The translations under genes were made by a program, and so were the position numbers. Shown here one piece after another: positions 1 through 64,000 of a DNA stretch of 64,000 bases. Position 1 is the first letter of the stretch. The number at the start of each line of letters is the position of its first letter. Location of the stretch: the IMG/VR virus record IMGVR_UViG_3300030620_000004, positions 1 through 64,000 of that record; one strand, 5' to 3'. The DNA is from a virus (Duplodnaviria > Caudoviricetes). The notes below the pieces were generated by a model. The model ran no database searches. It saw only the letters and a program-made list of their open reading frames with translations, and had not been told where the DNA came from.

Positions 1-15
1 ATCCCGGGTTTCCAT
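1..15. repeat. Partial copy of the dispersed palindrome (ATCCCGGGTTTCCAT), cut by the window start
   Basis: Matches the right part of the ATGGAWCCCGGGWTTCCAT motif found at 7 other sites. Confidence 0.8.
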
Positions 16-55
16 GAATCGCAGAGGCCCCGCCATCAGGAGGGGAAACCTGGAC

Positions 56-165
56 GGGGCCGCTGCAGAGTGCATCGACGCAAGTTCTACAGCGGAATGG
101 GAATGGGCTGCGTTCGCCCAGCGCTCTAGATGCCCTGCTTCAATGGGGCCGCTGTAGAACTTGCG
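56..165 (-). CRISPR. Degenerate single-spacer mini-array / crRNA mimic with type I-G (I-U)-like repeats
   Basis: Minus strand reads ...CAAGTTCTACAGCGGCCCCATTGAAGC (165-137), then a 37-nt spacer (136-100), then CATTCCGCTGTAGA...TCTGCAGCGGCCCC (99-56). A CCGC..GCGGCCCCATTGAAGC ending is typical of I-G repeats. Confidence 0.6.
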
Positions 166-188
166 CACAACCCCATCATACCTCACCG

Positions 189-464
189 TCACTCATCAGG
201 CAGGTCGAGCGCGGCTCTGAGCGCAGCGTCCCTGCCTTCGAGCAACTTGCGCAAAGAGGTATCCCGCTCGTCGCCCTTCGGCAACGTCAACACCGAGAAC
301 GCCAGTTGCTCGAACGCGACTGACACCTTGCACAGCGGTGGCTGCAAGTGGTCCGACTTGAAATGGCGCATGATGGGCTCGCCAAGCGCCGCATAAGTCT
401 CGGGGCGGAGCACGTAGTCTGGGGGCTCTCTCGGGTCGATTTGGGGCTCCTCGGGGTCGGTCAT
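189..464 (-). CDS. Small conserved phage protein, possibly an Acb2/Tad1-like helical hairpin (anti-defence candidate)
   Basis: HLQPPLCKVSVAFEQLA...LPKGDERDTSLRKLLEGRDAALRA resembles a recurrent phage motif (HLP..L..VS..F..LA...LP...ER..ALRKLLEAKDAAVRA). Confidence 0.5.
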   Translation of the reverse strand: MTDPEEPQIDPREPPDYVLRPETYAALGEPIMRHFKSDHLQPPLCKVSVAFEQLAFSVLTLPKGDERDTSLRKLLEGRDAALRAALDLPDE

Positions 465-529
465 GGGCCATGATAGCGCCCATGCCCGAAAGTCTTCCCC
501 AGCGGTCGCCTAGGGGCAGGAATCGGGCC

Positions 530-2287
530 TCAACGGGCCGACACCATCGCGACCCCGCCCTGGCCAGGGCGGGGCTTGCTCAAGGCCCCCGATTGGCGCG
601 CTTGCTCGCGCGCAAGCCAGCTGCTCATGAGCTCGTCGCCCGTGTGCTTGTTCGGATCGTAATAGAGCATCGAGTCGATCCAGCGTTGCACTGCCTCATG
701 CACGCCCCCAATCGGGTCGTTCGGAATGAGCCAGATGCCGCCTTCGATCTCGATAAACATGCTCTCAACGCCGTGTTCCTTGTTGCTCTTGTTTTTGCCC
801 GTCGGCACGCCACGGATCGGAAGGCTCTTGTTGCGCTCGCGAGCCCACTGCCTGAGGAAGTCCTGCGCCGCGTTGTTCTCGACCCGGATGATTGAGCCGT
901 ACGCCTCGAAGTGCATCGTCAACAGGTCGATGACGGTCGAGCCATCGTAGCGCCCCGAGTCGATCCGAAGGATGCGCCGGTACTGGTCGGGCAGCACAGC
1001 AAAGGTGAACAGGCTCGTTCGGTTGTTGCTCTTGCGCTTGCCGACGGCAAGGTCGACGCCCGTGAACGTGCGCCCCTGCGTCGTCGGGTCCCACTTCGCA
1101 GTGAACGTGAAGATGTCCCGCTTGCGCGCCTCTTCCTTGCAGGCTTCGATCCAAGCGACCTTCACCTTGCTGTCCTCATCCGAGCGGCATTGGCACCGAT
1201 ACAGCTGGTTGTATTCAGCCATCGCCGTCCGGTAGTCGCTTCGCAGCCGCTCAATCTCGGGGCGCCCGTAGCGCTCGGGCCACAGCGGCACAGCGTCGTA
1301 GCGGTCGACGAACTCGGCAGTGCGGCGCTCAGGCGGGAGGTGCCGCTGGTCCGGGTCGTAGCGGGGGTGGTCGTGCGCAACGAGCCGGTACGACTTGCCC
1401 TTGGTGTCGCCCACGAACTCGTCGTCAGGAAAGTCCACCAGACTCGGGCGGATGTCGTCGCAGTCGAAGACGCCCTCGGCCGGCAACAGCGCTCCGTCGA
1501 CAAGGTCCGTCTCGCACGTGTTCGTCAAGTAGATGTTGCCGTCGATATCCATTGTGATCGTCGGCCACCCCGCTTTCTCGAGCGTGTACGTCAAGTCGTT
1601 CGGGTCCCACGGCGTGTTGGTCACCACGAGCTTCGTTCCGTGGATGTCGCGCCGGCTGAGCACGGTCGAGTTGAACCAGCGATTGACATCGAGAATCTGT
1701 TCCTTCGTGCCTGTGTTCTCTTCGGTCAGCAAGTCATCGACGAGAATCCAGTTCAAGCGAGCACCGGGCAGCTTCGCGTGGAAACCCACCGCCGCCAGCG
1801 ATGGGTCGCGAATGCCTTGCGGGCGCTGCACCGTGATGCGACTCTGCGTCCACGGGTCCTTGATGTCGGGAGACTGCTGCAGTTCTGGATACACCAGACG
1901 CAGTTCGGGGCTGCTCTCGATGTAGTCGCTCACCATGCTGAGCGGCTTCTGTGCCTGCCCCTGGCTCGCCGAGATGATGACTCCGCGCGTCGTCGCATTC
2001 TTGCCGAGCAAGTACATCGAGAGCCCCGCCATCATGTAGCTCTTGCTGAACCCAACTGGCAGCCGAATCACGCACCGATCGAAGTGCTCGACGAACTTGA
2101 AGACCACGCGCTGAAACGGCAAGCACTCGATGCGCTCGCGCGACGTCTCCTCGCGCACGACGAACGAGAAAAAATCCCGCGAATTGCGGCGAGCCTGCTT
2201 CGCAAGCCGCAACACCTTGTCCTTCGCCTGCTCCAACAACTGGACCTTGCGAGCGTGTGAAGCGAAGCCTGATTCGTTCACCTGCAT
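530..2287 (-). CDS. terL: Terminase large subunit
   Basis: ATPase with divergent Walker A (PVGFSKS) and Walker B (ILVDD), LWPERY motif, RNase H-like nuclease GVDLA, C-terminal HTGDELMS. Start at 2287 (MQVNE) fits downstream of the 2298 stop. Confidence 0.9.
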   Translation of the reverse strand: MQVNESGFASHARKVQLLEQAKDKVLRLAKQARRNSRDFFSFVVREETSRERIECLPFQRVVFKFVEHFDRCVIRLPVGFSKSYMMAGLSMYLLGKNATTRGVIISASQGQAQKPLSMVSDYIESSPELRLVYPELQQSPDIKDPWTQSRITVQRPQGIRDPSLAAVGFHAKLPGARLNWILVDDLLTEENTGTKEQILDVNRWFNSTVLSRRDIHGTKLVVTNTPWDPNDLTYTLEKAGWPTITMDIDGNIYLTNTCETDLVDGALLPAEGVFDCDDIRPSLVDFPDDEFVGDTKGKSYRLVAHDHPRYDPDQRHLPPERRTAEFVDRYDAVPLWPERYGRPEIERLRSDYRTAMAEYNQLYRCQCRSDEDSKVKVAWIEACKEEARKRDIFTFTAKWDPTTQGRTFTGVDLAVGKRKSNNRTSLFTFAVLPDQYRRILRIDSGRYDGSTVIDLLTMHFEAYGSIIRVENNAAQDFLRQWARERNKSLPIRGVPTGKNKSNKEHGVESMFIEIEGGIWLIPNDPIGGVHEAVQRWIDSMLYYDPNKHTGDELMSSWLAREQARQSGALSKPRPGQGGVAMVSAR

Positions 2288-2297
2288 CAGGAGCCTT

Positions 2298-2975
2298 TCA
2301 CTCGGCAGCTGCGAGCACCTGAAACACTTCCTCACCCTCGGTCAAGAACGCCTCAAGGTCGTCCTCGCTCATCGACCCGAGCACCTGCGTCAGTGCGTCA
2401 CGCACCGCTTCGTTCGCGTCCAGCACGCTCACGCGAATCGGCGCCATCGTCCCTTCGATCTTGGAGAGCAGGGATTCGTGGCTGTTGATGTCGCGCCACT
2501 TCTTCTCACGCTGCGCTCGCATCAACCCGAGGTCCCGTCGCAGCCGCACGATGGCCTCTGCTCTCGCGTAGCTCGCACCCTCCTCGCTGTCCTTGCGCCA
2601 CGCGGACTGAATCTCATGCACGAAGAACCGCGTCTGCGTCGCGCTCATCAGGTACCGGTCTTCGCACTGCCGCACGATGTCGCTCACGGGCACCCCGCCC
2701 ATCATCATCGCCAGCACCACCCTGCGCCGGCCATGGGCAACATCAGGCGGAGTCTTGCCCGACTCGAAGACCCCTCGCAGATTCACCCCCGTCTCGGGGT
2801 CGGTTTCAGCTGCACCCCGGTCAGTCCGTTCGAGCTTCCCAATGTGGGCATAGCCGTTGCGCGGCGTGGAGACGGGCTTGCCGTCAGAGCCCGCAAACGG
2901 CTTTGCGCGCAGTGTTCGTTTGGGCCCGCTGCGCTTCCTCGACGTGGCGGTTCCGCCTTTCTCTGGACGGCTCAT
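2298..2975 (-). CDS. Putative terminase small subunit
   Basis: Immediately upstream of terL; HTH-like segment followed by helical oligomerisation region. Confidence 0.55.
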   Translation of the reverse strand: MSRPEKGGTATSRKRSGPKRTLRAKPFAGSDGKPVSTPRNGYAHIGKLERTDRGAAETDPETGVNLRGVFESGKTPPDVAHGRRRVVLAMMMGGVPVSDIVRQCEDRYLMSATQTRFFVHEIQSAWRKDSEEGASYARAEAIVRLRRDLGLMRAQREKKWRDINSHESLLSKIEGTMAPIRVSVLDANEAVRDALTQVLGSMSEDDLEAFLTEGEEVFQVLAAAE

Positions 2976-3237
2976 TTAGGGGAGTGTGACATACTTTTTG
3001 CAGTCTCTGCAACCCGCGAGCAGCCGCTGGCCCGTACACGAGCCACGTCGTCTTGCCTTCGCGATAGGTCCGCATGCCCTTGATCGTGTCTCGAATCGCA
3101 AGCAGCCAACGGTCAGCAGTAGGCAGCGACTTGCCTGTACACCTCGCAATGGTCGTGCGGCTGTGCATCGTCCCCTTGAGCAAGTCGTCGACGAGCAGAA
3201 GCATCTGAAAGTTCGTGCATGCCCATCGATCTTTCAT
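2884..3237 (-). CDS. Hypothetical HTH-type DNA-binding protein
   Basis: SRTTIARCTGKSLPTADRWL is HTH-like; ATGA overlap with the upstream gene at 3234-3237. Confidence 0.45.
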   Translation of the reverse strand: MKDRWACTNFQMLLLVDDLLKGTMHSRTTIARCTGKSLPTADRWLLAIRDTIKGMRTYREGKTTWLVYGPAAARGLQRLQKVCHTPLNEPSRERRNRHVEEAQRAQTNTARKAVCGL

Positions 3238-3551
3238 CCGCGACGCTTCCTTGCCTTCCGCCGAGCTTGGCAGGTTCGAAGAAAGGCTGTGAGCGCCAAG
3301 AGCGCGATGCGATCTGCAATCTCGACGACTGCGTCTGGGTTCGTCATGCCGAGCTCGGCGCGCTTGGCTGCCGTCTCCTCCCAATACCACCGGGCGTTGC
3401 GCTCGAAGGTTCCACGCTCGTCGAGGAAGAGCCAGCCTTCACGCGACTCGAGCACGCCTTCAACCGTCACCTTGAGCACACCCTTGAGCACGTCGAACCG
3501 CACCTTGGTCTCGACCCGCTCAGGCGCCGACGTCGGCGTGTCCGTGCGCAT
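3234..3551 (-). CDS. Hypothetical protein
   Basis: ORF coupled to its neighbours (MRTDTPT...). Confidence 0.5.
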   Translation of the reverse strand: MRTDTPTSAPERVETKVRFDVLKGVLKVTVEGVLESREGWLFLDERGTFERNARWYWEETAAKRAELGMTNPDAVVEIADRIALLALTAFLRTCQARRKARKRRG

Positions 3552-3945
3552 GGGCAGCCTCCTGACTGAATAGCGGTGCGGCCTTGTAGGCACGGGACGC
3601 GTAGGCCCCGTGACTAACGCGCTGAACTCCCCCGTCCTGGAACAGGCGCAGCAAGGTGACGCGCATAGTTGGCACCTTGACGTCGTCGCCGACCGCCAAG
3701 GCGGCCTCTGGCGCAGAGTAGACACGCGTCGGATTCGCATCCAGCATCGCCAGCGCGCGTTCGCGGATTGACGGCCCATCGCTCCTGGCTGCGGCCTCAG
3801 CTGTGTATTCTCCGGCCATCAGCTTGGACAGGGTGTCGTTCAGTTCACGGAGACGCCGCTGAAGCGGCAACAGCTCCTGCTCGACCGCGACAATCTCGCG
3901 CATCAACTGCTTGGCCTGCTCCTGGTGCACGACGAGGGCTTTCAC
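3520..3945 (-). CDS. Coiled-coil plus winged-helix-like protein
   Basis: N-terminal coiled coil; C-terminal SAPEAA...TMRVTLLRLFQDGGVQRVSHGAY is wHTH-like. Confidence 0.55.
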   Translation of the reverse strand: MKALVVHQEQAKQLMREIVAVEQELLPLQRRLRELNDTLSKLMAGEYTAEAAARSDGPSIRERALAMLDANPTRVYSAPEAALAVGDDVKVPTMRVTLLRLFQDGGVQRVSHGAYASRAYKAAPLFSQEAAHAHGHADVGA

Positions 3946-4310
3946 GCTTGCGCAGCTCCGTTGCGTTGCGCAAGCCTGCCGAACTTGAAACTGATGAAGA
4001 GCTCCTCGATTGCAGCCTGCACAATCTTGCGCTCTTGCTCGCTACTGAGCTCCAACACCGTCGGCTTCTCGTGACACAACCGAATGAGGGCGTGGAGCAT
4101 CCCTTCAACTGCAAGCCACTGCTGCGACGAAAACACAACCTGCCGCAGCGCACACGGGCGGGCCTGGGCATGCTCCACCATCGCGAACACGCACAGGCAT
4201 GCAGTCGAGAGCTCGGACGGCACGCAGTTGTGCTCGACCGCCAGCGTCGCCGCCATGAACGCAGCGCCGTCGAGCACGCTGATTTCGTCCTTGCTCAACA
4301 CCAGCTGCAT
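3942..4310 (-). CDS. Hypothetical protein
   Basis: 4-bp overlap with the downstream gene; helical. Confidence 0.55.
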   Translation of the reverse strand: MQLVLSKDEISVLDGAAFMAATLAVEHNCVPSELSTACLCVFAMVEHAQARPCALRQVVFSSQQWLAVEGMLHALIRLCHEKPTVLELSSEQERKIVQAAIEELFISFKFGRLAQRNGAAQA

Positions 4311-4313
4311 GCT

Positions 4314-4805
4314 TCAGGCCCAGCCTTCCTGGGCTATCAGCTTCAGCAGTTGCGCCGCGGACTCATGAGCGGTCATCCGGTGCCACGGGCGATTCTCTAA
4401 AACTGCCACGAGCTCACACGGCGAAAGCCCACCACGCTCTGCGAGTCTCTCGAGCGATTGCGAGTGGTTGGCCTTAGCCTGCGCCTCGTGCTCCACGACG
4501 AGCGACCAAGGAACCGACGACGGTACCCGTATTAGGCGAAAGGCCTCTTCACCCTGCGCCATCACTGGAAACGGACGGCTGTCCCAAGTTCCGGCGAGCA
4601 CGCTTGCGGGGTCTGCCCGGGTAGCGAGCAGATGACGATACAGATTCTGAGCTTCAACAACACTACACCCGCCGCAGGCTTCCTGCGGGTGACACTCTCC
4701 GATGAACCATCCGCGACCACCGCAGCTACAGTCACGGGTAATCCCGAGTTCCTTCGCGAACGCATCGAAGGTCATCAGGCCCAGCCTTCCTTTTCTGCGA
4801 ACCAC
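4314..4805 (-). CDS. Conserved phage hypothetical protein
   Basis: NHSQSLERLAERGGLSPCELVAVLENRPW motif recalled from phage hypotheticals; Cys-rich N-terminus. Confidence 0.55.
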   Translation of the reverse strand: MVRRKGRLGLMTFDAFAKELGITRDCSCGGRGWFIGECHPQEACGGCSVVEAQNLYRHLLATRADPASVLAGTWDSRPFPVMAQGEEAFRLIRVPSSVPWSLVVEHEAQAKANHSQSLERLAERGGLSPCELVAVLENRPWHRMTAHESAAQLLKLIAQEGWA

Positions 4806-4993
4806 TCCTGCACGACGAGCTTGCCGCTCGAGCCGTCCTTGTACACCTCGGAGTCGTCGTGCACCACTGACTTGGGAACCCAGAACGTCCTGCCAGTGCC
4901 CGACACTCTCAGCTTCAACGCCGCCGTGCTCTCGCCAACGCAGACGACAGGCTCGGCGTACTCATAGCCCTCGGCATTGCTCACGCGGGACAC
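4775..4993 (-). CDS. Small conserved phage protein
   Basis: FWVPKSVVHDDSEV...GKLVVQEWFAEKEG motif. Confidence 0.55.
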   Translation of the reverse strand: MSRVSNAEGYEYAEPVVCVGESTAALKLRVSGTGRTFWVPKSVVHDDSEVYKDGSSGKLVVQEWFAEKEGWA

Positions 4994-5520
4994 TGGTACT
5001 TGCCTCCAATGAGGAAGACCTCGCCGGCCTCGACGAGCGGCCCAAACACGTCGACTTCAATCAGTGCCCGTAGCTGCTTCAACACTTCCTCTGTCGCTGG
5101 CAGCCCTTGGTAATTCGAAAACTGTTCAGTCATCGACGGCAGCATCTTCGCTTCACACCGAGGCACATCCTCGCGGCTCGCCCACCTGTAGGGGTCCGCA
5201 CGGCAGTCGAACAAGGTATCGACTAACCGCACGATGAACGGCAGAGTCTCGCTCGACGGCAGCTCCAACACAGCCTTGCTCCGACGCCCACGCACTTCCT
5301 CGAGCTCTAGTGATGCCCGTTGCTCTTCGAGCTCAGCCTTGCGCCGCTGCGCTTTGAGCAACCCGATACGCTCGCGTGCTTCCTCCGCCGAGAGCTCGGC
5401 CATGACGCGTTGCTGATCTTGCGTCTGCTGTGCGAGTCTGCGCAATTGCTCGGTCGCTTCCGCCTGCTTCAACGCCTGCTGCCGTTGCGCGGCGCGGTGA
5501 GGGTCTTTGGGGTCTGCCAT
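4981..5520 (-). CDS. Hypothetical coiled-coil protein
   Basis: ATG preceded by a TATCAT -10-like box. Confidence 0.6.
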   Translation of the reverse strand: MADPKDPHRAAQRQQALKQAEATEQLRRLAQQTQDQQRVMAELSAEEARERIGLLKAQRRKAELEEQRASLELEEVRGRRSKAVLELPSSETLPFIVRLVDTLFDCRADPYRWASREDVPRCEAKMLPSMTEQFSNYQGLPATEEVLKQLRALIEVDVFGPLVEAGEVFLIGGKYQCPA

Positions 5521-5525
5521 ACCCC

Positions 5526-5536
5526 ATGATACCGCT
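5526..5536 (-). promoter_or_regulatory. Putative -10 element AGCGGTATCAT (identical copy at 28608-28618; TATCAT also at 470-475)
   Basis: Identical 11-mer just upstream of two minus-strand start codons. Confidence 0.4.
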
Positions 5537-5551
5537 CCTCACTGGGGGCTG

Positions 5552-5579
5552 GTCAATGGAATCCCGGGATTCCATTGAC
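5552..5579. repeat. 28-bp perfect palindrome GTCAATGGAATCCCGGGATTCCATTGAC
   Basis: Read directly; intergenic. Confidence 0.95.
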
Positions 5580-5584
5580 GGGCG

Positions 5585-5857
5585 TTACCGCACCGCTGCT
5601 TCCTCTGCAAGCTTGGTCAGGTCGACGCCGTCCGGAATACGATGTCCCGTCACCAGCACCATCAAGTCGAGCGCGATGCCATCGACGAGAAACAGCGGGC
5701 GGCCACCGAAGTGAATCTGATGGTGGCCTCGCATCCGTTCGCGCTTGGCCAACTCGATGAGCTCCCGTGGTGGTGGCCACGCCATGCAGGTGGGCCACCC
5801 CTCAGGTGCGTTCGGTTGGACCTCGGGTGGTGGTGGTGGGGGCAACTCGTCGCTCAC
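5585..5857 (-). CDS. Hypothetical protein
   Basis: GTG start overlapping the upstream stop (GTGA). Confidence 0.5.
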   Translation of the reverse strand: MSDELPPPPPPEVQPNAPEGWPTCMAWPPPRELIELAKRERMRGHHQIHFGGRPLFLVDGIALDLMVLVTGHRIPDGVDLTKLAEEAAVR

Positions 5858-6189
5858 GCAGCAACCCTCGAGCCTCGCACGTCGAGCACGTACGGCTGTC
5901 CGCTGCCCTGCCGCACTCGCTGCACGCTGATGAGCACGAGCGAAGCGTCGAGGTACGCGACGTGCGTGACCTTGGCGTGCAGCCAACGGCCACTGTAGCG
6001 CCCACTCTCGGGGTCGTACTCGCTCAAGCGCAAACCGTCGCCGACCTCTGCCTCGCTGCCGTGCTGGAACACAGCGCGCTGTAGGCCGAGGTTTAGAGCC
6101 TCGAAGGACTCTGCGGGCAATGCGATGTCATGGGTCACGGGCGCCTCCTTCTTTGAGGGCTTGTGACCACAAGGGTATTGCATCGTCAC
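5854..6189 (-). CDS. ASCH/PUA-like (DUF3850-type) domain protein
   Basis: THDIALPAESFEAL..G...EVGDGLRLSEYDPESGRYSGRWLHAKVTHV pattern. Confidence 0.7.
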   Translation of the reverse strand: MTMQYPCGHKPSKKEAPVTHDIALPAESFEALNLGLQRAVFQHGSEAEVGDGLRLSEYDPESGRYSGRWLHAKVTHVAYLDASLVLISVQRVRQGSGQPYVLDVRGSRVAA

Positions 6190-6195
6190 AGGGTG

Positions 6196-8238
6196 TCAAC
6201 TCCCGACCGTCGCCGGCTTATCCAGAAACGGTCCAATCTCGGCAAGATTCCTTGTAATTCTCGTGCCTTTGGGGAACGAGCGAGTGAACGAGCGCCCGTA
6301 CCCTTTCTCGGTGATTCGCGAGTCGAGGATGACAATCACACCCCGGTCCGTCGTCGTACGCAGAAGCCGCCCGCAGCCTTGCCGGAAGGCGATGACGGCC
6401 GCTGGGACCGAGTGCTCGCTGAAGTAGCGAGAGCCGAGCCGGGCTCGCAGCACGTCCTGCAAGGGGTCAGAGATGTTCGGGAACGGCAGCCTGTCGATGA
6501 CGACTTGGCTGAGCGCCTCACCCGGCACGTCGACCCCTGCCCAGAACGATTCGGTGCCGAGCAGCACACTCGACACATCGGCCTTGAACTTCGCGATGAG
6601 CTGCATGCGAGGCAGGGTGCCCTGCTTCAGCACGGTGTACGGCACTCGCCCGCGCAGTGCGGTGTAGGTCGCGTTGAGCACCCGATGACTGGTGAACAGG
6701 CAGAGCGTGCGACCTCTCGCCTGTTCAATCGCCGCAAGCATCCGCTCGGCGACGTCGCTCAGATAGCGGTCGCTTTGCGGCGATGCCATCGGCGGACACA
6801 CGAGCAGCGTGTTGTTCGCGACGTCGAACGGACTGAGCACCGTCATCTTCTCGGCGTCCTTCACGCCGAGCTGCTCGCAGACGTACGAGTAGTCGTCGAC
6901 CTCGGTCGCGAGCGTCGCACTCGTCACCGTCACGCTCTTGACCTTGTGAGGATTCTTCGGTTGGAAGAGCTGCTTGTAGAGGTACCCGCTCACGTCAATC
7001 GGCTTGCCCTTGAGCATGACCTGCTCGCCTTCCTCTTCGAGGTAGAACACCCAGTCGTTGCTCGCGAAGTCCGAAACGAGCGTGATGTACTTCGCCGTCT
7101 CCGCGCACTTCGCCGCAACGTTGTGCAGCTCGAGCGCCCGCTCCGTCGTGATGCCTGGCATGGCTGCCGCCCCTTCGAGCACCGACGCGCTCTTAGCCAA
7201 GAACCCGCACAGCTCGGACGCCTTCGCCCGCAGCGCAGGGTCCCACGCGCGCTCGAACCGAACCTTGTAAGCCTTCGAATGAAACAGCGACGTGACCGCA
7301 GCGAAGAATTCATCCGCCGCCTGCGTCACGTGGTGCTTCAACTCAGAGTCGAGAACGGGCATCGGCCCCTTGCTCGCCTGCGCACTCTGCCGATGGTCGA
7401 GCAGCTTCACTGCGTACGCCACCCCGCCACGACTGATGCGAAACCCGAGAAACCCGCGCGCGTGCTCCGCCGCACTGTGCCCTTCGTCGAACACGACATG
7501 CGTGTACCTCGGCAAGACACCTTCAGCGCCGCCCATCTTCAACACGAGGTCCGCAAAGAAGAGCGAGTAGTTCGTCACCACGACACCCGCATTGCGCACC
7601 CGCGTCCGCGCTCGCATCGCGAAACACTCGCTGTAGTGCGAACACTTCTTCCCCGTGCACTCCTCGCTCATGATGGTGTACCGCTGGCGCACCCCTTGCG
7701 ACGGCTCGAAGGGCAGCTCGCTCACATCCCCCAACGACGTGCGCGCAGCCCACCGCACGACCTCGCTCCACTGCTTCAAGTCGCTCGCTGCAATCGGGCC
7801 CTGCATGATGATCTTGTTCACACTCTCGTCGAACATCGCCTTGCACAGGTAGTTGTTCAACCCCTTCGCCAGCGCATAGGTGAACTTCCACGGCACCACC
7901 TTCTCGATCAACGGCAAGTCCTTGGTGACCAGCTGCTCCTGCAAGGCGATGTTCGCCGTGACAACCACGACGCGCTGCCCGTGGCTCGCGTACCACGTCG
8001 CCGGCACGCCATAGCCCAGACTCTTCCCCGTGCCCGTCGGCGCTTCTGCAACCACGTTGAACCCGTCACGCATCCCATCCTCGACGGCCATCGCAAGTTC
8101 AATCTGCCCGACGCGCGGCTCGTAGCCGGTGAACCGCTTGCTCAGCAAGCCGTCGGCACCGAAGACTTCGCCGATGTAGTCGCGCTCACCCTCAGCAGGC
8201 GCTCGGTCAGGGTCGTCATCGAGCTGGGTCCAATCCAC
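6196..8238 (-). CDS. dinG: DinG/YoaA-family Fe-S ATP-dependent helicase
   Basis: EAPTGTGKS, DEGH, four Fe-S cysteines (YLC; ECTGKKC..EC), LFTSH, FWAGVDVPG, FRQGCGRLLR. Confidence 0.92.
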   Translation of the reverse strand: MDWTQLDDDPDRAPAEGERDYIGEVFGADGLLSKRFTGYEPRVGQIELAMAVEDGMRDGFNVVAEAPTGTGKSLGYGVPATWYASHGQRVVVVTANIALQEQLVTKDLPLIEKVVPWKFTYALAKGLNNYLCKAMFDESVNKIIMQGPIAASDLKQWSEVVRWAARTSLGDVSELPFEPSQGVRQRYTIMSEECTGKKCSHYSECFAMRARTRVRNAGVVVTNYSLFFADLVLKMGGAEGVLPRYTHVVFDEGHSAAEHARGFLGFRISRGGVAYAVKLLDHRQSAQASKGPMPVLDSELKHHVTQAADEFFAAVTSLFHSKAYKVRFERAWDPALRAKASELCGFLAKSASVLEGAAAMPGITTERALELHNVAAKCAETAKYITLVSDFASNDWVFYLEEEGEQVMLKGKPIDVSGYLYKQLFQPKNPHKVKSVTVTSATLATEVDDYSYVCEQLGVKDAEKMTVLSPFDVANNTLLVCPPMASPQSDRYLSDVAERMLAAIEQARGRTLCLFTSHRVLNATYTALRGRVPYTVLKQGTLPRMQLIAKFKADVSSVLLGTESFWAGVDVPGEALSQVVIDRLPFPNISDPLQDVLRARLGSRYFSEHSVPAAVIAFRQGCGRLLRTTTDRGVIVILDSRITEKGYGRSFTRSFPKGTRITRNLAEIGPFLDKPATVGS

Positions 8239-8241
8239 GCC

Positions 8242-8430
8242 CTATGATGCCGCCAGGTCGAGCTCGCCATCGCCCCGAAGACTGACACGACCCTGGGCAT
8301 CCTCGTACATCTCGCGGCACTTGCCGAGATGCTCCTCGCACAGCGGGCTCTGCCACTCGTTGGTCTCAGCCAACGCAGGCTTGCCGCACCGCCCGACGGG
8401 CATCGTGAACACGCAAGACGCGGTGCTCAT
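8242..8430 (-). CDS. Small Cys/His-rich protein
   Basis: C..C..C..H pattern; coupled to its neighbours. Confidence 0.45.
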   Translation of the reverse strand: MSTASCVFTMPVGRCGKPALAETNEWQSPLCEEHLGKCREMYEDAQGRVSLRGDGELDLAAS

Positions 8431-9125
8431 GCAGCCTCGCGGAAGATCGACTGCCGAACGTACTGCATCGGGAACGCAGGCCCTGGATCGTACTTGCGCT
8501 TCGGCGCAACGTCGGAGTGTCCGACGACGTCGCGAATCAACCCGTGCTCTTTCAACAGCAACCCCACCGTCACGACGATTGCAATCTCCTCAGGACTGTA
8601 CTTCGCCCAGTGCGTCCACTGCGGGGGATAACCCGGCGCAATCGGATGCTCTTCCGCATCGTCCTCAGGCCAGACCTTACCGTACACCGTGCGCAGTTGG
8701 CCGTCGGTACCGCGTACCAACGGGCCCGGGTTCGCAATCTCTATCCCGACGCTCCACATCGACACCGACGAGCGCCCGTTCCACTTGGACTCGCCCGCAT
8801 GGGATGCGTACTCGTTGAATTGCGTCTGCTGAATGACCTTCATGCGCGAACGCAAGCCGTCGCTGTAGCCGTCGATCGACAGCGTCGCGTAGTAACCCCT
8901 CGCCACCTGCGCAGCGTAGGTCATGTCGATGTTGTGCGTGACAGCGTAGTGCACGAGCAAGAGCTCAGGCTTGATGAACGGCGGCGGGCCGAGGCCCCGA
9001 GCCTTGCGCTCTGCCGTTCGACGGGCCCGCACCTCATCGACTCTGTCGACGACCTCGAAGGGGTGACCGGGGTCCGGCACGATGCGGAACCGCTCGAGTC
9101 GTAATGCTGAAGGCAGCCCGCTCAT
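8427..9125 (-). CDS. N-acetylmuramoyl-L-alanine amidase (Amidase_2/AmpD-like), probable endolysin
   Basis: LLVHY, SVGIEIAN, VVGHSDVAPKRKYDPG zinc and catalytic motifs; ATGA-coupled start at 9125. Confidence 0.88.
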   Translation of the reverse strand: MSGLPSALRLERFRIVPDPGHPFEVVDRVDEVRARRTAERKARGLGPPPFIKPELLLVHYAVTHNIDMTYAAQVARGYYATLSIDGYSDGLRSRMKVIQQTQFNEYASHAGESKWNGRSSVSMWSVGIEIANPGPLVRGTDGQLRTVYGKVWPEDDAEEHPIAPGYPPQWTHWAKYSPEEIAIVVTVGLLLKEHGLIRDVVGHSDVAPKRKYDPGPAFPMQYVRQSIFREAA

Positions 9126-9421
9126 CGGACCCCTTCGACCGAGCTGCGCTTGCTGTTCGGTCTGACGATGCGCGGCGCTTTCGCGAAGTCCTTGTGCGCG
9201 TGCACCTTGGCGAAGTTGTTGATGTGGCCGCGCACGTTGCCCGACGCACAGACCGTTTGCCACGTCGCCCCGCACAGCTGCCCGTTCTCCCGATGCGTAC
9301 AGACCATGGTCACCCGCTGCGGTTCGCAGAACCCTTCGTCACCGCGAACCTTCGAGGTGTAGCGCCCCTTGACGTGCGGCGCCCAGGGCGGGCTCCATTC
9401 AATCCACTGCTCTTCAATCAC
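9122..9421 (-). CDS. Hypothetical zinc-binding protein
   Basis: C-x8-C...C...H...H pattern; coupled to its neighbours. Confidence 0.55.
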   Translation of the reverse strand: MIEEQWIEWSPPWAPHVKGRYTSKVRGDEGFCEPQRVTMVCTHRENGQLCGATWQTVCASGNVRGHINNFAKVHAHKDFAKAPRIVRPNSKRSSVEGVR

Positions 9422-9777
9422 GATTCAACAGTCTGCAACAGCTCGTGAATCTTGTCGAGGCTCTCGCTCAACCCAGGCGTCCTCGCATGCGAGACCCAGA
9501 TCCCGTTTTCAAGCGTGCTTCCAGCCGCTTGTAGTTCGGCTTCAACCATCACCAATGCTTCGTGAAGCTTCACCTTCTCTGTGCGAGCGGTGTTCGCTTG
9601 CTCGCGGGCGGTGTTCGCTTGCAGGCTGAGCTGACGCGCGACTGCGCCGAGCTGCACGTTCTCGTTCAGGGCGTCACCGAGGGCTTCCGAATAGAAGTCG
9701 AGCACGGCTTTAATGGCGTTGTGGGCAAGCGTCGTGCGACGCGATACTTTCGTTTCGGGGGGTGGCTGTTCACTCAT
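9418..9777 (-). CDS. Hypothetical coiled-coil protein
   Basis: Coupled ORF. Confidence 0.55.
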   Translation of the reverse strand: MSEQPPPETKVSRRTTLAHNAIKAVLDFYSEALGDALNENVQLGAVARQLSLQANTAREQANTARTEKVKLHEALVMVEAELQAAGSTLENGIWVSHARTPGLSESLDKIHELLQTVES

Positions 9778-10255
9778 CGGATTGCTCCTTGTCGTAGGGA
9801 CTCAGGTCGAGATGCACGGGGAACGGGCCCGCACCCTGCAATGTTTCCGCAATCGCAGTGCGCTGTTCAGATGAGAGATGCGCGAGCGGGCTGTTCGGGT
9901 CGTAGCCGAGCTCGAGTATCTCGCGCCATCCGCGGTGCTGCTCTGCGAGCGACCAGTCCTGCGCTTCAATCTCAGCAAGATGGTCAGGGTCGACCGCAGG
10001 CCCCGGCCACCCGCGCTCTTGCCACTCGTAGCCACGAGTGAACCCCTCGCGATAGCAGTTCTGTCCGAAGGTCAAAGCAAACTGCACCCACTGCTCGGGA
10101 CTCGCGTTCGCGTTGTACACCTGGAACAAGCGCACTCGTTCGGCCAACCTGCGAGGCGGGGCTGCGACTTCGTAGAAACTCGAAGTCACCCGCTCGAGTA
10201 GCTTCACGATGAAGCGCTTGAGCCAGGTCGACGGCTTGAACAGGTCCCAGTTCAC
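9770..10255 (-). CDS. Hypothetical protein
   Basis: Coupled ORF. Confidence 0.6.
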   Translation of the reverse strand: MNWDLFKPSTWLKRFIVKLLERVTSSFYEVAAPPRRLAERVRLFQVYNANASPEQWVQFALTFGQNCYREGFTRGYEWQERGWPGPAVDPDHLAEIEAQDWSLAEQHRGWREILELGYDPNSPLAHLSSEQRTAIAETLQGAGPFPVHLDLSPYDKEQSDE

Positions 10256-10908
10256 TTCTTCGGAAACACCTTGCAGATAGCGGTGACGGCTTCGGCCTCA
10301 CTGTCCGTGTTCAGCTTCTTCTTCGCCGACGCAATTGCAGCCGACACCACCGTGTGCTGCTGTGGAGTGAGCGAGACCTTGAGGCCGACCCACCCCGACT
10401 CGCCGTCGCCCGAGTCACCCTCCTCGCCGCCTTTGTCGCCGTCTTCACTGAGCTGCTTCCAGTCGAAGTCGGCCTGCTCCAAGATCGCTTGGAGCTCGTC
10501 GTCACCGTAGGGCAGGAGGCGTCGCAGGCTTTCGTCGTCCTCAAGAATCTGCTTGATCAAGGCACCGCGTAACGCCGGGTCCTGCTCACCCCTCAAGTTG
10601 TTCAGGATGTCCGTCAGAGCCTTGGCCTTTGCGTCGCTGAGGGTGCCCAGGCTGATGCACTCGATCTCGTCATAGCCCTCGGCGACCGCACCCTTCCAGC
10701 GGTGCTCGCCATCGATCATCTGGTACCACCCCTTTTTCTTGGGGTGCTCGCGCACAGTGCACGGGTCGATGAACCCAAACTCGCGAATCGACTCCCGCTC
10801 CTTCTCGAACATGAAGTCGCTCTGCTTGTTCGGGTTCCACGGGTTGGGTTCGATGCGGTCGACCGCAATCGTGATCGTCTTCTGGGCGCTCTTCTTCGGT
10901 GTCGTCAT
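10252..10908 (-). CDS. ParB/Srx N-terminal domain protein
   Basis: IEPNPWNPN...SIREFGFIDPCTVRE...YQMIDGEHRW; acidic linker; short C-terminal domain. Confidence 0.88.
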   Translation of the reverse strand: MTTPKKSAQKTITIAVDRIEPNPWNPNKQSDFMFEKERESIREFGFIDPCTVREHPKKKGWYQMIDGEHRWKGAVAEGYDEIECISLGTLSDAKAKALTDILNNLRGEQDPALRGALIKQILEDDESLRRLLPYGDDELQAILEQADFDWKQLSEDGDKGGEEGDSGDGESGWVGLKVSLTPQQHTVVSAAIASAKKKLNTDSEAEAVTAICKVFPKK

Positions 10909-11762
10909 GGCAACCTTGTCTGGACTGGGGTGAACCGCGTGTCGAGCCAGTTCTGGTACATCCGGAAAGAGTACGCCCCCATCATGTGGTCGATGTCGTA
11001 GTCAGCCCTCGCCGTCTGCTCGATCGCCGGAACGCGCTTCAGCACTTCCTCGCGGTAGTGCTGATAGAATGGCGAGTTGGTCGACACGGTGAACAAGCCG
11101 CGCTGCGGGTTCCAGATGAGGTTCGTGCCGAACCGCGGCCCGCTCATCCACGCTGCGGAGTCGCTGCTCACGGCTCGACTCGTCTGCAACATGCGTGGGG
11201 TCGAGCACCCGAGTAGGTGCACCTTGGGGGGTCGCTTGCGCTTCCGCTTGCAGACGTCGTGAATGCGGCGCAAGAGCTCGGAGGAAAGTGCCGCTGCTTT
11301 GCGGTTACCGACGAGCCGCCGAAGTTCTGGGAAACTGAACGAGATGTAGTCGTACTCGAGCGCCATCCGCTCGAGCCCTTCGATGCCGTCGGGTTGATGC
11401 CAGACGTACATGGTGCGGTCCTTGAACGGCTCGAACAACTTGCGAAGCTCCATGGTCTTCTCGACGCCCAGAATGCGCTGTGCGTCGGCTTCGATAATCC
11501 AGCCCTTGTAACCCCACTGCGTCAGGTCTGCGAGATACTTGCTCGTGTAGACGTGGTAAGCCTCGAGCGTCGATTCCATTTCCTTCACACCCGTCATGAA
11601 CGAGAACAAGCCCGAATCCATGATGGTCTTCGAGGGGTCGCGTAACACGAACGTCTCGGTGAGTGCCGGCGTCAGGTACTGGTACGAGTAGAGCCTGTAG
11701 GGGTACTCGACAGCGTCCAGCAGACGGTCCTGGTACAGAGCGCTCACGGCGTAGAGCTGCAT
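10905..11762 (-). CDS. tRNA-guanine transglycosylase-fold (DpdA-like) base-exchange enzyme
   Basis: IMDSGLFS (compare TGT DSGGF), VWH, KVHLLG, SSDSAAW motifs; clustered with FolE and ParB-N. Confidence 0.72.
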   Translation of the reverse strand: MQLYAVSALYQDRLLDAVEYPYRLYSYQYLTPALTETFVLRDPSKTIMDSGLFSFMTGVKEMESTLEAYHVYTSKYLADLTQWGYKGWIIEADAQRILGVEKTMELRKLFEPFKDRTMYVWHQPDGIEGLERMALEYDYISFSFPELRRLVGNRKAAALSSELLRRIHDVCKRKRKRPPKVHLLGCSTPRMLQTSRAVSSDSAAWMSGPRFGTNLIWNPQRGLFTVSTNSPFYQHYREEVLKRVPAIEQTARADYDIDHMMGAYSFRMYQNWLDTRFTPVQTRLP

Positions 11763-12806
11763 TCAGGCGCCGTCCTGAGGTGCCAAGCAGATCGCATCCC
11801 ACAGCTGCCTGCGAGCCTTGAGCATGCGGCGCGCCGCCATCGACGCCGCGTCCCACTTCGACTCGTCATCGCCGCACAGGGATTGCAGCAGCTTCAACGC
11901 AGCCGGGCCGTGTTCGTTGCCGTCCATTGCAATGTGCCGGTCGAGGTAGACCTTGAGCTTCGAGCACTCGGCGCCTTGGCGCTCGAGCGAGTCGAGCAGA
12001 CGCCTGAACATGGTCGGGATGATTTCTTCGCGGCCGATTGCAAACCCTGCCGCGATGCTCCACGCCAAGCCCGTGTTCACGATGCCCATCGTCGTCAGCA
12101 CGAAGTCCCGCGCTGCAAGCGGGGCGTCGCACTTCTCGAGCGCGACGCTCACGAGCTCGCCACTCTTCAGGGCCTCAATGAACGCCGTTACGCACTTGGT
12201 GTCCGCACCGACCTCGCGCATCGCTTCCAGGTAGAGCTCGAAGTGCGAGGCCACCTGTCCGTTCACCTCATCGCTTTCCTCATCGAGCACCACCTGATTC
12301 ACCAGGCGCCGGGTGCCTGGGTCCCCAACCGGCAGCCACACAAGATCGACGTGGGTCGTCAACCGCTGCAACGCCTTGACCAAACACATGAAGTCCCAGA
12401 CCGCGAAAACGTGGTGGCGCATGAAGCCACGGACGTCGTCGACCGTCGTCATGCGTTCGTACACCTTGCTCTGCATCACCGCATCGCGATCGATGGCAAC
12501 CGAAGCGAGGAAGGTGTCGAGATGCTGGCGACGGGGCGGCTCGCCCAAGAGTCGCTTGATGAACGCATGCGTGACCACTTCCTTGCGGTAGCGGGGGTCC
12601 TGCTCCGCGACGCCTTGCGACTTCAAGTCGAGCATCTTGCCCCGGCTCGCTTCGAGCGCGATCAAGGCCACCGCATCTCGCTCGACCGTGCCCTTGCTCA
12701 CGGCATCTTCGATGGCATTCCACGCCTGCACCGGGCCGTGCTGGTGAATGGTACACCCTTGCACAGTCTGGCGCAGGCGCTTCGCCAGAACTTCTGCTCC
12801 GCTCAT
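11763..12806 (-). CDS. DUF3050-family heme-oxygenase-like diiron enzyme with an extra N-terminal domain of about 110 aa
   Basis: FMRHHVFAVWDFMCLVKALQ, VLDEESD, SHFELYLEAMREVGAD, GREEIIPTMF, RHIAMDGNEHG. Confidence 0.85.
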   Translation of the reverse strand: MSGAEVLAKRLRQTVQGCTIHQHGPVQAWNAIEDAVSKGTVERDAVALIALEASRGKMLDLKSQGVAEQDPRYRKEVVTHAFIKRLLGEPPRRQHLDTFLASVAIDRDAVMQSKVYERMTTVDDVRGFMRHHVFAVWDFMCLVKALQRLTTHVDLVWLPVGDPGTRRLVNQVVLDEESDEVNGQVASHFELYLEAMREVGADTKCVTAFIEALKSGELVSVALEKCDAPLAARDFVLTTMGIVNTGLAWSIAAGFAIGREEIIPTMFRRLLDSLERQGAECSKLKVYLDRHIAMDGNEHGPAALKLLQSLCGDDESKWDAASMAARRMLKARRQLWDAICLAPQDGA

Positions 12807-12811
12807 CGTGG

Positions 12812-13435
12812 TTACGCTCCGAAGAGCGGTCGCTTCGCGTACGCAGCCGCCAGAAAGTCTCGACGCCACGGGTCGACCTTGAGGTCACCTCGGAACCCTT
12901 GAATCGTCACGACCTCTTGCGACGGCGCGTTGCTCTTGCAGACCAGGCACATGTGGGTCGAGTGCAGCACAAGCCCGACGCCCTTGGGTTCCAGCACCGT
13001 CTCGAGCGCATCGAGTGCATCCTTGAGCAGGCGCTCGTTCAACTGCGGCTGGCGCGATAGGTAGTTCAACGCTTTCTTGACCTTCGAGTAGCCCGTCACC
13101 CGCTTGTCGGGGATGTACGCGAAATGCGCAACGCCGAGCGCAGGCGCAAGGTGGTGCTCGCACATCGAAATGTAGTGGCAGTCCGTCACCATGATGAGGT
13201 CGTCGAGGCCTGGGTTCTCGAAACACTTCCACGGAATCTCGATGTCGCACCACGGCGCGTTGATGATGTCGGCGTACATCTCCGCAATGCGGCGCGGCGT
13301 GTCCGCCATCACCTCGGGCTTATCCTGCTGGCCGAGGCCAAGTAGAACCTTGCGCATGCCCTCCTCGATCAAGTCGAGGTCGACTGGCTTTGGCGGTAGC
13401 TGTTCACCGGGTGTCGGCGGTTTCGGTTCGTTCAT
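12812..13435 (-). CDS. folE: GTP cyclohydrolase I (FolE)-like T-fold protein, divergent
   Basis: DTPRRIAEMY, SMCEHH, AHFAYIP, GYSK, QPQLNERL, HMC. Confidence 0.88.
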   Translation of the reverse strand: MNEPKPPTPGEQLPPKPVDLDLIEEGMRKVLLGLGQQDKPEVMADTPRRIAEMYADIINAPWCDIEIPWKCFENPGLDDLIMVTDCHYISMCEHHLAPALGVAHFAYIPDKRVTGYSKVKKALNYLSRQPQLNERLLKDALDALETVLEPKGVGLVLHSTHMCLVCKSNAPSQEVVTIQGFRGDLKVDPWRRDFLAAAYAKRPLFGA

Positions 13436-13938
13436 CGTCTTCCTTTCAACCTTGCGGCTTGCTCGACCAACCAAGCGTTCACTAGATGGTTGTCGGCTCG
13501 GTTCTTGATCATCTTCACACCTTCGAGGTCCCACGAGTCCCAGCTCAACACCGGGCGTCCGTACTCGAGTGCGAAACTCATCTCTTGCAGGGTGCCATGC
13601 CCCCCCGGCACAGCAATCATGCAGTCGGCCACAAGCGCCGTCAGCACGTTGCGCGCGAGACCAATGCCCGTCGGCACGACAATCTGAATCCACTCGTTCG
13701 CGGCATCGCGGTCCGCCTCCGGCAAGATGCCGAGCGTCATCCCGTTCTCGTACCGCGCCCCCTTTGCAGCTGCCGCCATCGCCCCTGACTTACCCCCCGT
13801 CGCAACGAGAAAGCCAGCACGTGCTGCAAACACCCCAGCGTGCCAAGCCATCGACTCGACCCCTGGTGACCACTTCGATCCGGTCTCTTTCGTACCGACG
13901 ATCGTGCAGACGCACTGCCGACTTGTTTCGACGTTCAT
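13432..13938 (-). CDS. LOG/SLOG-family (TIGR00725-like) nucleotide phosphoribohydrolase
   Basis: VATGGKSGAMAAAAKGA, TLGILP, TGIGLARN, PGGHGTLQEMSFAL. Confidence 0.88.
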   Translation of the reverse strand: MNVETSRQCVCTIVGTKETGSKWSPGVESMAWHAGVFAARAGFLVATGGKSGAMAAAAKGARYENGMTLGILPEADRDAANEWIQIVVPTGIGLARNVLTALVADCMIAVPGGHGTLQEMSFALEYGRPVLSWDSWDLEGVKMIKNRADNHLVNAWLVEQAARLKGRR

Positions 13939-13964
13939 CTCCAAGCTTCCTGTCGAGAACCCTA

Positions 13965-14342
13965 TCACGACCACGCAATCTTGGAAGCCCCAAACTCGGC
14001 AACAGCCGCGAGCCAGCGCTCGAACCCCTTCAAATCCTGAGTCAAAGTCTCCTCGGTCACTTCGTACAACGGCCGAAACCGAAACCCAAACCCGTCCCGA
14101 ACGCAGTCGGAGCACCCTGGGTGGGCTCTCAAGATGTCGGGCACCCGGCGCTTCCACAACGCTACGGCGTACATTACGCACCGGCGCGCATGCCACAGCT
14201 CGGCCTCGCGCAGGGTGTTCGCCTGCGACCCCAGGCGCAACAGGGCAAGCAACGCCTTCGCTCGCCCCGTCTCCAAGACTTGGAACCGCGGTCCCGCCAC
14301 GAGCTTGGAACCCGCGCCCTTCAATGCCAGAAAGTTCACCAT
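13965..14342 (-). CDS. Hypothetical protein
   Basis: ORF filling the gap between the resolvase and LOG genes. Confidence 0.45.
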   Translation of the reverse strand: MVNFLALKGAGSKLVAGPRFQVLETGRAKALLALLRLGSQANTLREAELWHARRCVMYAVALWKRRVPDILRAHPGCSDCVRDGFGFRFRPLYEVTEETLTQDLKGFERWLAAVAEFGASKIAWS

Positions 14343-14346
14343 GCCC

Positions 14347-14862
14347 TTACCTTGCAAAAATCTCGGGCGGGTAGGCAAGTATTCTGGCACCCAAGTAGAG
14401 CACCGGCACCACGACGCAGTCGACCTGATAGAGCAAGCGGTCTGGCCAAGCGGCGTCCGGGGAACCAAGGCCTCGCACGCTCGTCGCATGACGCTTGCTC
14501 AAGAACACGAGCCACGGGCGCTTGTTCTGACGAAACCAGAGCATCGGCTCACGCGATGCTCGCTCAGCATCGCGCTGGCACTGCCTCCACCACGCCCACA
14601 CCGGCGAGGCCTTCCCGTCGAGCATCCACTGCATACTCCACGCCTGCTCTCGCTTCACCTCGACCGAGAACGGAAACCGCTTCGAATTGGTCATGATGTC
14701 GCCGCACGCATTGAAACCGTCGGCATGCAGCCACCCCCCGCTGCCCGGCGTACGAACGAACTGCACGTCCTTGTCCTCGACTACCGGCTCGAACGGGCAC
14801 CACCACCCAGCGAGCAGCTTCGCGACTTCGAGCTCGCCCCGACTGCCCTTCAGGTTACCCAC
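14347..14862 (-). CDS. Holliday junction resolvase (PD-(D/E)xK, Hjc-like)
   Basis: KGSRGELEVAK, RTPGSGG, GDI, SVEVKR. Confidence 0.8.
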   Translation of the reverse strand: MGNLKGSRGELEVAKLLAGWWCPFEPVVEDKDVQFVRTPGSGGWLHADGFNACGDIMTNSKRFPFSVEVKREQAWSMQWMLDGKASPVWAWWRQCQRDAERASREPMLWFRQNKRPWLVFLSKRHATSVRGLGSPDAAWPDRLLYQVDCVVVPVLYLGARILAYPPEIFAR

Positions 14863-17224
14863 CCAAGACCTCGATCACACTCGTGCTCTCCGAGCTCGTG
14901 ATGTGAATCCGCCCGGGCGTCGCTTCCAAAACCTCGGCATGATGCGCCACGATGAACGCCTGCACCGCCCCGAACTGCTCGCCGAGCAATCTGCCGAGAT
15001 GCGCACTCAGCCGCCGCACGTGCGCGACGTCGAGCGCCCCGAAGGGTTCGTCGACGAGAAAGATCGCCCACTCGCTCCCTTGGTAGCGACGCAACCAGTG
15101 TGCAGCCGCAAGCTGGAACATCACCCCAGCCAAGTCGTCGGCGCCTCCACTCTTGTCGCTCAACTCCACCCGCAGCTCGTTCGACAACTTGCGTCCTCGC
15201 TCAGCACTGCACCGTCCACACTGCTTGACTCGGGCCGACGCCGGGAACGGCGCCCCGCACTGGTCACAGAACTCCGCAGGCTTCTTCGTTTCCTGCGACC
15301 ACGACACGGTGAACTCCAAGGCAATGCCGGTCTCCCGCATTGCCTGGTTTCCCACCCGCTCAATCTGAGCGAGGCACCCCTCGGCCACTTGCCGTTGGGC
15401 CCCATTGCGGCCCAAAACCACCATACACTGGCGGTGTAATTCTAGGTCCGGGAGCAAGGCCTCTAGACGCCGTTCTAGGCTCGCTTTGCGGGCCATGGCC
15501 TGGGATACCTCGGCGCCCCTGGAAGTCTCGCCAGCAAGGCGCTGGGACGCCTCCCGCATGGCCTGGCGTAGCGCCCCTTCCGCCCCTTCCCCTGGCGAGC
15601 CAGGGGCCCCCCTGGCGAGCGCGGCCCGGGCCTGCTCGATTGGGATTCGAGCTTGCTCCCGCTCAATGCGCTCAATGACACCCTGGTGCCTGTCTGCCGC
15701 CCGCTCCCCTTCGAGCAACCGGTCGTGCGCGGCTTGGGTCACCGACAGCTTCTCAACGAGCACGTGCAATCGCTGGCCGACATCTCGCACCCGCTCGCGA
15801 GCAGGCTCAGTCGCTTGGTTGATCTCCCGTTTCACAGGGCATGCGATCTGAGCAACCGGGCACAACCCGTCGAACTCGCCACGCGCCACTGCTTGCGCCT
15901 GTCGATGCTCCTGCATCAGCCTCACCTTCACGTCGAGCAAGCCACGCACCTTCTCGCCCGTCTGGCGATTCGCCTCGACGTCGTACTGCACGCCGGGCCC
16001 CATCGCAGCCAACTCGAGCTCGAGTCGTTCGTAGCGAAGGACCTCGCCTTTCGCTGCTTCCCACTTCGCAAGCGCCTTGCGTTGCTGTTCTCTCTCCACG
16101 AGCTCGCGTTCGAACCCTGCAAGCTCGTCCTCGACGCTGTGGATTCGAAGCGACACGGCGTGCTGCTCTTCAGATAGCGACCCGAGCTTCGCTATCTGCT
16201 CCAACCCTACCAAGCAGTCCTGTTCTTCCTGCGACAGCCGCTCGAGTTGTCGTCGGCACTGCTCAGCGGCTTCGGCAACCCACTCGATCCCAAGCCAGCC
16301 GTTGACCGTGTTGCTGCGCTCAGTCGGCCCCATCAGCTCGATGAACTGCGCCGTACGCTTCTGCTCGAAGTAGGCGGTCTTCGACAACGTCTCCGCATCA
16401 ATGACTGATTCGTCGATGAACCGCTGGGCGGCATCCCCCGTCAACGTCTGCTCGTCGTACACCACTTCCAACCGGGTTCCCTTCCCCCGTTCCTTCCACC
16501 GCGAGACGAACAGGCCACCACTGAACTCGAGGTCGACGCCACCTTCGGCCTCGCCATGATGAATCCAGCCGTCGGCTGTCGACGTCGGGTACTTGCCCGT
16601 GAGCGCGAAAACGGGAGCCGCGAGGAAAGAACTCTTGCCGAGCCAGTTGCTCCGCTCGGCATCATCCTCATGCGAAGCCGTCACGCTGTAGACCTTGGCT
16701 TCGAGCGTCAGCTCCGAAGTCCCCTTGAACCGCATCCAGTTTTGCAAGCGCACCCCGACGAGATGGCCGACGTCGATGACGCCGTGCACTGACGCAACTG
16801 GCTTGCGGTTCTCGGCTGCTGCGAGATAGCCGTCAACAAGCTGCCTGAGCGAGCGCTTGTCGTTCGCAAAAGACTCGCCCACCATTCGGTCGATCACTTG
16901 CTGCACCGACTCGACCTCGGGGCGCGTCGAACCCTCCTGCTGGTTGACGACAGCGGGAGCCGGCGCGCGTGGCCACGTTCGGACCTTCACCACTCCCTGT
17001 TTGCGCAGGCTTTCCTTGAGCTGGCGAATGCGCTCGTCGCTCGCATCGTACGGCGGCTGCAAGCGCACGAGCGCACCCCAGTATGGCAGCGTCCTGCCGA
17101 GCGCGAGGCTGTCGCCGGGTGACGTCCACGCTGCGTCCGTCGGAGTGACGGTGAAAAGCGGGCGCGTGTCGATCACAACCTGGTCGCTCAAGATCGCGCG
17201 CTTACTCGTACGCTTCGTTCTCAT
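14855..17224 (-). CDS. SbcC/Rad50 (gp46-like) SMC ATPase with an N-terminal extension
   Basis: LQNWMRF, NWLGKSS, coiled coil with CPVAQIACP hook, KSGG signature, LVDEPFGALD, VAH. Confidence 0.88.
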   Translation of the reverse strand: MRTKRTSKRAILSDQVVIDTRPLFTVTPTDAAWTSPGDSLALGRTLPYWGALVRLQPPYDASDERIRQLKESLRKQGVVKVRTWPRAPAPAVVNQQEGSTRPEVESVQQVIDRMVGESFANDKRSLRQLVDGYLAAAENRKPVASVHGVIDVGHLVGVRLQNWMRFKGTSELTLEAKVYSVTASHEDDAERSNWLGKSSFLAAPVFALTGKYPTSTADGWIHHGEAEGGVDLEFSGGLFVSRWKERGKGTRLEVVYDEQTLTGDAAQRFIDESVIDAETLSKTAYFEQKRTAQFIELMGPTERSNTVNGWLGIEWVAEAAEQCRRQLERLSQEEQDCLVGLEQIAKLGSLSEEQHAVSLRIHSVEDELAGFERELVEREQQRKALAKWEAAKGEVLRYERLELELAAMGPGVQYDVEANRQTGEKVRGLLDVKVRLMQEHRQAQAVARGEFDGLCPVAQIACPVKREINQATEPARERVRDVGQRLHVLVEKLSVTQAAHDRLLEGERAADRHQGVIERIEREQARIPIEQARAALARGAPGSPGEGAEGALRQAMREASQRLAGETSRGAEVSQAMARKASLERRLEALLPDLELHRQCMVVLGRNGAQRQVAEGCLAQIERVGNQAMRETGIALEFTVSWSQETKKPAEFCDQCGAPFPASARVKQCGRCSAERGRKLSNELRVELSDKSGGADDLAGVMFQLAAAHWLRRYQGSEWAIFLVDEPFGALDVAHVRRLSAHLGRLLGEQFGAVQAFIVAHHAEVLEATPGRIHITSSESTSVIEVLGG

Positions 17225-17955
17225 GGTCCGAGCTCCAGAATGAGGAAGCCCTTCTCGTGCTCTTCCTCCGAATGCGTCAGCCGTAGCAAACTGCCCGGAA
17301 TGCGAATGCCTCGAAACACTTGCTGCTCGTGGTAGTGCCCGTTCAACAAGATCGCACGCGGGAACAATTGCAGTACGCGCTCGAGCGGGAACATGACGTC
17401 GCGACCTCGCGCCATATCACTCGTCTCGCTACCCGCGGCAATCCCTTCGATGTTCAGATGTCCTGCGATGACCACAGGCACTTCAGTCGCGGCGTACTGC
17501 TCGGCGTACCGCTCGACCTGCTCGACCGGATCGTACGCTCGCGTGGGCGCGGTGAACGGCAGAGTCAAGAGCAGCCAATCCTCAAACGGTAAGGCCCTCG
17601 GCTCGTCTGCGACTCGCGTGAAGCCGCCTGCCGGCAACCAGGAAGTGTCTAGCGCCTTGAGCGCGAGCAACGTGTGCGACCCGCTCGCGTCCTCGACCAC
17701 GTCGTGGTTACCCGTCAACCAAGTGTTCATGACCTCTCGACAATTCAGTTCGGCAGCTACTCGGACCGACAGCTCAACGGCACGATGCACGCCGCTCGAA
17801 TAGGGATTGCTCAAGTCCCCAAGGAAAAGAAAGTGGTCGCCAGGCTCCACGCGCTCGACGACGAGTGCCACCGCCTCGCACACGTCCCGGTGTCGCGGAT
17901 ACCCGTCGGTCACCCAGTCCGAGTGCCAGTCACTCGTCACGATTAGCCGAGGCAT
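17221..17955 (-). CDS. SbcD/Mre11 (gp47-like) metallophosphoesterase nuclease
   Basis: SDWH, LGDL, GNHD, GH, NGHYH motifs. Confidence 0.9.
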   Translation of the reverse strand: MPRLIVTSDWHSDWVTDGYPRHRDVCEAVALVVERVEPGDHFLFLGDLSNPYSSGVHRAVELSVRVAAELNCREVMNTWLTGNHDVVEDASGSHTLLALKALDTSWLPAGGFTRVADEPRALPFEDWLLLTLPFTAPTRAYDPVEQVERYAEQYAATEVPVVIAGHLNIEGIAAGSETSDMARGRDVMFPLERVLQLFPRAILLNGHYHEQQVFRGIRIPGSLLRLTHSEEEHEKGFLILELGP

Positions 17956-19090
17956 CGGTCTCCCACTTCGAGCTCGCGACCTTGCGCGACTCTAGTTCAA
18001 CGGCTGCAAGAAACCCAGGGTCAGCACGCAGCGCCTTCAACGCAGCAGCTTCACCCTTGCCGAACATCTTCCCGTCGAAACGATAAGAACCACCCCCCGC
18101 CTTGACCACGTCCTGGTCGATAGCGAGCTCGAGCGCATCGCGCGCTCGGTCGAACCCGACCGGCGAAGCTGCGCCGTTCGATGTGTGGAAGTACCCGAAC
18201 GGGTACTTGTACTCCTTGCGTCCGATCTTGGTCTTCTGCACTTCGATGCGATGACGTTCACCTAGCATCAGACGCTTGTCGACCTCATCGCTGATGAACG
18301 AGCGCGTCACTCGCAAGTCGAGCGAGCTGTCGTAGTAGAGCCCGCTTCCTCCGCCGACGAGCACCTTGCCCTCTTCACCTTCCGTCTCGCGTGCGATGAC
18401 AATCATCGCAGTCTTGGTCCGGTTGAGCAGTGGCGTGAGCTCATCGCACCACGCGGTGTTCAACATCGCCTTGTATTGGGCAGCTCGGCCGCCACGCCCG
18501 TCGACGCCCTTGCTCTTCACCTTGCGCCCGCGCACGAGCTTCTCACCTTCGATGCCTTCCTTGAGCATCAACTTGAGCAGGTCTTTGGGCACGAGCTTTC
18601 GAATCGAATCGATCACGATGAGGCCGCTCGTCTCGGGTGGAAGGTCTCCACGCTCCCGCGCGCTGGCGATGCCCTCGCAGTAGGAGCGCGTCGATTCCAC
18701 TGTCGACTCGAACGTCTCGACGGGCAGCGCGGTGAACGCAGGGTGGTAGAGGTAGTCGCCCATCAATTCTGTCAACCACTCGGGCGGCGTCGTGTGTTCG
18801 GCGTCGGCCAACGCAGCGAAGTGGCCACACCGCAGGAACGACAGCAGCATGCCGATCGTGAAGGTCGTTTTACCCTCGTTCGAGGGACCGTGCAGCCGAC
18901 AGAAGCGAGAGATGGGATGCCCCATCACTCGGGTCGCGATGTCGTACTGAGGAAAGATCGTGGGCACTGCCTGCACCTTGGTCAACACCTCAGTCGCTTG
19001 GCGGAACCCCTTGAACGTGGCCGCGACGCGCTCCATTGATTGGAGCGCGTCGCGATTTTGAGCAAACCTGTTTCGCGTCGTGCGTGTCAT
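17930..19090 (-). CDS. RecA/UvsX-like recombinase
   Basis: GPSNEGKTT, DAEH, IVIDSI, GGGSGLYYDSSLDLRV, VQKTK. Confidence 0.9.
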   Translation of the reverse strand: MTRTTRNRFAQNRDALQSMERVAATFKGFRQATEVLTKVQAVPTIFPQYDIATRVMGHPISRFCRLHGPSNEGKTTFTIGMLLSFLRCGHFAALADAEHTTPPEWLTELMGDYLYHPAFTALPVETFESTVESTRSYCEGIASARERGDLPPETSGLIVIDSIRKLVPKDLLKLMLKEGIEGEKLVRGRKVKSKGVDGRGGRAAQYKAMLNTAWCDELTPLLNRTKTAMIVIARETEGEEGKVLVGGGSGLYYDSSLDLRVTRSFISDEVDKRLMLGERHRIEVQKTKIGRKEYKYPFGYFHTSNGAASPVGFDRARDALELAIDQDVVKAGGGSYRFDGKMFGKGEAAALKALRADPGFLAAVELESRKVASSKWETDASANRDE

Positions 19091-20520
19091 CCTTTGGATG
19101 ATGCCGCAGCACGCGCTCTGCTCCGCCTCGAAGGCTCAGCATCTGCATGCTTACGCTCAGGCTCAGGCTCCGAGGGCGAAGTCGCCGCAGAACGCGAGCG
19201 CGACCGCTTTGCTTCGAGCGCTGGAAGCGTGAACTCCCAGTTGGCAGTGTGAACCGCCCCGCACTTGCCGCACTTCTCGCCGCCATCTGCCTGAACTGCG
19301 ACTCGAGCCCTGCAGTTACCGCACCCGCGGGCTGCCAGGTACACATCGCCCTTGTCGCTCGTCGCGTACTCTGCGCCGCACTCCTTGCAGCTCATGTCGG
19401 TCTCGGCCATCGTCGCATCGCACACGTCGCACCCAATCATCTCGGCCTCGTCGCCGCCATCGTCACTAGCAACCTCGGCGACCATCGACGGCTTCGCACT
19501 TTCAGGCACGCTTCCCCGCCCCGGCTCCTCACCTTCCTCGCCGTCTTCGCCGTCTTCATAGTGGCGCCCAAGCGCATCGAATGCCCGTTCGAAGAATTGG
19601 TCGAAGGGCATCTGTACCAACGCCGCAGCTTTCATCGAGTCGTACAGCGTGCCGAGCTTCGGGTCCGCAATCAACGCGGCGACGTCCGGCGGCTCCTTGT
19701 CGAGCAACACCCGGACCTTCTCGGTCACCTGGTCGCGTGTCAAAGCGACGACATCATACTTATCATCGAACTGCTTGTTGTCGTCGTAGTTCCACTCGAA
19801 CGGGTAGGGGTTGAACGCCGGGTGCCCCAACTGCACATCGCCCTTGCACCGCTTGATCTCGTCCTTGATGCACTTGCGCATTTTCTCGCCGAGTGTCGGC
19901 CCTTCGATCGCAATCATCCAGCCAGCGCCGAGGTCGCTCGCAGGCAAAAACGCGAACACGTACTGCTGACGCGCAGCCCCATTTTGCTTGTACGCTTCGC
20001 TCACCTTCACACCCGTCCTGCGCACCTGCTCGACTTCTTGCTCGCTCAAGTCACGGCGCTGGAACAACCCAGTAAAGCCGCCAGCATACAGCTTGACCTT
20101 CTCGCCACCAATCGGCGTGTCGCCAGGCGTCTTGAACTCGAAGATCGGAGTGCTCCATTCGAGTTTACCCGCGTTAACCTGCTCCCGCACCCACTCCAAG
20201 CAGAGACAGTGCGGACACATCACCGGTGGCACCTTCCGCACATCGTCGGAATCCCGCCACCGCTGTTTCTTCAAAAGCTCCTCGTTCTCCAGGCAGTTGA
20301 CGCGCTTGCCCTTGATGACGAGCGTCTCTTTCTTGTCCTTGTCCCGCATCTTCGCGATGCGGTACCAGTTGTGACTCCAGACGCTGATGTTGGGAGCCTT
20401 CGGGTGCATCCAGCCGACGATGCGCCCGTCTTCCTTCCAATTCTTGAGAAACCCCGACCCCGCCGACGTTGGCGAATGATCGAGAAACTCGGTACCGAAA
20501 TCCAAAACTACTGCTGCCAT
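19087..20520 (-). CDS. Putative ssDNA-binding/recombination protein with C-terminal zinc ribbons
   Basis: Position between RecA and PolB; acidic linker; four C-terminal CxxC motifs. Confidence 0.45.
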   Translation of the reverse strand: MAAVVLDFGTEFLDHSPTSAGSGFLKNWKEDGRIVGWMHPKAPNISVWSHNWYRIAKMRDKDKKETLVIKGKRVNCLENEELLKKQRWRDSDDVRKVPPVMCPHCLCLEWVREQVNAGKLEWSTPIFEFKTPGDTPIGGEKVKLYAGGFTGLFQRRDLSEQEVEQVRRTGVKVSEAYKQNGAARQQYVFAFLPASDLGAGWMIAIEGPTLGEKMRKCIKDEIKRCKGDVQLGHPAFNPYPFEWNYDDNKQFDDKYDVVALTRDQVTEKVRVLLDKEPPDVAALIADPKLGTLYDSMKAAALVQMPFDQFFERAFDALGRHYEDGEDGEEGEEPGRGSVPESAKPSMVAEVASDDGGDEAEMIGCDVCDATMAETDMSCKECGAEYATSDKGDVYLAARGCGNCRARVAVQADGGEKCGKCGAVHTANWEFTLPALEAKRSRSRSAATSPSEPEPERKHADAEPSRRSRARAAASSKG

Positions 20521-20564
20521 GTTGCCTTGTTTCCTTGCCGTTTTAGGTGTCCGTGTTTCTCATT

Positions 20565-20592
20565 GCGAATGGAATCCCGGGATTCCATTCGC
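20565..20592. repeat. 28-bp perfect palindrome GCGAATGGAATCCCGGGATTCCATTCGC
   Basis: Read directly; intergenic. Confidence 0.95.
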
Positions 20593-20600
20593 CGAGCTTT

Positions 20601-21338
20601 TTAGCTGACGCCCCGGGCGTTCGACGCCATGTCGCGAAGGTCACGTGCGCGCTCGCTTGCGCGCTTCGCCAACCCTTCGATGAAGGCGACCGTCTGCTTC
20701 GCCTCGGTGACCCGCCGCGTGATATCCGCCCACTCGTCGTGGTACGTCGAAACCTTGTACGCCTCGACGTCCGCGATCGTCGGTTTGGTCGTGACCTCGT
20801 CATCCGCGGGGTCTTTCCACTTCGCGTTCATCTCAATCTTCGCCTGCTCGTGGAGCTCCGCCTTGATGATTTCGACATCGCCCAAGTAGTTCGCCAGCGT
20901 CGCGTTCGCATTCGCGACGAGCTGAAGCGCACGCACCGCAGTCTCCTGCGCCTGATTCAGCTCGTCGACGAGCTCACCGTAGCTCATCTGACTTGGGTTG
21001 CCCTCAAACCGCAAGAACGCCCGAACCTCCTCGAACACCTTGTCCCGGTTGATCGTGAACACCGAGTCGATGATGCGTTCGTAGCCCGTCATCTCGATCT
21101 TGGAGACTCTCGTCAACCCCTGGCCCCTCGGGACCCGCTGGTAGCCAGGCGCTCCCAAGTCTGGCCCCGTGTCACCCATGCCCACGCTCGATGCTGCAAG
21201 CGTCTCCGCTGTAGGCTGAGCTTCGACACGAGCCGACCTCGACACGCCGGCGGTTTGCTCAGCTCGACTCTTCCGGTCTGTACTGCGAGTTCTCATTCGG
21301 GGGGTTTCCTTCTGCTCCAATGATGCCGCGAAAGCCAA
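20601..21338 (-). CDS. Helical protein, possible UvsY-like recombination mediator
   Basis: Coiled-coil C-terminus (KPTIADVEAY...FIEGLAKRASER..DLR) and genomic context. Confidence 0.4.
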   Translation of the reverse strand: MAFAASLEQKETPRMRTRSTDRKSRAEQTAGVSRSARVEAQPTAETLAASSVGMGDTGPDLGAPGYQRVPRGQGLTRVSKIEMTGYERIIDSVFTINRDKVFEEVRAFLRFEGNPSQMSYGELVDELNQAQETAVRALQLVANANATLANYLGDVEIIKAELHEQAKIEMNAKWKDPADDEVTTKPTIADVEAYKVSTYHDEWADITRRVTEAKQTVAFIEGLAKRASERARDLRDMASNARGVS

Positions 21339-21341
21339 GCC

Positions 21342-23783
21342 TCAGAAGAGCAGCGCCTGACCTAGAATGTCAGTCCTGTGACGGCCGTCCCGAAACGGCC
21401 GTACGCGCAAGTAGTCGCGCCACTTGTGCCCGGGAAACGCAGCGTCGAGCACTCGCTGTGACGGCGGGTACACGAGATTTTCCCAAAGGTAGAAACGGTC
21501 GACGTCGCCGTCGTAGTCGTCGGCAGGGATGGCCTTGAGCGGCGACTTGCCATCGACCACGACGTACTCGATCCGAACCCCTTCCCCCACGTCGAGCCCA
21601 CGCTCGGCAAGCTGCACTGCAACCTCCACGTGCACCGGCAACGCGCTCATCCCACCGTCCTTTTTCTCCTTGCGACGGTACTGCCCGACTGGCTTGGTCA
21701 ACTGCTTGCTCATGCGTACGTCGTCGAGCACCAACGGGCCCTTCAAAATCCGATCACGCCACACCCCAATCTCCGCACGGTAGACCTCGACGTCCTCGAC
21801 CTCTTCGAACAGCAACATCTCAACGAGCCGGTACTGCATCTCGCGAGCGAATCGAAGTGTGTCGCCACGCTTGTACTCGAGCCCCTTGATCTCAGGCTTA
21901 CTCTCAGCCGTCGCCGCCTTACCTTTGTAGTGCGCGTACTTGCCGGCGTAGCGTTTCTTGCCGATGAGCACGAGACGACTGAACTCCTTCTCGTAAGCGA
22001 GCTTCACCGTGTTCGTGATGCAACCCTGTTTCGCGAGCAGCTTCGGGTACAAATCCACATTGCACCACTTGACGAACTCGGAGAACTGCTCACGGCTTAC
22101 CCCGGCAACGAACAGCGAATCGGTGTCCGCGTACAGCGACTCAAACCCGCGCGCAATCGCCGCCTCGTGGGTCTGAAGGATGAGCCACTTGCCCGCCTGC
22201 GCAATCGACTCGGCCACGTCGCGCTCATGGAAGCGCGAGAAGATCGACCCCTGCACCCCGTAGAAGCTGTTGGCCGCAATCTTGTAGGCGCCCGCACGAC
22301 GGTCGAACTCCTTCCACGCCTTGGTGCCCGGCGCCTCTTGGTCCTTGCGCCGAGTCCACACGCTCCGCAAATCGTTCAGCCGCTCGAGTGCAATCGGCAA
22401 GATCCCTTTCTTGTCCGTGCGAAACACCTTGTCGGTGAACGGCACCACGCAGTGGTCCGAAGGAAGCGGTAACTCTTTCGGCGGAACATGGCTGAGGTAC
22501 GACGGACGCTGCGAGACGTCCTCTTTCAGCACCACGTCGGTCAACGTCTCTGGACTCATGTTCCAGCTGATGATGGTGGACGGGTACAGACTCGCGAAGT
22601 CGCAGACGTGCACCCCTTTCAGGAGCCCCTTGCGAGTCGGCGTCATCACGTAGGCACCCTCGAACTTGTCGTCACCCACGAGCTCGTACTTCGTCTGAAA
22701 GTGCTGGTCGTACTCCAGCCCGAGCTTCAGCATGTACCCCTCGACGAAGTTCGTCGGGTTCGTACCCCTGCTGTCAGGCAAGGTCGAGCACGCCTCGCAC
22801 ACCGTGTAGTGCAGCTCGAGATAACCCGTCTCCGCTTCGATGTCACGCATCAACACGACGTCCTCGATGTTGTAGTCAATCAGCAAGCCAGGGTCGTCGC
22901 ACCACGCCTGGTACGTCCGGCGAGCATCGAACCCTTCGCGCTTGCCACGCTTCAACACCGCTTGCGCCACGCGGTCGAGCGCCATCGACTCCTTTTCGTC
23001 ACCACTCTCCGAAACGTTCATGTTGTAGCGCTTGTAAACCTGCAGGTGGTCAAGCCACAACCAACGCCTCGCTTCGACCTCAACCCCCACTGCCTTGGTG
23101 CGCTTGATCAACACCGGGTAGTCGTACCGATCCAAGTTCCACGCGCACACCTGATCGTACGCGAGCAGCTCATCCCACAAATCCCCGATCAAGAGCGCCT
23201 CAGCGGCGTCCGTCTCGGCTTCGAGTAGCCCGTACACCTTGCGGCCTCGCTCGTCGCACAACGCCCACGAGAGTACTCGAGCGCACCCATCGGCCTGAGC
23301 AACGAACGTCTCGCGGCTATCCACCTCCAAGTCCAGGTAGCACCGCAGCGGTCGCTGAATCTCCACATCGGTGTCCGTCAGAAACCGCCGCACCGGATGC
23401 ACGTCGGCCTCGAACACCGTCAACCCCGCCTGAGCGAATGGTCCCTCGGGCATGCACGCTTCCTTGAGCACGCTCGCATCCCGCCAGCGCACCCGCCACC
23501 AGCTCCCTTCACGCCTCATCGACTGCACGTGCCTGAGCTCGCGCAGCTTCCGTTCGTTCAGCTCATCAAGGTCAGCCTGGCGAATGAAGCACGTGTACTC
23601 GGCAGGCACGAAGCGACGGGTGACCTGGTCACCCTCGCGTTGCACGAGACACACTCGGTTCCCCGTCCAAAAGGCATTGACGATGGCGTATCGCTCGAAA
23701 GCAGCACCGGTTGGACTATCGGCAGTTGGGGCTTGCGAGGAAGTGACACCCAACCGGTGCTGCTTTCGAGCGGTATCCTGCAC
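21342..23783 (-). CDS. Family B DNA polymerase with 3'-5' exonuclease
   Basis: DLEVD, WNLDRYD, YNIEDV, DFASLYPS, KIAANSFYG, YADTDS, KKRY. Confidence 0.96.
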   Translation of the reverse strand: MQDTARKQHRLGVTSSQAPTADSPTGAAFERYAIVNAFWTGNRVCLVQREGDQVTRRFVPAEYTCFIRQADLDELNERKLRELRHVQSMRREGSWWRVRWRDASVLKEACMPEGPFAQAGLTVFEADVHPVRRFLTDTDVEIQRPLRCYLDLEVDSRETFVAQADGCARVLSWALCDERGRKVYGLLEAETDAAEALLIGDLWDELLAYDQVCAWNLDRYDYPVLIKRTKAVGVEVEARRWLWLDHLQVYKRYNMNVSESGDEKESMALDRVAQAVLKRGKREGFDARRTYQAWCDDPGLLIDYNIEDVVLMRDIEAETGYLELHYTVCEACSTLPDSRGTNPTNFVEGYMLKLGLEYDQHFQTKYELVGDDKFEGAYVMTPTRKGLLKGVHVCDFASLYPSTIISWNMSPETLTDVVLKEDVSQRPSYLSHVPPKELPLPSDHCVVPFTDKVFRTDKKGILPIALERLNDLRSVWTRRKDQEAPGTKAWKEFDRRAGAYKIAANSFYGVQGSIFSRFHERDVAESIAQAGKWLILQTHEAAIARGFESLYADTDSLFVAGVSREQFSEFVKWCNVDLYPKLLAKQGCITNTVKLAYEKEFSRLVLIGKKRYAGKYAHYKGKAATAESKPEIKGLEYKRGDTLRFAREMQYRLVEMLLFEEVEDVEVYRAEIGVWRDRILKGPLVLDDVRMSKQLTKPVGQYRRKEKKDGGMSALPVHVEVAVQLAERGLDVGEGVRIEYVVVDGKSPLKAIPADDYDGDVDRFYLWENLVYPPSQRVLDAAFPGHKWRDYLRVRPFRDGRHRTDILGQALLF

Positions 23784-23807
23784 TCTACCAGGATACCGCC
23801 CGTGCGA

Positions 23808-24998
23808 CTACTCGTCGCGTCGCGTTTCGACCGCGATGGCCAGCCCTTTCTCGGTCTCGACGAGCGCGTACAGCACGACCATGCCGTTCGCACATTGCTC
23901 GACGCCGCACGCGTCCTTGACGTGTCGAGCCCGCTCCGTCGTGCCTCGCTTGAAGAGCTCCACGACAACCCGCGGTTCGGACCGCACGATCGTGACCTTC
24001 GTGCTCTTCGCGGCCACCCCATCCTCGCGCACACCCTTGCCACCGCGCCCCTTGCCCGAATCGCCCTTGAAGCCGTCGCGTCCAGTGTCACGTACCTGGC
24101 CAGCCGCAAGCTTACCGACCTCGACCGCAAGCTTGCTTCGCGGCGTCTCCTTCGCGGCCTCGAGTAGCTTCGCACGTTGCTCCGGAGCAACCCGCACAAT
24201 CATGCCGAGCTTGGTCACGCCTATCTCGGTGACTTGCTCGCGCGTGAAGTTCGCCGCGACGTCCATGATTCGGTAGCCGTGCTTCGGGTCGACACCGAGC
24301 TCCTTCTTGCAAAACTTCGTCCACGAGTCGTAGAGCGCCTTGCCGTCGGCTGTCATCTGAGTCCACAGCTTGCCCTCATAGATCGCGAACAAAGCGCGCC
24401 CCAGATCCCAGGTACACACGATCGCCTGATGCTGCAGCTCGCGCACCCTGGCCATGCCCTTGGTCAGATCGCCCGAACTGACAATCGCTACGGGGGCCTT
24501 GGGGGCCTTGGGGGCCTTGGGGGCCTTGGGGGCCTTGGGGGCCTTGGGGGCCTTGGGGGCCTTGGGGGCGTCCTGGGGGGCCTTTTCCCCCTTCCCCTTG
24601 CCCTTGCCCTTGGGGGGCCTTGGGAGCCCCTTGGGGGCGTCCTTGAGCGGCCTGGGCAATCCCTTGGGGGCGTCCTTGCCCTTGGCCTTCGTTGAGCTTT
24701 TCTTGGTCTTTTTTGCCATGTCGGTCACCTCTGTTGATGCGACGGCTGTCGCTGGTTCTGCTGTCGCTGGTTCGTCTGCTGTCGCTGGGCCGTCGCCGCA
24801 GTACGGGCACTCCGGCAGGCTGTCATCGCTGTCACCTCCACACTGGTCGCAGTGGGCCTCGACCGCGATACCGCGCATCTGGCCCACGATTGCGTCGACC
24901 GCTGCGTTGATGTCGCTCGGGTCGACTTCGAGCCCGAAGTGCTTGACGTACCTCGCCAACACTTCGGGGTTCACTTTTTTGAGATTCGGTTTGTCCAT
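23808..24998 (-). CDS. DNA-binding protein: zinc ribbon, Lys/Ala/Pro-rich H1-like linker, helical domain
   Basis: CDQC..CPYC, PATA repeats, (KAP)8, WDLGRAL..WTKFCKKELG; possible internal start at 24719 with a GAGGT RBS. Confidence 0.7.
   Translation of the reverse strand: MDKPNLKKVNPEVLARYVKHFGLEVDPSDINAAVDAIVGQMRGIAVEAHCDQCGGDSDDSLPECPYCGDGPATADEPATAEPATAVASTEVTDMAKKTKKSSTKAKGKDAPKGLPRPLKDAPKGLPRPPKGKGKGKGEKAPQDAPKAPKAPKAPKAPKAPKAPKAPKAPVAIVSSGDLTKGMARVRELQHQAIVCTWDLGRALFAIYEGKLWTQMTADGKALYDSWTKFCKKELGVDPKHGYRIMDVAANFTREQVTEIGVTKLGMIVRVAPEQRAKLLEAAKETPRSKLAVEVGKLAAGQVRDTGRDGFKGDSGKGRGGKGVREDGVAAKSTKVTIVRSEPRVVVELFKRGTTERARHVKDACGVEQCANGMVVLYALVETEKGLAIAVETRRDE
24492..24568. repeat. 9-bp tandem repeat (GGGGGCCTT)x8 encoding KAP repeats
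   Basis: Read directly. Confidence 0.95.
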
Positions 24999-25023
24999 GT
25001 CACTTCCTTTCGCGTGTTCACCC

Positions 25024-25656
25024 TCATGCGCACAACTGGCGCATCGAGTCTTCGATCTGCCGCATCGCAGCGTGCGGACTGCCCCACCGCTCGTGCAAGC
25101 GCAGCAGCACCTCATCGAACAGCAGCTCAGCCGCCTGCGGGATATTGCCGAACGCCTCGCGCAGCGCGACCAGCGCATACAGGTCGACCCCATCGGCCAC
25201 CGTGAGCGCACGAGCGAACTTCGCCCGCGCGTCCAGCAGCTCCGACGGGTCCTGTGTACTGGAGTCCTCGAGCAGCAAGTCGAGCGCCTTGCCCGGCTCA
25301 TCGTCGATCCGCAACAGCTCGGTGAACGTCACCGGGTGCCGACTCGGAGCATGGTCGTCACGGCGCTTCGCACAGCGCTGCTCGTGGACGAACCGCGTCG
25401 CCTTGGCGCACGCCATGTAGACGACGTAGGACTTGAGCGACATCCCACCCCTCGACGTGTCGTATTCACCCACTGCGAGCCAAGCGTGCAAGAGCATCTC
25501 CTGCCTGATGTCGTCGAGCGAAACCCCCACGGGTAAGTTTCGCCGCCAGGCGCTGTAGACCTTACCCGCGAGCCGAGTCCAATCGGTCGCAGTCCGCCGT
25601 GCGAACTCGTCGAAGCTGACCTCGCCACGAGCGAGCGCGTCCAAGTGCTGCTTCAC
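25024..25656 (-). CDS. Sigma-70-like (region 2) phage sigma factor
   Basis: LDDIRQEMLLHAWLAVGEYDTSRG..LKSYV matches the region 2 pattern; GTGA-coupled start. Confidence 0.7.
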   Translation of the reverse strand: MKQHLDALARGEVSFDEFARRTATDWTRLAGKVYSAWRRNLPVGVSLDDIRQEMLLHAWLAVGEYDTSRGGMSLKSYVVYMACAKATRFVHEQRCAKRRDDHAPSRHPVTFTELLRIDDEPGKALDLLLEDSSTQDPSELLDARAKFARALTVADGVDLYALVALREAFGNIPQAAELLFDEVLLRLHERWGSPHAAMRQIEDSMRQLCA

Positions 25657-26450
25657 GATGCCGCCTGTTCTGCCGCTGGCATCACAGCGTCCTCGCGAGG
25701 CTCGCGTGCCTGAAGTCCAGTCGCTTCCGCCAACGTCGCTGGCCGGAAGTAGAGCGTGCCGTACCAGCCGCTTCGCACATCGAAGTGGCCCATGTCCTCG
25801 GCATCCTCTCCTCGCAGAAAGGTCGCGAGCTCGAAGCCCACGAGCACGACCGCAATCCGCTGGTTGCGAGTCTTCAACCACTGGAGATGCCCGACCGGCT
25901 TGCCCGGATGTCGTTCTGAGCGGGAGGCCTCGAAGTCTGCACACAACTCGGAACGTTCACCCACGAGGCCGTCCTTCGCTCCGAGCCGTTGCGCTTCAGA
26001 GCGATGCTGCTTGTATTCGGCTCGCAGCTGCTGCAAGCGGCCGAACGTCATCCCAGGCTCGCGACGCCCGCGCCACTGGCGATCTTGATAGCGCTTGGTG
26101 ACCTCCACTTCGGCTTCGGACGCCCAGAACACCTTGGACCCGTCCGTGAATGCAAGCTTGCAGGCAGGCCCCTTGCGCGTCGAGCCCGACCAAAGCAGCA
26201 GATACTCGGTCCCCTTGTAGCGAGCCTTGCCTGCGACCTCAGTCGCGTCGCCCAGGCGTTCAGCATCGGGCTTGTCGGCGGCTTCACCCGACGCCGCTGC
26301 AAAGCGCAGTGCGACCTCAGCCTTGCCCGTCCACCACGCTCGTTTGTCCTGGTCCCAGTTACACCCAGCGGACCGGAGCTGATCCTTGAGTCCGTAGGGC
26401 GTGTTGAGCAGGTAGTACCGCCTGCCTTCCTGTTTCATCTCGATTGCCAT
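25653..26450 (-). CDS. Hypothetical protein
   Basis: N-terminal TPYGLKDQLRSAGCNWDQDKRAWW motif; good RBS. Confidence 0.65.
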   Translation of the reverse strand: MAIEMKQEGRRYYLLNTPYGLKDQLRSAGCNWDQDKRAWWTGKAEVALRFAAASGEAADKPDAERLGDATEVAGKARYKGTEYLLLWSGSTRKGPACKLAFTDGSKVFWASEAEVEVTKRYQDRQWRGRREPGMTFGRLQQLRAEYKQHRSEAQRLGAKDGLVGERSELCADFEASRSERHPGKPVGHLQWLKTRNQRIAVVLVGFELATFLRGEDAEDMGHFDVRSGWYGTLYFRPATLAEATGLQAREPREDAVMPAAEQAAS

Positions 26451-26486
26451 GTGTCACTTCCTTGGTGCGTGCTTGAATGCACGGTC

Positions 26487-26526
26487 CGACGGGCGAATGG
26501 AATCCCGGGATTCCATTCGCCCGTCG
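26487..26526. repeat. 40-bp perfect palindrome CGACGGGCGAATGGAATCCCGGGATTCCATTCGCCCGTCG
   Basis: Read directly; intergenic. Confidence 0.95.
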
Positions 26527-26536
26527 ACCCCTACAC

Positions 26537-28087
26537 TCACGCCATTGCGAGGTACGGAAGCGGAGCAGGCGCCTTGCCGTGGTGGCTGCTCAGCAGAGCA
26601 CCCGCCCCGGCCCTGATGTCGTCGGCCCGGAAGGGGTCGGTCTCGACCTCGTGCGCGTAGCGCGTGAAGGCGTTGACCACGCTGGCCCGGCTGACGCCGT
26701 ATTCCTCCGCAGCCTCATCGGCACGGTGCATCTCCAAGAGCTTCGGCACAGCGTCCTCGCGCCGGCCTCGCACGGGCACCAAGTCCCGCTCCAGAATGCC
26801 ATTGAAGATGCCAGGCAACACGGCCTCGACAGGCAGTGAAGCCAAGTCGTCGCGCGTCGTGCCCTGCACAGCCTTGATCAGCTCACGCCCCTGCTCATTG
26901 CGAGCGTACGTCCACGCCCGTCGGAAGGCGTCGACTGAGGTTAACGCCTGATTGAAGGCGTCCCTGAACGACGCCGCAAGCGCCTGCACCGAGCCTTGGT
27001 GCCTCAGGCGCACGTCCACGCCAATGGCCTTGCTCAAGATGATGAGATTCAGGCACAGGTTGCGCCAGATCGTCGACTGCACACGAATCGCGTGTCCGCC
27101 GACGTCGCCCGAGGTCACGATCACGCCGGCCTTGAACACTTCGCCTGCGACGTAGTCCGCAGCCGGCACATCAGAGTGCCACATCCCTTCCAGGCGGAAG
27201 CGTTCGCCATCGTAGTCAAGCGAACCGCGAGCGTCGCTCGGGAAGGCCATCTGCAGCGCTTCGCCGATCTTGTCCGCGTCGAACGACGTGTACTTGGGCG
27301 AGACCGCACCATAGGCGACCCGCGTGGCGCCAACCTTGCGCGTGCGCACGACCACTTCCTTGACGTGGTCTCCGGCGCCACGCTCAGATTCACCCAGCGC
27401 CACGGCCCAGTGATTGAAGTTGATGCTGCGCAGCTGCGTCGGACAATCGTTGAGGTACGCCGTACCACTCGCGCACGGCATGCGCTGCATGAGGCCAGCG
27501 AAAATGCGCTCATTGATCGGCATGCGCGCACCCTGCAACACCTGATGACTGTCGGGCAATGCGAGCTTGCCGCTCGACGTCATCCGCAAGTCTGCGAGCC
27601 GCACGACCGGCAAATCCTGCCGGTCCTCGGCTCGCACGTGCGCAACCAAGCTAGACGCCAACTCCTGTGCGAACGGCTTCGCGTCGTGCTCAACCTGGCT
27701 CGCATGAGCGTTCTCGACGCCGATTGAGTTCACCCGAGTGCCGAGCCGATACACCGGCTCGGCAAGAACGAACCCGTTCTCGCTCGCGATCTGCGCGTCG
27801 CGTTCTCCTCGCTCGCGTCCCGAGGCACTGACGCCGTCGCCGTCGAGATCGTCCACTGGTGGCTTCACCAAAGCAACACTAGGTGCGTGCGGCTTCACCT
27901 TGCCGATCGGGATGGCGTCTCGGACTAGTTCACTGATTCGCGTCACCTTGGGGACTCCGCCGTACTTCGCGTGCAACTCGTCGCACGCTTCCTGGTACGT
28001 AGCCGCGTTCACCCGGCGCGTTTCTCCTTCGAGCGAGACGATGTGGGTTGCTGGTTCGGACTGGGGAATTGGGGTCGATTGAGTCAT
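26537..28087 (-). CDS. DUF932-like protein
   Basis: GVIVTSGDVGGHAIRVQSTIWRNLCLN...RLRHQG; start MTQSTP with a GGAAG RBS. Confidence 0.6.
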   Translation of the reverse strand: MTQSTPIPQSEPATHIVSLEGETRRVNAATYQEACDELHAKYGGVPKVTRISELVRDAIPIGKVKPHAPSVALVKPPVDDLDGDGVSASGRERGERDAQIASENGFVLAEPVYRLGTRVNSIGVENAHASQVEHDAKPFAQELASSLVAHVRAEDRQDLPVVRLADLRMTSSGKLALPDSHQVLQGARMPINERIFAGLMQRMPCASGTAYLNDCPTQLRSINFNHWAVALGESERGAGDHVKEVVVRTRKVGATRVAYGAVSPKYTSFDADKIGEALQMAFPSDARGSLDYDGERFRLEGMWHSDVPAADYVAGEVFKAGVIVTSGDVGGHAIRVQSTIWRNLCLNLIILSKAIGVDVRLRHQGSVQALAASFRDAFNQALTSVDAFRRAWTYARNEQGRELIKAVQGTTRDDLASLPVEAVLPGIFNGILERDLVPVRGRREDAVPKLLEMHRADEAAEEYGVSRASVVNAFTRYAHEVETDPFRADDIRAGAGALLSSHHGKAPAPLPYLAMA

Positions 28088-28220
28088 TTCACTTCCTTTG
28101 GTTTGGCGCGGAGCCCCGTGCCAAACCCATGGTCGCTCAATTGCGCGCATGATGCCAGCAATTAGTGCTCTACCCCCCGACCCATGAGTCAATTGGGACC
28201 CCTTGGGGGGCCCTGGGGCC

Positions 28221-28360
28221 CTGGCCTTGCCCTTGGGGCCCTGGGCTTGCCCTTGGGCCCCTGGCCTTGCCCTTGGGGCCCTGGGCTTGCCCTTGGGCCC
28301 CTGGCCTTGCCCTTGGGGCCCTGGGCTTGCCCTTGGGCCCCTGGCCTTGCCCTTGGGGCC
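28221..28360. repeat. Non-coding tandem array of 7 x 20 bp with alternating units A=CTGGCCTTGCCCTTGGGGCC and B=CTGGGCTTGCCCTTGGGCCC (ABABABA)
   Basis: Read directly; period is not a multiple of 3; lies in the largest intergenic gap. Confidence 0.95.
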
Positions 28361-28361
28361 C

Positions 28362-28598
28362 TCAGCCTTGCTGGCGCTTCGGACCACGACGGCCGCGACG
28401 GCCTGCCCGAGGGTCGTCGAGCCCTGCATCGACGAGCCGTTTGAGCCAGCGGAAGACCGTCGACTTGTTGACACCGAGCTCAACCGACACCCCCCCGACA
28501 TCGCCCAAGTGGCGCGAGAACAGCACGCGCAGTCGCGAATGCGCTTCTCGCGGTTTGCGCAAGACGAGTTCACTCAACTGTACAAAGCGGAACGACAT
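28362..28598 (-). CDS. Small Fis-like HTH protein
   Basis: GDVGGVSVELGVNKSTVFRWLKRL. Confidence 0.65.
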   Translation of the reverse strand: MSFRFVQLSELVLRKPREAHSRLRVLFSRHLGDVGGVSVELGVNKSTVFRWLKRLVDAGLDDPRAGRRGRRGPKRQQG

Positions 28599-28617
28599 TC
28601 CAAATGGATGATACCGC

Positions 28618-28764
28618 TCAACCCCAGCTCTTGATCAGAGCCGCGACTGCCAACGGGTCTTCGAGACTCTCGCCGTGGCGACTCGCAGCCAACGCCTGCG
28701 CGATCTCTTGGGTGCTCATGTCCTTGCAAGCCTCGGCCAGTTTGGCCTTTACGTCGTCGTTCAT
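28618..28764 (-). CDS. 48-aa hypothetical protein (not in the supplied ORF track)
   Basis: MNDDVKAKLAEACKDMSTQEIAQALAASRHGESLEDPLAVAALIKSWG; ATGA overlap with the upstream stop. Confidence 0.5.
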   Translation of the reverse strand: MNDDVKAKLAEACKDMSTQEIAQALAASRHGESLEDPLAVAALIKSWG

Positions 28765-29006
28765 TGCAGCAGTTCCTTTGCTCGTCGAAGCCACTCGGGG
28801 TCTTGGACAGCTCGAGCGGCACTCAGTTCACCTTCCAAGCTAGCCTGTTTGATGAAGCGATACAACTGACGCCGCGAGATCGCGAAGATCGTCGCAGCCC
28901 GATTCACGTTCCCATCGCTAGCGCGCAAGACGGACCTGAGTTCTGCGACGGCGCCCTGTCGATCCTGCTTCCACCTCGTGCCGATCCCGGTCTTGATGTA
29001 CGACAC
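28761..29006 (-). CDS. Small Fis-like (HTH_8) protein
   Basis: LRASDGNVNRAATIFAISRRQLYRFIK. Confidence 0.75.
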   Translation of the reverse strand: MSYIKTGIGTRWKQDRQGAVAELRSVLRASDGNVNRAATIFAISRRQLYRFIKQASLEGELSAARAVQDPEWLRRAKELLQ

Positions 29007-29958
29007 GCAACCCCGAGTCTACCGCTAGCCTGAGCTCGGCGGTAGGCATGCTCGCACAGTCCTGCCCCTTTGGGATTTCGACCCGCACGACCTGTACCCA
29101 GCGCCTGAGCTGCTCGTCGAGCGCCTGAGCTACGGCATTGCCCGCCTTGTCGGGGTCCGTGCACATGAGCACGTGCTCGAAAGTGGAGAGCCTGGCGATG
29201 TGGCCCTGATGCAGCTGCGAGCCGTAGATACCCCCGATCGGCAAGCTGTACGGAAAGGCGCGCTCGATCGCCAACGCGTCGAGCGCGCCTTCGGTGACCG
29301 CCACGACCTTGCGCCGCTTCGGCCAATGCTCCGCGCCAAACACCGAGCCGAGGTCAGCACCCTCGGCTTTCTGCGGTTCCTTGTACCGCAGCTCGCTCCC
29401 CGTGTAGCTGCGACCCGTGTACCCGATGAGCTTGCCGCCAACGTCACGCACCGGAAAGACGATGCGCCCCGACAACCTGTTCCTCACCCCGTCGTAGCCC
29501 ACAGGCGCGTACACCACTTGCCAGCGTTGCACTTGCCAGTCCAAAAGGCCGCGCTTCACCGCGTACTCGCGGGGCTCGGGCTCCCACTGATGCAACGGCT
29601 CCCACGCGTTGACGCCGAGCGGAAGGCGGAACACTGGCGACAACCCTCGCTGGTAGTCAATCGCGACCGACAACGGCAACGGCGGGTCCTGCTCGATGTC
29701 CTTGAGCCACTCGACGGCTTCGACTCGCGTACAGCCGAGCGCGGCTTCCACGAGATGCACAGGCCAGCCGCCGAACCCACACCCGTAGCACCGGTGCTGC
29801 CCAAACTTCGGATTCTCTTCCTCAACGATGATTCGCCAGCTCGGCGTACTGTCGGAATGGTCTGGGTGCGGACAGCTCGCCCACAGAGCAGTGCCTCGCC
29901 TGTCGTAGCGAATGCCCAGACGGTCGAGCAACTGCTCAGGGTCGACGCTCTTGAACAT
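28918..29958 (-). CDS. DNA primase (zinc finger plus TOPRIM)
   Basis: CPHPDHSDSTPS...CYGCG; VTEGALDA; CTDPDKAG; KGQDC. Confidence 0.9.
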   Translation of the reverse strand: MFKSVDPEQLLDRLGIRYDRRGTALWASCPHPDHSDSTPSWRIIVEEENPKFGQHRCYGCGFGGWPVHLVEAALGCTRVEAVEWLKDIEQDPPLPLSVAIDYQRGLSPVFRLPLGVNAWEPLHQWEPEPREYAVKRGLLDWQVQRWQVVYAPVGYDGVRNRLSGRIVFPVRDVGGKLIGYTGRSYTGSELRYKEPQKAEGADLGSVFGAEHWPKRRKVVAVTEGALDALAIERAFPYSLPIGGIYGSQLHQGHIARLSTFEHVLMCTDPDKAGNAVAQALDEQLRRWVQVVRVEIPKGQDCASMPTAELRLAVDSGLRVVHQDRDRHEVEAGSTGRRRRTQVRLAR

Positions 29959-30136
29959 CGAGCAGCTCCAACAAGTAACCCCTCGCCAGTGGCGACGCCA
30001 ACGCGCAGCCATGCTCGCGCGCAAAGTCATCGACCCGGCTCTGAATTGCCCAACCCCGGTCAGAAAGACCTTCCAACCTGGACGCCTCCGCGTCTGTTAA
30101 CCCATAGCGGTTCATCAACCAACGCCACGGCTTCAT
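29936..30136 (-). CDS. Small hypothetical protein
   Basis: Coupled to the helicase stop. Confidence 0.4.
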   Translation of the reverse strand: MKPWRWLMNRYGLTDAEASRLEGLSDRGWAIQSRVDDFAREHGCALASPLARGYLLELLDVQERRP

Positions 30137-31605
30137 GGCTTCTCTTTCCTGCTCGCACCCCAGAACAAGTCTGCGCCGCTTTCGGCTTCGTCTTGATCCG
30201 AAAACTTCACCTCGACACTTTTACCGCCGACGATCGAGCCGAACACCGGGTCCCAGGCGTGCTCGATCATGAGCGGCCACTTGCCGTGCCGCTGCTTGAG
30301 CACGAGCGAATAGATGAGGTCATCGGGCACATTCTTCCAAAGCGCAGGGCGATGCCAGCCGATGATTTGGTCTGGAACCTCGACCCACGCGCCCGAGCCC
30401 TTGATCGTTTCACGACGCGGAAGCTTACTCTTGGTCGCCTCGACCTGCTTCACGTTCTGCTGCTGCACGAGCATCAAGTGGACGTTCAACTGCTTCGCTA
30501 GGTGCTGCATCGCCAGCAACGCCTGCTCTTCGTCATTCGGGTCCGTGTCCGACAACGTACGCTTGAACAGGTCTGCGATGTAGACGTCGCACCTCGAATC
30601 AATGATGCTCTGCGCAATCCGATCGAGCGCCCGCCCGTTCGGATTCCGAGCCTTGGTCGTGAACCCCTCGTACGGAATCTCGTCGAAGACCACGCGCTGG
30701 CCGATCTTCAGCATCGCCGCTTTGACGGCAGCAAGGTCGTCATCGCTGAACCGCCCCGTCATCAAGTCAGTTCGGCTGTAGCCGAGCTCGAACGCTGCGA
30801 GCAATTCGAGCGTCATCCCCGAGCCCTGCTCGAACGCTCCGTATGTGATGCGACGCCCCTCGTGGCACATGGTGAGCACGCCTCGCGCCGTCGCAGTCGT
30901 CTTGCCCGAGCCAGATACCCCCGTGACCACGGACAGCGTCCCGGGTGAAGTTCCCGGCACAAGGCGCGGATACCCCTCCAAGTCGATGCGCTTGCCGTCG
31001 ACCAGCTCGAAGTCCCCTGGTCCGTACACATCGAGGCCTGGGATGCCGACACCATAGGTCGCGACACCCTCGCGCCGTTGGTCGATGATGTGCGCCTGCT
31101 CCTCTGCAAGCTGCACTGAATTTCGGAGCGAGCGGTTCACCCCGATGGCGAGGCCCGCTTCAATCTGCTTCGCCGCACTACGCAGCGTTGCAGGGTCGGC
31201 GCGCGGGTCCCGTAGAAGCTCGAGGAAGGTCGTCACTGGCCCGCGTGCCGTCGCGACACGCGCAGCATCCCAGCGCAGCATCTCAACGTGGTGCTCCAAG
31301 TTGGGGGGTGCCAATGGGCGCTGGGCGATGAGCCCCTCGACGTACTGCACGTCGACCTCGGGCCCACCCAACTGCTTGAGCGTGGCGGGGTCGTAGTGCA
31401 GCCCCTTGCGGTCGAGCTGTTGCAGCGTGCGCCACAAAAGCGCGTGTCCCGTGCCAAACATCATCTCAGCCGACAGCGTCTGCAAGTAGCGTTTGCGCAC
31501 CTGCTCGTCGACGATGACCGCTGCAATCACGACCATCTCGTTCACCGAGTCGTGCGGGATGCGAACCTTTTCGTCTTCAGGCTTTCGCTTGTCGGTGCGC
31601 TTCAT
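30133..31605 (-). CDS. dnaB: DnaB-like replicative helicase
   Basis: N-terminal PHDSVNEMVVIA domain; GVSGSGKTT; IKGSGAWVEVPD; LKQRHG. Confidence 0.85.
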   Translation of the reverse strand: MKRTDKRKPEDEKVRIPHDSVNEMVVIAAVIVDEQVRKRYLQTLSAEMMFGTGHALLWRTLQQLDRKGLHYDPATLKQLGGPEVDVQYVEGLIAQRPLAPPNLEHHVEMLRWDAARVATARGPVTTFLELLRDPRADPATLRSAAKQIEAGLAIGVNRSLRNSVQLAEEQAHIIDQRREGVATYGVGIPGLDVYGPGDFELVDGKRIDLEGYPRLVPGTSPGTLSVVTGVSGSGKTTATARGVLTMCHEGRRITYGAFEQGSGMTLELLAAFELGYSRTDLMTGRFSDDDLAAVKAAMLKIGQRVVFDEIPYEGFTTKARNPNGRALDRIAQSIIDSRCDVYIADLFKRTLSDTDPNDEEQALLAMQHLAKQLNVHLMLVQQQNVKQVEATKSKLPRRETIKGSGAWVEVPDQIIGWHRPALWKNVPDDLIYSLVLKQRHGKWPLMIEHAWDPVFGSIVGGKSVEVKFSDQDEAESGADLFWGASRKEKP

Positions 31606-32072
31606 GGGGTTCGACGTCGAGTGGTGCGTCGGCGCGCCTGCGCCACTCGGTAGTCGCTCAGCAACGGTCGACCAAACTGCAAGCGCCACCCAATCCGAAA
31701 GTCACTGTCGCGGTCGCGTTGGCTGTCCTTGTACTCCTCGCGCCGCCACGTCCAGCGCATGAAGTCGACCATCGAAAGTTGCTCGCCGCTGAACTCGTGC
31801 TTGAGCATGCGCATCGACGCGCCCACTGCCGGGCGGAACTGGTCTCGCACTTCGTCGGGCACCACCTTGTAGACGTGTTGGTGCAGCAAGCAGTAGAGCC
31901 CGACGAAGTGCTTCGGCGTGAACTCGCTCCACGCCTGCCGATCCTTCAGCGCATTCGTCTCCGTCAAGAGCTGCTCGAAGTCTCGCTTCGGCATCGCTCG
32001 TTTTTTCTGCGGACGCCGCTCAGGCTCGGGCTCCGTCCCGAAGTCAGTGAACTGCGTCTGCTTAACTGCCAT
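31602..32072 (-). CDS. Hypothetical replication-associated protein
   Basis: Coupled upstream of DnaB. Confidence 0.55.
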   Translation of the reverse strand: MAVKQTQFTDFGTEPEPERRPQKKRAMPKRDFEQLLTETNALKDRQAWSEFTPKHFVGLYCLLHQHVYKVVPDEVRDQFRPAVGASMRMLKHEFSGEQLSMVDFMRWTWRREEYKDSQRDRDSDFRIGWRLQFGRPLLSDYRVAQARRRTTRRRTP

Positions 32073-32331
32073 GAAGTTCCTTCAACCGACCGGAGTAGGT
32101 GACTCGCTTCATCTCGAAGTCGGCGTGCATCAATACCTCGACGAGCGCACGCGCACGCGAGTACACCTCGTGCGCCTTCTCGCCATCGCGCACGTGCACC
32201 ATCGCTTGCACCGGGCCGACTTCGAGCAACCCCCCGTTACCCATGGGGTACACCTCACGCCCGCTGGTCAACGTGAAGGAATCGCCCGCTCGAAGCCCAT
32301 GGTCGAGCGCAATGGAAACCCGGGATTCCAT
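32062..32331 (-). CDS. Hypothetical protein whose start codon lies inside a palindrome copy
   Basis: GAAGG RBS and ATG at 32331, just after the helicase stop at 32339. Confidence 0.55.
   Translation of the reverse strand: MESRVSIALDHGLRAGDSFTLTSGREVYPMGNGGLLEVGPVQAMVHVRDGEKAHEVYSRARALVEVLMHADFEMKRVTYSGRLKELHGS
32312..32331. repeat. Palindrome copy ATGGAAACCCGGGATTCCAT
   Basis: Read directly; one mismatch. Confidence 0.9.
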
Positions 32332-32338
32332 GTCGCCT

Positions 32339-33886
32339 TCAACCACGGGCTCTGAGGAAACCGAGCTGCTCGTCGTCCTGCCTGTTCTTGTCGTCTTCAC
32401 GCTGCTCCTCTTCTCTGATGAATTGCTTCGCGTTCACCCAGTGCTCGCCATCAAGCACCTTGACCTTCGGCTTCCACCGCGAGATGTGGATCAACGGCCA
32501 CAAGCCGAACACCTTGCGGTCCCAGAAATAGTACACGATGACCGCATCCTGCTCGACCTTGCCAGTCTCGGGTGACGGCCGTTCGTATCGCCCAGTGAAC
32601 TGGGCGAACTGTTGCTTGCCGCTCTTGCCTGCGCATGGTGCCGCAAAGATGCCGCGACTCACGAGCGGTAGGTCAAAGCCGACGCCGATCGCCTGATACG
32701 TGCCGACCGCTTGATTCAAACTGCATTCGCGCAACTCGCGTTCGGTCCGGTCGAACTCGTCGCGAGACTCGGCACCGCCGAGCAGCAAACCAGAGTCCCA
32801 CCCACGCGCGAGGCTCATCGAGTTGAGCGTAGCGCAGTGCTCCCGATGCCACGCCAGCGTGATCGTCGGCTCACCCTCCTCGACGCACCAGCCCAGCACC
32901 TCCATGACGAGCGCATTACGGGCCTTGTTCCCTTCGAGCTCAACCGTCAACCGCTGCTGATTGTGGCTCTGGGCCCGCTTGAGCGGCGCGAGCTCTGTGT
33001 ACCAGGGAGCATCGAACTCCGTCGGAACCACTCGGATTTCAGCGTCGATGATGGCCCCCTGGGCAATCAAGGTTTCACGTGAAACCTCGAGCAGCACGGG
33101 GCCGAACACGTCGTGAACCAGGAACTCCTTCTTGTCCGAACGCCGTTCATCGGCCGTCAGCCCAACCCGGTACACCGCCTTCAACACGTCGATGACATCG
33201 AAGAAGGTTGACGCCGCGAACCGCTGCGCCTCGTCACCGATGACGAGGCCGAAGACGTCGGCGTACTCATGTGCACAGTTTCGCAGTGTCTGCTGCATGC
33301 CGATGGTCAACGGCCTGATAACCCGCTTGTTGCCTCTGATGATTCCGACCTCATCGGCCTCGAGCCCCAAGTTCTTGAGCGCCCCATCAACCCACTGCTT
33401 GAAGATGCGTTCCGTCGGAACGACGACGAGCGTCGCCAAATTGATCTCGGAGGCGATGGCAAAGCCCGTGGTAGTTTTTCCGCTTCCCTGGGGACTTCGG
33501 ATGAGTGCCGTGCCACTCAAGCCAAGTTCGTGCGTGCAGACGCGCTTGATCTCCTCTTGGTACGGACGCAGTCGAATGCGATGCTCTGGGAGGGGACTCG
33601 CCAAGGGGCGCCCCATGCACTTCGCTCGGCGCACGCGGAGAGCGCCGAGCACGTCGCGCAGCTTGTCGAGCGCACCTCGTGGGACCGACAGCTCGCAGGT
33701 CGAAAGCTCCCAGCTGCGCAGCGTCTCCGGAACTCCCCGAGGTACGAACCCTCGAATCGCCTTGAGCTTGCGATACTCTGGATTGTCGTAGGTGAACTGC
33801 CGTTGCACCTTGAGGACCAACGCGACGCTCAACTGCGACAGCGGGATTCTGATGCGGTTGTCGATGAGGACTTGCACTTGCCTCAT
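32339..33886 (-). CDS. Superfamily 2 helicase (UvsW/XPB-like)
   Basis: LRPYQ, SPQGSGKT, DEAQ, GLTADERRSD, GVGFDLP. Confidence 0.9.
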   Translation of the reverse strand: MRQVQVLIDNRIRIPLSQLSVALVLKVQRQFTYDNPEYRKLKAIRGFVPRGVPETLRSWELSTCELSVPRGALDKLRDVLGALRVRRAKCMGRPLASPLPEHRIRLRPYQEEIKRVCTHELGLSGTALIRSPQGSGKTTTGFAIASEINLATLVVVPTERIFKQWVDGALKNLGLEADEVGIIRGNKRVIRPLTIGMQQTLRNCAHEYADVFGLVIGDEAQRFAASTFFDVIDVLKAVYRVGLTADERRSDKKEFLVHDVFGPVLLEVSRETLIAQGAIIDAEIRVVPTEFDAPWYTELAPLKRAQSHNQQRLTVELEGNKARNALVMEVLGWCVEEGEPTITLAWHREHCATLNSMSLARGWDSGLLLGGAESRDEFDRTERELRECSLNQAVGTYQAIGVGFDLPLVSRGIFAAPCAGKSGKQQFAQFTGRYERPSPETGKVEQDAVIVYYFWDRKVFGLWPLIHISRWKPKVKVLDGEHWVNAKQFIREEEQREDDKNRQDDEQLGFLRARG

Positions 33887-33993
33887 GATGCCGCTTTCTT
33901 TCTTCGGATCTAAAATGCACGGCAGCAGCCAAAGCGCGCTAGCGCTTGCGACGCGGCGGAGCCGCGTCGCCAAGGATGCTTTCAAATCCTAGA

Positions 33994-34020
33994 TCCCTTG
34001 CTGACTGAAACAGCAAGGGA
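33994..34020. terminator. Hairpin TCCCTTGCTG-N7-CAGCAAGGGA at the structural/replication module boundary
   Basis: Perfect 10-bp stem, no clear U-tract; TATAAT/TATTAT nearby at about 34029-34035. Confidence 0.35.
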
Positions 34021-34069
34021 CTCCGCGGTATAATAGGGGCGGTTTCGGTGGGTGGGTCGCGGAAAATGC

Positions 34070-34438
34070 TCAGCGTCGAGGAGGCCGCACACTCTCCCTG
34101 CGGACCTCTGGCAAGACGCTTTCGACGATGCGTTCCGCCTTTACGCGAGTCACTCGCGTCAGCACGTTCGTCTTGTCGTGCATGAGATTGACGGCCATCG
34201 CAAGCTTGGCGTCGCCTCGCAAGCCAGCAAGCTCGCCTGCTCGGTGTTCGACCTCGAGCGCGCTCTGCTTGGCGAAGGTGCGCAAGGTGTGGCTGCGAAG
34301 CCACGCGACGAGCGCTGCGGTCGCTGCTGGCACCAGCACGATCAATGCTTGTGCAACGATGCTCTCCAGCTGCGAGTACGGGGTTGCTTCGTTGGGCGAG
34401 ATCGACTGGTAGACGTAGAACATGCGAGTGGAGACCAT
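34070..34438 (-). CDS. Putative holin (LL-H-like)
   Basis: One TM segment then FAKQSALEVEH...GDAKLAMAV...IVESV; TAGAAT -10-like box upstream. Confidence 0.5.
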   Translation of the reverse strand: MVSTRMFYVYQSISPNEATPYSQLESIVAQALIVLVPAATAALVAWLRSHTLRTFAKQSALEVEHRAGELAGLRGDAKLAMAVNLMHDKTNVLTRVTRVKAERIVESVLPEVRRESVRPPRR

Positions 34439-34457
34439 GCGCCTATTCTAGCAGGGA

Positions 34458-34479
34458 AATGGAAACCCGGGATTCCATT
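34458..34479. repeat. Palindrome copy AATGGAAACCCGGGATTCCATT
   Basis: Read directly; one mismatch. Confidence 0.9.
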
Positions 34480-34907
34480 CACGGGTCGAGCGGCAAGCCT
34501 TCGAGCGGCGGGTTTCCTTGAGCCAGGTTTCGTCGCACGCGCTCGGCTGCCTGTCGCGCACGTGGACTGTGCTTGAAGTCTTCCGCCGAGCTCCCGGCAA
34601 GCATGATGAGCATGTAGTCGATGCGCGAACTGAGCTTGTCGATGGCTTCGCCCGTCTTCTCGTAGTTTCTGTCGAGCTGCTCGATCTTGGCTTCGACGCC
34701 CGCGTTGGTCTTCTCGTGCTGCTGCTGCGCTGCGGCCATCGCTGCGGTCGACGCTTCCTTGGCAATCTGCGTGACGTCCTCGTGGGTCGGCATCTTGGTC
34801 CACGCCACGATGACAGCAGCCACGAGCGCGATGACGCCGATCAAGTTCGTCGGCGTCAGCAGGATTGGCGTCTTCGCGGTGAACGGGCGTTCCGAGACTT
34901 GAGGCAC
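34479..34907 (-). CDS. Membrane-anchored coiled-coil protein (lysis accessory; holin- or spanin-like)
   Basis: TM segment LIGVIALVAAVIVAW followed by a coiled coil; GTG start with a GAAAGG RBS. Confidence 0.5.
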   Translation of the reverse strand: MPQVSERPFTAKTPILLTPTNLIGVIALVAAVIVAWTKMPTHEDVTQIAKEASTAAMAAAQQQHEKTNAGVEAKIEQLDRNYEKTGEAIDKLSSRIDYMLIMLAGSSAEDFKHSPRARQAAERVRRNLAQGNPPLEGLPLDP

Positions 34908-34918
34908 GGGCAGCCCTT

Positions 34919-36634
34919 TCAAAGCCGGTAACCCAAGAGTTCCAGGTTGCTCGTGACCGCACTGAATTGCCACTGCCCGCCGAGCGGCGCACTCGACCCG
35001 CTTGACGCAGTCAGGCTTGCGATGCCGGTTCGGAGCAAGTTCGCCGCAGGTGCATCGGGGTCGAAGACGAGCGGCATCCAGCTCGTGTGCGTCACGAGCC
35101 GCTCGGGTACCACGGTGCCATCGCCGATGACACTCTGCTGCGGGTAGAGGTCCAGGTGCAGCAACGTCTCGTGCCTCGAGAAGAAGCCAAGGTTGTCGTA
35201 AGTCGCGCTTGGTGGCGGAGCTGCCACGAACGTCTCGACGGATGGCGGCGTCCACTGAAAGGCAATCCCGACCATGTTCTTGGGCAGGCCGAAGTCGTTG
35301 CTATCCCGGAGTATCGCGAGGTCCCACGTCATGAACTGGGTCTGCGCAACGGCCAGCTGAAACGTCAACAAGCGCTGTTGACCGGGTGAAAAGGTGTAAC
35401 CCGCAGGGTACAAGACTTCACGCCCACAGCCCGCGCACGGCACCATGCTCGCGCCACCGCCCGCGTTCTGGATGACGTGGCCCATGAAGAGCATCACGCC
35501 GTTGGCAGTGCCCGTCAGCCCCGTCGACGCAGGCAGGCTCACATTCGCAGCGAGCCCGCGAGTGTCGACCTTCGTTTTGTCACTCAACGTATTGCGACCT
35601 GCGACGAGGATTCCTCGAGGCCCGTAGGGCGCGCGAATCGAGAGGCTGGGGGCAGCACCTTCTGAGTAGCGACTCCACCGCGGTAGCCCATTGGGGAAGA
35701 GCGCGAAGAGAGGAATCGCGCCAGGGTCCGAGCCTCCACTGATGGGCCCGAGAATGCCGAGGTTGTTCGTCGCGTTCTCGGGGTCTGCAAAGTCGAACTT
35801 CACGTCACCCGTGCCCATCGCGCCAGTAGGCGTCGACTTCATCAGCTTACCGCCTGCGAGGTAGCCCCCGAAGGCGGACCAAGCTTCACCCGTCGCTTCC
35901 GACGCAACCACGCTGAAGTTGAAGTCGTAGGGCGTTCGGTTGTCGTGTCGCGTGACGCCCTGGCTGTTCTGCGTCGAGCGGTCCTGCCACAGCGGGCGGA
36001 CATCCCAGAACGTCGCATCTGCCCACGTGAGCGCCCCGTCGGGCACCGATGCGACGACGAGCGGCAATGTGTTCGTCAACGCCGGCATGCCCAACCCCGG
36101 CGTGCCTCGAATGATGGTGTAGCTCAGCCGCTTCGACACCACCTTGTTCACGGTCTGCGGCGTGAACAAGCCCGTTGCGGGATCGAAGATGTCTCGGTTG
36201 TCGGTCTCGAGCACCAGGTCGACGACGTCGGCGAGCACGACGTCGATGCGCCTGCTCCCGCTCGCGTTGGCGAGGAAGGTCAGCACACCCCCCGTCTGCA
36301 AGCCTGGGTCGTTCACCAGCTTGTACGGGTCGTCGTCGAGCCCTGGCGTCGCGTCTGGGTCCACCACCCCGAGGACCCCCGCATCGACGAAGAGACTCGT
36401 CGGGTCGTCGACCTTCACGAACAAGCCGCCGAACACGTCGGCCACCATCGGCACCTGCCCGCCCGTGATCACGGGACTCGTGTGCCCAGGCCTGCTCGAG
36501 AAGTAGACGTCGGTGGATGCACGTGCCAGTTGCGCCGCTCGCGCCTGCCCGATCATGTCCTGCAACCGATTGTGATCGTTGCTGATGACACGCTCGCGCG
36601 TGTTGAAGACTACTCGCTTTCCGCCGTTGGCCAT
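34919..36634 (-). CDS. Tail fibre / baseplate-attached protein, paralog 2
   Basis: Last structural gene; full-length paralog of 36654-38366. Confidence 0.6.
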   Translation of the reverse strand: MANGGKRVVFNTRERVISNDHNRLQDMIGQARAAQLARASTDVYFSSRPGHTSPVITGGQVPMVADVFGGLFVKVDDPTSLFVDAGVLGVVDPDATPGLDDDPYKLVNDPGLQTGGVLTFLANASGSRRIDVVLADVVDLVLETDNRDIFDPATGLFTPQTVNKVVSKRLSYTIIRGTPGLGMPALTNTLPLVVASVPDGALTWADATFWDVRPLWQDRSTQNSQGVTRHDNRTPYDFNFSVVASEATGEAWSAFGGYLAGGKLMKSTPTGAMGTGDVKFDFADPENATNNLGILGPISGGSDPGAIPLFALFPNGLPRWSRYSEGAAPSLSIRAPYGPRGILVAGRNTLSDKTKVDTRGLAANVSLPASTGLTGTANGVMLFMGHVIQNAGGGASMVPCAGCGREVLYPAGYTFSPGQQRLLTFQLAVAQTQFMTWDLAILRDSNDFGLPKNMVGIAFQWTPPSVETFVAAPPPSATYDNLGFFSRHETLLHLDLYPQQSVIGDGTVVPERLVTHTSWMPLVFDPDAPAANLLRTGIASLTASSGSSAPLGGQWQFSAVTSNLELLGYRL

Positions 36635-36653
36635 GCCGTTCCTTCTGAGCCTT

Positions 36654-38366
36654 TTAGAGCTCGTAACCTAGCAGCAATACTATCGAGGTACCCGTGCCGT
36701 CGAACTTCCACAACGACGCCGCCGCCGGCATCGGTCCAGTCGACGGCACGTCGATGCCACACTCCAGACGCACCGGTGATTGCTCGTGCTGAATCGGCAC
36801 TTCGACCTCGGGCCCTGCGTAGCTGATCAAGTCGACCGGCAGCACAGTACCGTCACCGAGTGCACGGTGCGACCACGAGCCACCCCACTGCATGGCTTCC
36901 TGCTGCACGTAGAAGCCGATGCGCGCATAGTCGACTAGGGGCGGCGGTGAACCGACAGTCGTCGTGATCGGCGGCGGGTCCCATCGCAGCTTGACTCGAC
37001 GCGCGTTGCGCGGACAGGCGATCTTGCCAGCGTCCCACCACTCCGTCTGCACGTTGTGAAAAATGAAGTTCGCCTGCGCAGCCCACGTGCCTGTGAGCGT
37101 GTCCTCGACACGTATCTCGCTGCTCGGCCCCTCCTCTTGCGAGAACAGAATCCACCGCCCAGTGCCGAGCGAACGCACGGGGCTTCGATCGCCCGCTACC
37201 GTGTTTTGCACGTGCAGCATGTAAAGCAGCACGCCGTCGGCAGTGCCCGTTAACCCGGTGCTGGGAGGAATCTGTACGGCGCTGGCAAGCCCGTTCACGT
37301 CGACCTTGTTGTAGTCCTCGAAGCCCACCCGAGCGCGACCTGCGACGAGCAGCCCAGTCGTCCCGTAGGGCGCTCGAATCGCTAGCCCAGGCGCAGCACC
37401 TTCTGAGTATCGAGCCCACCTGGGAAGCCCACCCGGAAAGAGCAGGAACACCGGGTTCGCCCCGAGGTCGTCGGGCGGAGAGATCAACCCGTTGAAGTTG
37501 TCGTTGGCAGTCGCGTTTGCCGGAGCGTCCGCGTCGAATACGACGTCGCCGAGCCCTGGCACGCTTGTCATCAGTCGGCCACCCACCAGATACCCGTTCC
37601 ACTCGGTGTACGCGAAGCCAAAGTGATCAGCAGAAACGTCCGCGTAGAAGTCGAAGTCGTAGTACCTGCGACGCTCGTTCTGCCGCTTGTAGTACGTGAT
37701 GCGGTCGGCCACCAATGGGCGAACATCCCAGAACGTGACGTCGGCCCACGATGCGGTCCCGCTCGGCACCGACGCGACTGCCAGGGGAATCGTGTTCGTC
37801 AACGCCGGCAGGCCTGCCCCTGGAGTCCCCCGAAGAATGCTGTAGACCAAGCGCTTCGCAGTGACCTTGTTCAGCAACATTGGGGTGAACAGCCCGGTCG
37901 CTGTGTCGAACACGTCCCGGGTGTCGGTCTCGAGTACCTGGTTCGCCACGTCTGCCACCACGACGTCGATGCGCCTGCTTCCGCTCACGTTGCCGAGCCA
38001 CGGCAGGATGCCAGCGAGCGCCATGCCTGGGTCGTCGACGAGCTTATACGGGTCGTCGTCAGGACCCGGAGCCCCGTCGGGGTCGATGACGCCGACGACG
38101 CCAGGGTCGACGAAGAGACTGCTCGCATTGTCGACCTTCACGAACAGCCCGCCGTAGACATCCGCGAGCATCGGAGTCTGGCCACCTGCACTGATCTGCG
38201 CAGCGTAGCCCGGCGTGCGCACGTTGTACTGGTCAGCATGTGACCGTGCCAGCTGCACCGCGCGCGCTTGCCCGACCATGTCCTGCAAGCGGTCATGGTC
38301 AGCACTGACGATTCGCTCGCGAACGTTGAACTCGACTCTTTTTCCGCCGTTGCTCATCAGAAACAC
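36654..38366 (-). CDS. Tail fibre / baseplate-attached protein, paralog 1
   Basis: Follows the baseplate wedge gene; shares the NGGKRV.FN.RER N-terminus with paralog 2. Confidence 0.6.
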   Translation of the reverse strand: MFLMSNGGKRVEFNVRERIVSADHDRLQDMVGQARAVQLARSHADQYNVRTPGYAAQISAGGQTPMLADVYGGLFVKVDNASSLFVDPGVVGVIDPDGAPGPDDDPYKLVDDPGMALAGILPWLGNVSGSRRIDVVVADVANQVLETDTRDVFDTATGLFTPMLLNKVTAKRLVYSILRGTPGAGLPALTNTIPLAVASVPSGTASWADVTFWDVRPLVADRITYYKRQNERRRYYDFDFYADVSADHFGFAYTEWNGYLVGGRLMTSVPGLGDVVFDADAPANATANDNFNGLISPPDDLGANPVFLLFPGGLPRWARYSEGAAPGLAIRAPYGTTGLLVAGRARVGFEDYNKVDVNGLASAVQIPPSTGLTGTADGVLLYMLHVQNTVAGDRSPVRSLGTGRWILFSQEEGPSSEIRVEDTLTGTWAAQANFIFHNVQTEWWDAGKIACPRNARRVKLRWDPPPITTTVGSPPPLVDYARIGFYVQQEAMQWGGSWSHRALGDGTVLPVDLISYAGPEVEVPIQHEQSPVRLECGIDVPSTGPMPAAASLWKFDGTGTSIVLLLGYEL

Positions 38367-40300
38367 CCAAGTTCTTCGATGTAGAGGTCGAAGGGGACAC
38401 CCGCCGGCCTCACGTTGTCGACGGCTTCATAAATTCGAGCGTACACCGAATTGGAACCAAGCGCAGTGCCGTCGTAGAAGTTGAGCAGCACGTTCGTGTC
38501 GAACGCATTGTTCGGCGCCAAGTCGTAGAACATGCCGAAGTCCTGCAGGAGCACCCGCGGCACGCCGACAAGGAAAAACCCGCGGAACTCGCGCAAGCTC
38601 AGGTACACGTAGAACCGGTGTTGCGGGAGCAACCCAGGCCCTACCGTCACGATCGTCTGCTCGAAGCCGCTCACGTGCCCCCGCAAGACCTGCCCTGGCG
38701 CAAACCCCGGGCCTCGCACCCGCACCACCCCTCGGAACACTTGCTGCGTCGTGCCCACCACGTAGTCGAACTGGGCAATACCCGTCGTGATCACGCCGTC
38801 CGTGTTCACCGTCGAGACCAGCTCGCCCGGGATGAACCCGGGACTGCTACCCACCAAGGGGAACCCTGGCGAGAGACTGTTCAGGCTGTAGAAGTTGGTG
38901 TTGAAAAACGGCGCTGGGTTATCGAAGAAGCCGTTGTCGCCAGCATCGAAGAATGCGGCGTACTCGCTGTCGAACAAGTTCCCGCCAAGCATCGCCATCT
39001 CGACAAGGTCGAGGTCGTACGCGAACGGCAGCTGGTTCGGCGCCCCGTCGTAGAACATCCCAGGAAGCAACGGCCTGCCGACTTCACGGAGACACACCTC
39101 CTCGCCGAGCGGCTCGAGCACCTTGTTGCCTGCCCGAATGACGGCACCGGGTGACACGACGTCGGCTGGCACCGCGATGCGCCGCCTGTACTCGTCGTCA
39201 CTCTCGCCCGTGAAGCGAGGCAATCCGCGTTCGTTACCGAGCTCGTCGAGAAACCCGCATTCCCCGCCCGTCGGGAAGGTCTCGTTCGTCACCGAAACCG
39301 TCAAGTCTTCGAACCAGCGCATGATGCGCCACCCCGCTGAACTCACTTCCGGCACGAGCGTCTCGTTCTGCTCTTTGCCCGTCACCGTAGCGGTCGCACC
39401 AAGCTCGCCTTGAATCGGGTCAACCCCGTTGAATGTGCCGTTCGTTCGCAGGATGACGAGCCGCCCGCCGTAGAGCGAGATGAACTGCCCTTCTGCACCG
39501 CTCGCCGGCTGCGAGATGCGCTCACCCGGCGCGAACGTCCCGACGAGCCCCGTGATCGTCAAGATGAGCTCGGCTGCAAGGTTGAACACTCCGCCGTGCG
39601 GGAGCGTCGGGTTCGGGTTCTCGATCCCGACGATGCGGCGGTACTGCCCTGTGTTCGCACCCAGCGTGAAGAGCAGGTACTGCCCAACGTGCTTCGTGAT
39701 TGGAACGTCGGGAAAGATGGTCGCGATCACGCGGTTCGTCGAGCCCGAGCCATTCTCGACTGTGGCCGCTAGGTTGTTGAACCCGACGCCAGGCTGAAGA
39801 ATCGTCCGGAGCGTCTCTGGTTCCGGACGGTTGTAGCCCGGCCCTGGGTTTACAGCGACGACTCTGATCTCGATGGGCCCTGCTTCACCGACGCCAAAGG
39901 CCGCGGGCTCCTCGACGATGTACAGCCGGTTCGTCGTCACGTCCTGAGGCCCGTGCTCGCCGTAGTCGTTCAGACGGTGCTGCACCAGTATCTCACCCGG
40001 CGTGAAGAAAAGCGGAACCTCGAAGTGTCCTGTGCGAGTTCCGGTCAAGATCGTGCGGGCGAAGCGGACGCCCGACGCTGGGGGTCCCGTCTGCCCACTC
40101 CACGGCAGGATGAACATGCCCTGTGTGTTGCCGTCGACCTGTCGACTCACCACGGCAAACTGCTCCGCCGCCTGCTCGATGACCTCGATGTTCGAGTCCG
40201 GCTTTTCGAGCAGCGGCTTGTTGTACTCGCGGTCCGTCACCGAGCGCCAAAGCTCCATGAGCTCGGCGCGTGTTAACGGCCCTGTTTTGATGTGCGGCAT
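38357..40300 (-). CDS. Baseplate wedge / tail protein
   Basis: LDELGNERGLPRFTGESDDEYRRRI (tail protein I / gp7-like motif); downstream of baseplate J. Confidence 0.65.
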   Translation of the reverse strand: MPHIKTGPLTRAELMELWRSVTDREYNKPLLEKPDSNIEVIEQAAEQFAVVSRQVDGNTQGMFILPWSGQTGPPASGVRFARTILTGTRTGHFEVPLFFTPGEILVQHRLNDYGEHGPQDVTTNRLYIVEEPAAFGVGEAGPIEIRVVAVNPGPGYNRPEPETLRTILQPGVGFNNLAATVENGSGSTNRVIATIFPDVPITKHVGQYLLFTLGANTGQYRRIVGIENPNPTLPHGGVFNLAAELILTITGLVGTFAPGERISQPASGAEGQFISLYGGRLVILRTNGTFNGVDPIQGELGATATVTGKEQNETLVPEVSSAGWRIMRWFEDLTVSVTNETFPTGGECGFLDELGNERGLPRFTGESDDEYRRRIAVPADVVSPGAVIRAGNKVLEPLGEEVCLREVGRPLLPGMFYDGAPNQLPFAYDLDLVEMAMLGGNLFDSEYAAFFDAGDNGFFDNPAPFFNTNFYSLNSLSPGFPLVGSSPGFIPGELVSTVNTDGVITTGIAQFDYVVGTTQQVFRGVVRVRGPGFAPGQVLRGHVSGFEQTIVTVGPGLLPQHRFYVYLSLREFRGFFLVGVPRVLLQDFGMFYDLAPNNAFDTNVLLNFYDGTALGSNSVYARIYEAVDNVRPAGVPFDLYIEELGCF

Positions 40301-40301
40301 G

Positions 40302-41453
40302 TCAGACGAGAATCAACGAGGGTGAAGTCAGTGGAGCAAGAATCTGCACGTTGGTCGGGCGCGTGCGCAGGGTGAACCCAGGGTTGGGAAACAGGTCACC
40401 AAGCGGCTCGAGCAATGAAGTCTGCTTCGGGATCAACCCATCCGCTCTGAAGCGTGCGAACACGGCACCGAGGTCGTTGAGTAGCAACGGCTCGTTCACT
40501 CGAAGCGAGTTGATGTACTCGACCATGGCGTTGCGAATCTGCTCGCTCAACCCCGACGTGTCCACGCCAGCGACGAACGACGGCTGAAAGACGATGTCGA
40601 TGATCTGCGGGCGTGACGTGTTCACCGCCACGAAGATGCCAGCAGGCCGATACTCGAGCAGCGTCTGGTCGACAGCCGTCGCCAGCGCGAGCGATGCAAC
40701 CCCCGACGAGTCCGCAATGAACAGCTCCACGAATCGGTTCGGCCTGCCGAGGTCGTCGAGAATCTCGATCGCGTTGGCACTCTCGACCCCCGGCGTGGCG
40801 CGCGCACCAAACTCGATTGCCGCAAGGGTTCCCCTTCGAGCAGCAACCCAGAAGTCCCGCACCCGCTCGCGAAACACATCGTCCGTCTCGGCAGGCTCGC
40901 CACCCGCCGTCGGCTCGGCGTTGTTCACTTGAATCGACACGTCGAAGATCGTGTTCGGCTTGTCGAACCGCCTGATCTGGTTCGCCCCCACCTGGAAGTC
41001 CTTGCCCGCTTGCGCCGCGCGCACGTTGGCAGTCGAGAGCAACGAGTTGGGTCCGAGCGACGTGAAGTTCGCAGTGGTCGTCGTCAGGTACTCGATACCC
41101 GCAAGACTGATGAGCTTCGTGCCCACCGGCAGACTGCCAGCGCCCGCAGTCGCCGTGAGACGGGTGAACTGCACAGCCCCGAGCGCAGCTGCCGCACCCT
41201 TGCGGAACAGCTGGTAGCGGTCGAATGCGTAGCGGTCGAGGTCGTCCCCTCGAGCCCCGTCGAGCAAGAGCGCGTTGATCCGTTCGATGTTCTGACGCGC
41301 CACCGCGTTCGCCATGTACGACGCGGCTCCGACGAACAAGTTGATGTCTGAGCCTTCGACGTCGACCTCACGAGGGTTGATGCGCTTGGCGCGGGTTATG
41401 ACGTAGCTGCGCCCAATCGCGAAGAGATCGAGCCTGGAAAGTAGTTCGGCCAT
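40302..41453 (-). CDS. Baseplate J-like protein
   Basis: ARGDDLD...RKGAAAALGAVQF; NAEPTAGGEPAETDDVFRERVR; RPAGI. Confidence 0.9.
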   Translation of the reverse strand: MAELLSRLDLFAIGRSYVITRAKRINPREVDVEGSDINLFVGAASYMANAVARQNIERINALLLDGARGDDLDRYAFDRYQLFRKGAAAALGAVQFTRLTATAGAGSLPVGTKLISLAGIEYLTTTTANFTSLGPNSLLSTANVRAAQAGKDFQVGANQIRRFDKPNTIFDVSIQVNNAEPTAGGEPAETDDVFRERVRDFWVAARRGTLAAIEFGARATPGVESANAIEILDDLGRPNRFVELFIADSSGVASLALATAVDQTLLEYRPAGIFVAVNTSRPQIIDIVFQPSFVAGVDTSGLSEQIRNAMVEYINSLRVNEPLLLNDLGAVFARFRADGLIPKQTSLLEPLGDLFPNPGFTLRTRPTNVQILAPLTSPSLILV

Positions 41454-42367
41454 CAGAGTCCAGTCGGTGAAAACGACAACGGCACGTTGAAGTCGGGCAG
41501 CTGCCCGATGTTAGTTCGAGCTCGAATGCGGTAGCGCGTGATGTCCGGGTGCGCTGCTTCGACAACTAGCGCCACCGAGACGTCGACAGTCTCAGGTTCC
41601 TGCCTGATCTGCGACTCGGCTTCCTCCGCCATGAATTCGCGGATGCCCGCCCGAGCGAGCTGCTTGATGCTGGTCATCATGCTGACGCCGTAGTTGGGCA
41701 AGTGCGCGAACTTACCCTTGCGTGTCGTGAGCCTGCGCATCACTCGCTTGCGATATCCCGCAAGCCCTTCATCGAAGGCGATGTCGCCTTGGCTGTCCTC
41801 GCGAAACGTCCCCAAGAGCGCGTCGAGCTCTTGGTTCTCCACCACCGGCAACGGATCGAAGATACCCGAGCGCGTCTGCGGGTTCGCGATGTCGCGGTTG
41901 TTGATGATGAACTCGGGAATGAGCGGCACGAGCCCCTTGAACAACGCGGTGTAGCGTCGCGTCGTGTCGAGCATCGGTATCTCACCCACCGCCGTCACCA
42001 GCCCGGACAACGTGACGTCGTACTCCCCCGGCTCAGGACTCATCGGGCGGTCGAGGATGAGGTCCAGAATCGTCCCCTCGTCGTTCACCTGCTCGACTGC
42101 AATGACCGTCACCGGCCGCGTGGGCTCTGCGTCGCGCCCCGTCGACCCCACCACCGGGACCACTGTGTACCGACGGGCGTCGCTCGCGTCGTTCGGGTCC
42201 CCCAACATCGTGAACTTCGGACTGACGTTGAGCCTGACGCGGATGACGTTCTCGCGAATCGCCAACACCTCGAGCAGGTCGAGCGCAACACCCGCCGGCA
42301 TCGACGTGCCGTACGGCATCGTCCCGTACGGTCCGATGCCGTAGCCTGCGAAAGGACCTGAGGGCAT
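41453..42367 (-). CDS. Ig-like domain plus gp25/W-like baseplate wedge protein
   Basis: C-terminal GDIAF..GL...RRLTTRKGKFAHLPNYGV pattern. Confidence 0.65.
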   Translation of the reverse strand: MPSGPFAGYGIGPYGTMPYGTSMPAGVALDLLEVLAIRENVIRVRLNVSPKFTMLGDPNDASDARRYTVVPVVGSTGRDAEPTRPVTVIAVEQVNDEGTILDLILDRPMSPEPGEYDVTLSGLVTAVGEIPMLDTTRRYTALFKGLVPLIPEFIINNRDIANPQTRSGIFDPLPVVENQELDALLGTFREDSQGDIAFDEGLAGYRKRVMRRLTTRKGKFAHLPNYGVSMMTSIKQLARAGIREFMAEEAESQIRQEPETVDVSVALVVEAAHPDITRYRIRARTNIGQLPDFNVPLSFSPTGL

Positions 42368-42397
42368 GCACCCAATGCTAGCGCAACTGGCCCCCCC

Positions 42398-42417
42398 ATG
42401 GAATCCCGGGTTTCCAT
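42398..42417. repeat. Palindrome copy ATGGAATCCCGGGTTTCCAT
   Basis: Read directly; abuts the stop codon at 42418. Confidence 0.9.
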
Positions 42418-42723
42418 TCAGTCCTTGAGCTCGTCGTCGCTGTCGACGTCGCTCTGCCCCACTCGCCCACCGCCGAACTCGAAGTCCGCGTCAATCGGGT
42501 TCGACAGGTCGCAGTTCAGCTGAACGAAAAAGTCGAACGTCGGGAACTCGAACGACGGGAATGCGACGAAAATGTTCAGGTCGAAAACGAAGATCGGGAA
42601 CCCAAACCCGCACACCGTCGCACCTGTCGGCGACGGCTGAAACCCAGCCTCGACGGCTTCTTGCTCTTGCTCCTCTGGCGGCGGTGCGTCTTCTGGTGGT
42701 GCGAATCCCATGGCGTCACCCAA
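42418..42723 (-). CDS. Small baseplate-region protein
   Basis: Coupled to the spike gene; Phe/Pro-rich. Confidence 0.55.
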   Translation of the reverse strand: MGDAMGFAPPEDAPPPEEQEQEAVEAGFQPSPTGATVCGFGFPIFVFDLNIFVAFPSFEFPTFDFFVQLNCDLSNPIDADFEFGGGRVGQSDVDSDDELKD

Positions 42724-43777
42724 TCTGTAGGCCGGCGCTCATGATGCCAGGCGTTGCAGCCAGGCCCGAGACCGGGTTGCCAATGAGCTTCTGCGGCTGG
42801 CTTTGTAGCGCAAGCGCGATGGCCGACTGCGTCGCCAGCGCAGCCGTCCACGGCCCCGAGCTCGTCGCCGCGAGAATCGCTGCCGCAAGCAACGCATCCG
42901 CCTGCGCTGGCGTCGTGAACACGAGCGGATTGATGATGGGCAGGAAGCCGACGATGATGTTCGCGAAGTTCTCCACGCTCATCGCGTGTTCACCCGCCAT
43001 GTTGCCGTTGGTGCTCAGGCTGAACGGCGTCGCGACTTTCAGCATGTTGTTCGGCTCAGGCGTCGCCGCACTGTCACTCAGGTTGAAGAGCGTGTCGCCG
43101 ACAGTGAACGAGAGGTGTCGATCCGTCAGGTTCATCTGCATCATGAACTCGGGCGGCGTGCTCTCGTCGCTCGGCCCCTGAAACCCGATGACGTCGGGAC
43201 TCATCTGGAACACCGAGCGGTCGCCAGTCCGCACCGTGAACACACCCGCAGTGTCGAGGCTGATGAGCGCCTCGCTCATCGCACTGCGCCACATGATGGG
43301 CCCGTTGACCTCCTCGACTCGAGGCGTCCTGCGCCGGCTGAACGCGAACGTGTTCGTCGTCGGGTCCTGCCCCGCGACACTCTCCATTGGGAACTTGTCG
43401 ATGCCGTTCGAGAGCCGCGCAAGAATGACACACCCCGCTCGCTCATCTCCTTCGGGAATCGCGACGAGCACTTCGTCCCCTTCGACGAACGGGTGCCAGT
43501 CCCCTTCCCCATTGCCTGCGACCTGCGCTCCGACGCGAGCGCGCACGGGAACCTTCGTCGGCTCAAGCAACACACGGACGAACGGCTGCCCCTCCTCTTC
43601 ATCGAAGACGACGATGTCGTCGGTCTCATTGCCCGCCGTCACCAAGCCGATCGAAATCCACTGGCGTGGGTCGATGCCTGGCTGCCGCACGGCTTGCGCG
43701 GCCGTGCTCTGGTCGAGCGGCTTCGCCCAGCGACGGCCTCGGCTAAACCCAGGCGTCTTGCGGCGGCGCATCACCAT
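42716..43777 (-). CDS. Baseplate spike (GpV/gp5 OB-fold)
   Basis: AGNGEGDWHPFVEGDEVLVAIPEGDERAGCVIL. Confidence 0.8.
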   Translation of the reverse strand: MVMRRRKTPGFSRGRRWAKPLDQSTAAQAVRQPGIDPRQWISIGLVTAGNETDDIVVFDEEEGQPFVRVLLEPTKVPVRARVGAQVAGNGEGDWHPFVEGDEVLVAIPEGDERAGCVILARLSNGIDKFPMESVAGQDPTTNTFAFSRRRTPRVEEVNGPIMWRSAMSEALISLDTAGVFTVRTGDRSVFQMSPDVIGFQGPSDESTPPEFMMQMNLTDRHLSFTVGDTLFNLSDSAATPEPNNMLKVATPFSLSTNGNMAGEHAMSVENFANIIVGFLPIINPLVFTTPAQADALLAAAILAATSSGPWTAALATQSAIALALQSQPQKLIGNPVSGLAATPGIMSAGLQIG

Positions 43778-45543
43778 TACAGGACGACCTCATCTTCAAC
43801 GACGACCTGCCGTGGCGCGTCGGCTGCCGTGTCCGGCTGCTCCTCTTCACCCTCTGGCAGCTCCGCATCGGCACGCACTTCCAAGTAGTTCGTCGCATCG
43901 AAGTCGATGCGCACGCCATCCGACATCTCGTCCCAGTCGATGTGAATCTCCCGCATGCGGAAGGTCGAAGGGAATGAGACGTCGTTCACTGCCCTAGCGT
44001 AAGCGTCTGCGAAGCTTGCCGGGAACCCAATCGAACGCAAGAACTCGCCCGGGCGTCGTGCGAGCTCGCCTTGAATCGTGGTCACCGTGTTCTGGTCGTC
44101 TGCTTCCAGGTTCCCGCGTTGCACCACGATGTCGACCGCGTCACCGACCTTCGTGTCGAGCATGTCCGGGTCCAGGTTCCCACCGCCGTAGCTGCCGAGA
44201 TTCTTCGTCAGCACGGTGACGCCGAGCTCGTTGCGCGCGAGCACCTCATAGAGCTGCTGCGCGACCGCCCGCAGCACTGCTTCGTCTTGGATGCCCGGAA
44301 TACTCAGCACCTCGAACTTCTGGTCCGAGCTCTCGCCAGGGTTCAGCCGCTTCGTGCGCTTGTCGACCTGCGGGAACCGAGCGATGAGCGTCTTCTTTCG
44401 GCGCGGGTTGTAGCTTCGCACCTCGACGTTCAGCGGCTGGTACTTCGCGAACTCGCGTCGCCACTGCATCTCGAGGATGTTCTGCCCGTAGATCATGAGG
44501 CGGTGCCCGATGGCGCCGAGCTTCGGCAGGGTGCGCCCCTGGAACGGGTCGTCCGCTCGTGGTGGGAACTTGCGATTGTACAGGGCACGTGGGCGCTGAA
44601 CGATGACACGGGTGCCCTCGAAACGGATGTTCAGCCCAACGCTCTTCGTGACGTCGGTCAAGTAGTCCCACACCGACAGCTTGTTGTCGCCGCCCTTCGA
44701 CGCGCTCGGGCCGACCCCAGGCGGGTAGGCCGTCGGCGCAAGCGCGTCCTTCAGTGTCGGCGGCTCGCTGCCCGCAGGTTGATACTCGACGCTCAGTCCT
44801 CGGAACTGCGGGAAGTTCGACAGGTAGTTTGCAATCGCAGTGTCGATGGGCTCCTCGACGGAGATGGCCAAACGCGACGGGTGGTCCTGCCCGATGAGCA
44901 GGCGCGTGTTGTCCGTGCACTCGAGCACGATCTTGGGCGAGTCACCCTCGGGCCAGTTCGCTTCCCAACTATCGACCCACCCCTCGAACCGCTTGTTCGT
45001 CCGAGACCGTCCGTTGTCATCGCTGTAGTCGTCCGGGATGACGTTGAAGGGAACACGCGAGCCCGGTGGCACCTTCGTCGTTCGGAGCTGACCGTTTACA
45101 CCACGCTGAAAGTCATCAGCGCTCACAGTGCCGAGGAAGTACTGCACTCCGCAGCTCCGAATCGTTCGCGGGTCCAACGGCAGGTCGAGAAACTCGAGCT
45201 CCAGGTTTAGGGTGTCCGCCGTGCGGATGCCGTTCTGACTCCACCCCGCCGTGATAGGAATGATGCCGTCGATGACGTGGGTGTACTCATCGAGGCTGCT
45301 GCTCTGCTGCTGTGGGCTCCCCACTGCGTTCGGCTCATCGCCGGGGCCCACCAAGAGCAACGCACCGTCTTGGGTCTCCACGCGCAACCGTTCCCCACCG
45401 TCGTCCTTTTTGCCCCGGCGTTGCTGTGGCGGTGTCGCAGGTGGTTCAGGCGTGCCCTTCCTGCCGTAGTCCTCGAAGCGCACGATCAATCTGACGCGAG
45501 CGCTTGGGTAGTAGCTCTGAATCGGTTGTTCGCGAGTCGGCAT
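43777..45543 (-). CDS. Baseplate hub (gp27/GpD-like)
   Basis: Position and size; SVWDYLTDVTKSVGLNIRFEGTRVIV. Confidence 0.65.
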   Translation of the reverse strand: MPTREQPIQSYYPSARVRLIVRFEDYGRKGTPEPPATPPQQRRGKKDDGGERLRVETQDGALLLVGPGDEPNAVGSPQQQSSSLDEYTHVIDGIIPITAGWSQNGIRTADTLNLELEFLDLPLDPRTIRSCGVQYFLGTVSADDFQRGVNGQLRTTKVPPGSRVPFNVIPDDYSDDNGRSRTNKRFEGWVDSWEANWPEGDSPKIVLECTDNTRLLIGQDHPSRLAISVEEPIDTAIANYLSNFPQFRGLSVEYQPAGSEPPTLKDALAPTAYPPGVGPSASKGGDNKLSVWDYLTDVTKSVGLNIRFEGTRVIVQRPRALYNRKFPPRADDPFQGRTLPKLGAIGHRLMIYGQNILEMQWRREFAKYQPLNVEVRSYNPRRKKTLIARFPQVDKRTKRLNPGESSDQKFEVLSIPGIQDEAVLRAVAQQLYEVLARNELGVTVLTKNLGSYGGGNLDPDMLDTKVGDAVDIVVQRGNLEADDQNTVTTIQGELARRPGEFLRSIGFPASFADAYARAVNDVSFPSTFRMREIHIDWDEMSDGVRIDFDATNYLEVRADAELPEGEEEQPDTAADAPRQVVVEDEVVL

Positions 45544-46779
45544 TTAGACACGGTTCCTGGTCGACTCCTCGAGGTTACGCCGCGTCGGAATGATGAGCGG
45601 CATGCGAGGCGGGGTGATGGTGTAGCCAGGCAACCCGTTCGCGATCGCGAGCTCGTCGGCAAGATCGGGCGAGCCATAGTACTTCTGTGCAATCGTCAGC
45701 ATGGTTTCATCAGCACGCGGAATGTGAATCTGGAAGTTGTCGTCGGTCCGCATCTTGTCCTGCCGCCGACTGCTGCCTGCCGATGGGATGACACTGCTCT
45801 GCCGCCGACGCGCTGCTTCTGCAAGCAACTCCATGGCCACCGCCATGTTCGCCGCTTGGTTCTGCGAAGCGCTGAAGTACGACGCGTTCTTCGTCAGCAC
45901 GTTCACCTTGTTCCGGAGACTCTGCGTCTCGGGGCCTTCACGCGTGACTTGGTCCATGAACTGGTTGGCGACCGAGACCCCGTTGTTCGCGACGTCGACG
46001 AGCCGCCCGAGGATGGCCGCGGGTGTCTCCTTGACCGTGATGATGATGTCGCCGATCTTCTTCAGCCGGTTGCTGATCGAATTGGCTGCGCGTGCGAACG
46101 AGTCCATGAGCTCGCGAGGTCCGTTCGCGATGGCCTCAAGCTGGCCGAGCGTGAACGTGCTGGCGCCCGGTTCCTGGTTCCGGTTCGGGTTGCGAATGAC
46201 GTCACGCGCGACGGCGGCTGCTGCCGCGTTGGCCGCATTGATTGCGGCCTGGGTCAGTGCAAGCGGGTCCTGCCCTCTCACGTCGCTCGCCTTCGGCTGG
46301 TCTTCACCTCGGCCAATCCAAGCGAACGACACCGACCCGTTGATGTCGTCAGGACGGTCGTAGGCGAAATCCCATTCTGATGCGCGCCCAATGCGCGACT
46401 GACGCGGGCTCGGCTGCGACTGCTCGGCTGCGCTCGAAATCCAGGTCACCTTGAGCAACGCCCCACCGCGGAAGATGTCTTCGAGAATTGTCGCAAGCGT
46501 CGACGCTCGCGTGACCTCGAACTCCTGCCCACCCTCCTCCTGCACCGTAATCGGGGTGCGGATGAGGCGCGTCGTGTTCCACACGAAATCCCAATCGCTT
46601 GGTACCTCCTGAGGCCCGAGCACGTGCTGTGTCGCCTCTGGGTTCCCCGGGTTCCAGTTGGTCACGAGCAGCTGTAAGCCGCTCCAGTTCGCCCCCTGAA
46701 TCGGCAGTCCTCCGCCTACGAGCTCAACCCTGCGCTTGCTGCCCGTACGCTCTTCGATGATGACGACACTTGCAGCCAC
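45544..46779 (-). CDS. Tail tube initiator with C-terminal LysM-like domain
   Basis: ETMLTIAQKYYGSPDLADELAIANGL. Confidence 0.75.
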   Translation of the reverse strand: MAASVVIIEERTGSKRRVELVGGGLPIQGANWSGLQLLVTNWNPGNPEATQHVLGPQEVPSDWDFVWNTTRLIRTPITVQEEGGQEFEVTRASTLATILEDIFRGGALLKVTWISSAAEQSQPSPRQSRIGRASEWDFAYDRPDDINGSVSFAWIGRGEDQPKASDVRGQDPLALTQAAINAANAAAAAVARDVIRNPNRNQEPGASTFTLGQLEAIANGPRELMDSFARAANSISNRLKKIGDIIITVKETPAAILGRLVDVANNGVSVANQFMDQVTREGPETQSLRNKVNVLTKNASYFSASQNQAANMAVAMELLAEAARRRQSSVIPSAGSSRRQDKMRTDDNFQIHIPRADETMLTIAQKYYGSPDLADELAIANGLPGYTITPPRMPLIIPTRRNLEESTRNRV

Positions 46780-46796
46780 TCGTTCACGTCAAAGGT

Positions 46797-47465
46797 TCAG
46801 GCGTTGCGTTCCGCCCACATCTGCAAGGGCGATGGCTCTTCACTGTTCTCGCTGATCTGCGAGTGCGCAGCAGCCTTGGCTTTCTCGTGCGCTTCCTTCG
46901 CCTTTTCGAGCGCACCCTCGGCGACAGCCGCAGCTTCAGCCGCGGTCTCCAGGTCCTCATCGTCGGCGGCTTTCTCGGCGTCTTCTTTCGCGACTTCGGC
47001 TTCTGCCAACGCCTCGGTGATGACTTCGAGCGCTTCCTCGATCGGACCTTCGTCGCCGTTCGAATCCTTGGCAGCTGCTGCAAGGTCACTCATCGCGGTT
47101 TCCATTGCCGCAATCTCTTCGACGACGGCCCCTGCATTGGCTGCGAAGGTTGCAGCGTCATGCAACTCACTGCCTGCAGCTTGTTCAGACGCTTGCTGCT
47201 CTGGAGTTTCCGCTGCCTCATCGGCTGCGGTCTCGCCCGCTTCGTCATGGCTTGGCGTTGTCTCCACATCGCTGTTCATGAACTCGTCGAGCGCACCACT
47301 CAAGTAGGCCTCGCTGGCTTCCGACACCAACTCGGCCACGGTGTCTTCGTCGAGTTCTTCGAGCAGTGAAGCCAGGTCGGTCGCATCGCCGCCGCCTTCG
47401 CCGCCCATGTCTTTCTCGTCGTTCGCAGCTCCACCGGTCAACCCGGGCATCATCGGCATCGTCAT
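46797..47465 (-). CDS. Highly acidic Ala/Glu/Asp-rich protein
   Basis: Composition; GAGGT RBS. Confidence 0.6.
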   Translation of the reverse strand: MTMPMMPGLTGGAANDEKDMGGEGGGDATDLASLLEELDEDTVAELVSEASEAYLSGALDEFMNSDVETTPSHDEAGETAADEAAETPEQQASEQAAGSELHDAATFAANAGAVVEEIAAMETAMSDLAAAAKDSNGDEGPIEEALEVITEALAEAEVAKEDAEKAADDEDLETAAEAAAVAEGALEKAKEAHEKAKAAAHSQISENSEEPSPLQMWAERNA

Positions 47466-47511
47466 CGTGGTTTACCTCTTTCGGTCTGGGCACCTTATCA
47501 CACCCGGGAGT

Positions 47512-49938
47512 TCACGTCCCGAATGGCGTCGCTGTGGTCGCTTGGACCCTAGAAATCGCAGCTTGCGTGAAGCGCTTCTCGAATGCAATCGCAATGCGGT
47601 CGGGTTCCTGGTCACGGAAGTTCTGCTCGATCTTGAAGACCTGACCGCCGTTGAAGTTCACCTGCGGTGCGGCCCCCTTGGTCATCTCTTCGATCTCCTG
47701 TTCCTGACGCCCCTTCAGGCCGGTCACGAGCGCCTGGAATTGCGGACCCATCTGCTCGGCGACCGAGATCATTTTTGCGAAGCCCTCGGCGCTCATGTCG
47801 GCACTGCGCACGAAGGCATTGCGGAGCTGCTCGGAGCGATTCACGACGCCGAGGATGTACTCCATTGAAGACTGGTCGTGCGCTTGCCACGACTTCGCGA
47901 ACGCTTGCGTGATGAGCCCAACGCTCGCTTCCTCCGCCTGCGCTAGCTCGAGCAACCCCTGCATGTACTTCTCTTCTTCATCAATTGCAGCCGACGACGT
48001 CGCCCCGAATTGCTTCACGACTGCATCGAAGTGCGCCGTGTCCGAGCCGACTTTCTTCGCGATCTTGTCGACGTTGCTGAAGGCATCCTCGAGCGGGTGA
48101 AACAGGCCTTGCAGCATCCCACGCCGCTGCTTGTCCATTCCTTCGAAGCGCTCGAACGTGCGCTCGGGAATGAGCTTGTCCGAAGCGGCACGCTCGGCTG
48201 CTGCCCGAAGTTCATCCATGCGCTTGATCTGCTCGTCGTTGAGCACGCCCATCGTCTGCGAAAGCTGCGCGTACTCCTTGAGTCCGTCGTCGACGATGCG
48301 GTTTCGCTCGTCCTCCGCCTCGTTCACCTTGGCGTTCAGGTAGATGAGCCCGCCCGCGAATGCCGTTACTGCCGCAGTCGCAGCCCACGCCGGGGGTCCG
48401 CCGGCAATGATGGCCCCTGCAAGCGAACCGATGCCCTTCGTGAGCTGTGCTCCCATCTGCACCGCAGGGCCACCCGACGCGACGAACCCGCTCATCGCCG
48501 AACCAAAGCGACCTGCGACCGTGCCCGTCGACGCCGCTGCCTTCACGATGGCTTGCTGCGCCACCGACATCCCCTGCACCGCATTCGAAACCTGCGACGA
48601 GCCGCGCATGAGCACTTGCCCTGCGACCCCGTGCGTGTTCACCAAGTCCTGCACCACCGCCTTGTTGATTGCCGCGACTTGCTTTTGAGAGTCGGTCAGC
48701 CCGGTCAAGTCCAGCTTGGGAAGCGGCACCATGCCGCCCCCCCGTGGAGCCCCTGGGGAAGGGGCTCCCAAAAGACCCATGCTCCTGCTCGCCTGGCGCT
48801 CGCCTAGCGCGTTTGCCGCCCCCCCAAGGCCCCCCATAACGGCGCCCCCCAAACCGCCTAGGAGACCGCCCCCAGCGCCCGTCATGCTGAGCATCATTCC
48901 GCCCCCAAGGACCATCAATTCCGTCTTGTGGGCCAGAATCCAAGTGACCGTGTCCCGCGCAAACTGGAACCCTTCCTTCACGGCCGACTTGATCTCGTCG
49001 GCATGCGTCTGAATGAACGCAAACGCATCCCGCATCCCCTTGATCGCGTCGCCCGCAAACTGCCCAACCTCTCGCCCTACGTCCTTCGCGAACGCTCGCA
49101 GGTCTCCACGCGCATCGCCCAGATCGCCCTGCAAGTCGACGAGCCCACCCATGAACTCCGTCATCGCAGACTTGCCGAACGTCTCCATGAACTCGTCGCC
49201 GATGGCTCGAATCGACGTCACCATGTCAGAGAGTGTCGGTGGGGCCTTCCCCAAGTTCTCGGCGATCGACCCGATGGCACCCGACAACCGGTTGATGCGC
49301 TCCTCTTGCGTGAGCTCGCGCCACTCCTTGTTCACGTCCTCGATCTTGGACGCGAAGATGCCCGTGCCTCGCAACAAATTGAAGAGCGGGCTTTCCATTG
49401 CCACCATGCCGGCACTCATCCGCCCGAAGTCCATGCCGAGCCGCTGCATGCTCAACCCCTGGACATCTGCGAGCGTCGTCAGGTTTTGCAGGTTGTCGCT
49501 CGCAACCTGGAATGCGCGGCTGCCACCCCCGAGAAACGTCACGAGCTCTTGGTGCCCCGCCTTGATGTCGTCCTTCAACACGCCGCTCGAGATCGTGAGC
49601 GTGTTGAACTGCGCGTTCAGGTCTTCCGCATAGGCGCGTGCAATCACCCACTCGTTGCCCGTCATACCGGCGAGCATGCCGGCGATGTTCTGCTCGAGGT
49701 CGTACGCTTCAGAGCCGACGTCGATGAACCCCGTGACGACGTCCTTCAGCTTGCCGAGCAGTGGCCCCACGCTCACGGCCGCAAACGTCGCGGCGAACTG
49801 CGTACCGAAGTCTCGAAGGGACGACTGCGTTTGGTCGACCTCGGCGTCGACGTCATCGAACCCACTGCGAATGCGGTTCAGAACCTCAGTCGCAAGGTCG
49901 TCGAGCTTGAGTTCTGTGCGAACGGATACGTCAGCCAC
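47512..49938 (-). CDS. Tape measure protein
   Basis: Long helical Ala/Gly-rich protein directly after the tail assembly chaperones. Confidence 0.85.
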   Translation of the reverse strand: MADVSVRTELKLDDLATEVLNRIRSGFDDVDAEVDQTQSSLRDFGTQFAATFAAVSVGPLLGKLKDVVTGFIDVGSEAYDLEQNIAGMLAGMTGNEWVIARAYAEDLNAQFNTLTISSGVLKDDIKAGHQELVTFLGGGSRAFQVASDNLQNLTTLADVQGLSMQRLGMDFGRMSAGMVAMESPLFNLLRGTGIFASKIEDVNKEWRELTQEERINRLSGAIGSIAENLGKAPPTLSDMVTSIRAIGDEFMETFGKSAMTEFMGGLVDLQGDLGDARGDLRAFAKDVGREVGQFAGDAIKGMRDAFAFIQTHADEIKSAVKEGFQFARDTVTWILAHKTELMVLGGGMMLSMTGAGGGLLGGLGGAVMGGLGGAANALGERQASRSMGLLGAPSPGAPRGGGMVPLPKLDLTGLTDSQKQVAAINKAVVQDLVNTHGVAGQVLMRGSSQVSNAVQGMSVAQQAIVKAAASTGTVAGRFGSAMSGFVASGGPAVQMGAQLTKGIGSLAGAIIAGGPPAWAATAAVTAFAGGLIYLNAKVNEAEDERNRIVDDGLKEYAQLSQTMGVLNDEQIKRMDELRAAAERAASDKLIPERTFERFEGMDKQRRGMLQGLFHPLEDAFSNVDKIAKKVGSDTAHFDAVVKQFGATSSAAIDEEEKYMQGLLELAQAEEASVGLITQAFAKSWQAHDQSSMEYILGVVNRSEQLRNAFVRSADMSAEGFAKMISVAEQMGPQFQALVTGLKGRQEQEIEEMTKGAAPQVNFNGGQVFKIEQNFRDQEPDRIAIAFEKRFTQAAISRVQATTATPFGT

Positions 49939-49953
49939 GGGTCAGCCTCAAGC

Positions 49954-50319
49954 CTACTGCCATTCCTTGGGCTTGTCATTGGAGCGCTCGAAGGTTTGCC
50001 GCTGCGTCTCGATGAGCTCGTGCAGGATGCTGAGCAGCTGGTTCTGACGCACGATGTCCTGCTGCTCCGTCCACTCCGGCGGCAGGTTCGCGAACTTCGC
50101 AAGGACGATGAGCGCGCGATCCATTTCGCGTAGTTCCTTGGCAGGATCATCGAAGGCGAAGGCCAGCGCCGCGTCGCAGATGACGTCGCCGTCGCTCTGT
50201 CCGAAGTACCCGAACAGATCCCGCATACGGTCTTCGGCAACACCTTGGTCGAGGGTGTTGCCGAAGTCGTCGCGCGTCAGGAGCCGGTGGACCTGACTTC
50301 GATGCAATTCTGTAAAAAA
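49954..50319 (-). CDS. Tail assembly chaperone, -1 frame extension (GT-type fusion)
   Basis: -1 frame is open from the T TTT TTA heptamer to 49954. Confidence 0.75.
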   Translation of the reverse strand, partial: FFTELHRSQVHRLLTRDDFGNTLDQGVAEDRMRDLFGYFGQSDGDVICDAALAFAFDDPAKELREMDRALIVLAKFANLPPEWTEQQDIVRQNQLLSILHELIETQRQTFERSNDKPKEWQ

Positions 50320-50915
50320 TCGCGCTGCTCACTCGTGTCGAGCACGTGCAGCTTGTTGAACATCATGTGCATCAGACGCCGGCACCGCTCGCCGAGCTCG
50401 TTCCAGAACATCTCGATGCCGCCCGTGCGCACCGTGCTCCAGTCAGCCTCGACTCCGTCGTGCACCCGAACCATCTGCTTCGCGAGCTCGTCGCCCACCC
50501 GGTTCGCGTCGCGCTGGCTTCGCCCGAGTGCAAGCTTCTTGTCCGCCACGTTGATGGGCCACACGACGCACTGCCGGTACAACACCACCCGGCCCTGCTC
50601 GTCGACCTCGCGAATCCCCGTCACAGGGTCCTTGATCGGCTCGCCCTTCCACGGAGCGTCTGTCCACTTCGACTTGAACTTCACAAACAGCACCTGCTTC
50701 CCACGCGGAAACGTGAAGCCCGGAGGCAGCTTCACCCAATGGGGGGCTGCACCGTGCTCCGCCTCGGGTAACTCTAGCTCGCGCTGTTCAGCTTCGAGCT
50801 CACGCACGACACGCTCCTCGAGCGTGTCCTTCGGGTCCTCCTGCCCAGGGTCAGGCGGCACGTCGGGTTCACTCTGGTCACTTCTAAGGGGCAAGCCCTC
50901 GCTCTGGTCGGTCAT
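50277..50915 (-). CDS. Tail assembly chaperone (G-type)
   Basis: Between the tube and tape measure genes; ends shortly after a slippery site. Confidence 0.75.
   Translation of the reverse strand: MTDQSEGLPLRSDQSEPDVPPDPGQEDPKDTLEERVVRELEAEQRELELPEAEHGAAPHWVKLPPGFTFPRGKQVLFVKFKSKWTDAPWKGEPIKDPVTGIREVDEQGRVVLYRQCVVWPINVADKKLALGRSQRDANRVGDELAKQMVRVHDGVEADWSTVRTGGIEMFWNELGERCRRLMHMMFNKLHVLDTSEQRDFLQNCIEVRSTGS
50313..50319 (-). other. Programmed -1 ribosomal frameshift heptamer T TTT TTA
   Basis: GAT TTT TTA in frame 0; a -1 slip reads FTELHRSQVHRLL... into the downstream ORF; these codons are rare in this GC-rich genome. Confidence 0.8.
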
Positions 50916-51026
50916 CGGTATTCCTCATTCTCGATTACTGACCCCGCGCCGTCGTGCGGAGGAAGCTTGCAGGCCGTCACCTAGAAGCACGCCCGACGGC
51001 GCAGTGTCATGTTGGCGCAGGGTAAA

Positions 51027-51473
51027 TCAGGGTAGAGCGTTGGTTTGCACCGGTCGCTCTTCACACCGAAATTCCATGCGCGGCTTGACGTAGTCACCAC
51101 GACTGGCAACCGAAGTGGGAATCGCACCCCACTTGACATCCTGGTAGGTGAAGACCGACGTGTCCCCATTCGGGTAGAAGTCGGTCCGCACCACGTTGAA
51201 GACGAGGTCGGGTTGGGCTCGTGTCGCACGCGCAATGATGAGCTCGACCAGGTCGTTCCAGTCTGCTCGGTTCACGTGGAACTCGAAGTCCCCACCGTAC
51301 CCGTTCAGAATGTCGTCGAACCGGTTCACCGTCTCGCCGAGGTAGCCCTGCTCCTTGAGCTCTAGGGCGACGTTGTCGTTGAACGCTGACACGCTGTCGA
51401 TCGACGTCACGACGTTGCCGGCTTGAATCACTCGAACTGAGACTTCTTGGCCTTTCAGCCTTTGGTCGGCCAC
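51027..51473 (-). CDS. Tail tube protein
   Basis: 148 aa, beta-rich, directly downstream of the sheath apart from the HNH insertion; GTG start with an AAAGGG RBS. Confidence 0.75.
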   Translation of the reverse strand: MADQRLKGQEVSVRVIQAGNVVTSIDSVSAFNDNVALELKEQGYLGETVNRFDDILNGYGGDFEFHVNRADWNDLVELIIARATRAQPDLVFNVVRTDFYPNGDTSVFTYQDVKWGAIPTSVASRGDYVKPRMEFRCEERPVQTNALP

Positions 51474-51506
51474 GCTTGAACCCTTTCTGCTAAACATGCC
51501 ATATTC

Positions 51507-52072
51507 ATGGTCATGCAAATGGATGATTTGAAAGACCAACGCTTCGGGCGCTGGACCGTCGTCAAACGAAACCCAAGTCCTGCGGTTGCCTGCGTCGCGA
51601 AATGGGAGTCTCCAGAGGACATGCAAGCCGCAAGCATGGGGGCGACGGCACCCCCGAGTACATGGCCTATCACCAGGCCAAGCACCGTTGCACGAATGCA
51701 AATTCGCCGGTTTGGAACCACTACGGCGGACGAGGCATCGAGTTCAGATTCACTTCGTTCGAGCAATTCATTGCCGAGCTCGGACCTCGCCCGAGTTCTC
51801 GTCACTCGCTCGATCGCATCGACAACGAAGGACACTACGAACCGGACAACTGTCGTTGGGCAACTCCCAAACAACAGAACACCAATTGCCGCAAGCGGAG
51901 TAAGCCAACCCGCCAGCGTCTTGTCGAGTTTCACGGGCTCAAGATGAACCTGCGCCAATGGGCTGCCGAGCTGGGAATTGCTGAACATGTATTGCAGAAT
52001 CGCTTTAGAAGGGGTTGGACTGCCGAGCGGGCCTTCACGAACTCGACCAGAAAGTACGTGCTGGAAGACTAG
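51507..52072 (+). pseudogene. HNH homing endonuclease with frameshifted, internally deleted N-terminus; 51602-52072 may still be expressed
   Basis: DLKDQRFGRWTV in one frame; KSCGC...YGGRGI...LDRIDNEGHYEPDNCRWAT in another; the only plus-strand gene. Confidence 0.8.
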
Positions 52073-54642
52073 GCCGCCAGTTGCTCCGTCACCGTCACCA
52101 CGTTCTCGCCAATCTCGGTGTCGAGAACGATGAAGTCGAGCGAGGAAAGCGTTCGCACCTTGAGGATGATGCGGAAGATACCCGCCGCCAGCGCCTCGGG
52201 CGTGTTTCCCGAGATGGCGTCGATGATGTACGAGTCGATGCGTTGGCTGCTCGGGTTGTTCGGGCTCTTCAGCCCGTTCATGAACGAGTCGATCTCGCCG
52301 AGGATGAGACTGCGACGCTCACGGGTGTTCAGCTTCTTGTTGAACGCCTTGAGCCGCGGAGCAATCGAGTCCTGGATGAAGTCGGCCATCCGACGACGTG
52401 CGATGTTCTTCAGGTTCGGGAACGTCGTCGGGTTCACACTCGTGATGCCGCTCTGGATGATCGGCGTGCCGTCGTCGATACGCAGCGCTGCAATGCCGTT
52501 CGCCTTAAACGCCTTGTAGTCGTTGATCTTCATGTCCTGCACGTCCGGGTTCCCGCGCTCGAGCGCCTGGATTGCCGTCATGAAGCCCGTCAGCTGCCCC
52601 GGGTTCTCCTCGGGAGGCAGCTGGCTGAGCGTGCTGCTTACCCACGAATCGAACCCAGTGTCGATGACACCGTCTTCCGTGAAGCCGTCACCACCACCGA
52701 GCCCGCGGCTCGCAATCTGCGGGACGAACGTCGCAGAACCCGGGAAAGCGTACACCACCCGCTGCTCGCGGTAGGCACCGACGCCTGGCTGCTGCGTGCT
52801 CGACAAGGCGAGCGCTCGAGTCGTCGTGCCGAGCGGCGGGCGAATCACCGCCATGCGACCCGCCAACCCTTCACTCGACGCTTGCAGCGCGTTCTGGCGA
52901 AGTGCTGTCCGGATGGCGTTGCTCTGCCGCGCACTGAAGATGATGTTGCCCTGCTTCGAGATTGCGTTCGAATTCAACGTCGAATCGAGCGCCGTCACAT
53001 ACGCCGCATCGAGCGCCGCTTCAGTGAGCGCTGCGGACACCGGGAGCAGGTTCGTGGCGACGAACGAGTCGAAGCCAATCGCCGCGACGACCGTCGTGAC
53101 CGTACCCGTCAACGCGCTGAGTGCCGTGCCGTCGTCGAGCGCCGGCCGCACCCGCACCGTGTAGGGGCCGGGGTTGCCAGCCTCGACGTTGACCGTCTTG
53201 GCCGTCACCCACGTGGTCACGCCGTCCGACACCCGAGTGCCCGCAGGGATGCTGCCCGCAAGGCCGTCGAGAATCGAATCAGTGTCGCCCACCGTGAAGC
53301 CAAGCGCAGCCGCCGTGTGCGCGAGCACCGTGATGTACGCGGTCGACAACGTCGACACGCTGCACACTCGCAACGACCCATCAGGCGCCTGCTCGACGCG
53401 AGACCCCGCAACGGCTGCCTCGACGATGAGCTTGATTTCGTTGAACGTGACCTGGTTGATGTTCGCAACGTTGCCAGTGCCCACCGCCGACGTCGCAGCA
53501 CTGAACCCCGTCGCGGTCGTCACGAGCACGCCGCTCACGCTGTTCACCGTCACCGAGCCGGCAGTCCCAGGCACTCGCCCACTCAACGTGGTCACGCCAC
53601 CGCCCGACACGACCGCCGCCGTGTAGCCGAGCGCCGTGTTGATGCGGCTGACGACTTGAGCTTGCGTCTGGTCGGCAAGCTGGAACACGATGTCGAGCGG
53701 ACCAATCTGCTGCGACGTGCCCTCGTCGATGGTGACGTTTATCGTCTCGCCACCGACGAACGTGGTCGGGTAGACTCCCGCTGCCGATGCCAGCGCTGCA
53801 ACGACGCCAGTGAACGTAGCAGTGTCCGAGTTGTCGCTGCCGGTGACGAGCGCAGTGACCGAGAAGCCAATCGCAGCAGTGATGCCCGCCGCAACGGCCG
53901 TGATCTCGAGCGTGCTCGCAGGTCCCGTGTTTGCAGACCGCAGCACGATGGTGTTCGCCACGGTGCCAAGTGAAGCCGCCGTGTAGCCGAGCTCTGTGTT
54001 GATGCGCGCGATGACTTGCGCAATGGTCTGATCCCCCACCAAGAACGAGATGACAGTCGGACCAGCGCCGTCCACATCGACCGTCATCGTGTCGGCAACG
54101 CCGTCGAACCCAGTCGGGTAGGTGCCGACGGCCGACGTGATGCGCGCAGGCGAAAACTCGCCGTCGGGGTCGTCGAGCAGGAACTTGAGGGTCTGCCCAC
54201 TCAAGAGGCCGTAGCTGAAAGCCTGCGCGCCCCCGACGCACGCATTGCGGATGAACTGGACCTGTCCCACGGTCGTGTCGACCCGCACCACGATCAATCG
54301 ACTGAAGCGCTTGTTCACGAGCGAGAGGAAGGCGTTGCCGTTCCAGTACTCGGGCAGGACTGCGAAGTCCGCCTTGCGAGCGCGGGCTGCGGGGTTGTTT
54401 CCCGAGACGCCGTCGTACGTGAAGCCGAAGGAACCGAAGCGGTCGAGCAAGTCTGTCGCGCTGAAGGCTTCGCTCGGCGCGTTGAAGTCGCCGTCTTCGA
54501 ATTCACCCACTGCAATCACGACCCCCGTCGAGGCACCCTGGATGTTGCCCGGGGGTTCCCGGTCGATGATGACGACACCCTCGATCGACGTGATCTCGGA
54601 GACCCCAGGGTCTGATGTGAAACGACGAACGAAACCAGCCAT
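52069..54642 (-). CDS. Contractile tail sheath protein with inserted repeat domains
   Basis: C-terminal NIARRRMADFIQDSI...ILKVRTLSSLDFIVL; 857 aa. Confidence 0.9.
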   Translation of the reverse strand: MAGFVRRFTSDPGVSEITSIEGVVIIDREPPGNIQGASTGVVIAVGEFEDGDFNAPSEAFSATDLLDRFGSFGFTYDGVSGNNPAARARKADFAVLPEYWNGNAFLSLVNKRFSRLIVVRVDTTVGQVQFIRNACVGGAQAFSYGLLSGQTLKFLLDDPDGEFSPARITSAVGTYPTGFDGVADTMTVDVDGAGPTVISFLVGDQTIAQVIARINTELGYTAASLGTVANTIVLRSANTGPASTLEITAVAAGITAAIGFSVTALVTGSDNSDTATFTGVVAALASAAGVYPTTFVGGETINVTIDEGTSQQIGPLDIVFQLADQTQAQVVSRINTALGYTAAVVSGGGVTTLSGRVPGTAGSVTVNSVSGVLVTTATGFSAATSAVGTGNVANINQVTFNEIKLIVEAAVAGSRVEQAPDGSLRVCSVSTLSTAYITVLAHTAAALGFTVGDTDSILDGLAGSIPAGTRVSDGVTTWVTAKTVNVEAGNPGPYTVRVRPALDDGTALSALTGTVTTVVAAIGFDSFVATNLLPVSAALTEAALDAAYVTALDSTLNSNAISKQGNIIFSARQSNAIRTALRQNALQASSEGLAGRMAVIRPPLGTTTRALALSSTQQPGVGAYREQRVVYAFPGSATFVPQIASRGLGGGDGFTEDGVIDTGFDSWVSSTLSQLPPEENPGQLTGFMTAIQALERGNPDVQDMKINDYKAFKANGIAALRIDDGTPIIQSGITSVNPTTFPNLKNIARRRMADFIQDSIAPRLKAFNKKLNTRERRSLILGEIDSFMNGLKSPNNPSSQRIDSYIIDAISGNTPEALAAGIFRIILKVRTLSSLDFIVLDTEIGENVVTVTEQLAA

Positions 54643-54665
54643 GATTCTTTGCTCCTGTGGATTGG

Positions 54666-55361
54666 TCAGCAGTCTAGCGTGAGGAAGACGTTGCCGTCGA
54701 GTACCGTTGTCGCCACGTCGGCGTTCATCTGGCGGACGTTGACCAGTGTAACCTCGCAGACGCGCATCGTCACCATGAGATGTGCACGACGCCGATTCCT
54801 GCTCACCTCATCGCCGTCGATGTACTGGCTCTCGATGAGCTCGAACGCCGCGGTCTCGTTGTAGTAAGCAGGCAGCGAGAGGAAGATCGCAGACGAGCCG
54901 TCGTTGGCTCGAAACGCAGCCTTGAGGCCGGCGACCAACGCCCGACGCTCGGCTTTCTTGCTCCCCCAGACCTCGACGATGAACGGCTCGATGTAGTCAC
55001 CCGCTCGCAGAAGCGCAGTGCCTGGCCCTGCAACCCCGACAGTGTCTTCGAGCACGGTCGGCGGCCCGAGCCCGTAGGTGTCGTGCACCCCCCGCCCTGG
55101 GATGATGGCGATGCCAGGCAGAGGCGCGTCCTTCAAGTCGTCGGGTTGCTGAATCAGCACACTCTCGAACGGCAAGCAGAACGGGATGGCCTCAAGCCCC
55201 GGCGCGTTCGTCCGGCGGAAGATGAGCGAACAGAAGTACTCTCGCAGCCGCTCGAGTGCGTAGTCCCGCGCATCCTTGTCCGGCAGCACCGGAAGCGGCT
55301 GCGGGGGATACACCACGTTGAGCGTGTTGTTCTTGAGCAGTGCCAACGACGGCGTGCTCAT
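54666..55361 (-). CDS. Tail terminator / completion protein
   Basis: Position upstream of the sheath gene; fold pattern. Confidence 0.55.
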   Translation of the reverse strand: MSTPSLALLKNNTLNVVYPPQPLPVLPDKDARDYALERLREYFCSLIFRRTNAPGLEAIPFCLPFESVLIQQPDDLKDAPLPGIAIIPGRGVHDTYGLGPPTVLEDTVGVAGPGTALLRAGDYIEPFIVEVWGSKKAERRALVAGLKAAFRANDGSSAIFLSLPAYYNETAAFELIESQYIDGDEVSRNRRRAHLMVTMRVCEVTLVNVRQMNADVATTVLDGNVFLTLDC

Positions 55362-55885
55362 CGCGCTTGCCTCGCGGCTTGCTGCATCTCGCGTGAGACT
55401 TCCTCGCGCAGGATGTCGTCGATGAAGTTCTCGTTCAGCTCACGCAGGATGCCGAGCCCCTTACGACCCATAGGGTTGAAGATGCCGTCTTTCTGCATCG
55501 TCTTCGCGATGGCCCACGCAACTCCAATCGCGCTCTGCTCGTCGTCGGCAATGCCCTTGCGCAACGCCCACTCGGCAAGCGCTCGAATCATGGCGGCGCC
55601 AATCTTCACGTTCTCAGCCCGCACGCCCCCTTCGATGAACGGCGCGTGCGGCTCCGGGTTGAAGATGGCGACGACGTCACGCGAAACCCGCTCCGTCTTC
55701 CAGCCTGCTCGATAGGTCCCGCGGTCGACAGGCTGCGGTGACCTCGACGGGATGATTTCAGCGACGAGCTTCTGCAATCCGCGCTCGCCTGCCTTCACCA
55801 GCCCGATGCGGGCCGCCGCAAGCATGCGCTCGCCGAGCTCGCCAAAGAATCGCGAGGCGTCCTCCAGCTTGACCTCGGCTGCCAT
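55358..55885 (-). CDS. HK97 gp10-like neck/tail completion protein
   Basis: PVDRGTYRAGW...PHAPFIEGG. Confidence 0.7.
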   Translation of the reverse strand: MAAEVKLEDASRFFGELGERMLAAARIGLVKAGERGLQKLVAEIIPSRSPQPVDRGTYRAGWKTERVSRDVVAIFNPEPHAPFIEGGVRAENVKIGAAMIRALAEWALRKGIADDEQSAIGVAWAIAKTMQKDGIFNPMGRKGLGILRELNENFIDDILREEVSREMQQAARQAR

Positions 55886-56520
55886 CAGCCAAACCCCGGC
55901 GGTAGGTGCGCTTCGTTCACGCCAATCTGAGTCTCGGTACCGAGACGGTTGCGAGACTCGTCTGCACGCTCGAGGTTCACAGCCCAGTAGAGCGACCCCT
56001 CCGAACGACTCGGACCCCCGAACACTCGGTACCGCTGGCGCTCCGCCGGGTCGTCGCCACGCCCGTCCTCTTGCAACTCGTACCAGAAGTCGATGCGAGG
56101 GTTGCTCGCCTTTTCGATGGTCTTGCCGTTCACCCCTTGCCCAACGTCAGCACGCGGCGCCGACGTCGTCGCCCGGGGAATGCTCTTGCCGTTCAGCACG
56201 TCGAGCGTGTACGCACCCGCACTGATCTGGTCGACCCGGAGAGCACCCTCAGGAAAGATACCCGGAGGAAACGGCCTGCGTGCGATGGCGGTCAAGTCAC
56301 TGACGCGAGGCGTCGGCAAGAGCTCGACCTGCGCAAGCAACACCTCGACGCCTTCACCGCGCTCCACACCAGACCAAGTCGTCCAGACGAGAAAGATTCG
56401 CTTCGACCTGAGCCCGAACCGAGTGTTCAGCTGACGCAGCCGGTCGGCAACTCGCGTCAGCCGGTGCGCAAGCGAGCGCTTCGCACCTTCGGGTCCTGTG
56501 AGCGGTGCGGGTCGTGGCAA
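55885..56520 (-). CDS. Putative head closure protein
   Basis: Position; beta-rich. Confidence 0.5.
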   Translation of the reverse strand: MPRPAPLTGPEGAKRSLAHRLTRVADRLRQLNTRFGLRSKRIFLVWTTWSGVERGEGVEVLLAQVELLPTPRVSDLTAIARRPFPPGIFPEGALRVDQISAGAYTLDVLNGKSIPRATTSAPRADVGQGVNGKTIEKASNPRIDFWYELQEDGRGDDPAERQRYRVFGGPSRSEGSLYWAVNLERADESRNRLGTETQIGVNEAHLPPGFG

Positions 56521-56527
56521 GGCGTGC

Positions 56528-56893
56528 TCATTCTTCCTGCGGCTTCAGACCGTGTGCGGCGCCAACCACCTGCTTCGCTGCGAGGATGTTGCGAATGAAC
56601 GGCTGCAAGTCCTCTTGCGCCGCGCACAAGTCTTCGAGCGTCACCCCTTGCGGGAGTGCTTCCTCGCCAAAGGCGACCTCGCACGCAATCCGGGCCGCGT
56701 CATTGACCGTCCGCGCAATCGGCTTGGCCTGCGCGCAGCCCGCCAGGCCCCCCAAGACCCCCAGCAAAAGAGCCAATTCCGGCCCCCTGGGTGGCCTTCC
56801 AAGAGACTTTTGACCAGGGGGGGCCCCCTGGTAGGGGTCCAGGCCCAAAGTCGCCCTGGGAGCGCCTGGGTCGGGGAGTCGGGGAGTCTGCAT
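56528..56893 (-). CDS. Putative lipoprotein
   Basis: Hydrophobic stretch ending in the lipobox LAGC; two further Cys residues. Confidence 0.5.
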   Translation of the reverse strand: MQTPRLPDPGAPRATLGLDPYQGAPPGQKSLGRPPRGPELALLLGVLGGLAGCAQAKPIARTVNDAARIACEVAFGEEALPQGVTLEDLCAAQEDLQPFIRNILAAKQVVGAAHGLKPQEE

Positions 56894-56908
56894 TTCGGGT
56901 TCCTTTCC

Positions 56909-57325
56909 TTAGCCGACACGGACGTTGAGTCCGCCCGTCCCAAGCGCGCCAAGCCGCTTGTCAAACGGGTTGCGATAGACGCCCATCAGGTTCGCGAGCC
57001 CGTTCACCCATCGGTCGTAGACCTGGATGAGCTGACGCTGCTCTCGGTCCTGTCCCGTCGAGTTCACTTCAATCGTGTCGATCTTCGTGATCTGCAAGAG
57101 CTCGAGGTTCTGAATCATCTGCTCTTCGATTTGGTCGAGAATCTGAAGATGCCTGCGCACCTCGGGCAACGCCTCTTCGAGAATTCGATTCATCGCCCCT
57201 TCGACGATGAACTGGGTCTCGACGGCTGCCGGCGTGCCGAGCACGAAGGTCTGGGCTTCCTGGACGTTCAGGTAGCCCAAGTGCAGCCGAACCTTCACTT
57301 TCTCGATTTCGCTCAGCCCCGACAC
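56909..57325 (-). CDS. Head-tail adaptor protein
   Basis: LSEIEKVKVRLHLGY N-terminus; position after the capsid gene. Confidence 0.6.
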   Translation of the reverse strand: MSGLSEIEKVKVRLHLGYLNVQEAQTFVLGTPAAVETQFIVEGAMNRILEEALPEVRRHLQILDQIEEQMIQNLELLQITKIDTIEVNSTGQDREQRQLIQVYDRWVNGLANLMGVYRNPFDKRLGALGTGGLNVRVG

Positions 57326-57336
57326 GGGTCACCCTT

Positions 57337-57687
57337 TCAGCCTGCCAGCGCTTCCTCTTCCGTGATCTCTTGCAGCGGCACGCCTTGGCTGCGCAGCTTC
57401 GAAATGTTGTAGGTCGTCGTGTTCACGACCTTGCCCGCGTGGAGCTTCGCTCGGAAGCCCGTCGCTCCCATGATGCGCCGCTCCGCCGTAACACGGAAGT
57501 ACTGCACTGCCTCCCCCTTGCCCGTCTGCCGAGCAAACGCCTTCGCTGGGTGTTTCATCTGGGGTTCGGCAACTGCGTTCGCAGCGGCCTGCGTCATCGT
57601 GCCCGCTTCCTCAGGCATCGCTTCGACCGGTGCCTGCGAGAGCACCCTGACTTCTTCCTTTTCCTTCACAGCCTTCGTCTGTCGCAT
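57337..57687 (-). CDS. Hypothetical head-associated protein
   Basis: Directly downstream of the major capsid gene; GAGGAA RBS. Confidence 0.6.
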   Translation of the reverse strand: MRQTKAVKEKEEVRVLSQAPVEAMPEEAGTMTQAAANAVAEPQMKHPAKAFARQTGKGEAVQYFRVTAERRIMGATGFRAKLHAGKVVNTTTYNISKLRSQGVPLQEITEEEALAG

Positions 57688-57782
57688 GGTTTTCCTCTTT
57701 TCGTATTGGTGACGGCACTGACCGGCAACCCGTGGCTAAACAGGCTGCCGGCCTTCAACTACCATTCTAGCACGCCAGCCGA

Positions 57783-59189
57783 TTAGCTGCTGAGCGCGTG
57801 CTCGATGACCAGCGCTCGCTTGAAGCGTTGTGGACCGCCGCTCGTGACGTCGCTCGGAATCGGGAACGACGTGGTGATGCTCCACGAGGCCGCAACGATG
57901 TCCTGCAACCGATTCACGGGCGCTCGCAAGATGAGGCGGATGCGCTCCGTCTGCACCTCGATACCAGCGTTCACGATCGTGAACTCGCCCGCCTTGCCCG
58001 TGATGCCGGCCTCGGTCACGTAGCTCTTCTCGTCGAGCCACTTCTCGTAGATCGCTCCACGCCCCGTCAGCACCACGCGACCGATACCGATGTTCGACTC
58101 GTTCGTCGTCTCCGCACCGATGCCGCTCGAGTACTGCGCGTTCGCACCCGTCGGCACGAGGTCGCCCGCGTTGCCGCCGTCGGGGCTCTCCGTGTTCAGG
58201 AAGAATGCGATGCCTGCGAGGGTCCCGATGAACGCTTCCTGGTAGTAGCGATGGTCGGGCAGCGCAGTGTTCAGCCGCTGAAAGGCAGGGTCCTCGAACA
58301 CCTGCGAGTTGCCGTCGGTGTTGATGTGCGCGTGGAAGTACCCGTCCTCGTGCGGCGGGATGTTGTTCTTGCGCATCCGGTTCGTCGCATTGATGGCGTC
58401 CTGCAACGTGAAGATGTCCGTTGCGCCGATGGCGTCGACGCTCGAACCACCACCCGCTCGAATGACGTCAGGCTTCGCGACCGAGATGACAGCCGAGCGC
58501 ACTGCGACGATGGCACCCACCGCAGCGTCGAGCACCAACGTGCCAGGACCGAACGGGTCGTCCGGGTCGTCCGGAATCGCCTGCGTCACGTTGCGAACGA
58601 TGGCAAGCGTGTCCGGGTCGATGGTGATCTGCAACGGAGCACTCCCACTGACAGGCTGTGGGCGAACACCAGCCGCGCCTTGCAGGATGACGTCTGTGAA
58701 GCCGTTCAGCGCGGCGACACTGATCTGAGTGTCCACCGCTGCAGTCGCTACCGTCAGGTTCGTCTGCCCGCTGAGGTACGACTTGAACAGCTCGTTGCGA
58801 GGAATGCGGTTCAGTGATTGCCCCGCCTGCAACCCGAGCTGGTGGATGTTGCGCAGGAACTGGTCCGCATTCGACACCACGCTCGTCGGGATGTGGGTGT
58901 CGATGGTGCCAGCGAAGCGCTGAAGCCTCGCCACCCACTGCTCGTACGCCACCGCTTGCGGCGTCGGGTCGACACCCGCTGCGATGGGACGAGTGACCGG
59001 AGGAAGCAACCCGGGCCGCGACATGAAAATCTCGGTGCCGGTGTTGGCTTCCCACTGCTCCTCTTGTGCCTCGCTTCGATACAAGAGCCCCGGGTACAAC
59101 CCGTCGTGAAAGCTCCGCTCGAGCAGTCCTTGCTGGACTAGGTTGAGAATCTGAGGAGGCACCCCCAGAACGAGATTGCTGATTGCCAT
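57783..59189 (-). CDS. Major capsid protein (HK97 fold)
   Basis: 468 aa after the scaffold gene; FTLQDAINATNRMRKNNIPPHEDGYFHAHINTD; GGAG RBS. Confidence 0.85.
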   Translation of the reverse strand: MAISNLVLGVPPQILNLVQQGLLERSFHDGLYPGLLYRSEAQEEQWEANTGTEIFMSRPGLLPPVTRPIAAGVDPTPQAVAYEQWVARLQRFAGTIDTHIPTSVVSNADQFLRNIHQLGLQAGQSLNRIPRNELFKSYLSGQTNLTVATAAVDTQISVAALNGFTDVILQGAAGVRPQPVSGSAPLQITIDPDTLAIVRNVTQAIPDDPDDPFGPGTLVLDAAVGAIVAVRSAVISVAKPDVIRAGGGSSVDAIGATDIFTLQDAINATNRMRKNNIPPHEDGYFHAHINTDGNSQVFEDPAFQRLNTALPDHRYYQEAFIGTLAGIAFFLNTESPDGGNAGDLVPTGANAQYSSGIGAETTNESNIGIGRVVLTGRGAIYEKWLDEKSYVTEAGITGKAGEFTIVNAGIEVQTERIRLILRAPVNRLQDIVAASWSITTSFPIPSDVTSGGPQRFKRALVIEHALSS

Positions 59190-59337
59190 TGGTGGTTTCT
59201 CCGAGTGAGGTAGGAGGGGTTTGCTCGAACCGTCTCAACCAGAAACCACCTTGACTTGGACCGCGGGGTGGGCCGCGGAGCGCGGCGAGTCGGCTTGATC
59301 TGCTTGCAATACTGCCGTGACCCCGCGGGCGAGTCAA

Positions 59338-59371
59338 GCAGCCAATGGAATCCCGGGATTCCATTGGCTGC
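59338..59371. repeat. 34-bp perfect palindrome GCAGCCAATGGAATCCCGGGATTCCATTGGCTGC
   Basis: Read directly; between the scaffold and capsid genes. Confidence 0.95.
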
Positions 59372-59385
59372 CGACCGCTTCACAG

Positions 59386-60357
59386 TCAGTACGGGCGCAT
59401 CCCCTGGGAGCGCATGTACTCGTTCAGCTCCTGCTTCGTCATCGAGTTGGGCTGACCCGGCTTCACCGTCTTCCCCTTGAACGACCCGGCTTGATCGGCT
59501 CCCGCGGGGGCCGGCGGCCGCGCTGGCGCCTTCGTCGTCGTCACCGTCCGCTTCACCACAGGCTTGGTCCCTGCTGCAGGCACGACAGGCGCACCCGACG
59601 CTTGGTCGACCCCATTCGCAGACGGGTCAACCGCAGGCTTTGCAAGCCCCGGGTTCTCCTTTGCCCACTTCTCGAACCACCGCTCCGTCTGCTTCACGCC
59701 GAATTTCTTGAAGGATTCGGCGTCTTTCTTGAACAGCTCGACCATGGCTTCCGCAAAGTCACGCTTCGCGTGCTTCATGTACTGCGCCGCGACATAGCCT
59801 TGCGCCGCGCCCGAGATCACACTGTCCTGTTGGTGCACGAGCTCGGTCTGCTGCTGTTCCTTGAGCTGCACCTCGAGTTGCTTGATTCGAGCATCTTTCG
59901 TCGCCAAGTCGGCGTTGACGCGCTCCTGCTCCGTCTGACGCGCGCGCTTGCGTGCTTCCTCTTGCCGCTTCAGCCGCGTGTACTCCTCAGCTTGGTCCTT
60001 GTTGAACGCGCCGAGTTCCTTCCCCTTGGCAATGAGCTTCTTCACTTCCTCGGGGTCGTCGGTCCCAGCCAAGTCGCGCAGCAAACTCTTGCGAGACCGC
60101 TCAACCCGCTCGGAGATGGCTTCCTCGGTCATCGGCTTGCCGCCGTGGCCAAGCACCTTGGAACCTTCACCCTCAGGCTGACCTTCGGGCTTTGACTCTG
60201 CTGGACGCTCGCTTGTGGGCGGGGTCAACGGCTGTCCTGTCGACGAACCGACGAAGCCATGCAATGCAGGCTTCGTCGGTTCGGTTGGAGCAGGAGGGGT
60301 ACCGTCTGCCGGCTTCTGTTGGGACTGGGCCCCCGTCGGGGCAATGGGTTCAGGCAT
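59386..60357 (-). CDS. Capsid scaffolding protein
   Basis: Pro-rich termini, central coiled coil, C-terminal MTKQELNEYMRSQG helix. Confidence 0.75.
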   Translation of the reverse strand: MPEPIAPTGAQSQQKPADGTPPAPTEPTKPALHGFVGSSTGQPLTPPTSERPAESKPEGQPEGEGSKVLGHGGKPMTEEAISERVERSRKSLLRDLAGTDDPEEVKKLIAKGKELGAFNKDQAEEYTRLKRQEEARKRARQTEQERVNADLATKDARIKQLEVQLKEQQQTELVHQQDSVISGAAQGYVAAQYMKHAKRDFAEAMVELFKKDAESFKKFGVKQTERWFEKWAKENPGLAKPAVDPSANGVDQASGAPVVPAAGTKPVVKRTVTTTKAPARPPAPAGADQAGSFKGKTVKPGQPNSMTKQELNEYMRSQGMRPY

Positions 60358-60407
60358 TGTCGAGTGCTTCCTTTCCTCAGAGAAGCGGCGGGTTAGAAGT
60401 TACCGCT

Positions 60408-61115
60408 TCAGACTGCTTGCGCCGCTGCGTTCAGCACTGCTTGCAGCTGCTCACTTGCCACAGGCGCAACCACGACCTTCACGCGTGCTCGTGTCACGGC
60501 GTCGGCTGCCGCAAACGTCACGGTGCTCTTCGCCAGATTCAGGCGAGCCTGTCCCGCCGCAGGAGCACCGGCACCCGGTACCAGAACGATCTTCTTCCCC
60601 GTCGCGGTCCCAGCGACCACTTCGACCTCGGCCAAGAGCACGACGCCGAGCAACGTGATGCTGGCCGGCAACGTCAGCACGTTGGCGACCACCGGAAAGA
60701 ACGACTCGACGACGTCTCCGCCTTCGGGCTGGTAGCTCACGTCGAGGTCAGTCCACGCATCGGCTGCAAGCACGACGATGTTCCCGTTCGGGCCCACCGC
60801 GATTTCACCCGCACCGGGCGTGGTGCCAGATGCGACGATTGCCAGGACACCGAGAGTACCAGCCCCGGCGCGAGCGTACGCGCGCAGGATGTTCTGGGCC
60901 TTGGCCTTGTCCGGCATCACCAGTGCGTCGAGCGTCGCCAGGTTGTAGGGGCTTGCCCCCGCTGCGTCCGGGTTCGTCTTGCGCAAGTGTTGCGGAAGGT
61001 GCCCCGCCAGGAGGTCGCCGACCTTCGCGAGCCTGAACAAGTCAGGCAGACTGTTCGGGTTCGCACGGTTGAACGAGGTGTGGTTGGTGTCGTTGGACGT
61101 TGCTTCGTTGGCCAT
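60408..61115 (-). CDS. Putative head decoration / structural protein
   Basis: Ala/Val/Gly-rich, beta-rich; head module. Confidence 0.55.
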   Translation of the reverse strand: MANEATSNDTNHTSFNRANPNSLPDLFRLAKVGDLLAGHLPQHLRKTNPDAAGASPYNLATLDALVMPDKAKAQNILRAYARAGAGTLGVLAIVASGTTPGAGEIAVGPNGNIVVLAADAWTDLDVSYQPEGGDVVESFFPVVANVLTLPASITLLGVVLLAEVEVVAGTATGKKIVLVPGAGAPAAGQARLNLAKSTVTFAAADAVTRARVKVVVAPVASEQLQAVLNAAAQAV

Positions 61116-61214
61116 TTGGGGTCTCCGTCGTTTCTCCACTGCCGAGGCACGCCGAACGATGCGCGCTGGGAAGGTTTGCGAATCTCACAGCTCAGCAGGA
61201 CTGCGAGAGGTGAA

Positions 61215-61619
61215 TCAGTTACCGCTTGCGAAATACTCGAGTTTCGTGCTCGCTGCAACTTCGAGCAAGGTCACAGCCTTGTTGTCCGGGAACTCTGCCA
61301 TGTAGAGCCCGCGATGATGCGAGGTCGAGACGGTGCTCCCACCCAACCCGTCGTCTTGAGTAACTCGCAAGTCGAAGTCACTCTCGGCTCGGATGTAGAT
61401 GAAGTTCGCCTTGGGCACGTCTCGGGTCAGCCCGACTGCCGACAGCACAACGAACACGCTGGCGTCGGTCAGGATGCGCGTCAGGATGCCCGACGCGACC
61501 TGGAACCCCTTCGGGCTCTGGCTGAGTCCAAGGGGCGTCTGGAACTGGGCCGCTGGGAAGACCGTGCCTCCCGTTGGCGGCCCGCCGAGCAGGGTGCCCG
61601 AAACCGAAATCTGGCCCAT
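61215..61619 (-). CDS. Putative structural protein
   Basis: Beta-rich; strong GAGGT RBS. Confidence 0.6.
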   Translation of the reverse strand: MGQISVSGTLLGGPPTGGTVFPAAQFQTPLGLSQSPKGFQVASGILTRILTDASVFVVLSAVGLTRDVPKANFIYIRAESDFDLRVTQDDGLGGSTVSTSHHRGLYMAEFPDNKAVTLLEVAASTKLEYFASGN

Positions 61620-61629
61620 GGTTTACCTC

Positions 61630-61932
61630 TCACCCGCCGAGGCGAAACGGCTTCGCACCGTTGCCGATTGACCCAACGCCGACGTCAGGACCAGGCGAAG
61701 CTTGCACCTTAGGGATGAGCCCACCGGCTGCCGCATCGTCGGTGCTGCGGTCTGCGCCAGCTTCACGGGCGCCTTGCGGCGGTGGCTGCTGGTCGTCGAA
61801 GCGACGGCCGCTCCCGCTCGCTGCGCTTCCACGAGGGTTGGTCAGGAAGTTGTTTCCGGGCATTGCCTTGTCTCCTTTACCAGCACCGTTTCCAAACGGA
61901 TTGGTGCTGCCGTTTCCAGGCTCAGTCGCCAT
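61630..61932 (-). CDS. Gly/Pro-rich disordered protein
   Basis: GAGGT RBS; ends in KPFRLGG. Confidence 0.6.
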   Translation of the reverse strand: MATEPGNGSTNPFGNGAGKGDKAMPGNNFLTNPRGSAASGSGRRFDDQQPPPQGAREAGADRSTDDAAAGGLIPKVQASPGPDVGVGSIGNGAKPFRLGG

Positions 61933-61940
61933 GGGTCACC

Positions 61941-62195
61941 TCACTTTACGTTGAACCCGCTCTTGACGGGCGTAATTGCGGGGTAGGGGTTGTCTTGTCC
62001 CGTCAACTTGGCGGACCCCTGGCCGATTCCAGGTGCCCACCCGCTCATGGTCTGCTGGTCGTTGATCGCCGGTTTCTTCTCTGCGAGCGGGTTCGCAGGC
62101 ACAGCGTCAGGACGCGCATATCGCCCGACAACGTCGCGCGTCTGCGAGCTGCCACCTTGCCCGTCGAGTCTGAACGGTCTGCGAGCTGTTGCCAT
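61941..62195 (-). CDS. Small disordered protein
   Basis: AGGA RBS; begins MATARRPFRLDG. Confidence 0.55.
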   Translation of the reverse strand: MATARRPFRLDGQGGSSQTRDVVGRYARPDAVPANPLAEKKPAINDQQTMSGWAPGIGQGSAKLTGQDNPYPAITPVKSGFNVK

Positions 62196-62206
62196 GGGTC
62201 CTAAAG

Positions 62207-63214
62207 CTACGCCGGTTTTCCAATCGTGTCGAGTGGTACCGTCGTCATCAAAGGCCGAGGCGGCATCGCACGCTTGTTGCCCTCGAGTGCCCACCGCGCG
62301 GCCACCTCGGCATCGCTCTTCCACTCGAGTGCTGCTGGCAATGGCCAGTCGACGTTGTGCGGCACCACCGTCTCGCGGTCGTTTGGGCGTGCGGGCGGGT
62401 GTTGCATGCGCCCGTACCACGTCTCGAACGCCTCATGCGGACGCCGAATCTGACCATGTACCGCGTACGAATCTGCGGCCGTGCGGCTGTCGAAAGTCGC
62501 AACCAGAACCTTCAACATGCCACCGCCGACTTCTCGGTTCACCGCCCGGATACCCTCGAACTGAGCACGGTTGTGCGCCCCCATGAGCTCAGTGCGCACG
62601 ATACGTTCAGCCCAGTACGCAGGTTGCTCCTGCAAGAACGGGCTGTCGGCAATGAGCTCCTTTCGCACATCGGCCCACGGCACCTTGGCGAGAAACCGCA
62701 TCTGCAGCCGTTCCTCGAAGCGCTGCACGGTCTCCACCCCATAGCGTTCGAGGATGCCTGGGCCCTTCACTGAATCCCCAAGCAACCGGCGCAAGATGCT
62801 GCTCTCAGTGCCCTTGACGGCGTGGTCGAGCACCTGCGCTTCTCGAATCGGCAGCCGCTGGGCGATGCCAGTGAACCGCTGATCAGCACGCTGAATGTAC
62901 TCGAGCGTATGCTTGGCGGCCTGCTCGGCAGTGCGCTTCCCGTCGTCGACGACGACGTCGCGCACCCCTCGCTGCACTTCACCAACGGCAAGCTTCAACT
63001 GAGCCAGGGTTGTTCTGAGCTGAGCAGCTGTGAAGCTGTCGGCGCCTGCCCCTCGCAACCCCTCGACTTGACGCAGCCGTCGATTCAGTTTGGCCTGGGC
63101 CGATTTGAGCAATCCTACGGTCTGCTCGACACCTTTAGTGCGTGCAAGCTCGAGCGCCTGCGTACGGTCAGACTTGAGCAGGTGCAGCGGATTCGGTTTC
63201 GGACGTCTCGCCAC
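62207..63214 (-). CDS. Minor head protein (SPP1 gp7 / Mu F-like)
   Basis: AERIVRTELMGAHN...DSRT...HGQIR...HPPARPNDR. Confidence 0.88.
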   Translation of the reverse strand: MARRPKPNPLHLLKSDRTQALELARTKGVEQTVGLLKSAQAKLNRRLRQVEGLRGAGADSFTAAQLRTTLAQLKLAVGEVQRGVRDVVVDDGKRTAEQAAKHTLEYIQRADQRFTGIAQRLPIREAQVLDHAVKGTESSILRRLLGDSVKGPGILERYGVETVQRFEERLQMRFLAKVPWADVRKELIADSPFLQEQPAYWAERIVRTELMGAHNRAQFEGIRAVNREVGGGMLKVLVATFDSRTAADSYAVHGQIRRPHEAFETWYGRMQHPPARPNDRETVVPHNVDWPLPAALEWKSDAEVAARWALEGNKRAMPPRPLMTTVPLDTIGKPA

Positions 63215-64000
63215 CTTCTCCCTCCATTGGCTCCGAGCCATCGGGGAGTTCATCCCCCGTAGTCACCTCACCTGCAGCGCTCGGAAACATCGACGACTCG
63301 CCTTGACGGCGTTGCTGCTGCTCTGCTCGCAACCGGCTCCACTCGTCTTGCGGGTCCCGTTGCATTGCCGTCGCCAACTGCTCGACTGCCGTCTGCTGAC
63401 TCATCACCGGCTTACCACCAGTCGACAGCGTCAACGCCGTCGCTTCCTTCTGGTGGTCGTCGCTCGTCTGCTTGAAGTAGTCGGGCCACTCGAGCCACAA
63501 GTCACCTTCACCCGGCACGTGCGGCGACGTCTGCACCGTGAACTTGCCGGTGCCGTTGCCCTGTTCGTCGAGCACCTCCACCTTGTCGCGCTTGGGTGGC
63601 AGCACGACGGTGTACTCGACTTCGTCCGCCATCGGGTGTCCCGCATCGTCGAGCAACGGGTCGCCCGCTTCATCGACGTGCTCCTCGACGATCGTGCCTC
63701 CAACGTTCAGTCGCCTCGCTGTGCGAAGCATCCCTTCCAAGAGCCGAACAATCGCCTCGCCGTACTGGTCCCGCATGATGTCACCCTTGGCGAGCATCGG
63801 CGCGTACACGATCTTGAGCGCGACCGACGACGTCGCACTGCCGACGACTTCGTCCGGGTCAGGCACCACGCACTGGCAGGTCTCCAACACCTGCTCACGC
63901 TGCTTGTCGATCGTCGCATGGCCTGCCGTGACCGCAGTCCCGCCGAGCTCTAGGTAACTGGCGTCGCCCGACAGCCCCGTCACGATGGCATTCTCCGAGC
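63168..64000 (-). CDS. Portal protein, C-terminal part (5' end outside the window)
   Basis: Reading frame open to the window edge; directly upstream of the gp7-like gene; acidic tail. Confidence 0.75.
   Translation of the reverse strand, partial: SENAIVTGLSGDASYLELGGTAVTAGHATIDKQREQVLETCQCVVPDPDEVVGSATSSVALKIVYAPMLAKGDIMRDQYGEAIVRLLEGMLRTARRLNVGGTIVEEHVDEAGDPLLDDAGHPMADEVEYTVVLPPKRDKVEVLDEQGNGTGKFTVQTSPHVPGEGDLWLEWPDYFKQTSDDHQKEATALTLSTGGKPVMSQQTAVEQLATAMQRDPQDEWSRLRAEQQQRRQGESSMFPSAAGEVTTGDELPDGSEPMEGEGGETSETESAAPAQV

What the first reader, a model, noticed from the sequence alone, without database searches (positions are those of the whole stretch)
56..165. Single-spacer, type I-G-like crRNA mimic encoded by a phage with no cas genes
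Seen: on the minus strand, the strand of nearly all genes and just after the 189-464 stop, the sequence reads CGCAAGTTCTACAGCGGCCCCATTGAAGC, then a 37-nt spacer AGGGCATCTAGAGCGCTGGGCGAACGCAGCCCATTCC, then CATTCCGCTGTAGA-(16 nt)-TCTGCAGCGGCCCC. The second hairpin's one irregularity is a G-U pair only in the minus-strand RNA. Positions 79-95 and 149-165 are also a perfect 17-bp inverted repeat. Known: type I-G repeats have a CCGC..GCGG stem and end in ATTGAAGC, giving the 8-nt 5' handle, and phage solitary repeats or mini-arrays can act as RNA anti-CRISPRs or direct host Cascade against competitors. Inference: processing would yield handle-spacer-hairpin, a crRNA look-alike. The enlarged loop and the alternative 17-bp stem enclosing the spacer are atypical and might form a structural switch.
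Basis: partly seen in the sequence, partly recalled or inferred. Interest (0 to 1): 0.85.

Follow-up and report, generated by a model that had tools for sequence, protein, structure and literature searches.

The report
Split-repeat type I-G crRNA gene in phage
A soil and sediment phage with no cas genes carries one CRISPR spacer flanked by the two halves of a real type I-G repeat, joined by an 18-bp stem; 13 similar units occur on other viral contigs, which suggests phages borrow or block their hosts' I-G immunity with a compact RNA of a design I did not find described.

Summary

**Identity.** The 18-mer CAGCGGCCCCATTGAAGC (window 154-137, minus strand) is the exact 3' end of a roughly 36-nt CRISPR repeat. 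That repeat forms regular arrays in at least 13 bacterial genomes. Some of these arrays lie next to Cas4g/Cas1g, and Csb2 is present in three of five array-bearing genomes, so the family is type I-G. The 37-nt spacer is followed by CATT-CCGCTG, the 5' start of the same repeat. The 86-kb phage has no cas genes.

The repeat is split in its loop and placed around the spacer, and the extended arms rebuild the Csb2 stem. A scan of viral contigs found 13 more such units. Their arm sequences are unrelated but always pair, and their spacers are 34-39 nt.

**Best model.** One Csb2 cut after CCCC would give handle-spacer-stem, a crRNA look-alike for host I-G Cascade.

**Open points.**
- No target, host or RNA data were found, so guide and decoy roles cannot be told apart.
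- An earlier scan note on the same locus, seen in this genome's other window, also called it circularly permuted. The scan holds no such note on other DNA.

The parts
175..180 (-). -10-like box TATGAT. Its hexamer starts 14 nt upstream of arm A. The -35 is weak.
   Evidence: Read. The promoter scan found no full sigma-70 site. Sister units L110, L131 and L136 have -35/-10 pairs in the same position.
149..166 (-). Arm A: a phage-specific extension (166-155) followed by CAGCGG (154-149), the 3' strand of the I-G repeat stem.
   Evidence: The 18-mer 154-137 is identical to array repeats. It pairs with arm B over 18 bp. No 5' strand of its own lies upstream.
145..148 (-). CCCC linker. The predicted Csb2 cut lies between C145 and A144.
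   Evidence: CCCC is invariant in the arrays and the viral units, though the search patterns required it. Csb2 cuts 4 nt 3' of the stem base. The cut itself is inferred.
137..144 (-). ATTGAAGC, the 8-nt 5' handle.
   Evidence: It is the 3' end of every repeat in the I-G arrays found and of the M. barkeri I-G repeat.
100..136 (-). Spacer of 37 nt. Its target is unknown.
   Evidence: Its length matches the array spacers, whose start-to-start spacing is 71-75 nt with a 36-nt repeat. No protospacer was found.
96..99 (-). CATT, the 5'-terminal nucleotides of the repeat.
   Evidence: Arrays start with ATTT, GTCT or CTTT before CCGCTG. Sister units mostly have ATTT or TTTT.
78..95 (-). Arm B: CCGCTG (95-90), the 5' strand of the repeat stem, followed by an extension complementary to arm A. 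Position 78 is polymorphic (T or C on the minus strand), and both alleles pair with G166.
56..69 (-). Third element, TCTGCAGCGGCCCC: a second copy of the 3' stem strand plus CCCC, without a handle. In the lowest-energy fold it pairs with 32-21 instead.
Evidence: Direct repeat D7. The element is absent from all 13 sister units.
21..32 (-). 3' arm of the downstream GC-rich hairpin (with 66-55). It may act as a 3'-end or terminator-like structure, but no U-run follows it.
   Evidence: Inverted repeat I5, the lowest-energy fold, and no terminator called.
1..15 (.). Part of one copy of the genome-wide 20-bp palindrome ATGGAAWCCCGGGWTTCCAT. It continues into genome positions 85977-85981.
   Evidence: This is context and not part of the CRISPR unit.
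189..464 (-). Upstream 91-aa gene (phrog_1761, function unknown). Its stop codon lies 23 nt before arm A.

Best explanation
The element is a phage-borne, single-spacer type I-G CRISPR unit without cas genes, built in a split-repeat ('circularly permuted') form.

**Layout.** One host-type repeat is divided in its loop.
- The 3' half (stem strand CAGCGG, CCCC, handle ATTGAAGC) lies before the 37-nt spacer.
- The 5' half (CATT, stem strand CCGCTG) lies after it.
- Phage-specific extensions lengthen the pairing between the two halves to 18 bp.

**Proposed mechanism (inferred).** The RNA is transcribed on the minus strand, either from the weak TATGAT box or by read-through from the terL operon. It folds so that the long stem rebuilds the duplex, plus 3' CCCC, that host Csb2 recognises. 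A single Csb2 cut after CCCC would leave AUUGAAGC-spacer-CAUU-CCGCUG..., still annealed to the leader fragment. That product has a 5' handle, a spacer of native length and a 3' stem with Csb2 bound, so host Cas7 and Cas8g could assemble on it.

**Likely role.** The phage most likely uses host I-G Cascade as a guide against a competing element, or against a host locus. A dead-end decoy complex is the main alternative.

**Shown versus inferred.** Shown: origin from an I-G repeat, the architecture, its recurrence with covariation, and the absence of cas genes. Inferred: transcription, cleavage, loading and the biological outcome.
For: **Repeat identity.**
- The 18-mer hits CRISPR arrays of 5-55 copies, spaced 71-75 nt, in at least 13 genomes of several phyla. 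All carry the repeat ...CCGCTG-(8 nt)-CAGCGG-CCCC-ATTGAAGC.
- Three arrays adjoin Cas4g/Cas1g at 727-743 bits against a cut-off of 560.
- Csb2 (PF09609) scores above its cut-off in three of five array-bearing genomes.

**Geometry.** The stem, 4 nt, then 8-nt handle matches the published Csb2 cleavage site.

**Recurrence.**
- The pattern scan GCGGCCCCATTGAARC-N38-43-CCGC returned 44 viral contigs.
- Of 24 unique single units, 13 have at least 6 further pairs beyond GCGG/CCGC, giving stems of 10-30 bp. Only 0.36% of swapped-arm controls reach that, and the control maximum is 6.

**Covariation across 14 units.** 84.5% of cells are paired against 55% in shuffles (0 of 500 shuffles reach it). The covariation score is 0.764 against 0.18, and slid controls stay at or below 0.18.

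**Fold.**
- The long stem is in the lowest-energy fold of all 14 units, and 13 of 14 lack a 5' strand of their own upstream of arm A.
- Spacer lengths of 34-39 nt match those of the arrays.
- The A/G polymorphism at position 78 keeps the closing pair, as G.U or G-C.

**Transcription signals.** Sister units have sigma-70-like promoters directly upstream, and some have T-runs after arm B.

**No cas genes.** None was found in this phage, and no Csb2 in five other unit-bearing viral contigs.

**Not coding.**
- The overlapping 78-aa ORF has GC3 of 0.67 against 0.81-0.85 in neighbouring genes.
- It has no homologues in the protein search and no Pfam or PHROG family.
- Gene callers left it uncalled in three assemblies.
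Against: - No protospacer was found for this spacer. Searched: the phage's own genome, four related contigs (TerL 61-70% identical), INPHARED phages, IMG/VR and JGI metagenomes. Two sister spacers also found nothing.
- No host array with the phage's exact stem (TACAGCGG) was found, so the host is unknown.
- Only a weak promoter and no canonical terminator were detected.
- It has not been tested whether Csb2 accepts a stem that is closed on the wrong side and lacks a loop.
- After cleavage the RNA would be two strands, which could equally produce a non-functional complex.
- The covariation alignment was built from units chosen for having stems. The unbiased figure is 13 of 24.
Confidence: 0.55

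Rival explanations
1. RNA anti-CRISPR decoy, similar to a Racr. The RNA is bound, and perhaps cut, by host Csb2 and coated by Cas7. The resulting complex is non-productive. It ties up I-G subunits and lowers immunity, and the spacer sequence carries no information.
For: - Viral repeat mimics that trap Cas6f and Cas7f are documented (PMC10651486).
- No target was found for three spacers tested.
- The very long stems (up to 30 bp) and the two-stranded product could block normal maturation.
- Csb2 binds the repeat hairpin with nanomolar affinity and stays bound to it.
Against: - A decoy needs only the repeat. These units keep a spacer-length insert of 34-39 nt, an intact handle and the 5' repeat nucleotides, which is everything a guide needs.
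- Spacers differ between related canonical mini-arrays of the same repeat family (L111, L112, L115 and L126). That looks like spacer turnover.
Confidence: 0.22
2. The 95-86 / 69-60 hairpin with its 16-nt loop is the working downstream repeat. Csb2 cuts after both CCCC motifs and releases an 89-nt crRNA. The 18-bp stem serves only as a switch or a by-product.
For: - The third element TCTGCAGCGGCCCC copies the stem strand plus CCCC at 13 of 14 positions.
- Its single irregular pair is G.U only in the minus-strand RNA.
- Canonical repeat-spacer-repeat mini-arrays of this repeat family exist in other viral contigs.
Against: - The upstream half-repeat has no 5' strand of its own, so the first cut still needs the long stem.
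- The forced 2:3 fold is about 8 kcal/mol worse than the long stem plus the 3:4 hairpin.
- None of the 13 sister units has the third element.
Confidence: 0.1
3. An inert relic: a fragment of a host I-G array picked up by recombination, with no current function.
For: The host and the target are unknown, and the unit lies in a variable intergenic spot that the relatives examined lack.
Against: - A loop-to-loop array fragment would pair over only 6-9 bp. Here, and in 13 other units, unrelated extensions lengthen the stem to 10-30 bp.
- The locus is identical in the three other assemblies aligned, and contigs of four runs from sediment studies show only the structure-preserving change at position 78.
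Confidence: 0.07
4. Not CRISPR-related: a 78-aa protein gene, an ordinary terminator, or a packaging or terminal-repeat signal next to terL.
For: - An open frame spans the region with a GTGA overlap on the upstream stop codon.
- The locus lies inside the record's 205-bp terminal duplication, 0.4 kb from terL.
Against: - The ORF is not coding-like: GC3 is 0.67 against 0.81-0.85 in neighbours. It has no homologues and was not called.
- The terminal duplication is an assembly overlap, because other assemblies have the locus in the contig interior.
- None of these readings explains the exact repeat identity or the family of similar units.
Confidence: 0.03

Closest known systems
Virus-borne mini-CRISPR arrays (Medvedeva et al. 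2019, PMC6858448; review PMC11656645)
   Same: The carrier virus has no cas genes. There are one or two spacers with host-type repeat sequence. The arrays are presumed to use host Cas proteins. The phage versions lack leader regions.
   Different: - Described mini-arrays have whole repeats on both sides, sometimes degenerate. Here each side carries only half a repeat, and the halves pair with each other through added complementary arms.
- The subtype here is I-G.
- No related-virus target was found.
Racr / solitary repeat units (Camara-Wilpert et al. 2023, PMC10651486)
   Same: A phage small RNA that mimics a CRISPR repeat, carried without cas genes and often placed just downstream of a promoter.
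   Different: - A Racr is one intact repeat without a spacer. This unit is a split repeat enclosing a spacer of native length with an intact handle.
- My term search of that paper's main text found no mention of I-G.
Viral crRNA-like regulators (Cracr; bioRxiv 10.1101/2024.10.29.618823) and host CreA/CreR or regulatory mini-arrays (Shmakov et al. 2023, bioRxiv 10.1101/2023.03.03.530964)
   Same: crRNA look-alikes that load host Cascade and act through the spacer.
   Different: - Those have two degenerate repeats and short spacers. Viral I-F Cracr spacers have a median of 19 nt, and they match cas or toxin promoters only partly.
- Here the spacer is full length at 37 nt, the repeat is split, and no promoter match was found.
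Chromosomal type I-G CRISPR arrays of the CCGCTG...CAGCGG-CCCC-ATTGAAGC repeat family
   Same: All repeat-derived parts are identical, and spacer lengths are the same.
   Different: - The phage unit has a single spacer and no adjacent cas genes.
- The repeat halves are in swapped order.
- The stem is 18 bp instead of 6-9 bp.

Membership tests
Type I-G CRISPR repeat (CCGCTG...CAGCGG-CCCC-ATTGAAGC family) | The 3' end (stem strand, 4-nt linker and 8-nt handle ATTGAAGC) is identical to repeats in genuine arrays. | tested here: met
   Window 154-137 matches the array repeats exactly over 18 nt.
Type I-G CRISPR repeat (CCGCTG...CAGCGG-CCCC-ATTGAAGC family) | The repeat family is associated with the I-G signature genes: the Cas4/Cas1 fusion and Csb2. 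| tested here: met
   Cas4g/Cas1g (NF049935) scores 727-743 bits against a cut-off of 560 beside arrays L106, L074 and L089. PF09609 (Csb2) scores above its cut-off in three of five array-bearing genomes.
Type I-G CRISPR repeat (CCGCTG...CAGCGG-CCCC-ATTGAAGC family) | A complete contiguous repeat of about 36 nt with its own hairpin. | tested here: not met
   The upstream copy lacks the 5' strand. The downstream copy has 24 nt where arrays have 8, and it has no handle. The unit is repeat-derived but is not itself a repeat.
Virus-borne mini-CRISPR array | One or two spacers flanked by host-type repeats in a virus without cas genes. | tested here: inconclusive
   There is one spacer and no cas genes, but the flanks are half-repeats only.
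Virus-borne mini-CRISPR array | The spacer matches a related virus or another mobile element. | tested here: inconclusive
   No match was found in the phage's own genome, four related contigs, INPHARED, IMG/VR or JGI contigs. No close relatives are available to search.
Virus-borne mini-CRISPR array | The repeat is identical to that of the actual host. | tested here: inconclusive
   The host is unknown. No array with a TACAGCGG stem was found in JGI contigs or in about 800 sampled genomes. The genome-wide scan may have been cut at 60 loci.
Racr / solitary repeat unit | A single intact repeat with no spacer. | tested here: not met
   The repeat is split and encloses a 37-nt spacer.
Racr / solitary repeat unit | It inhibits the cognate CRISPR-Cas system. 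| not testable with these tools
   This needs an interference assay.
Cracr / crRNA-like regulator | A short pseudo-spacer partly complementary to a cas or toxin promoter. | tested here: not met
   The spacer is 37 nt against a median of 19 nt for viral I-F Cracr. Seed matches in 60 I-G host loci are not enriched: 31 observed against 38.5 in shuffles. The true host locus is not available.

The most novel reading that the evidence does not exclude
Phages have evolved a distinct class of guide-RNA gene. It is a circularly permuted single I-G repeat wrapped around one spacer, and its extended long-range stem is a substrate for host Csb2. One cut would then yield a two-stranded but functional crRNA that re-programmes host type I-G Cascade. 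This would be a natural one-cut, one-repeat solution for expressing a crRNA.
Probability: 0.4. Interest if true: 0.85.

Novelty: new variant of a known kind. Interest (0 to 1): 0.74.

Why it matters
Phage use of CRISPR parts is known in three forms: whole-repeat mini-arrays, solitary repeat decoys and short regulatory crRNA look-alikes. This locus and its 13 sister units add a fourth design, and they extend the phenomenon to type I-G, the least studied type I system.

If Csb2 cuts the rebuilt stem, three things follow.
- Cas6-type enzymes would be shown to need only the stem base and its 3' flank, not the hairpin's connectivity.
- There would be a natural template for very compact guide cassettes for I-G genome-engineering tools.
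- Repeat-based detection pipelines, which look for whole repeats, would be shown to miss a class of viral CRISPR-derived RNAs.

The model can be tested directly with one enzyme and one synthetic RNA.

Tried and rejected
- **Known RNA classes.** The Rfam scan (E up to 10) and the tRNA scan found nothing relevant.
- **Similar phage DNA.** None in INPHARED.
- **Close relatives.** A TerL search of IMG/VR with the single protein found none. The profile search gave 41 loci at or below 50% identity, none carrying the unit.
- **Related contigs (TerL 61-70% identical; L007, L153-L155).** No unit and no protospacer.
- **Same-phage assemblies.** Identical across the locus, so they give no variation.
- **78-aa ORF.** No homologues and no Pfam or PHROG family.
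- **Host link through spacers.** 227 spacers from the I-G arrays found have no match in the phage.
- **Target searches.**
  - Own genome and all fetched loci.
  - INPHARED, chance hits only at E about 2.
  - IMG/VR and JGI metagenome pattern scans, zero hits.
  - Spacers of L131 and L109 in IMG/VR, which found only themselves.
  - All unit spacers against all loci, nothing convincing.
  - Seed matches in I-G host loci, not enriched.
- **Host array with the phage's stem.** The one JGI hit is a coding sequence. Two phylum samples of about 400 genomes each gave only unrelated stems.
- **Sequencing runs.** No RNA holder is listed. Eighteen DNA runs from soil and sediment hold the stretch. Contigs of four runs showed only the A/G change at position 78 and break inside the inverted repeat.
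- **Promoter and terminator scan.** Nothing called.
- **Shared neighbour genes.** None between this locus and other unit-bearing viral loci.
- **Generic scan for the architecture.** In 460 kb of this genome and its relatives it recovered only this locus plus two or three weak G.U-rich artefacts.
- **Faure et al. 2019 review.** It could not be read.

Full report
**1. The observation**

- The inverted repeat 79-95 / 149-165 is perfect over 17 bp. It gains an 18th pair between positions 78 and 166.
- Elements 56-69 and 145-158 form a direct repeat matching at 13 of 14 positions.
- The window is the start of an 86,186-bp IMG/VR virus record with 62.8% G+C. Its first 205 bases recur at its end with a single difference, at position 78.
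- Other assemblies of the same phage carry the locus in the contig interior. The duplication is therefore an assembly overlap of a genome that assembles as a circle, and there is one copy of the element.
- On the minus strand the gene order is: terL (533-2335, phrog_38), a 91-aa gene (192-464), the element, a copy of a 20-bp palindrome, small ORFs, then thyX.

**2. It is derived from a real type I-G repeat**

I scanned one genome per prokaryotic species for the 18-mer CAGCGGCCCCATTGAARC.
- The scan returned 60 loci.
- At least 13 genomes or MAGs carry it 5-55 times at a spacing of 71-75 nt. They come from Acidobacteriota, Planctomycetota, Myxococcota, Burkholderiales, Verrucomicrobiota, Limnochordales and a cyanobacterial MAG.
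- Several hits that looked single are arrays whose repeats differ by one to three bases.
- The remaining roughly 30 single hits lack the stem and are about the number expected by chance.
- The repeat is about 36 nt: four nucleotides (GTCT, ATTT or CTTT), CCGCTG, eight variable nucleotides, CAGCGG, CCCC, then ATTGAAGC.
- Three of the arrays lie beside a Cas4g/Cas1g fusion gene scoring 727-743 bits against a curated cut-off of 560.
- Csb2 (PF09609) scores above its cut-off in three of five array-bearing genomes.

This agrees with published I-G biochemistry. The T. sulfidiphilus repeat is 36 nt with a 7-bp stem. Csb2 cuts 4 nt 3' of the stem base and leaves an 8-nt handle (bioRxiv 10.1101/2022.08.08.503147). 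The M. barkeri I-G repeat ends in ATTGAAGC (PMC10504553).

The phage itself has no match to Cas4g/Cas1g, Csb2, Csb1 or Csx17. For Cas3 it has only an 11-bit helicase hit.

**3. Anatomy**

Read 5' to 3' on the minus strand:

| Part | Window | Sequence or note |
|---|---|---|
| -10-like box | 180-175 | TATGAT |
| Arm A | 166-149 | extension plus CAGCGG |
| Linker | 148-145 | CCCC |
| Handle | 144-137 | ATTGAAGC |
| Spacer | 136-100 | 37 nt |
| Repeat 5' end | 99-96 | CATT |
| Arm B | 95-78 | CCGCTG plus the complement of the extension |
| Linker | 77-70 | 8 nt |
| Third element | 69-56 | TCTGCAGCGGCCCC |
| Partner of the third element | 32-21 | 3' arm of a GC-rich hairpin |

The upstream half has no 5' stem strand of its own, and the downstream half has no handle. 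Together the two halves add up to exactly one repeat, cut in its loop and placed around the spacer. The stem strands pair across the spacer.

**4. The same design recurs in other viruses**

- The 18-mer occurs in one other IMG/VR contig, L109. There it is followed by a 36-nt spacer, ATTT and CCGCTG. A stem of 23 bp or more (25 bp by the later count) is formed by arms unrelated in sequence to those of this phage.
- A broader pattern, GCGGCCCCATTGAARC-N38-43-CCGC, returned 44 viral contigs.
  - Some hold arrays.
  - Some hold canonical repeat-spacer-repeat mini-arrays.
  - Thirteen units besides this one have only the long-range stem (10-30 bp) and no second 3' half. Two of them lie on one contig, and one is shared by two contigs.
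- Of 24 unique single units, 13 have at least six pairs beyond GCGG/CCGC. Swapping arms between units gives a mean of 0.75 pairs, a maximum of 6, and 0.36% reaching six or more.
- An anchored alignment of 14 units has an 18-pair helix.
  - It is 84.5% paired against 55% in shuffles (0 of 500 shuffles reach it).
  - The covariation score is 0.764 against 0.18.
  - Slid controls stay at or below 0.18.
  - These units were chosen for having stems, so the 13-of-24 figure is the unbiased one.
- In all 14 units the long stem is part of the lowest-energy fold.
- Spacer lengths of 34-39 nt match those of the arrays.
- Several units have sigma-70-like promoters directly upstream: L110 TTGACA-17-TAGACT, L131 TTGTCA-17-TATCAT, and L136 TTGACC-18-TATGAT. 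Some have T-runs after arm B. They look like self-contained small-RNA genes.
- The loci share no neighbouring genes with this phage. No Csb2 was found in the five contigs tested.

**5. This phage's own peculiarity**

Only this unit has the third element.
- The fold with arm A:arm B plus the 69-56:32-21 hairpin is the minimum, at -96 to -97 kcal/mol.
- A switch is possible, especially after a first cut or with protein help, but it is the minor state.
- The element may be a remnant of a complete downstream repeat, or it may now serve in a 3' hairpin.

**6. Mechanism**

The long stem presents the duplex CCGCUG/CAGCGG followed by single-stranded CCCC and the handle. A normal repeat hairpin presents the same thing. 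The only difference is that the loop side continues as helix.

A Csb2 cut after CCCC would leave AUUGAAGC-spacer-CAUU-arm B annealed to the leader fragment, with Csb2 on the stem at the 3' side of the spacer. That is the layout of a mature I-G crRNA produced by one cut.

The conserved spacer length argues that Cas7 assembly matters. Beyond that point the outcome is open:
- a guide against a competing element, as shown for viral mini-arrays (PMC6858448; PMC11656645);
- a regulator of a host locus (10.1101/2024.10.29.618823; 10.1101/2023.03.03.530964);
- a dead-end decoy (PMC10651486).

I found no protospacer for this spacer or for two sister spacers. I also found no host array with the phage's exact stem. 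No RNA data set holds the locus.

**7. Alternatives rejected**

- The 78-aa ORF across the element has GC at codon positions 1/2/3 of 0.67/0.54/0.67, against a GC3 of 0.81-0.85 in neighbouring genes. It has no homologues or families and was not called in three assemblies.
- A packaging or terminal-repeat role is undercut by the internal position of the locus in other assemblies.
- A relic array fragment would not carry arm extensions that covary.

**8. Novelty**

Viral mini-arrays, solitary repeat decoys and crRNA-like regulators are all known. In the papers I could search there was no mention of I-G, nor of a split or permuted repeat held together by an added stem. I could not read the 2019 review that first catalogued viral mini-arrays, so prior description cannot be excluded.

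An earlier first-stage note of this scan, on the other window of the same genome, described the same locus as circularly permuted. I reached the same reading independently and tested it here. I class the finding as a new variant of a known kind.

Noticed in passing
window 1-15, 5556, 20569, 26497, 32312, 34459, 42398, 59345; genome 67296, 73845, 76859, 81489, 83356, 85977: The 20-bp palindrome ATGGAAWCCCGGGWTTCCAT occurs 13 times in the 86-kb genome. One copy lies about 40 nt downstream of the CRISPR unit. The same palindrome recurs in TerL relatives: L007 (2 copies), L153 (6), L154 (4), L155 (1) and L047 (2). It is probably a clade-wide regulatory or terminator site.
   Followed up: partly
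window 1-205 = genome 85982-86186: The record carries a 205-bp terminal duplication with one A/G difference at position 78, although IMG/VR classes it as linear. Other assemblies are circular permutations of it. The G variant is the one present in L004-L006 and in run X12.
   Followed up: yes
L109:7560-7665 (-) and L116:290-395 (-): One 100-kb viral contig (IMGVR_UViG_3300046698_000540) carries two split-repeat I-G units. They have different spacers and stems of 25 and 30 bp.
   Followed up: partly
L148:3555-3680 (+): Directly after this unit comes a handle-like CTAAAGC and a near-copy of its own spacer. The first 17 nt are identical, and later mismatches mostly fall every third base. It may be a self-protected target or a decayed second unit.
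   Followed up: partly
L111, L112, L115, L126 and their duplicates: Related viral contigs carry canonical I-G mini-arrays at one locus with different spacers. The second repeat ends in a degenerate handle, ATTGAGAC. This looks like spacer turnover.
   Followed up: no
window 189-464 (-): A 91-aa protein (phrog_1761 / phrog_5120, function unknown) lies between terL and the unit. Its only hit among isolated phages is a gene annotated as 'anti-TRAP domain' near the end of Ochrobactrum phage vB_OspP_OH. It is a candidate anti-defence neighbour, untested.
   Followed up: partly
spacers of OWN (136-100), L112, L146, L110, L121: Many unit spacers contain internal palindromes or short hairpins, for example TCTAGA and AGCGCT here, and GAGCGCG...CGCGCTC in L112. 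This is unexplained.
   Followed up: no
L154:9118-9141 (+): GTGGCCCCATTGAAAC, a handle-like motif, lies upstream of terL in a relative with 64% TerL identity. It has no partner arm and is probably a chance match.
   Followed up: partly
L132 (IMGVR_UViG_3300027657_000004): A different 51-kb viral contig from the same metagenome as one assembly of this phage carries its own split-repeat unit. Its stem differs (CCGCGCGG type).
   Followed up: no

What the first reader, a model, noticed from the sequence alone, without database searches (positions are those of the whole stretch)
10252..13938. Candidate new DNA base-modification pathway: LOG, FolE-like, DUF3050 diiron oxidase, TGT-like and ParB-N, without QueD/QueE/QueC
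Seen: five consecutive genes are tightly coupled (ATGA overlaps at 13432-13435 and 10905-10908; 0-5 bp gaps elsewhere). Known: phage 7-deazaguanine systems pair a DpdA transglycosylase with FolE, QueD and QueE, often QueC, and ParB-N genes are common in such clusters. No queD, queE or queC is visible in this nearly complete genome. Instead there is a heme-oxygenase-like diiron enzyme and a LOG-type phosphoribohydrolase, which I do not know from characterised dpd clusters. Inference: the FolE-like enzyme opens the guanine ring, the diiron enzyme oxidises the product, LOG frees the base and the TGT-like enzyme swaps it into DNA. The product could be an undescribed purine or pterin-type modification that protects against restriction.
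Basis: partly seen in the sequence, partly recalled or inferred. Interest (0 to 1): 0.85.

Follow-up and report, generated by a model that had tools for sequence, protein, structure and literature searches.

The report
Phage guanine-swap cassette using 8-azaguanine-pathway enzymes
A soil phage couples a DNA base-swapping enzyme pair not to the usual 7-deazaguanine genes but to homologues of the three core enzymes of bacterial 8-azaguanine synthesis plus an iron oxygenase, which points to an undescribed guanine replacement in its DNA.

Summary
Five tightly packed minus-strand genes (10252-13938) encode an LDcluster4 LOG-family protein, a GTP cyclohydrolase I homologue, a DUF3050/HamA-type iron oxygenase, a TGT-fold DpdA-like transglycosylase and a ParB_N protein. 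The 86-kb phage record has no QueD, QueE or QueC.

1. Syntenic phages carry QueD-QueE-FolE-QueC (or a DpdL/YhhQ version) in the same slot before the same DpdA-ParB pair, so the cassette has been swapped.
2. The swapped-in genes are homologues of PtnA, PtnB and PtnC, the core of the Streptomyces 8-azaguanine pathway.
   - The cyclohydrolase is 57-58% identical to PtnA but 28-29% to the Que-linked FolEs, and sits in a 100/100-supported clade with PtnA.
   - The LOG-like protein is 37% identical to the 8-azaGMP nucleosidase PtnC and keeps its catalytic Arg and Glu.
   - The unexplained 100-aa N-terminus of the oxygenase is a PtnB homologue.
3. All eight phage loci with enough flank carry the full set, in four gene orders. 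Ten bacterial loci with the same core have neither the oxygenase domain nor DpdA/ParB.

Most likely, GTP is ring-opened at C8, re-closed or oxidised, freed as a base and swapped into DNA. The product is unknown; 8-azaguanine is the leading guess. I found no prior description.

The parts
13432..13938 (-). P0001, 168 aa: SLOG cluster-4 (LOG-family) protein, PtnC-like nucleotide N-glycosidase that would free the modified base
   Evidence: Pfam LDcluster4 2.2e-31. It is 37% identical (E 2e-22) to the PtnC orthologue of a Streptomyces ptn cluster, and R96 and E119 align with PtnC's catalytic Arg and Glu. The PGGxGTxxE motif is kept as PGGHGTLQE (PMC7109123). The nearest solved structures are Moco carrier proteins and LOGs.
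12812..13435 (-). P0002, 207 aa: PtnA-clade GTP cyclohydrolase I homologue, not a housekeeping or Que-type FolE
   Evidence: PF01227 1.4e-39, but below every NCBIfam FolE cut-off (137 bits against 162). It is 57-58% identical to PtnA orthologues, 70-80% to other phage and bacterial clade members, and 28-29% to the FolE of syntenic Que cassettes. A 100/100 branch of length 3.4 separates the clade from the others. The Zn and catalytic residues C92, H94, H95, H161 and C163 are kept.
12507..12806 (-). N-terminal domain of P0003 (residues 1 to about 100): PtnB-like four-helix domain with the invariant motif RLRQ-x-VQGCT-x-H-x-HGP
   Evidence: It occurs as a separate 84-95 aa gene next to the cyclohydrolase in L014-L016 and in bacterial loci L018-L020 and L023. 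A profile search of 1.84 billion representatives gave only 54 hits. These include the 111-aa and 128-aa proteins between the GCH-I and LDcluster4 genes of Streptomyces ptn/8-azg clusters (E 3e-7 and 2.5e-8). hhalign gives 97.3% probability. The AF2 model shows four helices with high pLDDT.
11763..12506 (-). C-terminal domain of P0003 (residues about 101-347): DUF3050/HamA-type heme-oxygenase-like iron oxygenase
   Evidence: PF11251 2.8e-84. HamA crystal structure 9vwb matches at 1.7e-51. HamA site residues H40, E84, H96, R167, H199, E206 and R240 correspond to H132, E176, H188, R259, H291, E298 and R332.
10905..11762 (-). P0004, 285 aa: DpdA-like DNA guanine transglycosylase (TGT fold)
   Evidence: phrog_887 5.6e-20. 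AF2 pLDDT 84. Foldseek top hits are all TGT. VIA Z 17.3, rmsd 3.5 A, 252 aligned residues. D49-S50-G51, F53, H182 and D201-S202 are conserved. Homologues 41-49% identical sit directly after QueC/QueD/QueE, or DpdL plus Vut_1.
10252..10908 (-). P0005, 218 aa: ParB_N protein, likely the DpdB-like NTPase partner of DpdA
   Evidence: PF02195 4.3e-10 and phrog_723 1.5e-22. It lies next to the DpdA-like gene in every related locus. Bacterial DpdB is a ParB-superfamily ATPase required for DpdA insertion (PMC10164549).

Best explanation
This is a phage DNA guanine-replacement system. A DpdA-like transglycosylase and its ParB-like partner are fed a guanine analogue that is not 7-deaza. The analogue is made from GTP by enzymes related to the 8-azaguanine pathway, rather than preQ0 from QueD/QueE/QueC.

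Proposed steps, all inferred from homology and gene context:
1. The PtnA-clade cyclohydrolase opens the imidazole ring of GTP and releases C8 as formate, without going on to a pterin.
2. The PtnB-like domain, fused here to a HamA-type iron oxygenase, handles the unstable ring-opened nucleotide. The oxygenase uses O2 to N-oxygenate it or re-close the five-membered ring with a new atom at position 8 or 7. Candidates are 8-azaguanine, or an N7-/C8-oxygenated guanine.
3. After loss of pyrophosphate, the PtnC-like LOG-family nucleosidase cuts the base from ribose 5-phosphate.
4. DpdA, helped by the ParB-like NTPase, exchanges genomic G for the free base after replication. This changes the major-groove edge that restriction enzymes and other defences read.
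For: Cassette swap: in syntenic phages the slot between SbcD/SbcC/PDDEXK_15 and DpdA-ParB-helicase holds QueD-QueE-FolE-QueC (L007), QueD-QueE-FolE-DpdL-like-Vut_1 (L008, L025) or QueD-like, QueE-like, FolE, DUF6884 and QueC (L026). The window and L006 hold LDcluster4, GCH-I and PtnB-like+DUF3050 instead.

The cyclohydrolase is not a leftover FolE. It is 80% identical between the window and L006, but about 30% identical to the FolE of L007 and L008. Over the same comparison DpdA is 46% and ParB 56-63% identical.

Homology to the ptn core: see parts. PtnA is genetically essential for 8-azaguanine, PtnC hydrolyses 8-azaGMP in vitro but not GMP, and PtnB raises the yield (PMC7109123).

Co-occurrence: LDcluster4 + PtnA-like + PtnB-like + DUF3050 + DpdA-like + ParB are present in 8 of 8 distinct phage loci with enough flank (window, L006, L009, L010, L012, L014, L015, L016). 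They occur in four gene orders, and the DpdA proteins are only 18-57% identical. The DUF3050 catalytic domain, DpdA and ParB were found in none of 10 bacterial loci that have the same core (L017-L024, L027, L028; some of these contigs are short or cut next to the core).

Catalytic residues are kept in all four enzymes.

TGT-fold enzymes accept 8-azaguanine (PMC8136771). HamA is a proposed N-N bond-forming enzyme (PMC11705231, PMC12522199).
Against: No phage protein has been assayed, and the product is unknown. PtnA itself was never active in vitro (PMC7109123). In Streptomyces the new N8 comes from a nitric oxide synthase, and the phage has none. It also has no MazG hit; NUDIX was not searched. 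The only HamA substrate reported is a carrier-bound valine, and no carrier protein is nearby. Bacterial operons join the same three-protein core to a hydantoinase-like enzyme, a gentisate-dioxygenase-like bicupin, an isochorismatase-type amidase and a TPP enzyme. The core's product may therefore be a free aminopyrimidine rather than a re-closed purine. TGT exchange of 8-azaguanine is reversible because N7 remains (PMC8136771), which would limit the level of modification. The host is unknown and may supply preQ0. The nearest solved relatives of the LOG-like protein are pterin (Moco) carrier proteins.
Confidence: 0.6

Rival explanations
1. The phage still installs an ordinary 7-deazaguanine (preQ0 or a derivative) taken from the host's own queuosine pathway. 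The three extra genes serve another purpose, or only raise precursor supply.
For: Closely related DpdA proteins (41-49% identity) are linked to QueC/D/E or to a YhhQ-type preQ0 transporter. Faecalibacterium phage Roos has a DpdA-like gene with only Vut_1 and ParB_N, so salvage-dependent phages exist. Queuosine genes are widespread in bacteria (family controls).
Against: The cyclohydrolase is a PtnA-clade paralogue, not a FolE that would feed QueD. The window has no preQ0 transporter hit among the neighbours scanned. The oxygenase, LOG-like and PtnB-like genes follow DpdA/ParB in 8 of 8 phage loci through four rearrangements, which is hard to explain if they are unrelated to the base being inserted.
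Confidence: 0.15
2. The PtnA/PtnB/PtnC-like genes and the oxygenase make a soluble purine or pyrimidine antimetabolite or signal. It could be an 8-azaguanine-like toxin, a TGT or defence inhibitor, or a GTP sink used in host takeover. It is not placed in DNA, and DpdA-ParB acts independently.
For: In Streptomyces the homologous core makes a secreted antimetabolite (PMC7109123). Bacterial operons use the core without any transglycosylase.
Against: The DUF3050 domain is present only where DpdA/ParB are present (8 of 8 against 0 of 10). The cassette occupies exactly the slot where relatives keep base-synthesis genes for DpdA. There is no export pump.
Confidence: 0.1
3. The cassette is an oxygen-dependent alternative route to a 7-deazaguanine, or to a pterin-type base. 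The cyclohydrolase makes dihydroneopterin triphosphate as usual, and the iron oxygenase replaces the QueD/QueE chemistry.
For: All catalytic residues of GCH-I, including the His179 equivalent, are kept. The nearest solved relatives of the LOG-like protein bind a pterin cofactor. O2-dependent substitutes for radical-SAM steps are known in other pathways (own knowledge).
Against: The enzyme falls in the PtnA clade, and its one studied member leads to a product without carbon-skeleton rearrangement (PMC7109123). A LOG-type N-glycosidase has no glycosidic bond to cut in a neopterin. There is no precedent for HamA-type enzymes contracting a pterin ring.
Confidence: 0.07

Closest known systems
Phage and bacterial DpdA systems for 7-deazaguanine in DNA (DpdA1-4, bDpdA/DpdB; PMC6884629, PMC10516641, PMC10164549)
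   Same: A TGT-fold transglycosylase with a DSGxF motif and a second invariant Asp, next to a ParB-superfamily gene, in the replication module of a phage. Close relatives sit directly after QueC/QueD/QueE, DpdL-like and YhhQ genes.
   Different: There is no QueD, QueE or QueC in the genome. The linked cyclohydrolase is not a FolE by NCBIfam cut-offs or by phylogeny. LOG-family, PtnB-like and HamA-type genes are not among the enzymes described in those papers: a term search of PMC10516641 found no use of LOG (lysine decarboxylase), heme oxygenase or ParB in that sense, and no held paper mentions both DpdA and 8-azaguanine. P0004 has no Pfam TGT hit and could not be assigned to DpdA1-4.
8-azaguanine (pathocidin) biosynthetic cluster ptnABCDEF / 8-azgA-K of Streptomyces (PMC7109123, PMC7674941)
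   Same: GCH-I-like PtnA, small PtnB and LDcluster4 nucleosidase PtnC are homologous to P0002 (57-58% identity), the N-terminal domain of P0003 (hhalign 97.3%) and P0001 (37%). They are of near-identical size (206/111/167 aa against 207/about 100/168 aa) and lie next to one another.
   Different: The phage lacks the nitric oxide synthase. In the window's cluster, and among the neighbouring genes scanned, there is no NUDIX/acetyltransferase, efflux pump, radical SAM or DUF1152 gene. It adds a HamA-type oxygenase fused to the PtnB-like domain, plus DpdA and ParB. The product would go into DNA rather than be exported.
HamA / PvfA / MgoB (DUF3050) of the ham, pvf and mgo clusters (PMC12522199, PMC5878181, PMC11705231)
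   Same: Same Pfam family. The match to the HamA crystal structure 9vwb has E 1.7e-51, and all residues named at the iron and proposed 2-oxoglutarate site are conserved.
   Different: No NRPS carrier, AurF-type HamC or cupin HamB is nearby. It is fused to a PtnB-like domain and embedded in nucleotide and DNA-modification genes.
Azacitidine pathway (AzaE GCH-I plus cupin dioxygenase AzaA; PMC13749301)
   Same: It shows that a GCH-I homologue can deliver a ring-opened, deribosylated triaminopyrimidine to an O2-using enzyme that rebuilds the heterocycle.
   Different: No sequence comparison was possible. The oxygenase there is a cupin, not a heme-oxygenase-like protein. The bacterial operons found here (bicupin plus amidohydrolases) resemble it more than the phage cassette does.

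Membership tests
DpdA / TGT transglycosylases | TGT-type TIM-barrel fold | tested here: met
   AF2 model pLDDT 84. All top Foldseek hits are TGT. VIA Z 17.3, rmsd 3.4-3.5 A, about 252 residues covering model residues 1-278.
DpdA / TGT transglycosylases | Catalytic Asp pair and stacking Phe (Asp95, Phe99 and Asp256 in Salmonella DpdA) | tested here: met
   D49-S50-G51 and D201-S202 are invariant and F53 nearly so in 12 sequences. The D-to-F spacing is the same as Asp95-Phe99 (PMC10164549). The mapping is by motif, not by residue-level superposition.
DpdA / TGT transglycosylases | Sequence membership in Pfam TGT (PF01702) or a named DpdA subfamily | tested here: not met
   No Pfam or NCBIfam hit. 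Only phrog_887 at 5.6e-20. No PDB sequence hit. Assignment to DpdA1-4 was not possible without reference sequences.
DpdA / TGT transglycosylases | Linked 7-deazaguanine synthesis genes (QueC/QueD/QueE) | tested here: not met
   Absent from the whole virus record. Present next to homologues in L007, L008, L025 and L026.
DpdA / TGT transglycosylases | Adjacent ParB-superfamily partner (DpdB-like) | tested here: met
   ParB_N gene with a 4-base overlap. Adjacent in all related loci.
PtnA-type GTP cyclohydrolase I | GCH-I domain with zinc and catalytic residues | tested here: met
   PF01227 1.4e-39. C92, H94, H95, H161 and C163 align with the CEHH and H-x-C motifs of solved GCH-I.
PtnA-type GTP cyclohydrolase I | Groups with PtnA, apart from housekeeping FolE | tested here: met
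   57-58% identity to PtnA orthologues against 28-29% to Que-type FolE. 100/100 split in the ML tree of 24 sequences. Below all NCBIfam FolE cut-offs. Two bacterial genomes carry a separate housekeeping FolE as well.
PtnA-type GTP cyclohydrolase I | Releases C8 and stops before pterin formation | not testable with these tools
   Needs an enzyme assay. It was not shown in vitro for PtnA either (PMC7109123).
PtnC / LOG-family nucleotide N-glycosidase (LDcluster4) | LDcluster4 domain with the PGGxGTxxE motif and catalytic Arg and Glu | tested here: met
   PF18306 2.2e-31. PGGHGTLQE present. R96 and E119 align with the PtnC Arg and Glu. 37% identity, E 2e-22. PtnC orthologues are LDcluster4.
PtnB small protein | Homology to PtnB and a position next to the PtnA-type gene | tested here: met
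   Library-wide hmmsearch E 3e-7 and 2.5e-8 to the proteins between GCH-I and LDcluster4 in Streptomyces ptn clusters. hhalign 97.3%. It is stand-alone next to the cyclohydrolase in L014-L016, L018-L020 and L023. Of the C-x2-H-x-H motif, PtnB keeps the Cys and the first His only.
HamA / DUF3050 oxygenases | DUF3050 domain with the HamA iron-site residues | tested here: met
   PF11251 2.8e-84. 9vwb 1.7e-51. H132, E176, H188, R259, H291 and R332 conserved.
HamA / DUF3050 oxygenases | NRPS-carrier context (HamC/HamD-type partners) | tested here: not met
   None of the neighbours scanned has a carrier, adenylation or AurF-type domain.
8-azaguanine (ptn) pathway as a whole | Nitric oxide synthase as the source of N8 | tested here: not met
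   No PF02898 match in the virus record at E<=1.
8-azaguanine (ptn) pathway as a whole | Nucleotide pyrophosphatase (PtnD-like) | tested here: inconclusive
   No MazG (PF03819) match in this genome, and NUDIX was not searched. MazG-like genes, recognised by eye and with a home-made profile, lie inside the cassettes of L009 and L010.

The most novel reading that the evidence does not exclude
The phage replaces genomic guanine with 8-azaguanine, a triazolopyrimidine base known until now only as a secreted Streptomyces antimetabolite. The triazole ring would be closed enzymatically by a PtnB-HamA fusion, without a nitric oxide synthase, and DpdA would insert the base. That would be the first natural non-deaza purine-ring replacement in DNA and the first enzyme assigned to biological triazole closure.
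Probability: 0.25. Interest if true: 0.93.

Novelty: new variant of a known kind. Interest (0 to 1): 0.86.

Why it matters
In the papers read here (PMC6884629, PMC10516641, PMC10164549), every base inserted into DNA by a DpdA is a 7-deazaguanine made through QueD and QueE. This cassette suggests that the same base-exchange machinery has been re-armed with a chemically different guanine analogue, built by a second GTP-derived route.

If that is confirmed, it would have four consequences:
- It would add a new natural DNA base.
- It would widen the substrate range of DpdA enzymes, which are useful for site-specific DNA labelling.
- It would assign functions to two orphan families: the PtnB-like proteins and the phage DUF3050/HamA enzymes.
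- It could settle the open question of how the N-N bonds of 8-azaguanine-type heterocycles are made enzymatically.

It would also define a target for defence systems that sense modified guanines, which has not yet been looked for. The bacterial operons that share the core hint at a further, undescribed GTP-derived pathway.

Tried and rejected
- **FolE-PtnB binding:** Complex prediction with two copies of the cyclohydrolase plus the PtnB-like domain gave no verdict (score 0.00). It says nothing either way.
- **Atlas search of the N-terminal 100 residues:** no feature hits, and only generic helical-bundle structure neighbours.
- **PDB sequence search with the DpdA-family profile:** nothing meaningful.
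- **Single-protein scans of IMG/VR:** P0004 gave no relatives and P0003 gave two loci (L004, L005) in unrelated contexts. The alignment of four cyclohydrolases was needed.
- **Metagenome scan:** mostly ordinary FolEs at 33-40% identity. Only two short clade members turned up, L036 and L037. Both carry LDcluster4 and DUF3050 next to the cyclohydrolase.
- **tblastn of INPHARED phages:** only distant DpdA-like genes (Faecalibacterium phage Roos, Bacillus phage BCD7) and a DUF3050 in Ralstonia jumbo phages RP12/RP31, where it sits among radical-SAM genes. No isolated phage in that collection carries this cassette.
- **DpdL:** considered and rejected as the identity of any gene here. DpdL is a QueD paralogue.
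- **Moco-carrier reading of P0001:** judged less likely than a PtnC-like role, because the PGGxGTxxE motif is intact and PtnC orthologues belong to the same Pfam family.
- **Not attempted:** comparing substrate-pocket residues between Que-linked and cassette-linked DpdAs at the structural level. Only sequence differences were noted: FMTG against FMFGSEKG, and loss of an 8-10-residue GGGS loop.

Full report
**1. The observation**

The window is the first 64 kb of an 86,186-base IMG/VR virus record (CheckV 93% complete, 63% G+C). Five minus-strand ORFs lie at 13432-13938, 12812-13435, 11763-12806, 10905-11762 and 10252-10908. The junctions are a 4-base overlap, a 5-base gap, a 0-base gap and another 4-base overlap.

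Family assignments:
- SLOG cluster 4 (LDcluster4), 2.2e-31
- GTP cyclohydrolase I, 1.4e-39
- DUF3050, 2.8e-84. Newer Pfam releases call it HamA_HO-like.
- phrog_887 'queuine tRNA-ribosyltransferase', 5.6e-20, with no Pfam hit
- ParB_N, 4.3e-10

Six-frame searches of the whole record for QueD, QueC and radical-SAM domains found nothing, while the control genomes scored. The cluster sits in the replication and recombination module. Upstream are RecA-like, SbcD-like, SbcC-like and PDDEXK_15 genes and a 125-aa unknown. Downstream are a 161-aa unknown, an amidase and a DinG-type helicase.

**2. The 285-aa protein is a DpdA-type transglycosylase**

It has only nine relatives in the 5.8-billion-protein collection. 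An AlphaFold2 model built on these (pLDDT 84) matches only tRNA-guanine transglycosylases at the top of the PDB search. VIA-align gives Z 17.3, rmsd 3.5 A over 252 residues.

D49-S50-G51, H182 and D201-S202 are invariant and F53 nearly so. This mirrors the general acid/base Asp95, the stacking Phe99 and the nucleophile Asp256 of Salmonella DpdA. In that system a ParB-superfamily ATPase, DpdB, is also required (PMC10164549).

**3. The cassette was swapped**

Contigs encoding the closest DpdA homologues share the backbone SbcD - SbcC - PDDEXK_15 - [cassette] - DpdA - ParB_N - unknowns - helicase.

| Locus | DpdA identity to P0004 | Cassette |
|---|---|---|
| L007 | 46% | QueD-QueE-FolE-QueC |
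| L008, L025 | 45-47% | QueD-QueE-FolE, a 120-125-aa protein, then a Vut_1/YhhQ transporter |
| L026 | 41% | QueD-like, QueE-like (home-made profiles), FolE, DUF6884, QueC |
| L006 | 57% | LDcluster4 - GCH-I - DUF3050, as in the window |

The 125-aa protein of L008 carries the DpdL signature LxxxHRHxF; the 120-aa protein of L025 matches it with a home-made profile (sources; DpdL motif from PMC10516641).

The cyclohydrolase is not a retained FolE. It is 80% identical between the window and L006, but about 30% identical to the FolE of L007 and L008. DpdA (46%) and ParB (56-63%) are much closer over the same comparison.

**4. The new genes are homologues of the 8-azaguanine core**

*DUF3050 N-terminus.* Searching with P0003 showed that only a small phage group has the roughly 100-residue N-terminal extension. 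Ordinary bacterial DUF3050 proteins are about 260 aa.

*Cyclohydrolase survey.* An alignment of four cassette cyclohydrolases found five more viral loci and eight loci in bacterial MAGs. In viral L014-L016 the extension is a separate 84-108-aa gene between the cyclohydrolase and the LDcluster4 gene. In the bacterial loci an 88-95-aa homologue follows the cyclohydrolase and there is no DUF3050 domain at all.

*The small protein.* It has an invariant RLRQ-x-VQGCT-x-H-x-HGP motif. A profile search of 1.84 billion representatives gave just 54 hits. Two are Streptomyces proteins, 111 aa (E 3e-7) and 128 aa from S. hoynatensis (E 2.5e-8). Their loci read: radical SAM, DUF1152, GCH-I (206 aa), the small protein, LDcluster4 (167 aa), NUDIX, MFS pump, and in one case nitric oxide synthase. 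This is the published ptnABCDEF / 8-azg cluster for 8-azaguanine, whose gene sizes are 206, 111 and 167 aa. S. hoynatensis is named as a carrier of that cluster (PMC7109123, PMC7674941).

*Direct comparisons.*
- P0002 is 57-58% identical to the PtnA orthologues and shares their clade-specific motifs GYSK, RQPQLNERL and NAPSQEVVT.
- P0001 is 37% identical to the PtnC orthologue (E 2e-22), with R96 and E119 on PtnC's catalytic Arg and Glu.
- The N-terminal domain matches PtnB at 97.3% hhalign probability.
- In an ML tree of 24 cyclohydrolases, phage-cassette, bacterial-operon and PtnA sequences form one group. A 100/100 branch of length 3.4 separates it from housekeeping and Que-linked FolEs.
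- P0002 scores below every NCBIfam FolE cut-off.
- Two of the bacterial genomes also hold a normal FolE.

*What is known of the ptn proteins (PMC7109123).* PtnA is essential, and is proposed to remove C8 of GTP hydrolytically without rearranging the carbon skeleton. NO-derived nitrogen closes the triazole. PtnC hydrolyses 8-azaGMP to 8-azaguanine but does not act on GMP. PtnB is an iron-binding protein of unknown role that raises the yield.

**5. The oxygenase**

Residues 110-339 of P0003 match the HamA crystal structure 9vwb (1.7e-51). All residues named at its iron and proposed 2-oxoglutarate site are kept.

HamA belongs to the fragin diazeniumdiolate pathway. It is proposed, but not proven, to take part in N-oxygenation or N-N bond formation (PMC12522199, PMC11705231). 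The crystal shows one iron, so 'diiron' is not established for this family.

**6. Co-occurrence**

The full set (LDcluster4, PtnA-like, PtnB-like, DUF3050, DpdA-like, ParB) is present in all eight distinct phage loci with enough flanking DNA: the window, L006, L009, L010, L012, L014, L015 and L016. The orders are:
- LOG-GCH-(PtnB+DUF3050)-DpdA-ParB
- DpdA-ParB-LOG-GCH-(PtnB+DUF3050)
- ParB-DpdA-LOG-MazG-like-GCH-(PtnB+DUF3050)
- ParB-DpdA-DUF3050-GCH-PtnB-LOG

The DpdA proteins are as little as 18-20% identical, while the cyclohydrolases stay 70-80% identical.

Three more contigs carry the LOG-GCH-DUF3050 part: a 112-kb contig and the short L036 and L037.

None of the ten bacterial loci with the core has the DUF3050 catalytic domain, DpdA or ParB (some of these contigs are short or cut next to the core). 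Instead, Bacteriovoracaceae-type loci have Crp - PtnA-like - PtnB-like - hydantoinase/allantoinase-like - LDcluster4 - gentisate-dioxygenase-like bicupin - isochorismatase-type amidase - TPP enzyme. The oxygenase is therefore tied specifically to the DNA-exchange version.

**7. Mechanism**

The best reading has four steps:
1. GTP is ring-opened at C8 by the PtnA-clade enzyme.
2. The PtnB-HamA fusion oxidises or re-closes the intermediate.
3. The PtnC-like nucleosidase frees the base. A pyrophosphatase step is supplied by a MazG-like gene in some relatives. This genome gave no MazG hit, so a host enzyme may do it here.
4. DpdA with its ParB partner exchanges the base for G in DNA.

Every step is inference from homology and context. 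8-azaguanine is the leading candidate product. The three core proteins come from its pathway, HamA-type enzymes are linked to N-N chemistry, and TGT enzymes accept 8-azaguanine (PMC8136771).

Several facts weigh against it:
- There is no NOS.
- TGT exchange of 8-azaguanine is reversible.
- The bacterial operons suggest the core may deliver a free aminopyrimidine to ring-opening enzymes, as in azacitidine biosynthesis (PMC13749301).

An N7- or C8-oxygenated guanine is an alternative. Guanine 7-oxide as a natural product is my own recollection, not checked here.

**8. Rivals**

Host-supplied preQ0 (0.15), a soluble antimetabolite unrelated to DpdA (0.10), and an O2-dependent route to a 7-deazaguanine or pterin (0.07) are each less consistent with the phylogeny of the cyclohydrolase and the strict DUF3050-DpdA linkage.

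**9. Novelty**

DpdA-based base exchange is known. This supply pathway is not: no held paper mentions both DpdA and 8-azaguanine, and the papers that mention DUF3050 concern other contexts. Earlier notes of this scan include only a first-reader remark on the unexplained N-terminal domain of this same gene.

The phage recurs in soil and sediment metagenomes, with 13 runs holding at least half of the stretch, though many may be one sampling campaign or the source sample itself. I rate it a new variant of a known kind, of high interest.

Noticed in passing
L018:5278-12494 (also L020, L023; partly L019, L024): Bacteriovoracaceae, Bdellovibrionales and Elusimicrobia MAGs carry an operon: Crp regulator, PtnA-clade cyclohydrolase, PtnB-like 88-aa protein, hydantoinase/allantoinase-like amidohydrolase, LDcluster4, gentisate-1,2-dioxygenase-like bicupin, isochorismatase-type amidase, TPP enzyme (PRK08327). 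It looks like an undescribed GTP-derived pathway that is either catabolic or azacitidine-like. Two of these genomes also have a normal FolE.
   Followed up: partly
L008:6016-6393 and L025:3812-4174: Syntenic phages lacking QueC encode a 120-125-aa QueD-like protein; the L008 copy carries the DpdL signature LxxxHRHxF and the L025 copy matches it with a home-made profile. A Vut_1/YhhQ transporter lies before DpdA. This predicts a 7-deazaguanine (dDG) type modification in this DpdA clade.
   Followed up: partly
L001:810-6765 (Ralstonia phage RP12, ORF076-080): The jumbo phage's DUF3050 gene ends an operon with three radical-SAM genes and one unknown gene. This is a different and unexplained phage context for the HamA family.
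   Followed up: no
L002:4903-7499 (Faecalibacterium phage Roos): ParB_N, a DpdA-like gene (32% identical to P0004) and a Vut_1/YhhQ transporter lie at the genome end without any Que genes in the stretch examined. All are annotated as hypothetical. This is probably a salvage-dependent deazaguanine system.
   Followed up: no
proteins P0063 and P0125: Some bacterial DUF3050 proteins are fused to a truncated-globin domain (PF01152), which hints at an O2 or NO link for this oxygenase family.
   Followed up: no
window 9770-10255 and 13968-14342 (minus strand): Two small genes of unknown family flank the cassette (161 aa, with its start overlapping the ParB stop, and 125 aa). Genes of similar size sit at the same positions in the Que-type relatives (the 125-aa protein matches its L006 counterpart only weakly; the 161-aa one was not compared), so they probably go with DpdA/ParB or the replication module rather than with the new base pathway.
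   Followed up: partly
L009:3776-4186 and L010:1906-2268: Small all-alpha MazG-like pyrophosphohydrolase genes lie inside or beside the cassette in two lineages. This matches the pyrophosphatase domain of PtnD. No such gene was found in this window's genome.
   Followed up: partly
L026:3011-3364: A DUF6884 gene sits between FolE and QueC in one Que-type cassette of this DpdA clade.
   Followed up: no
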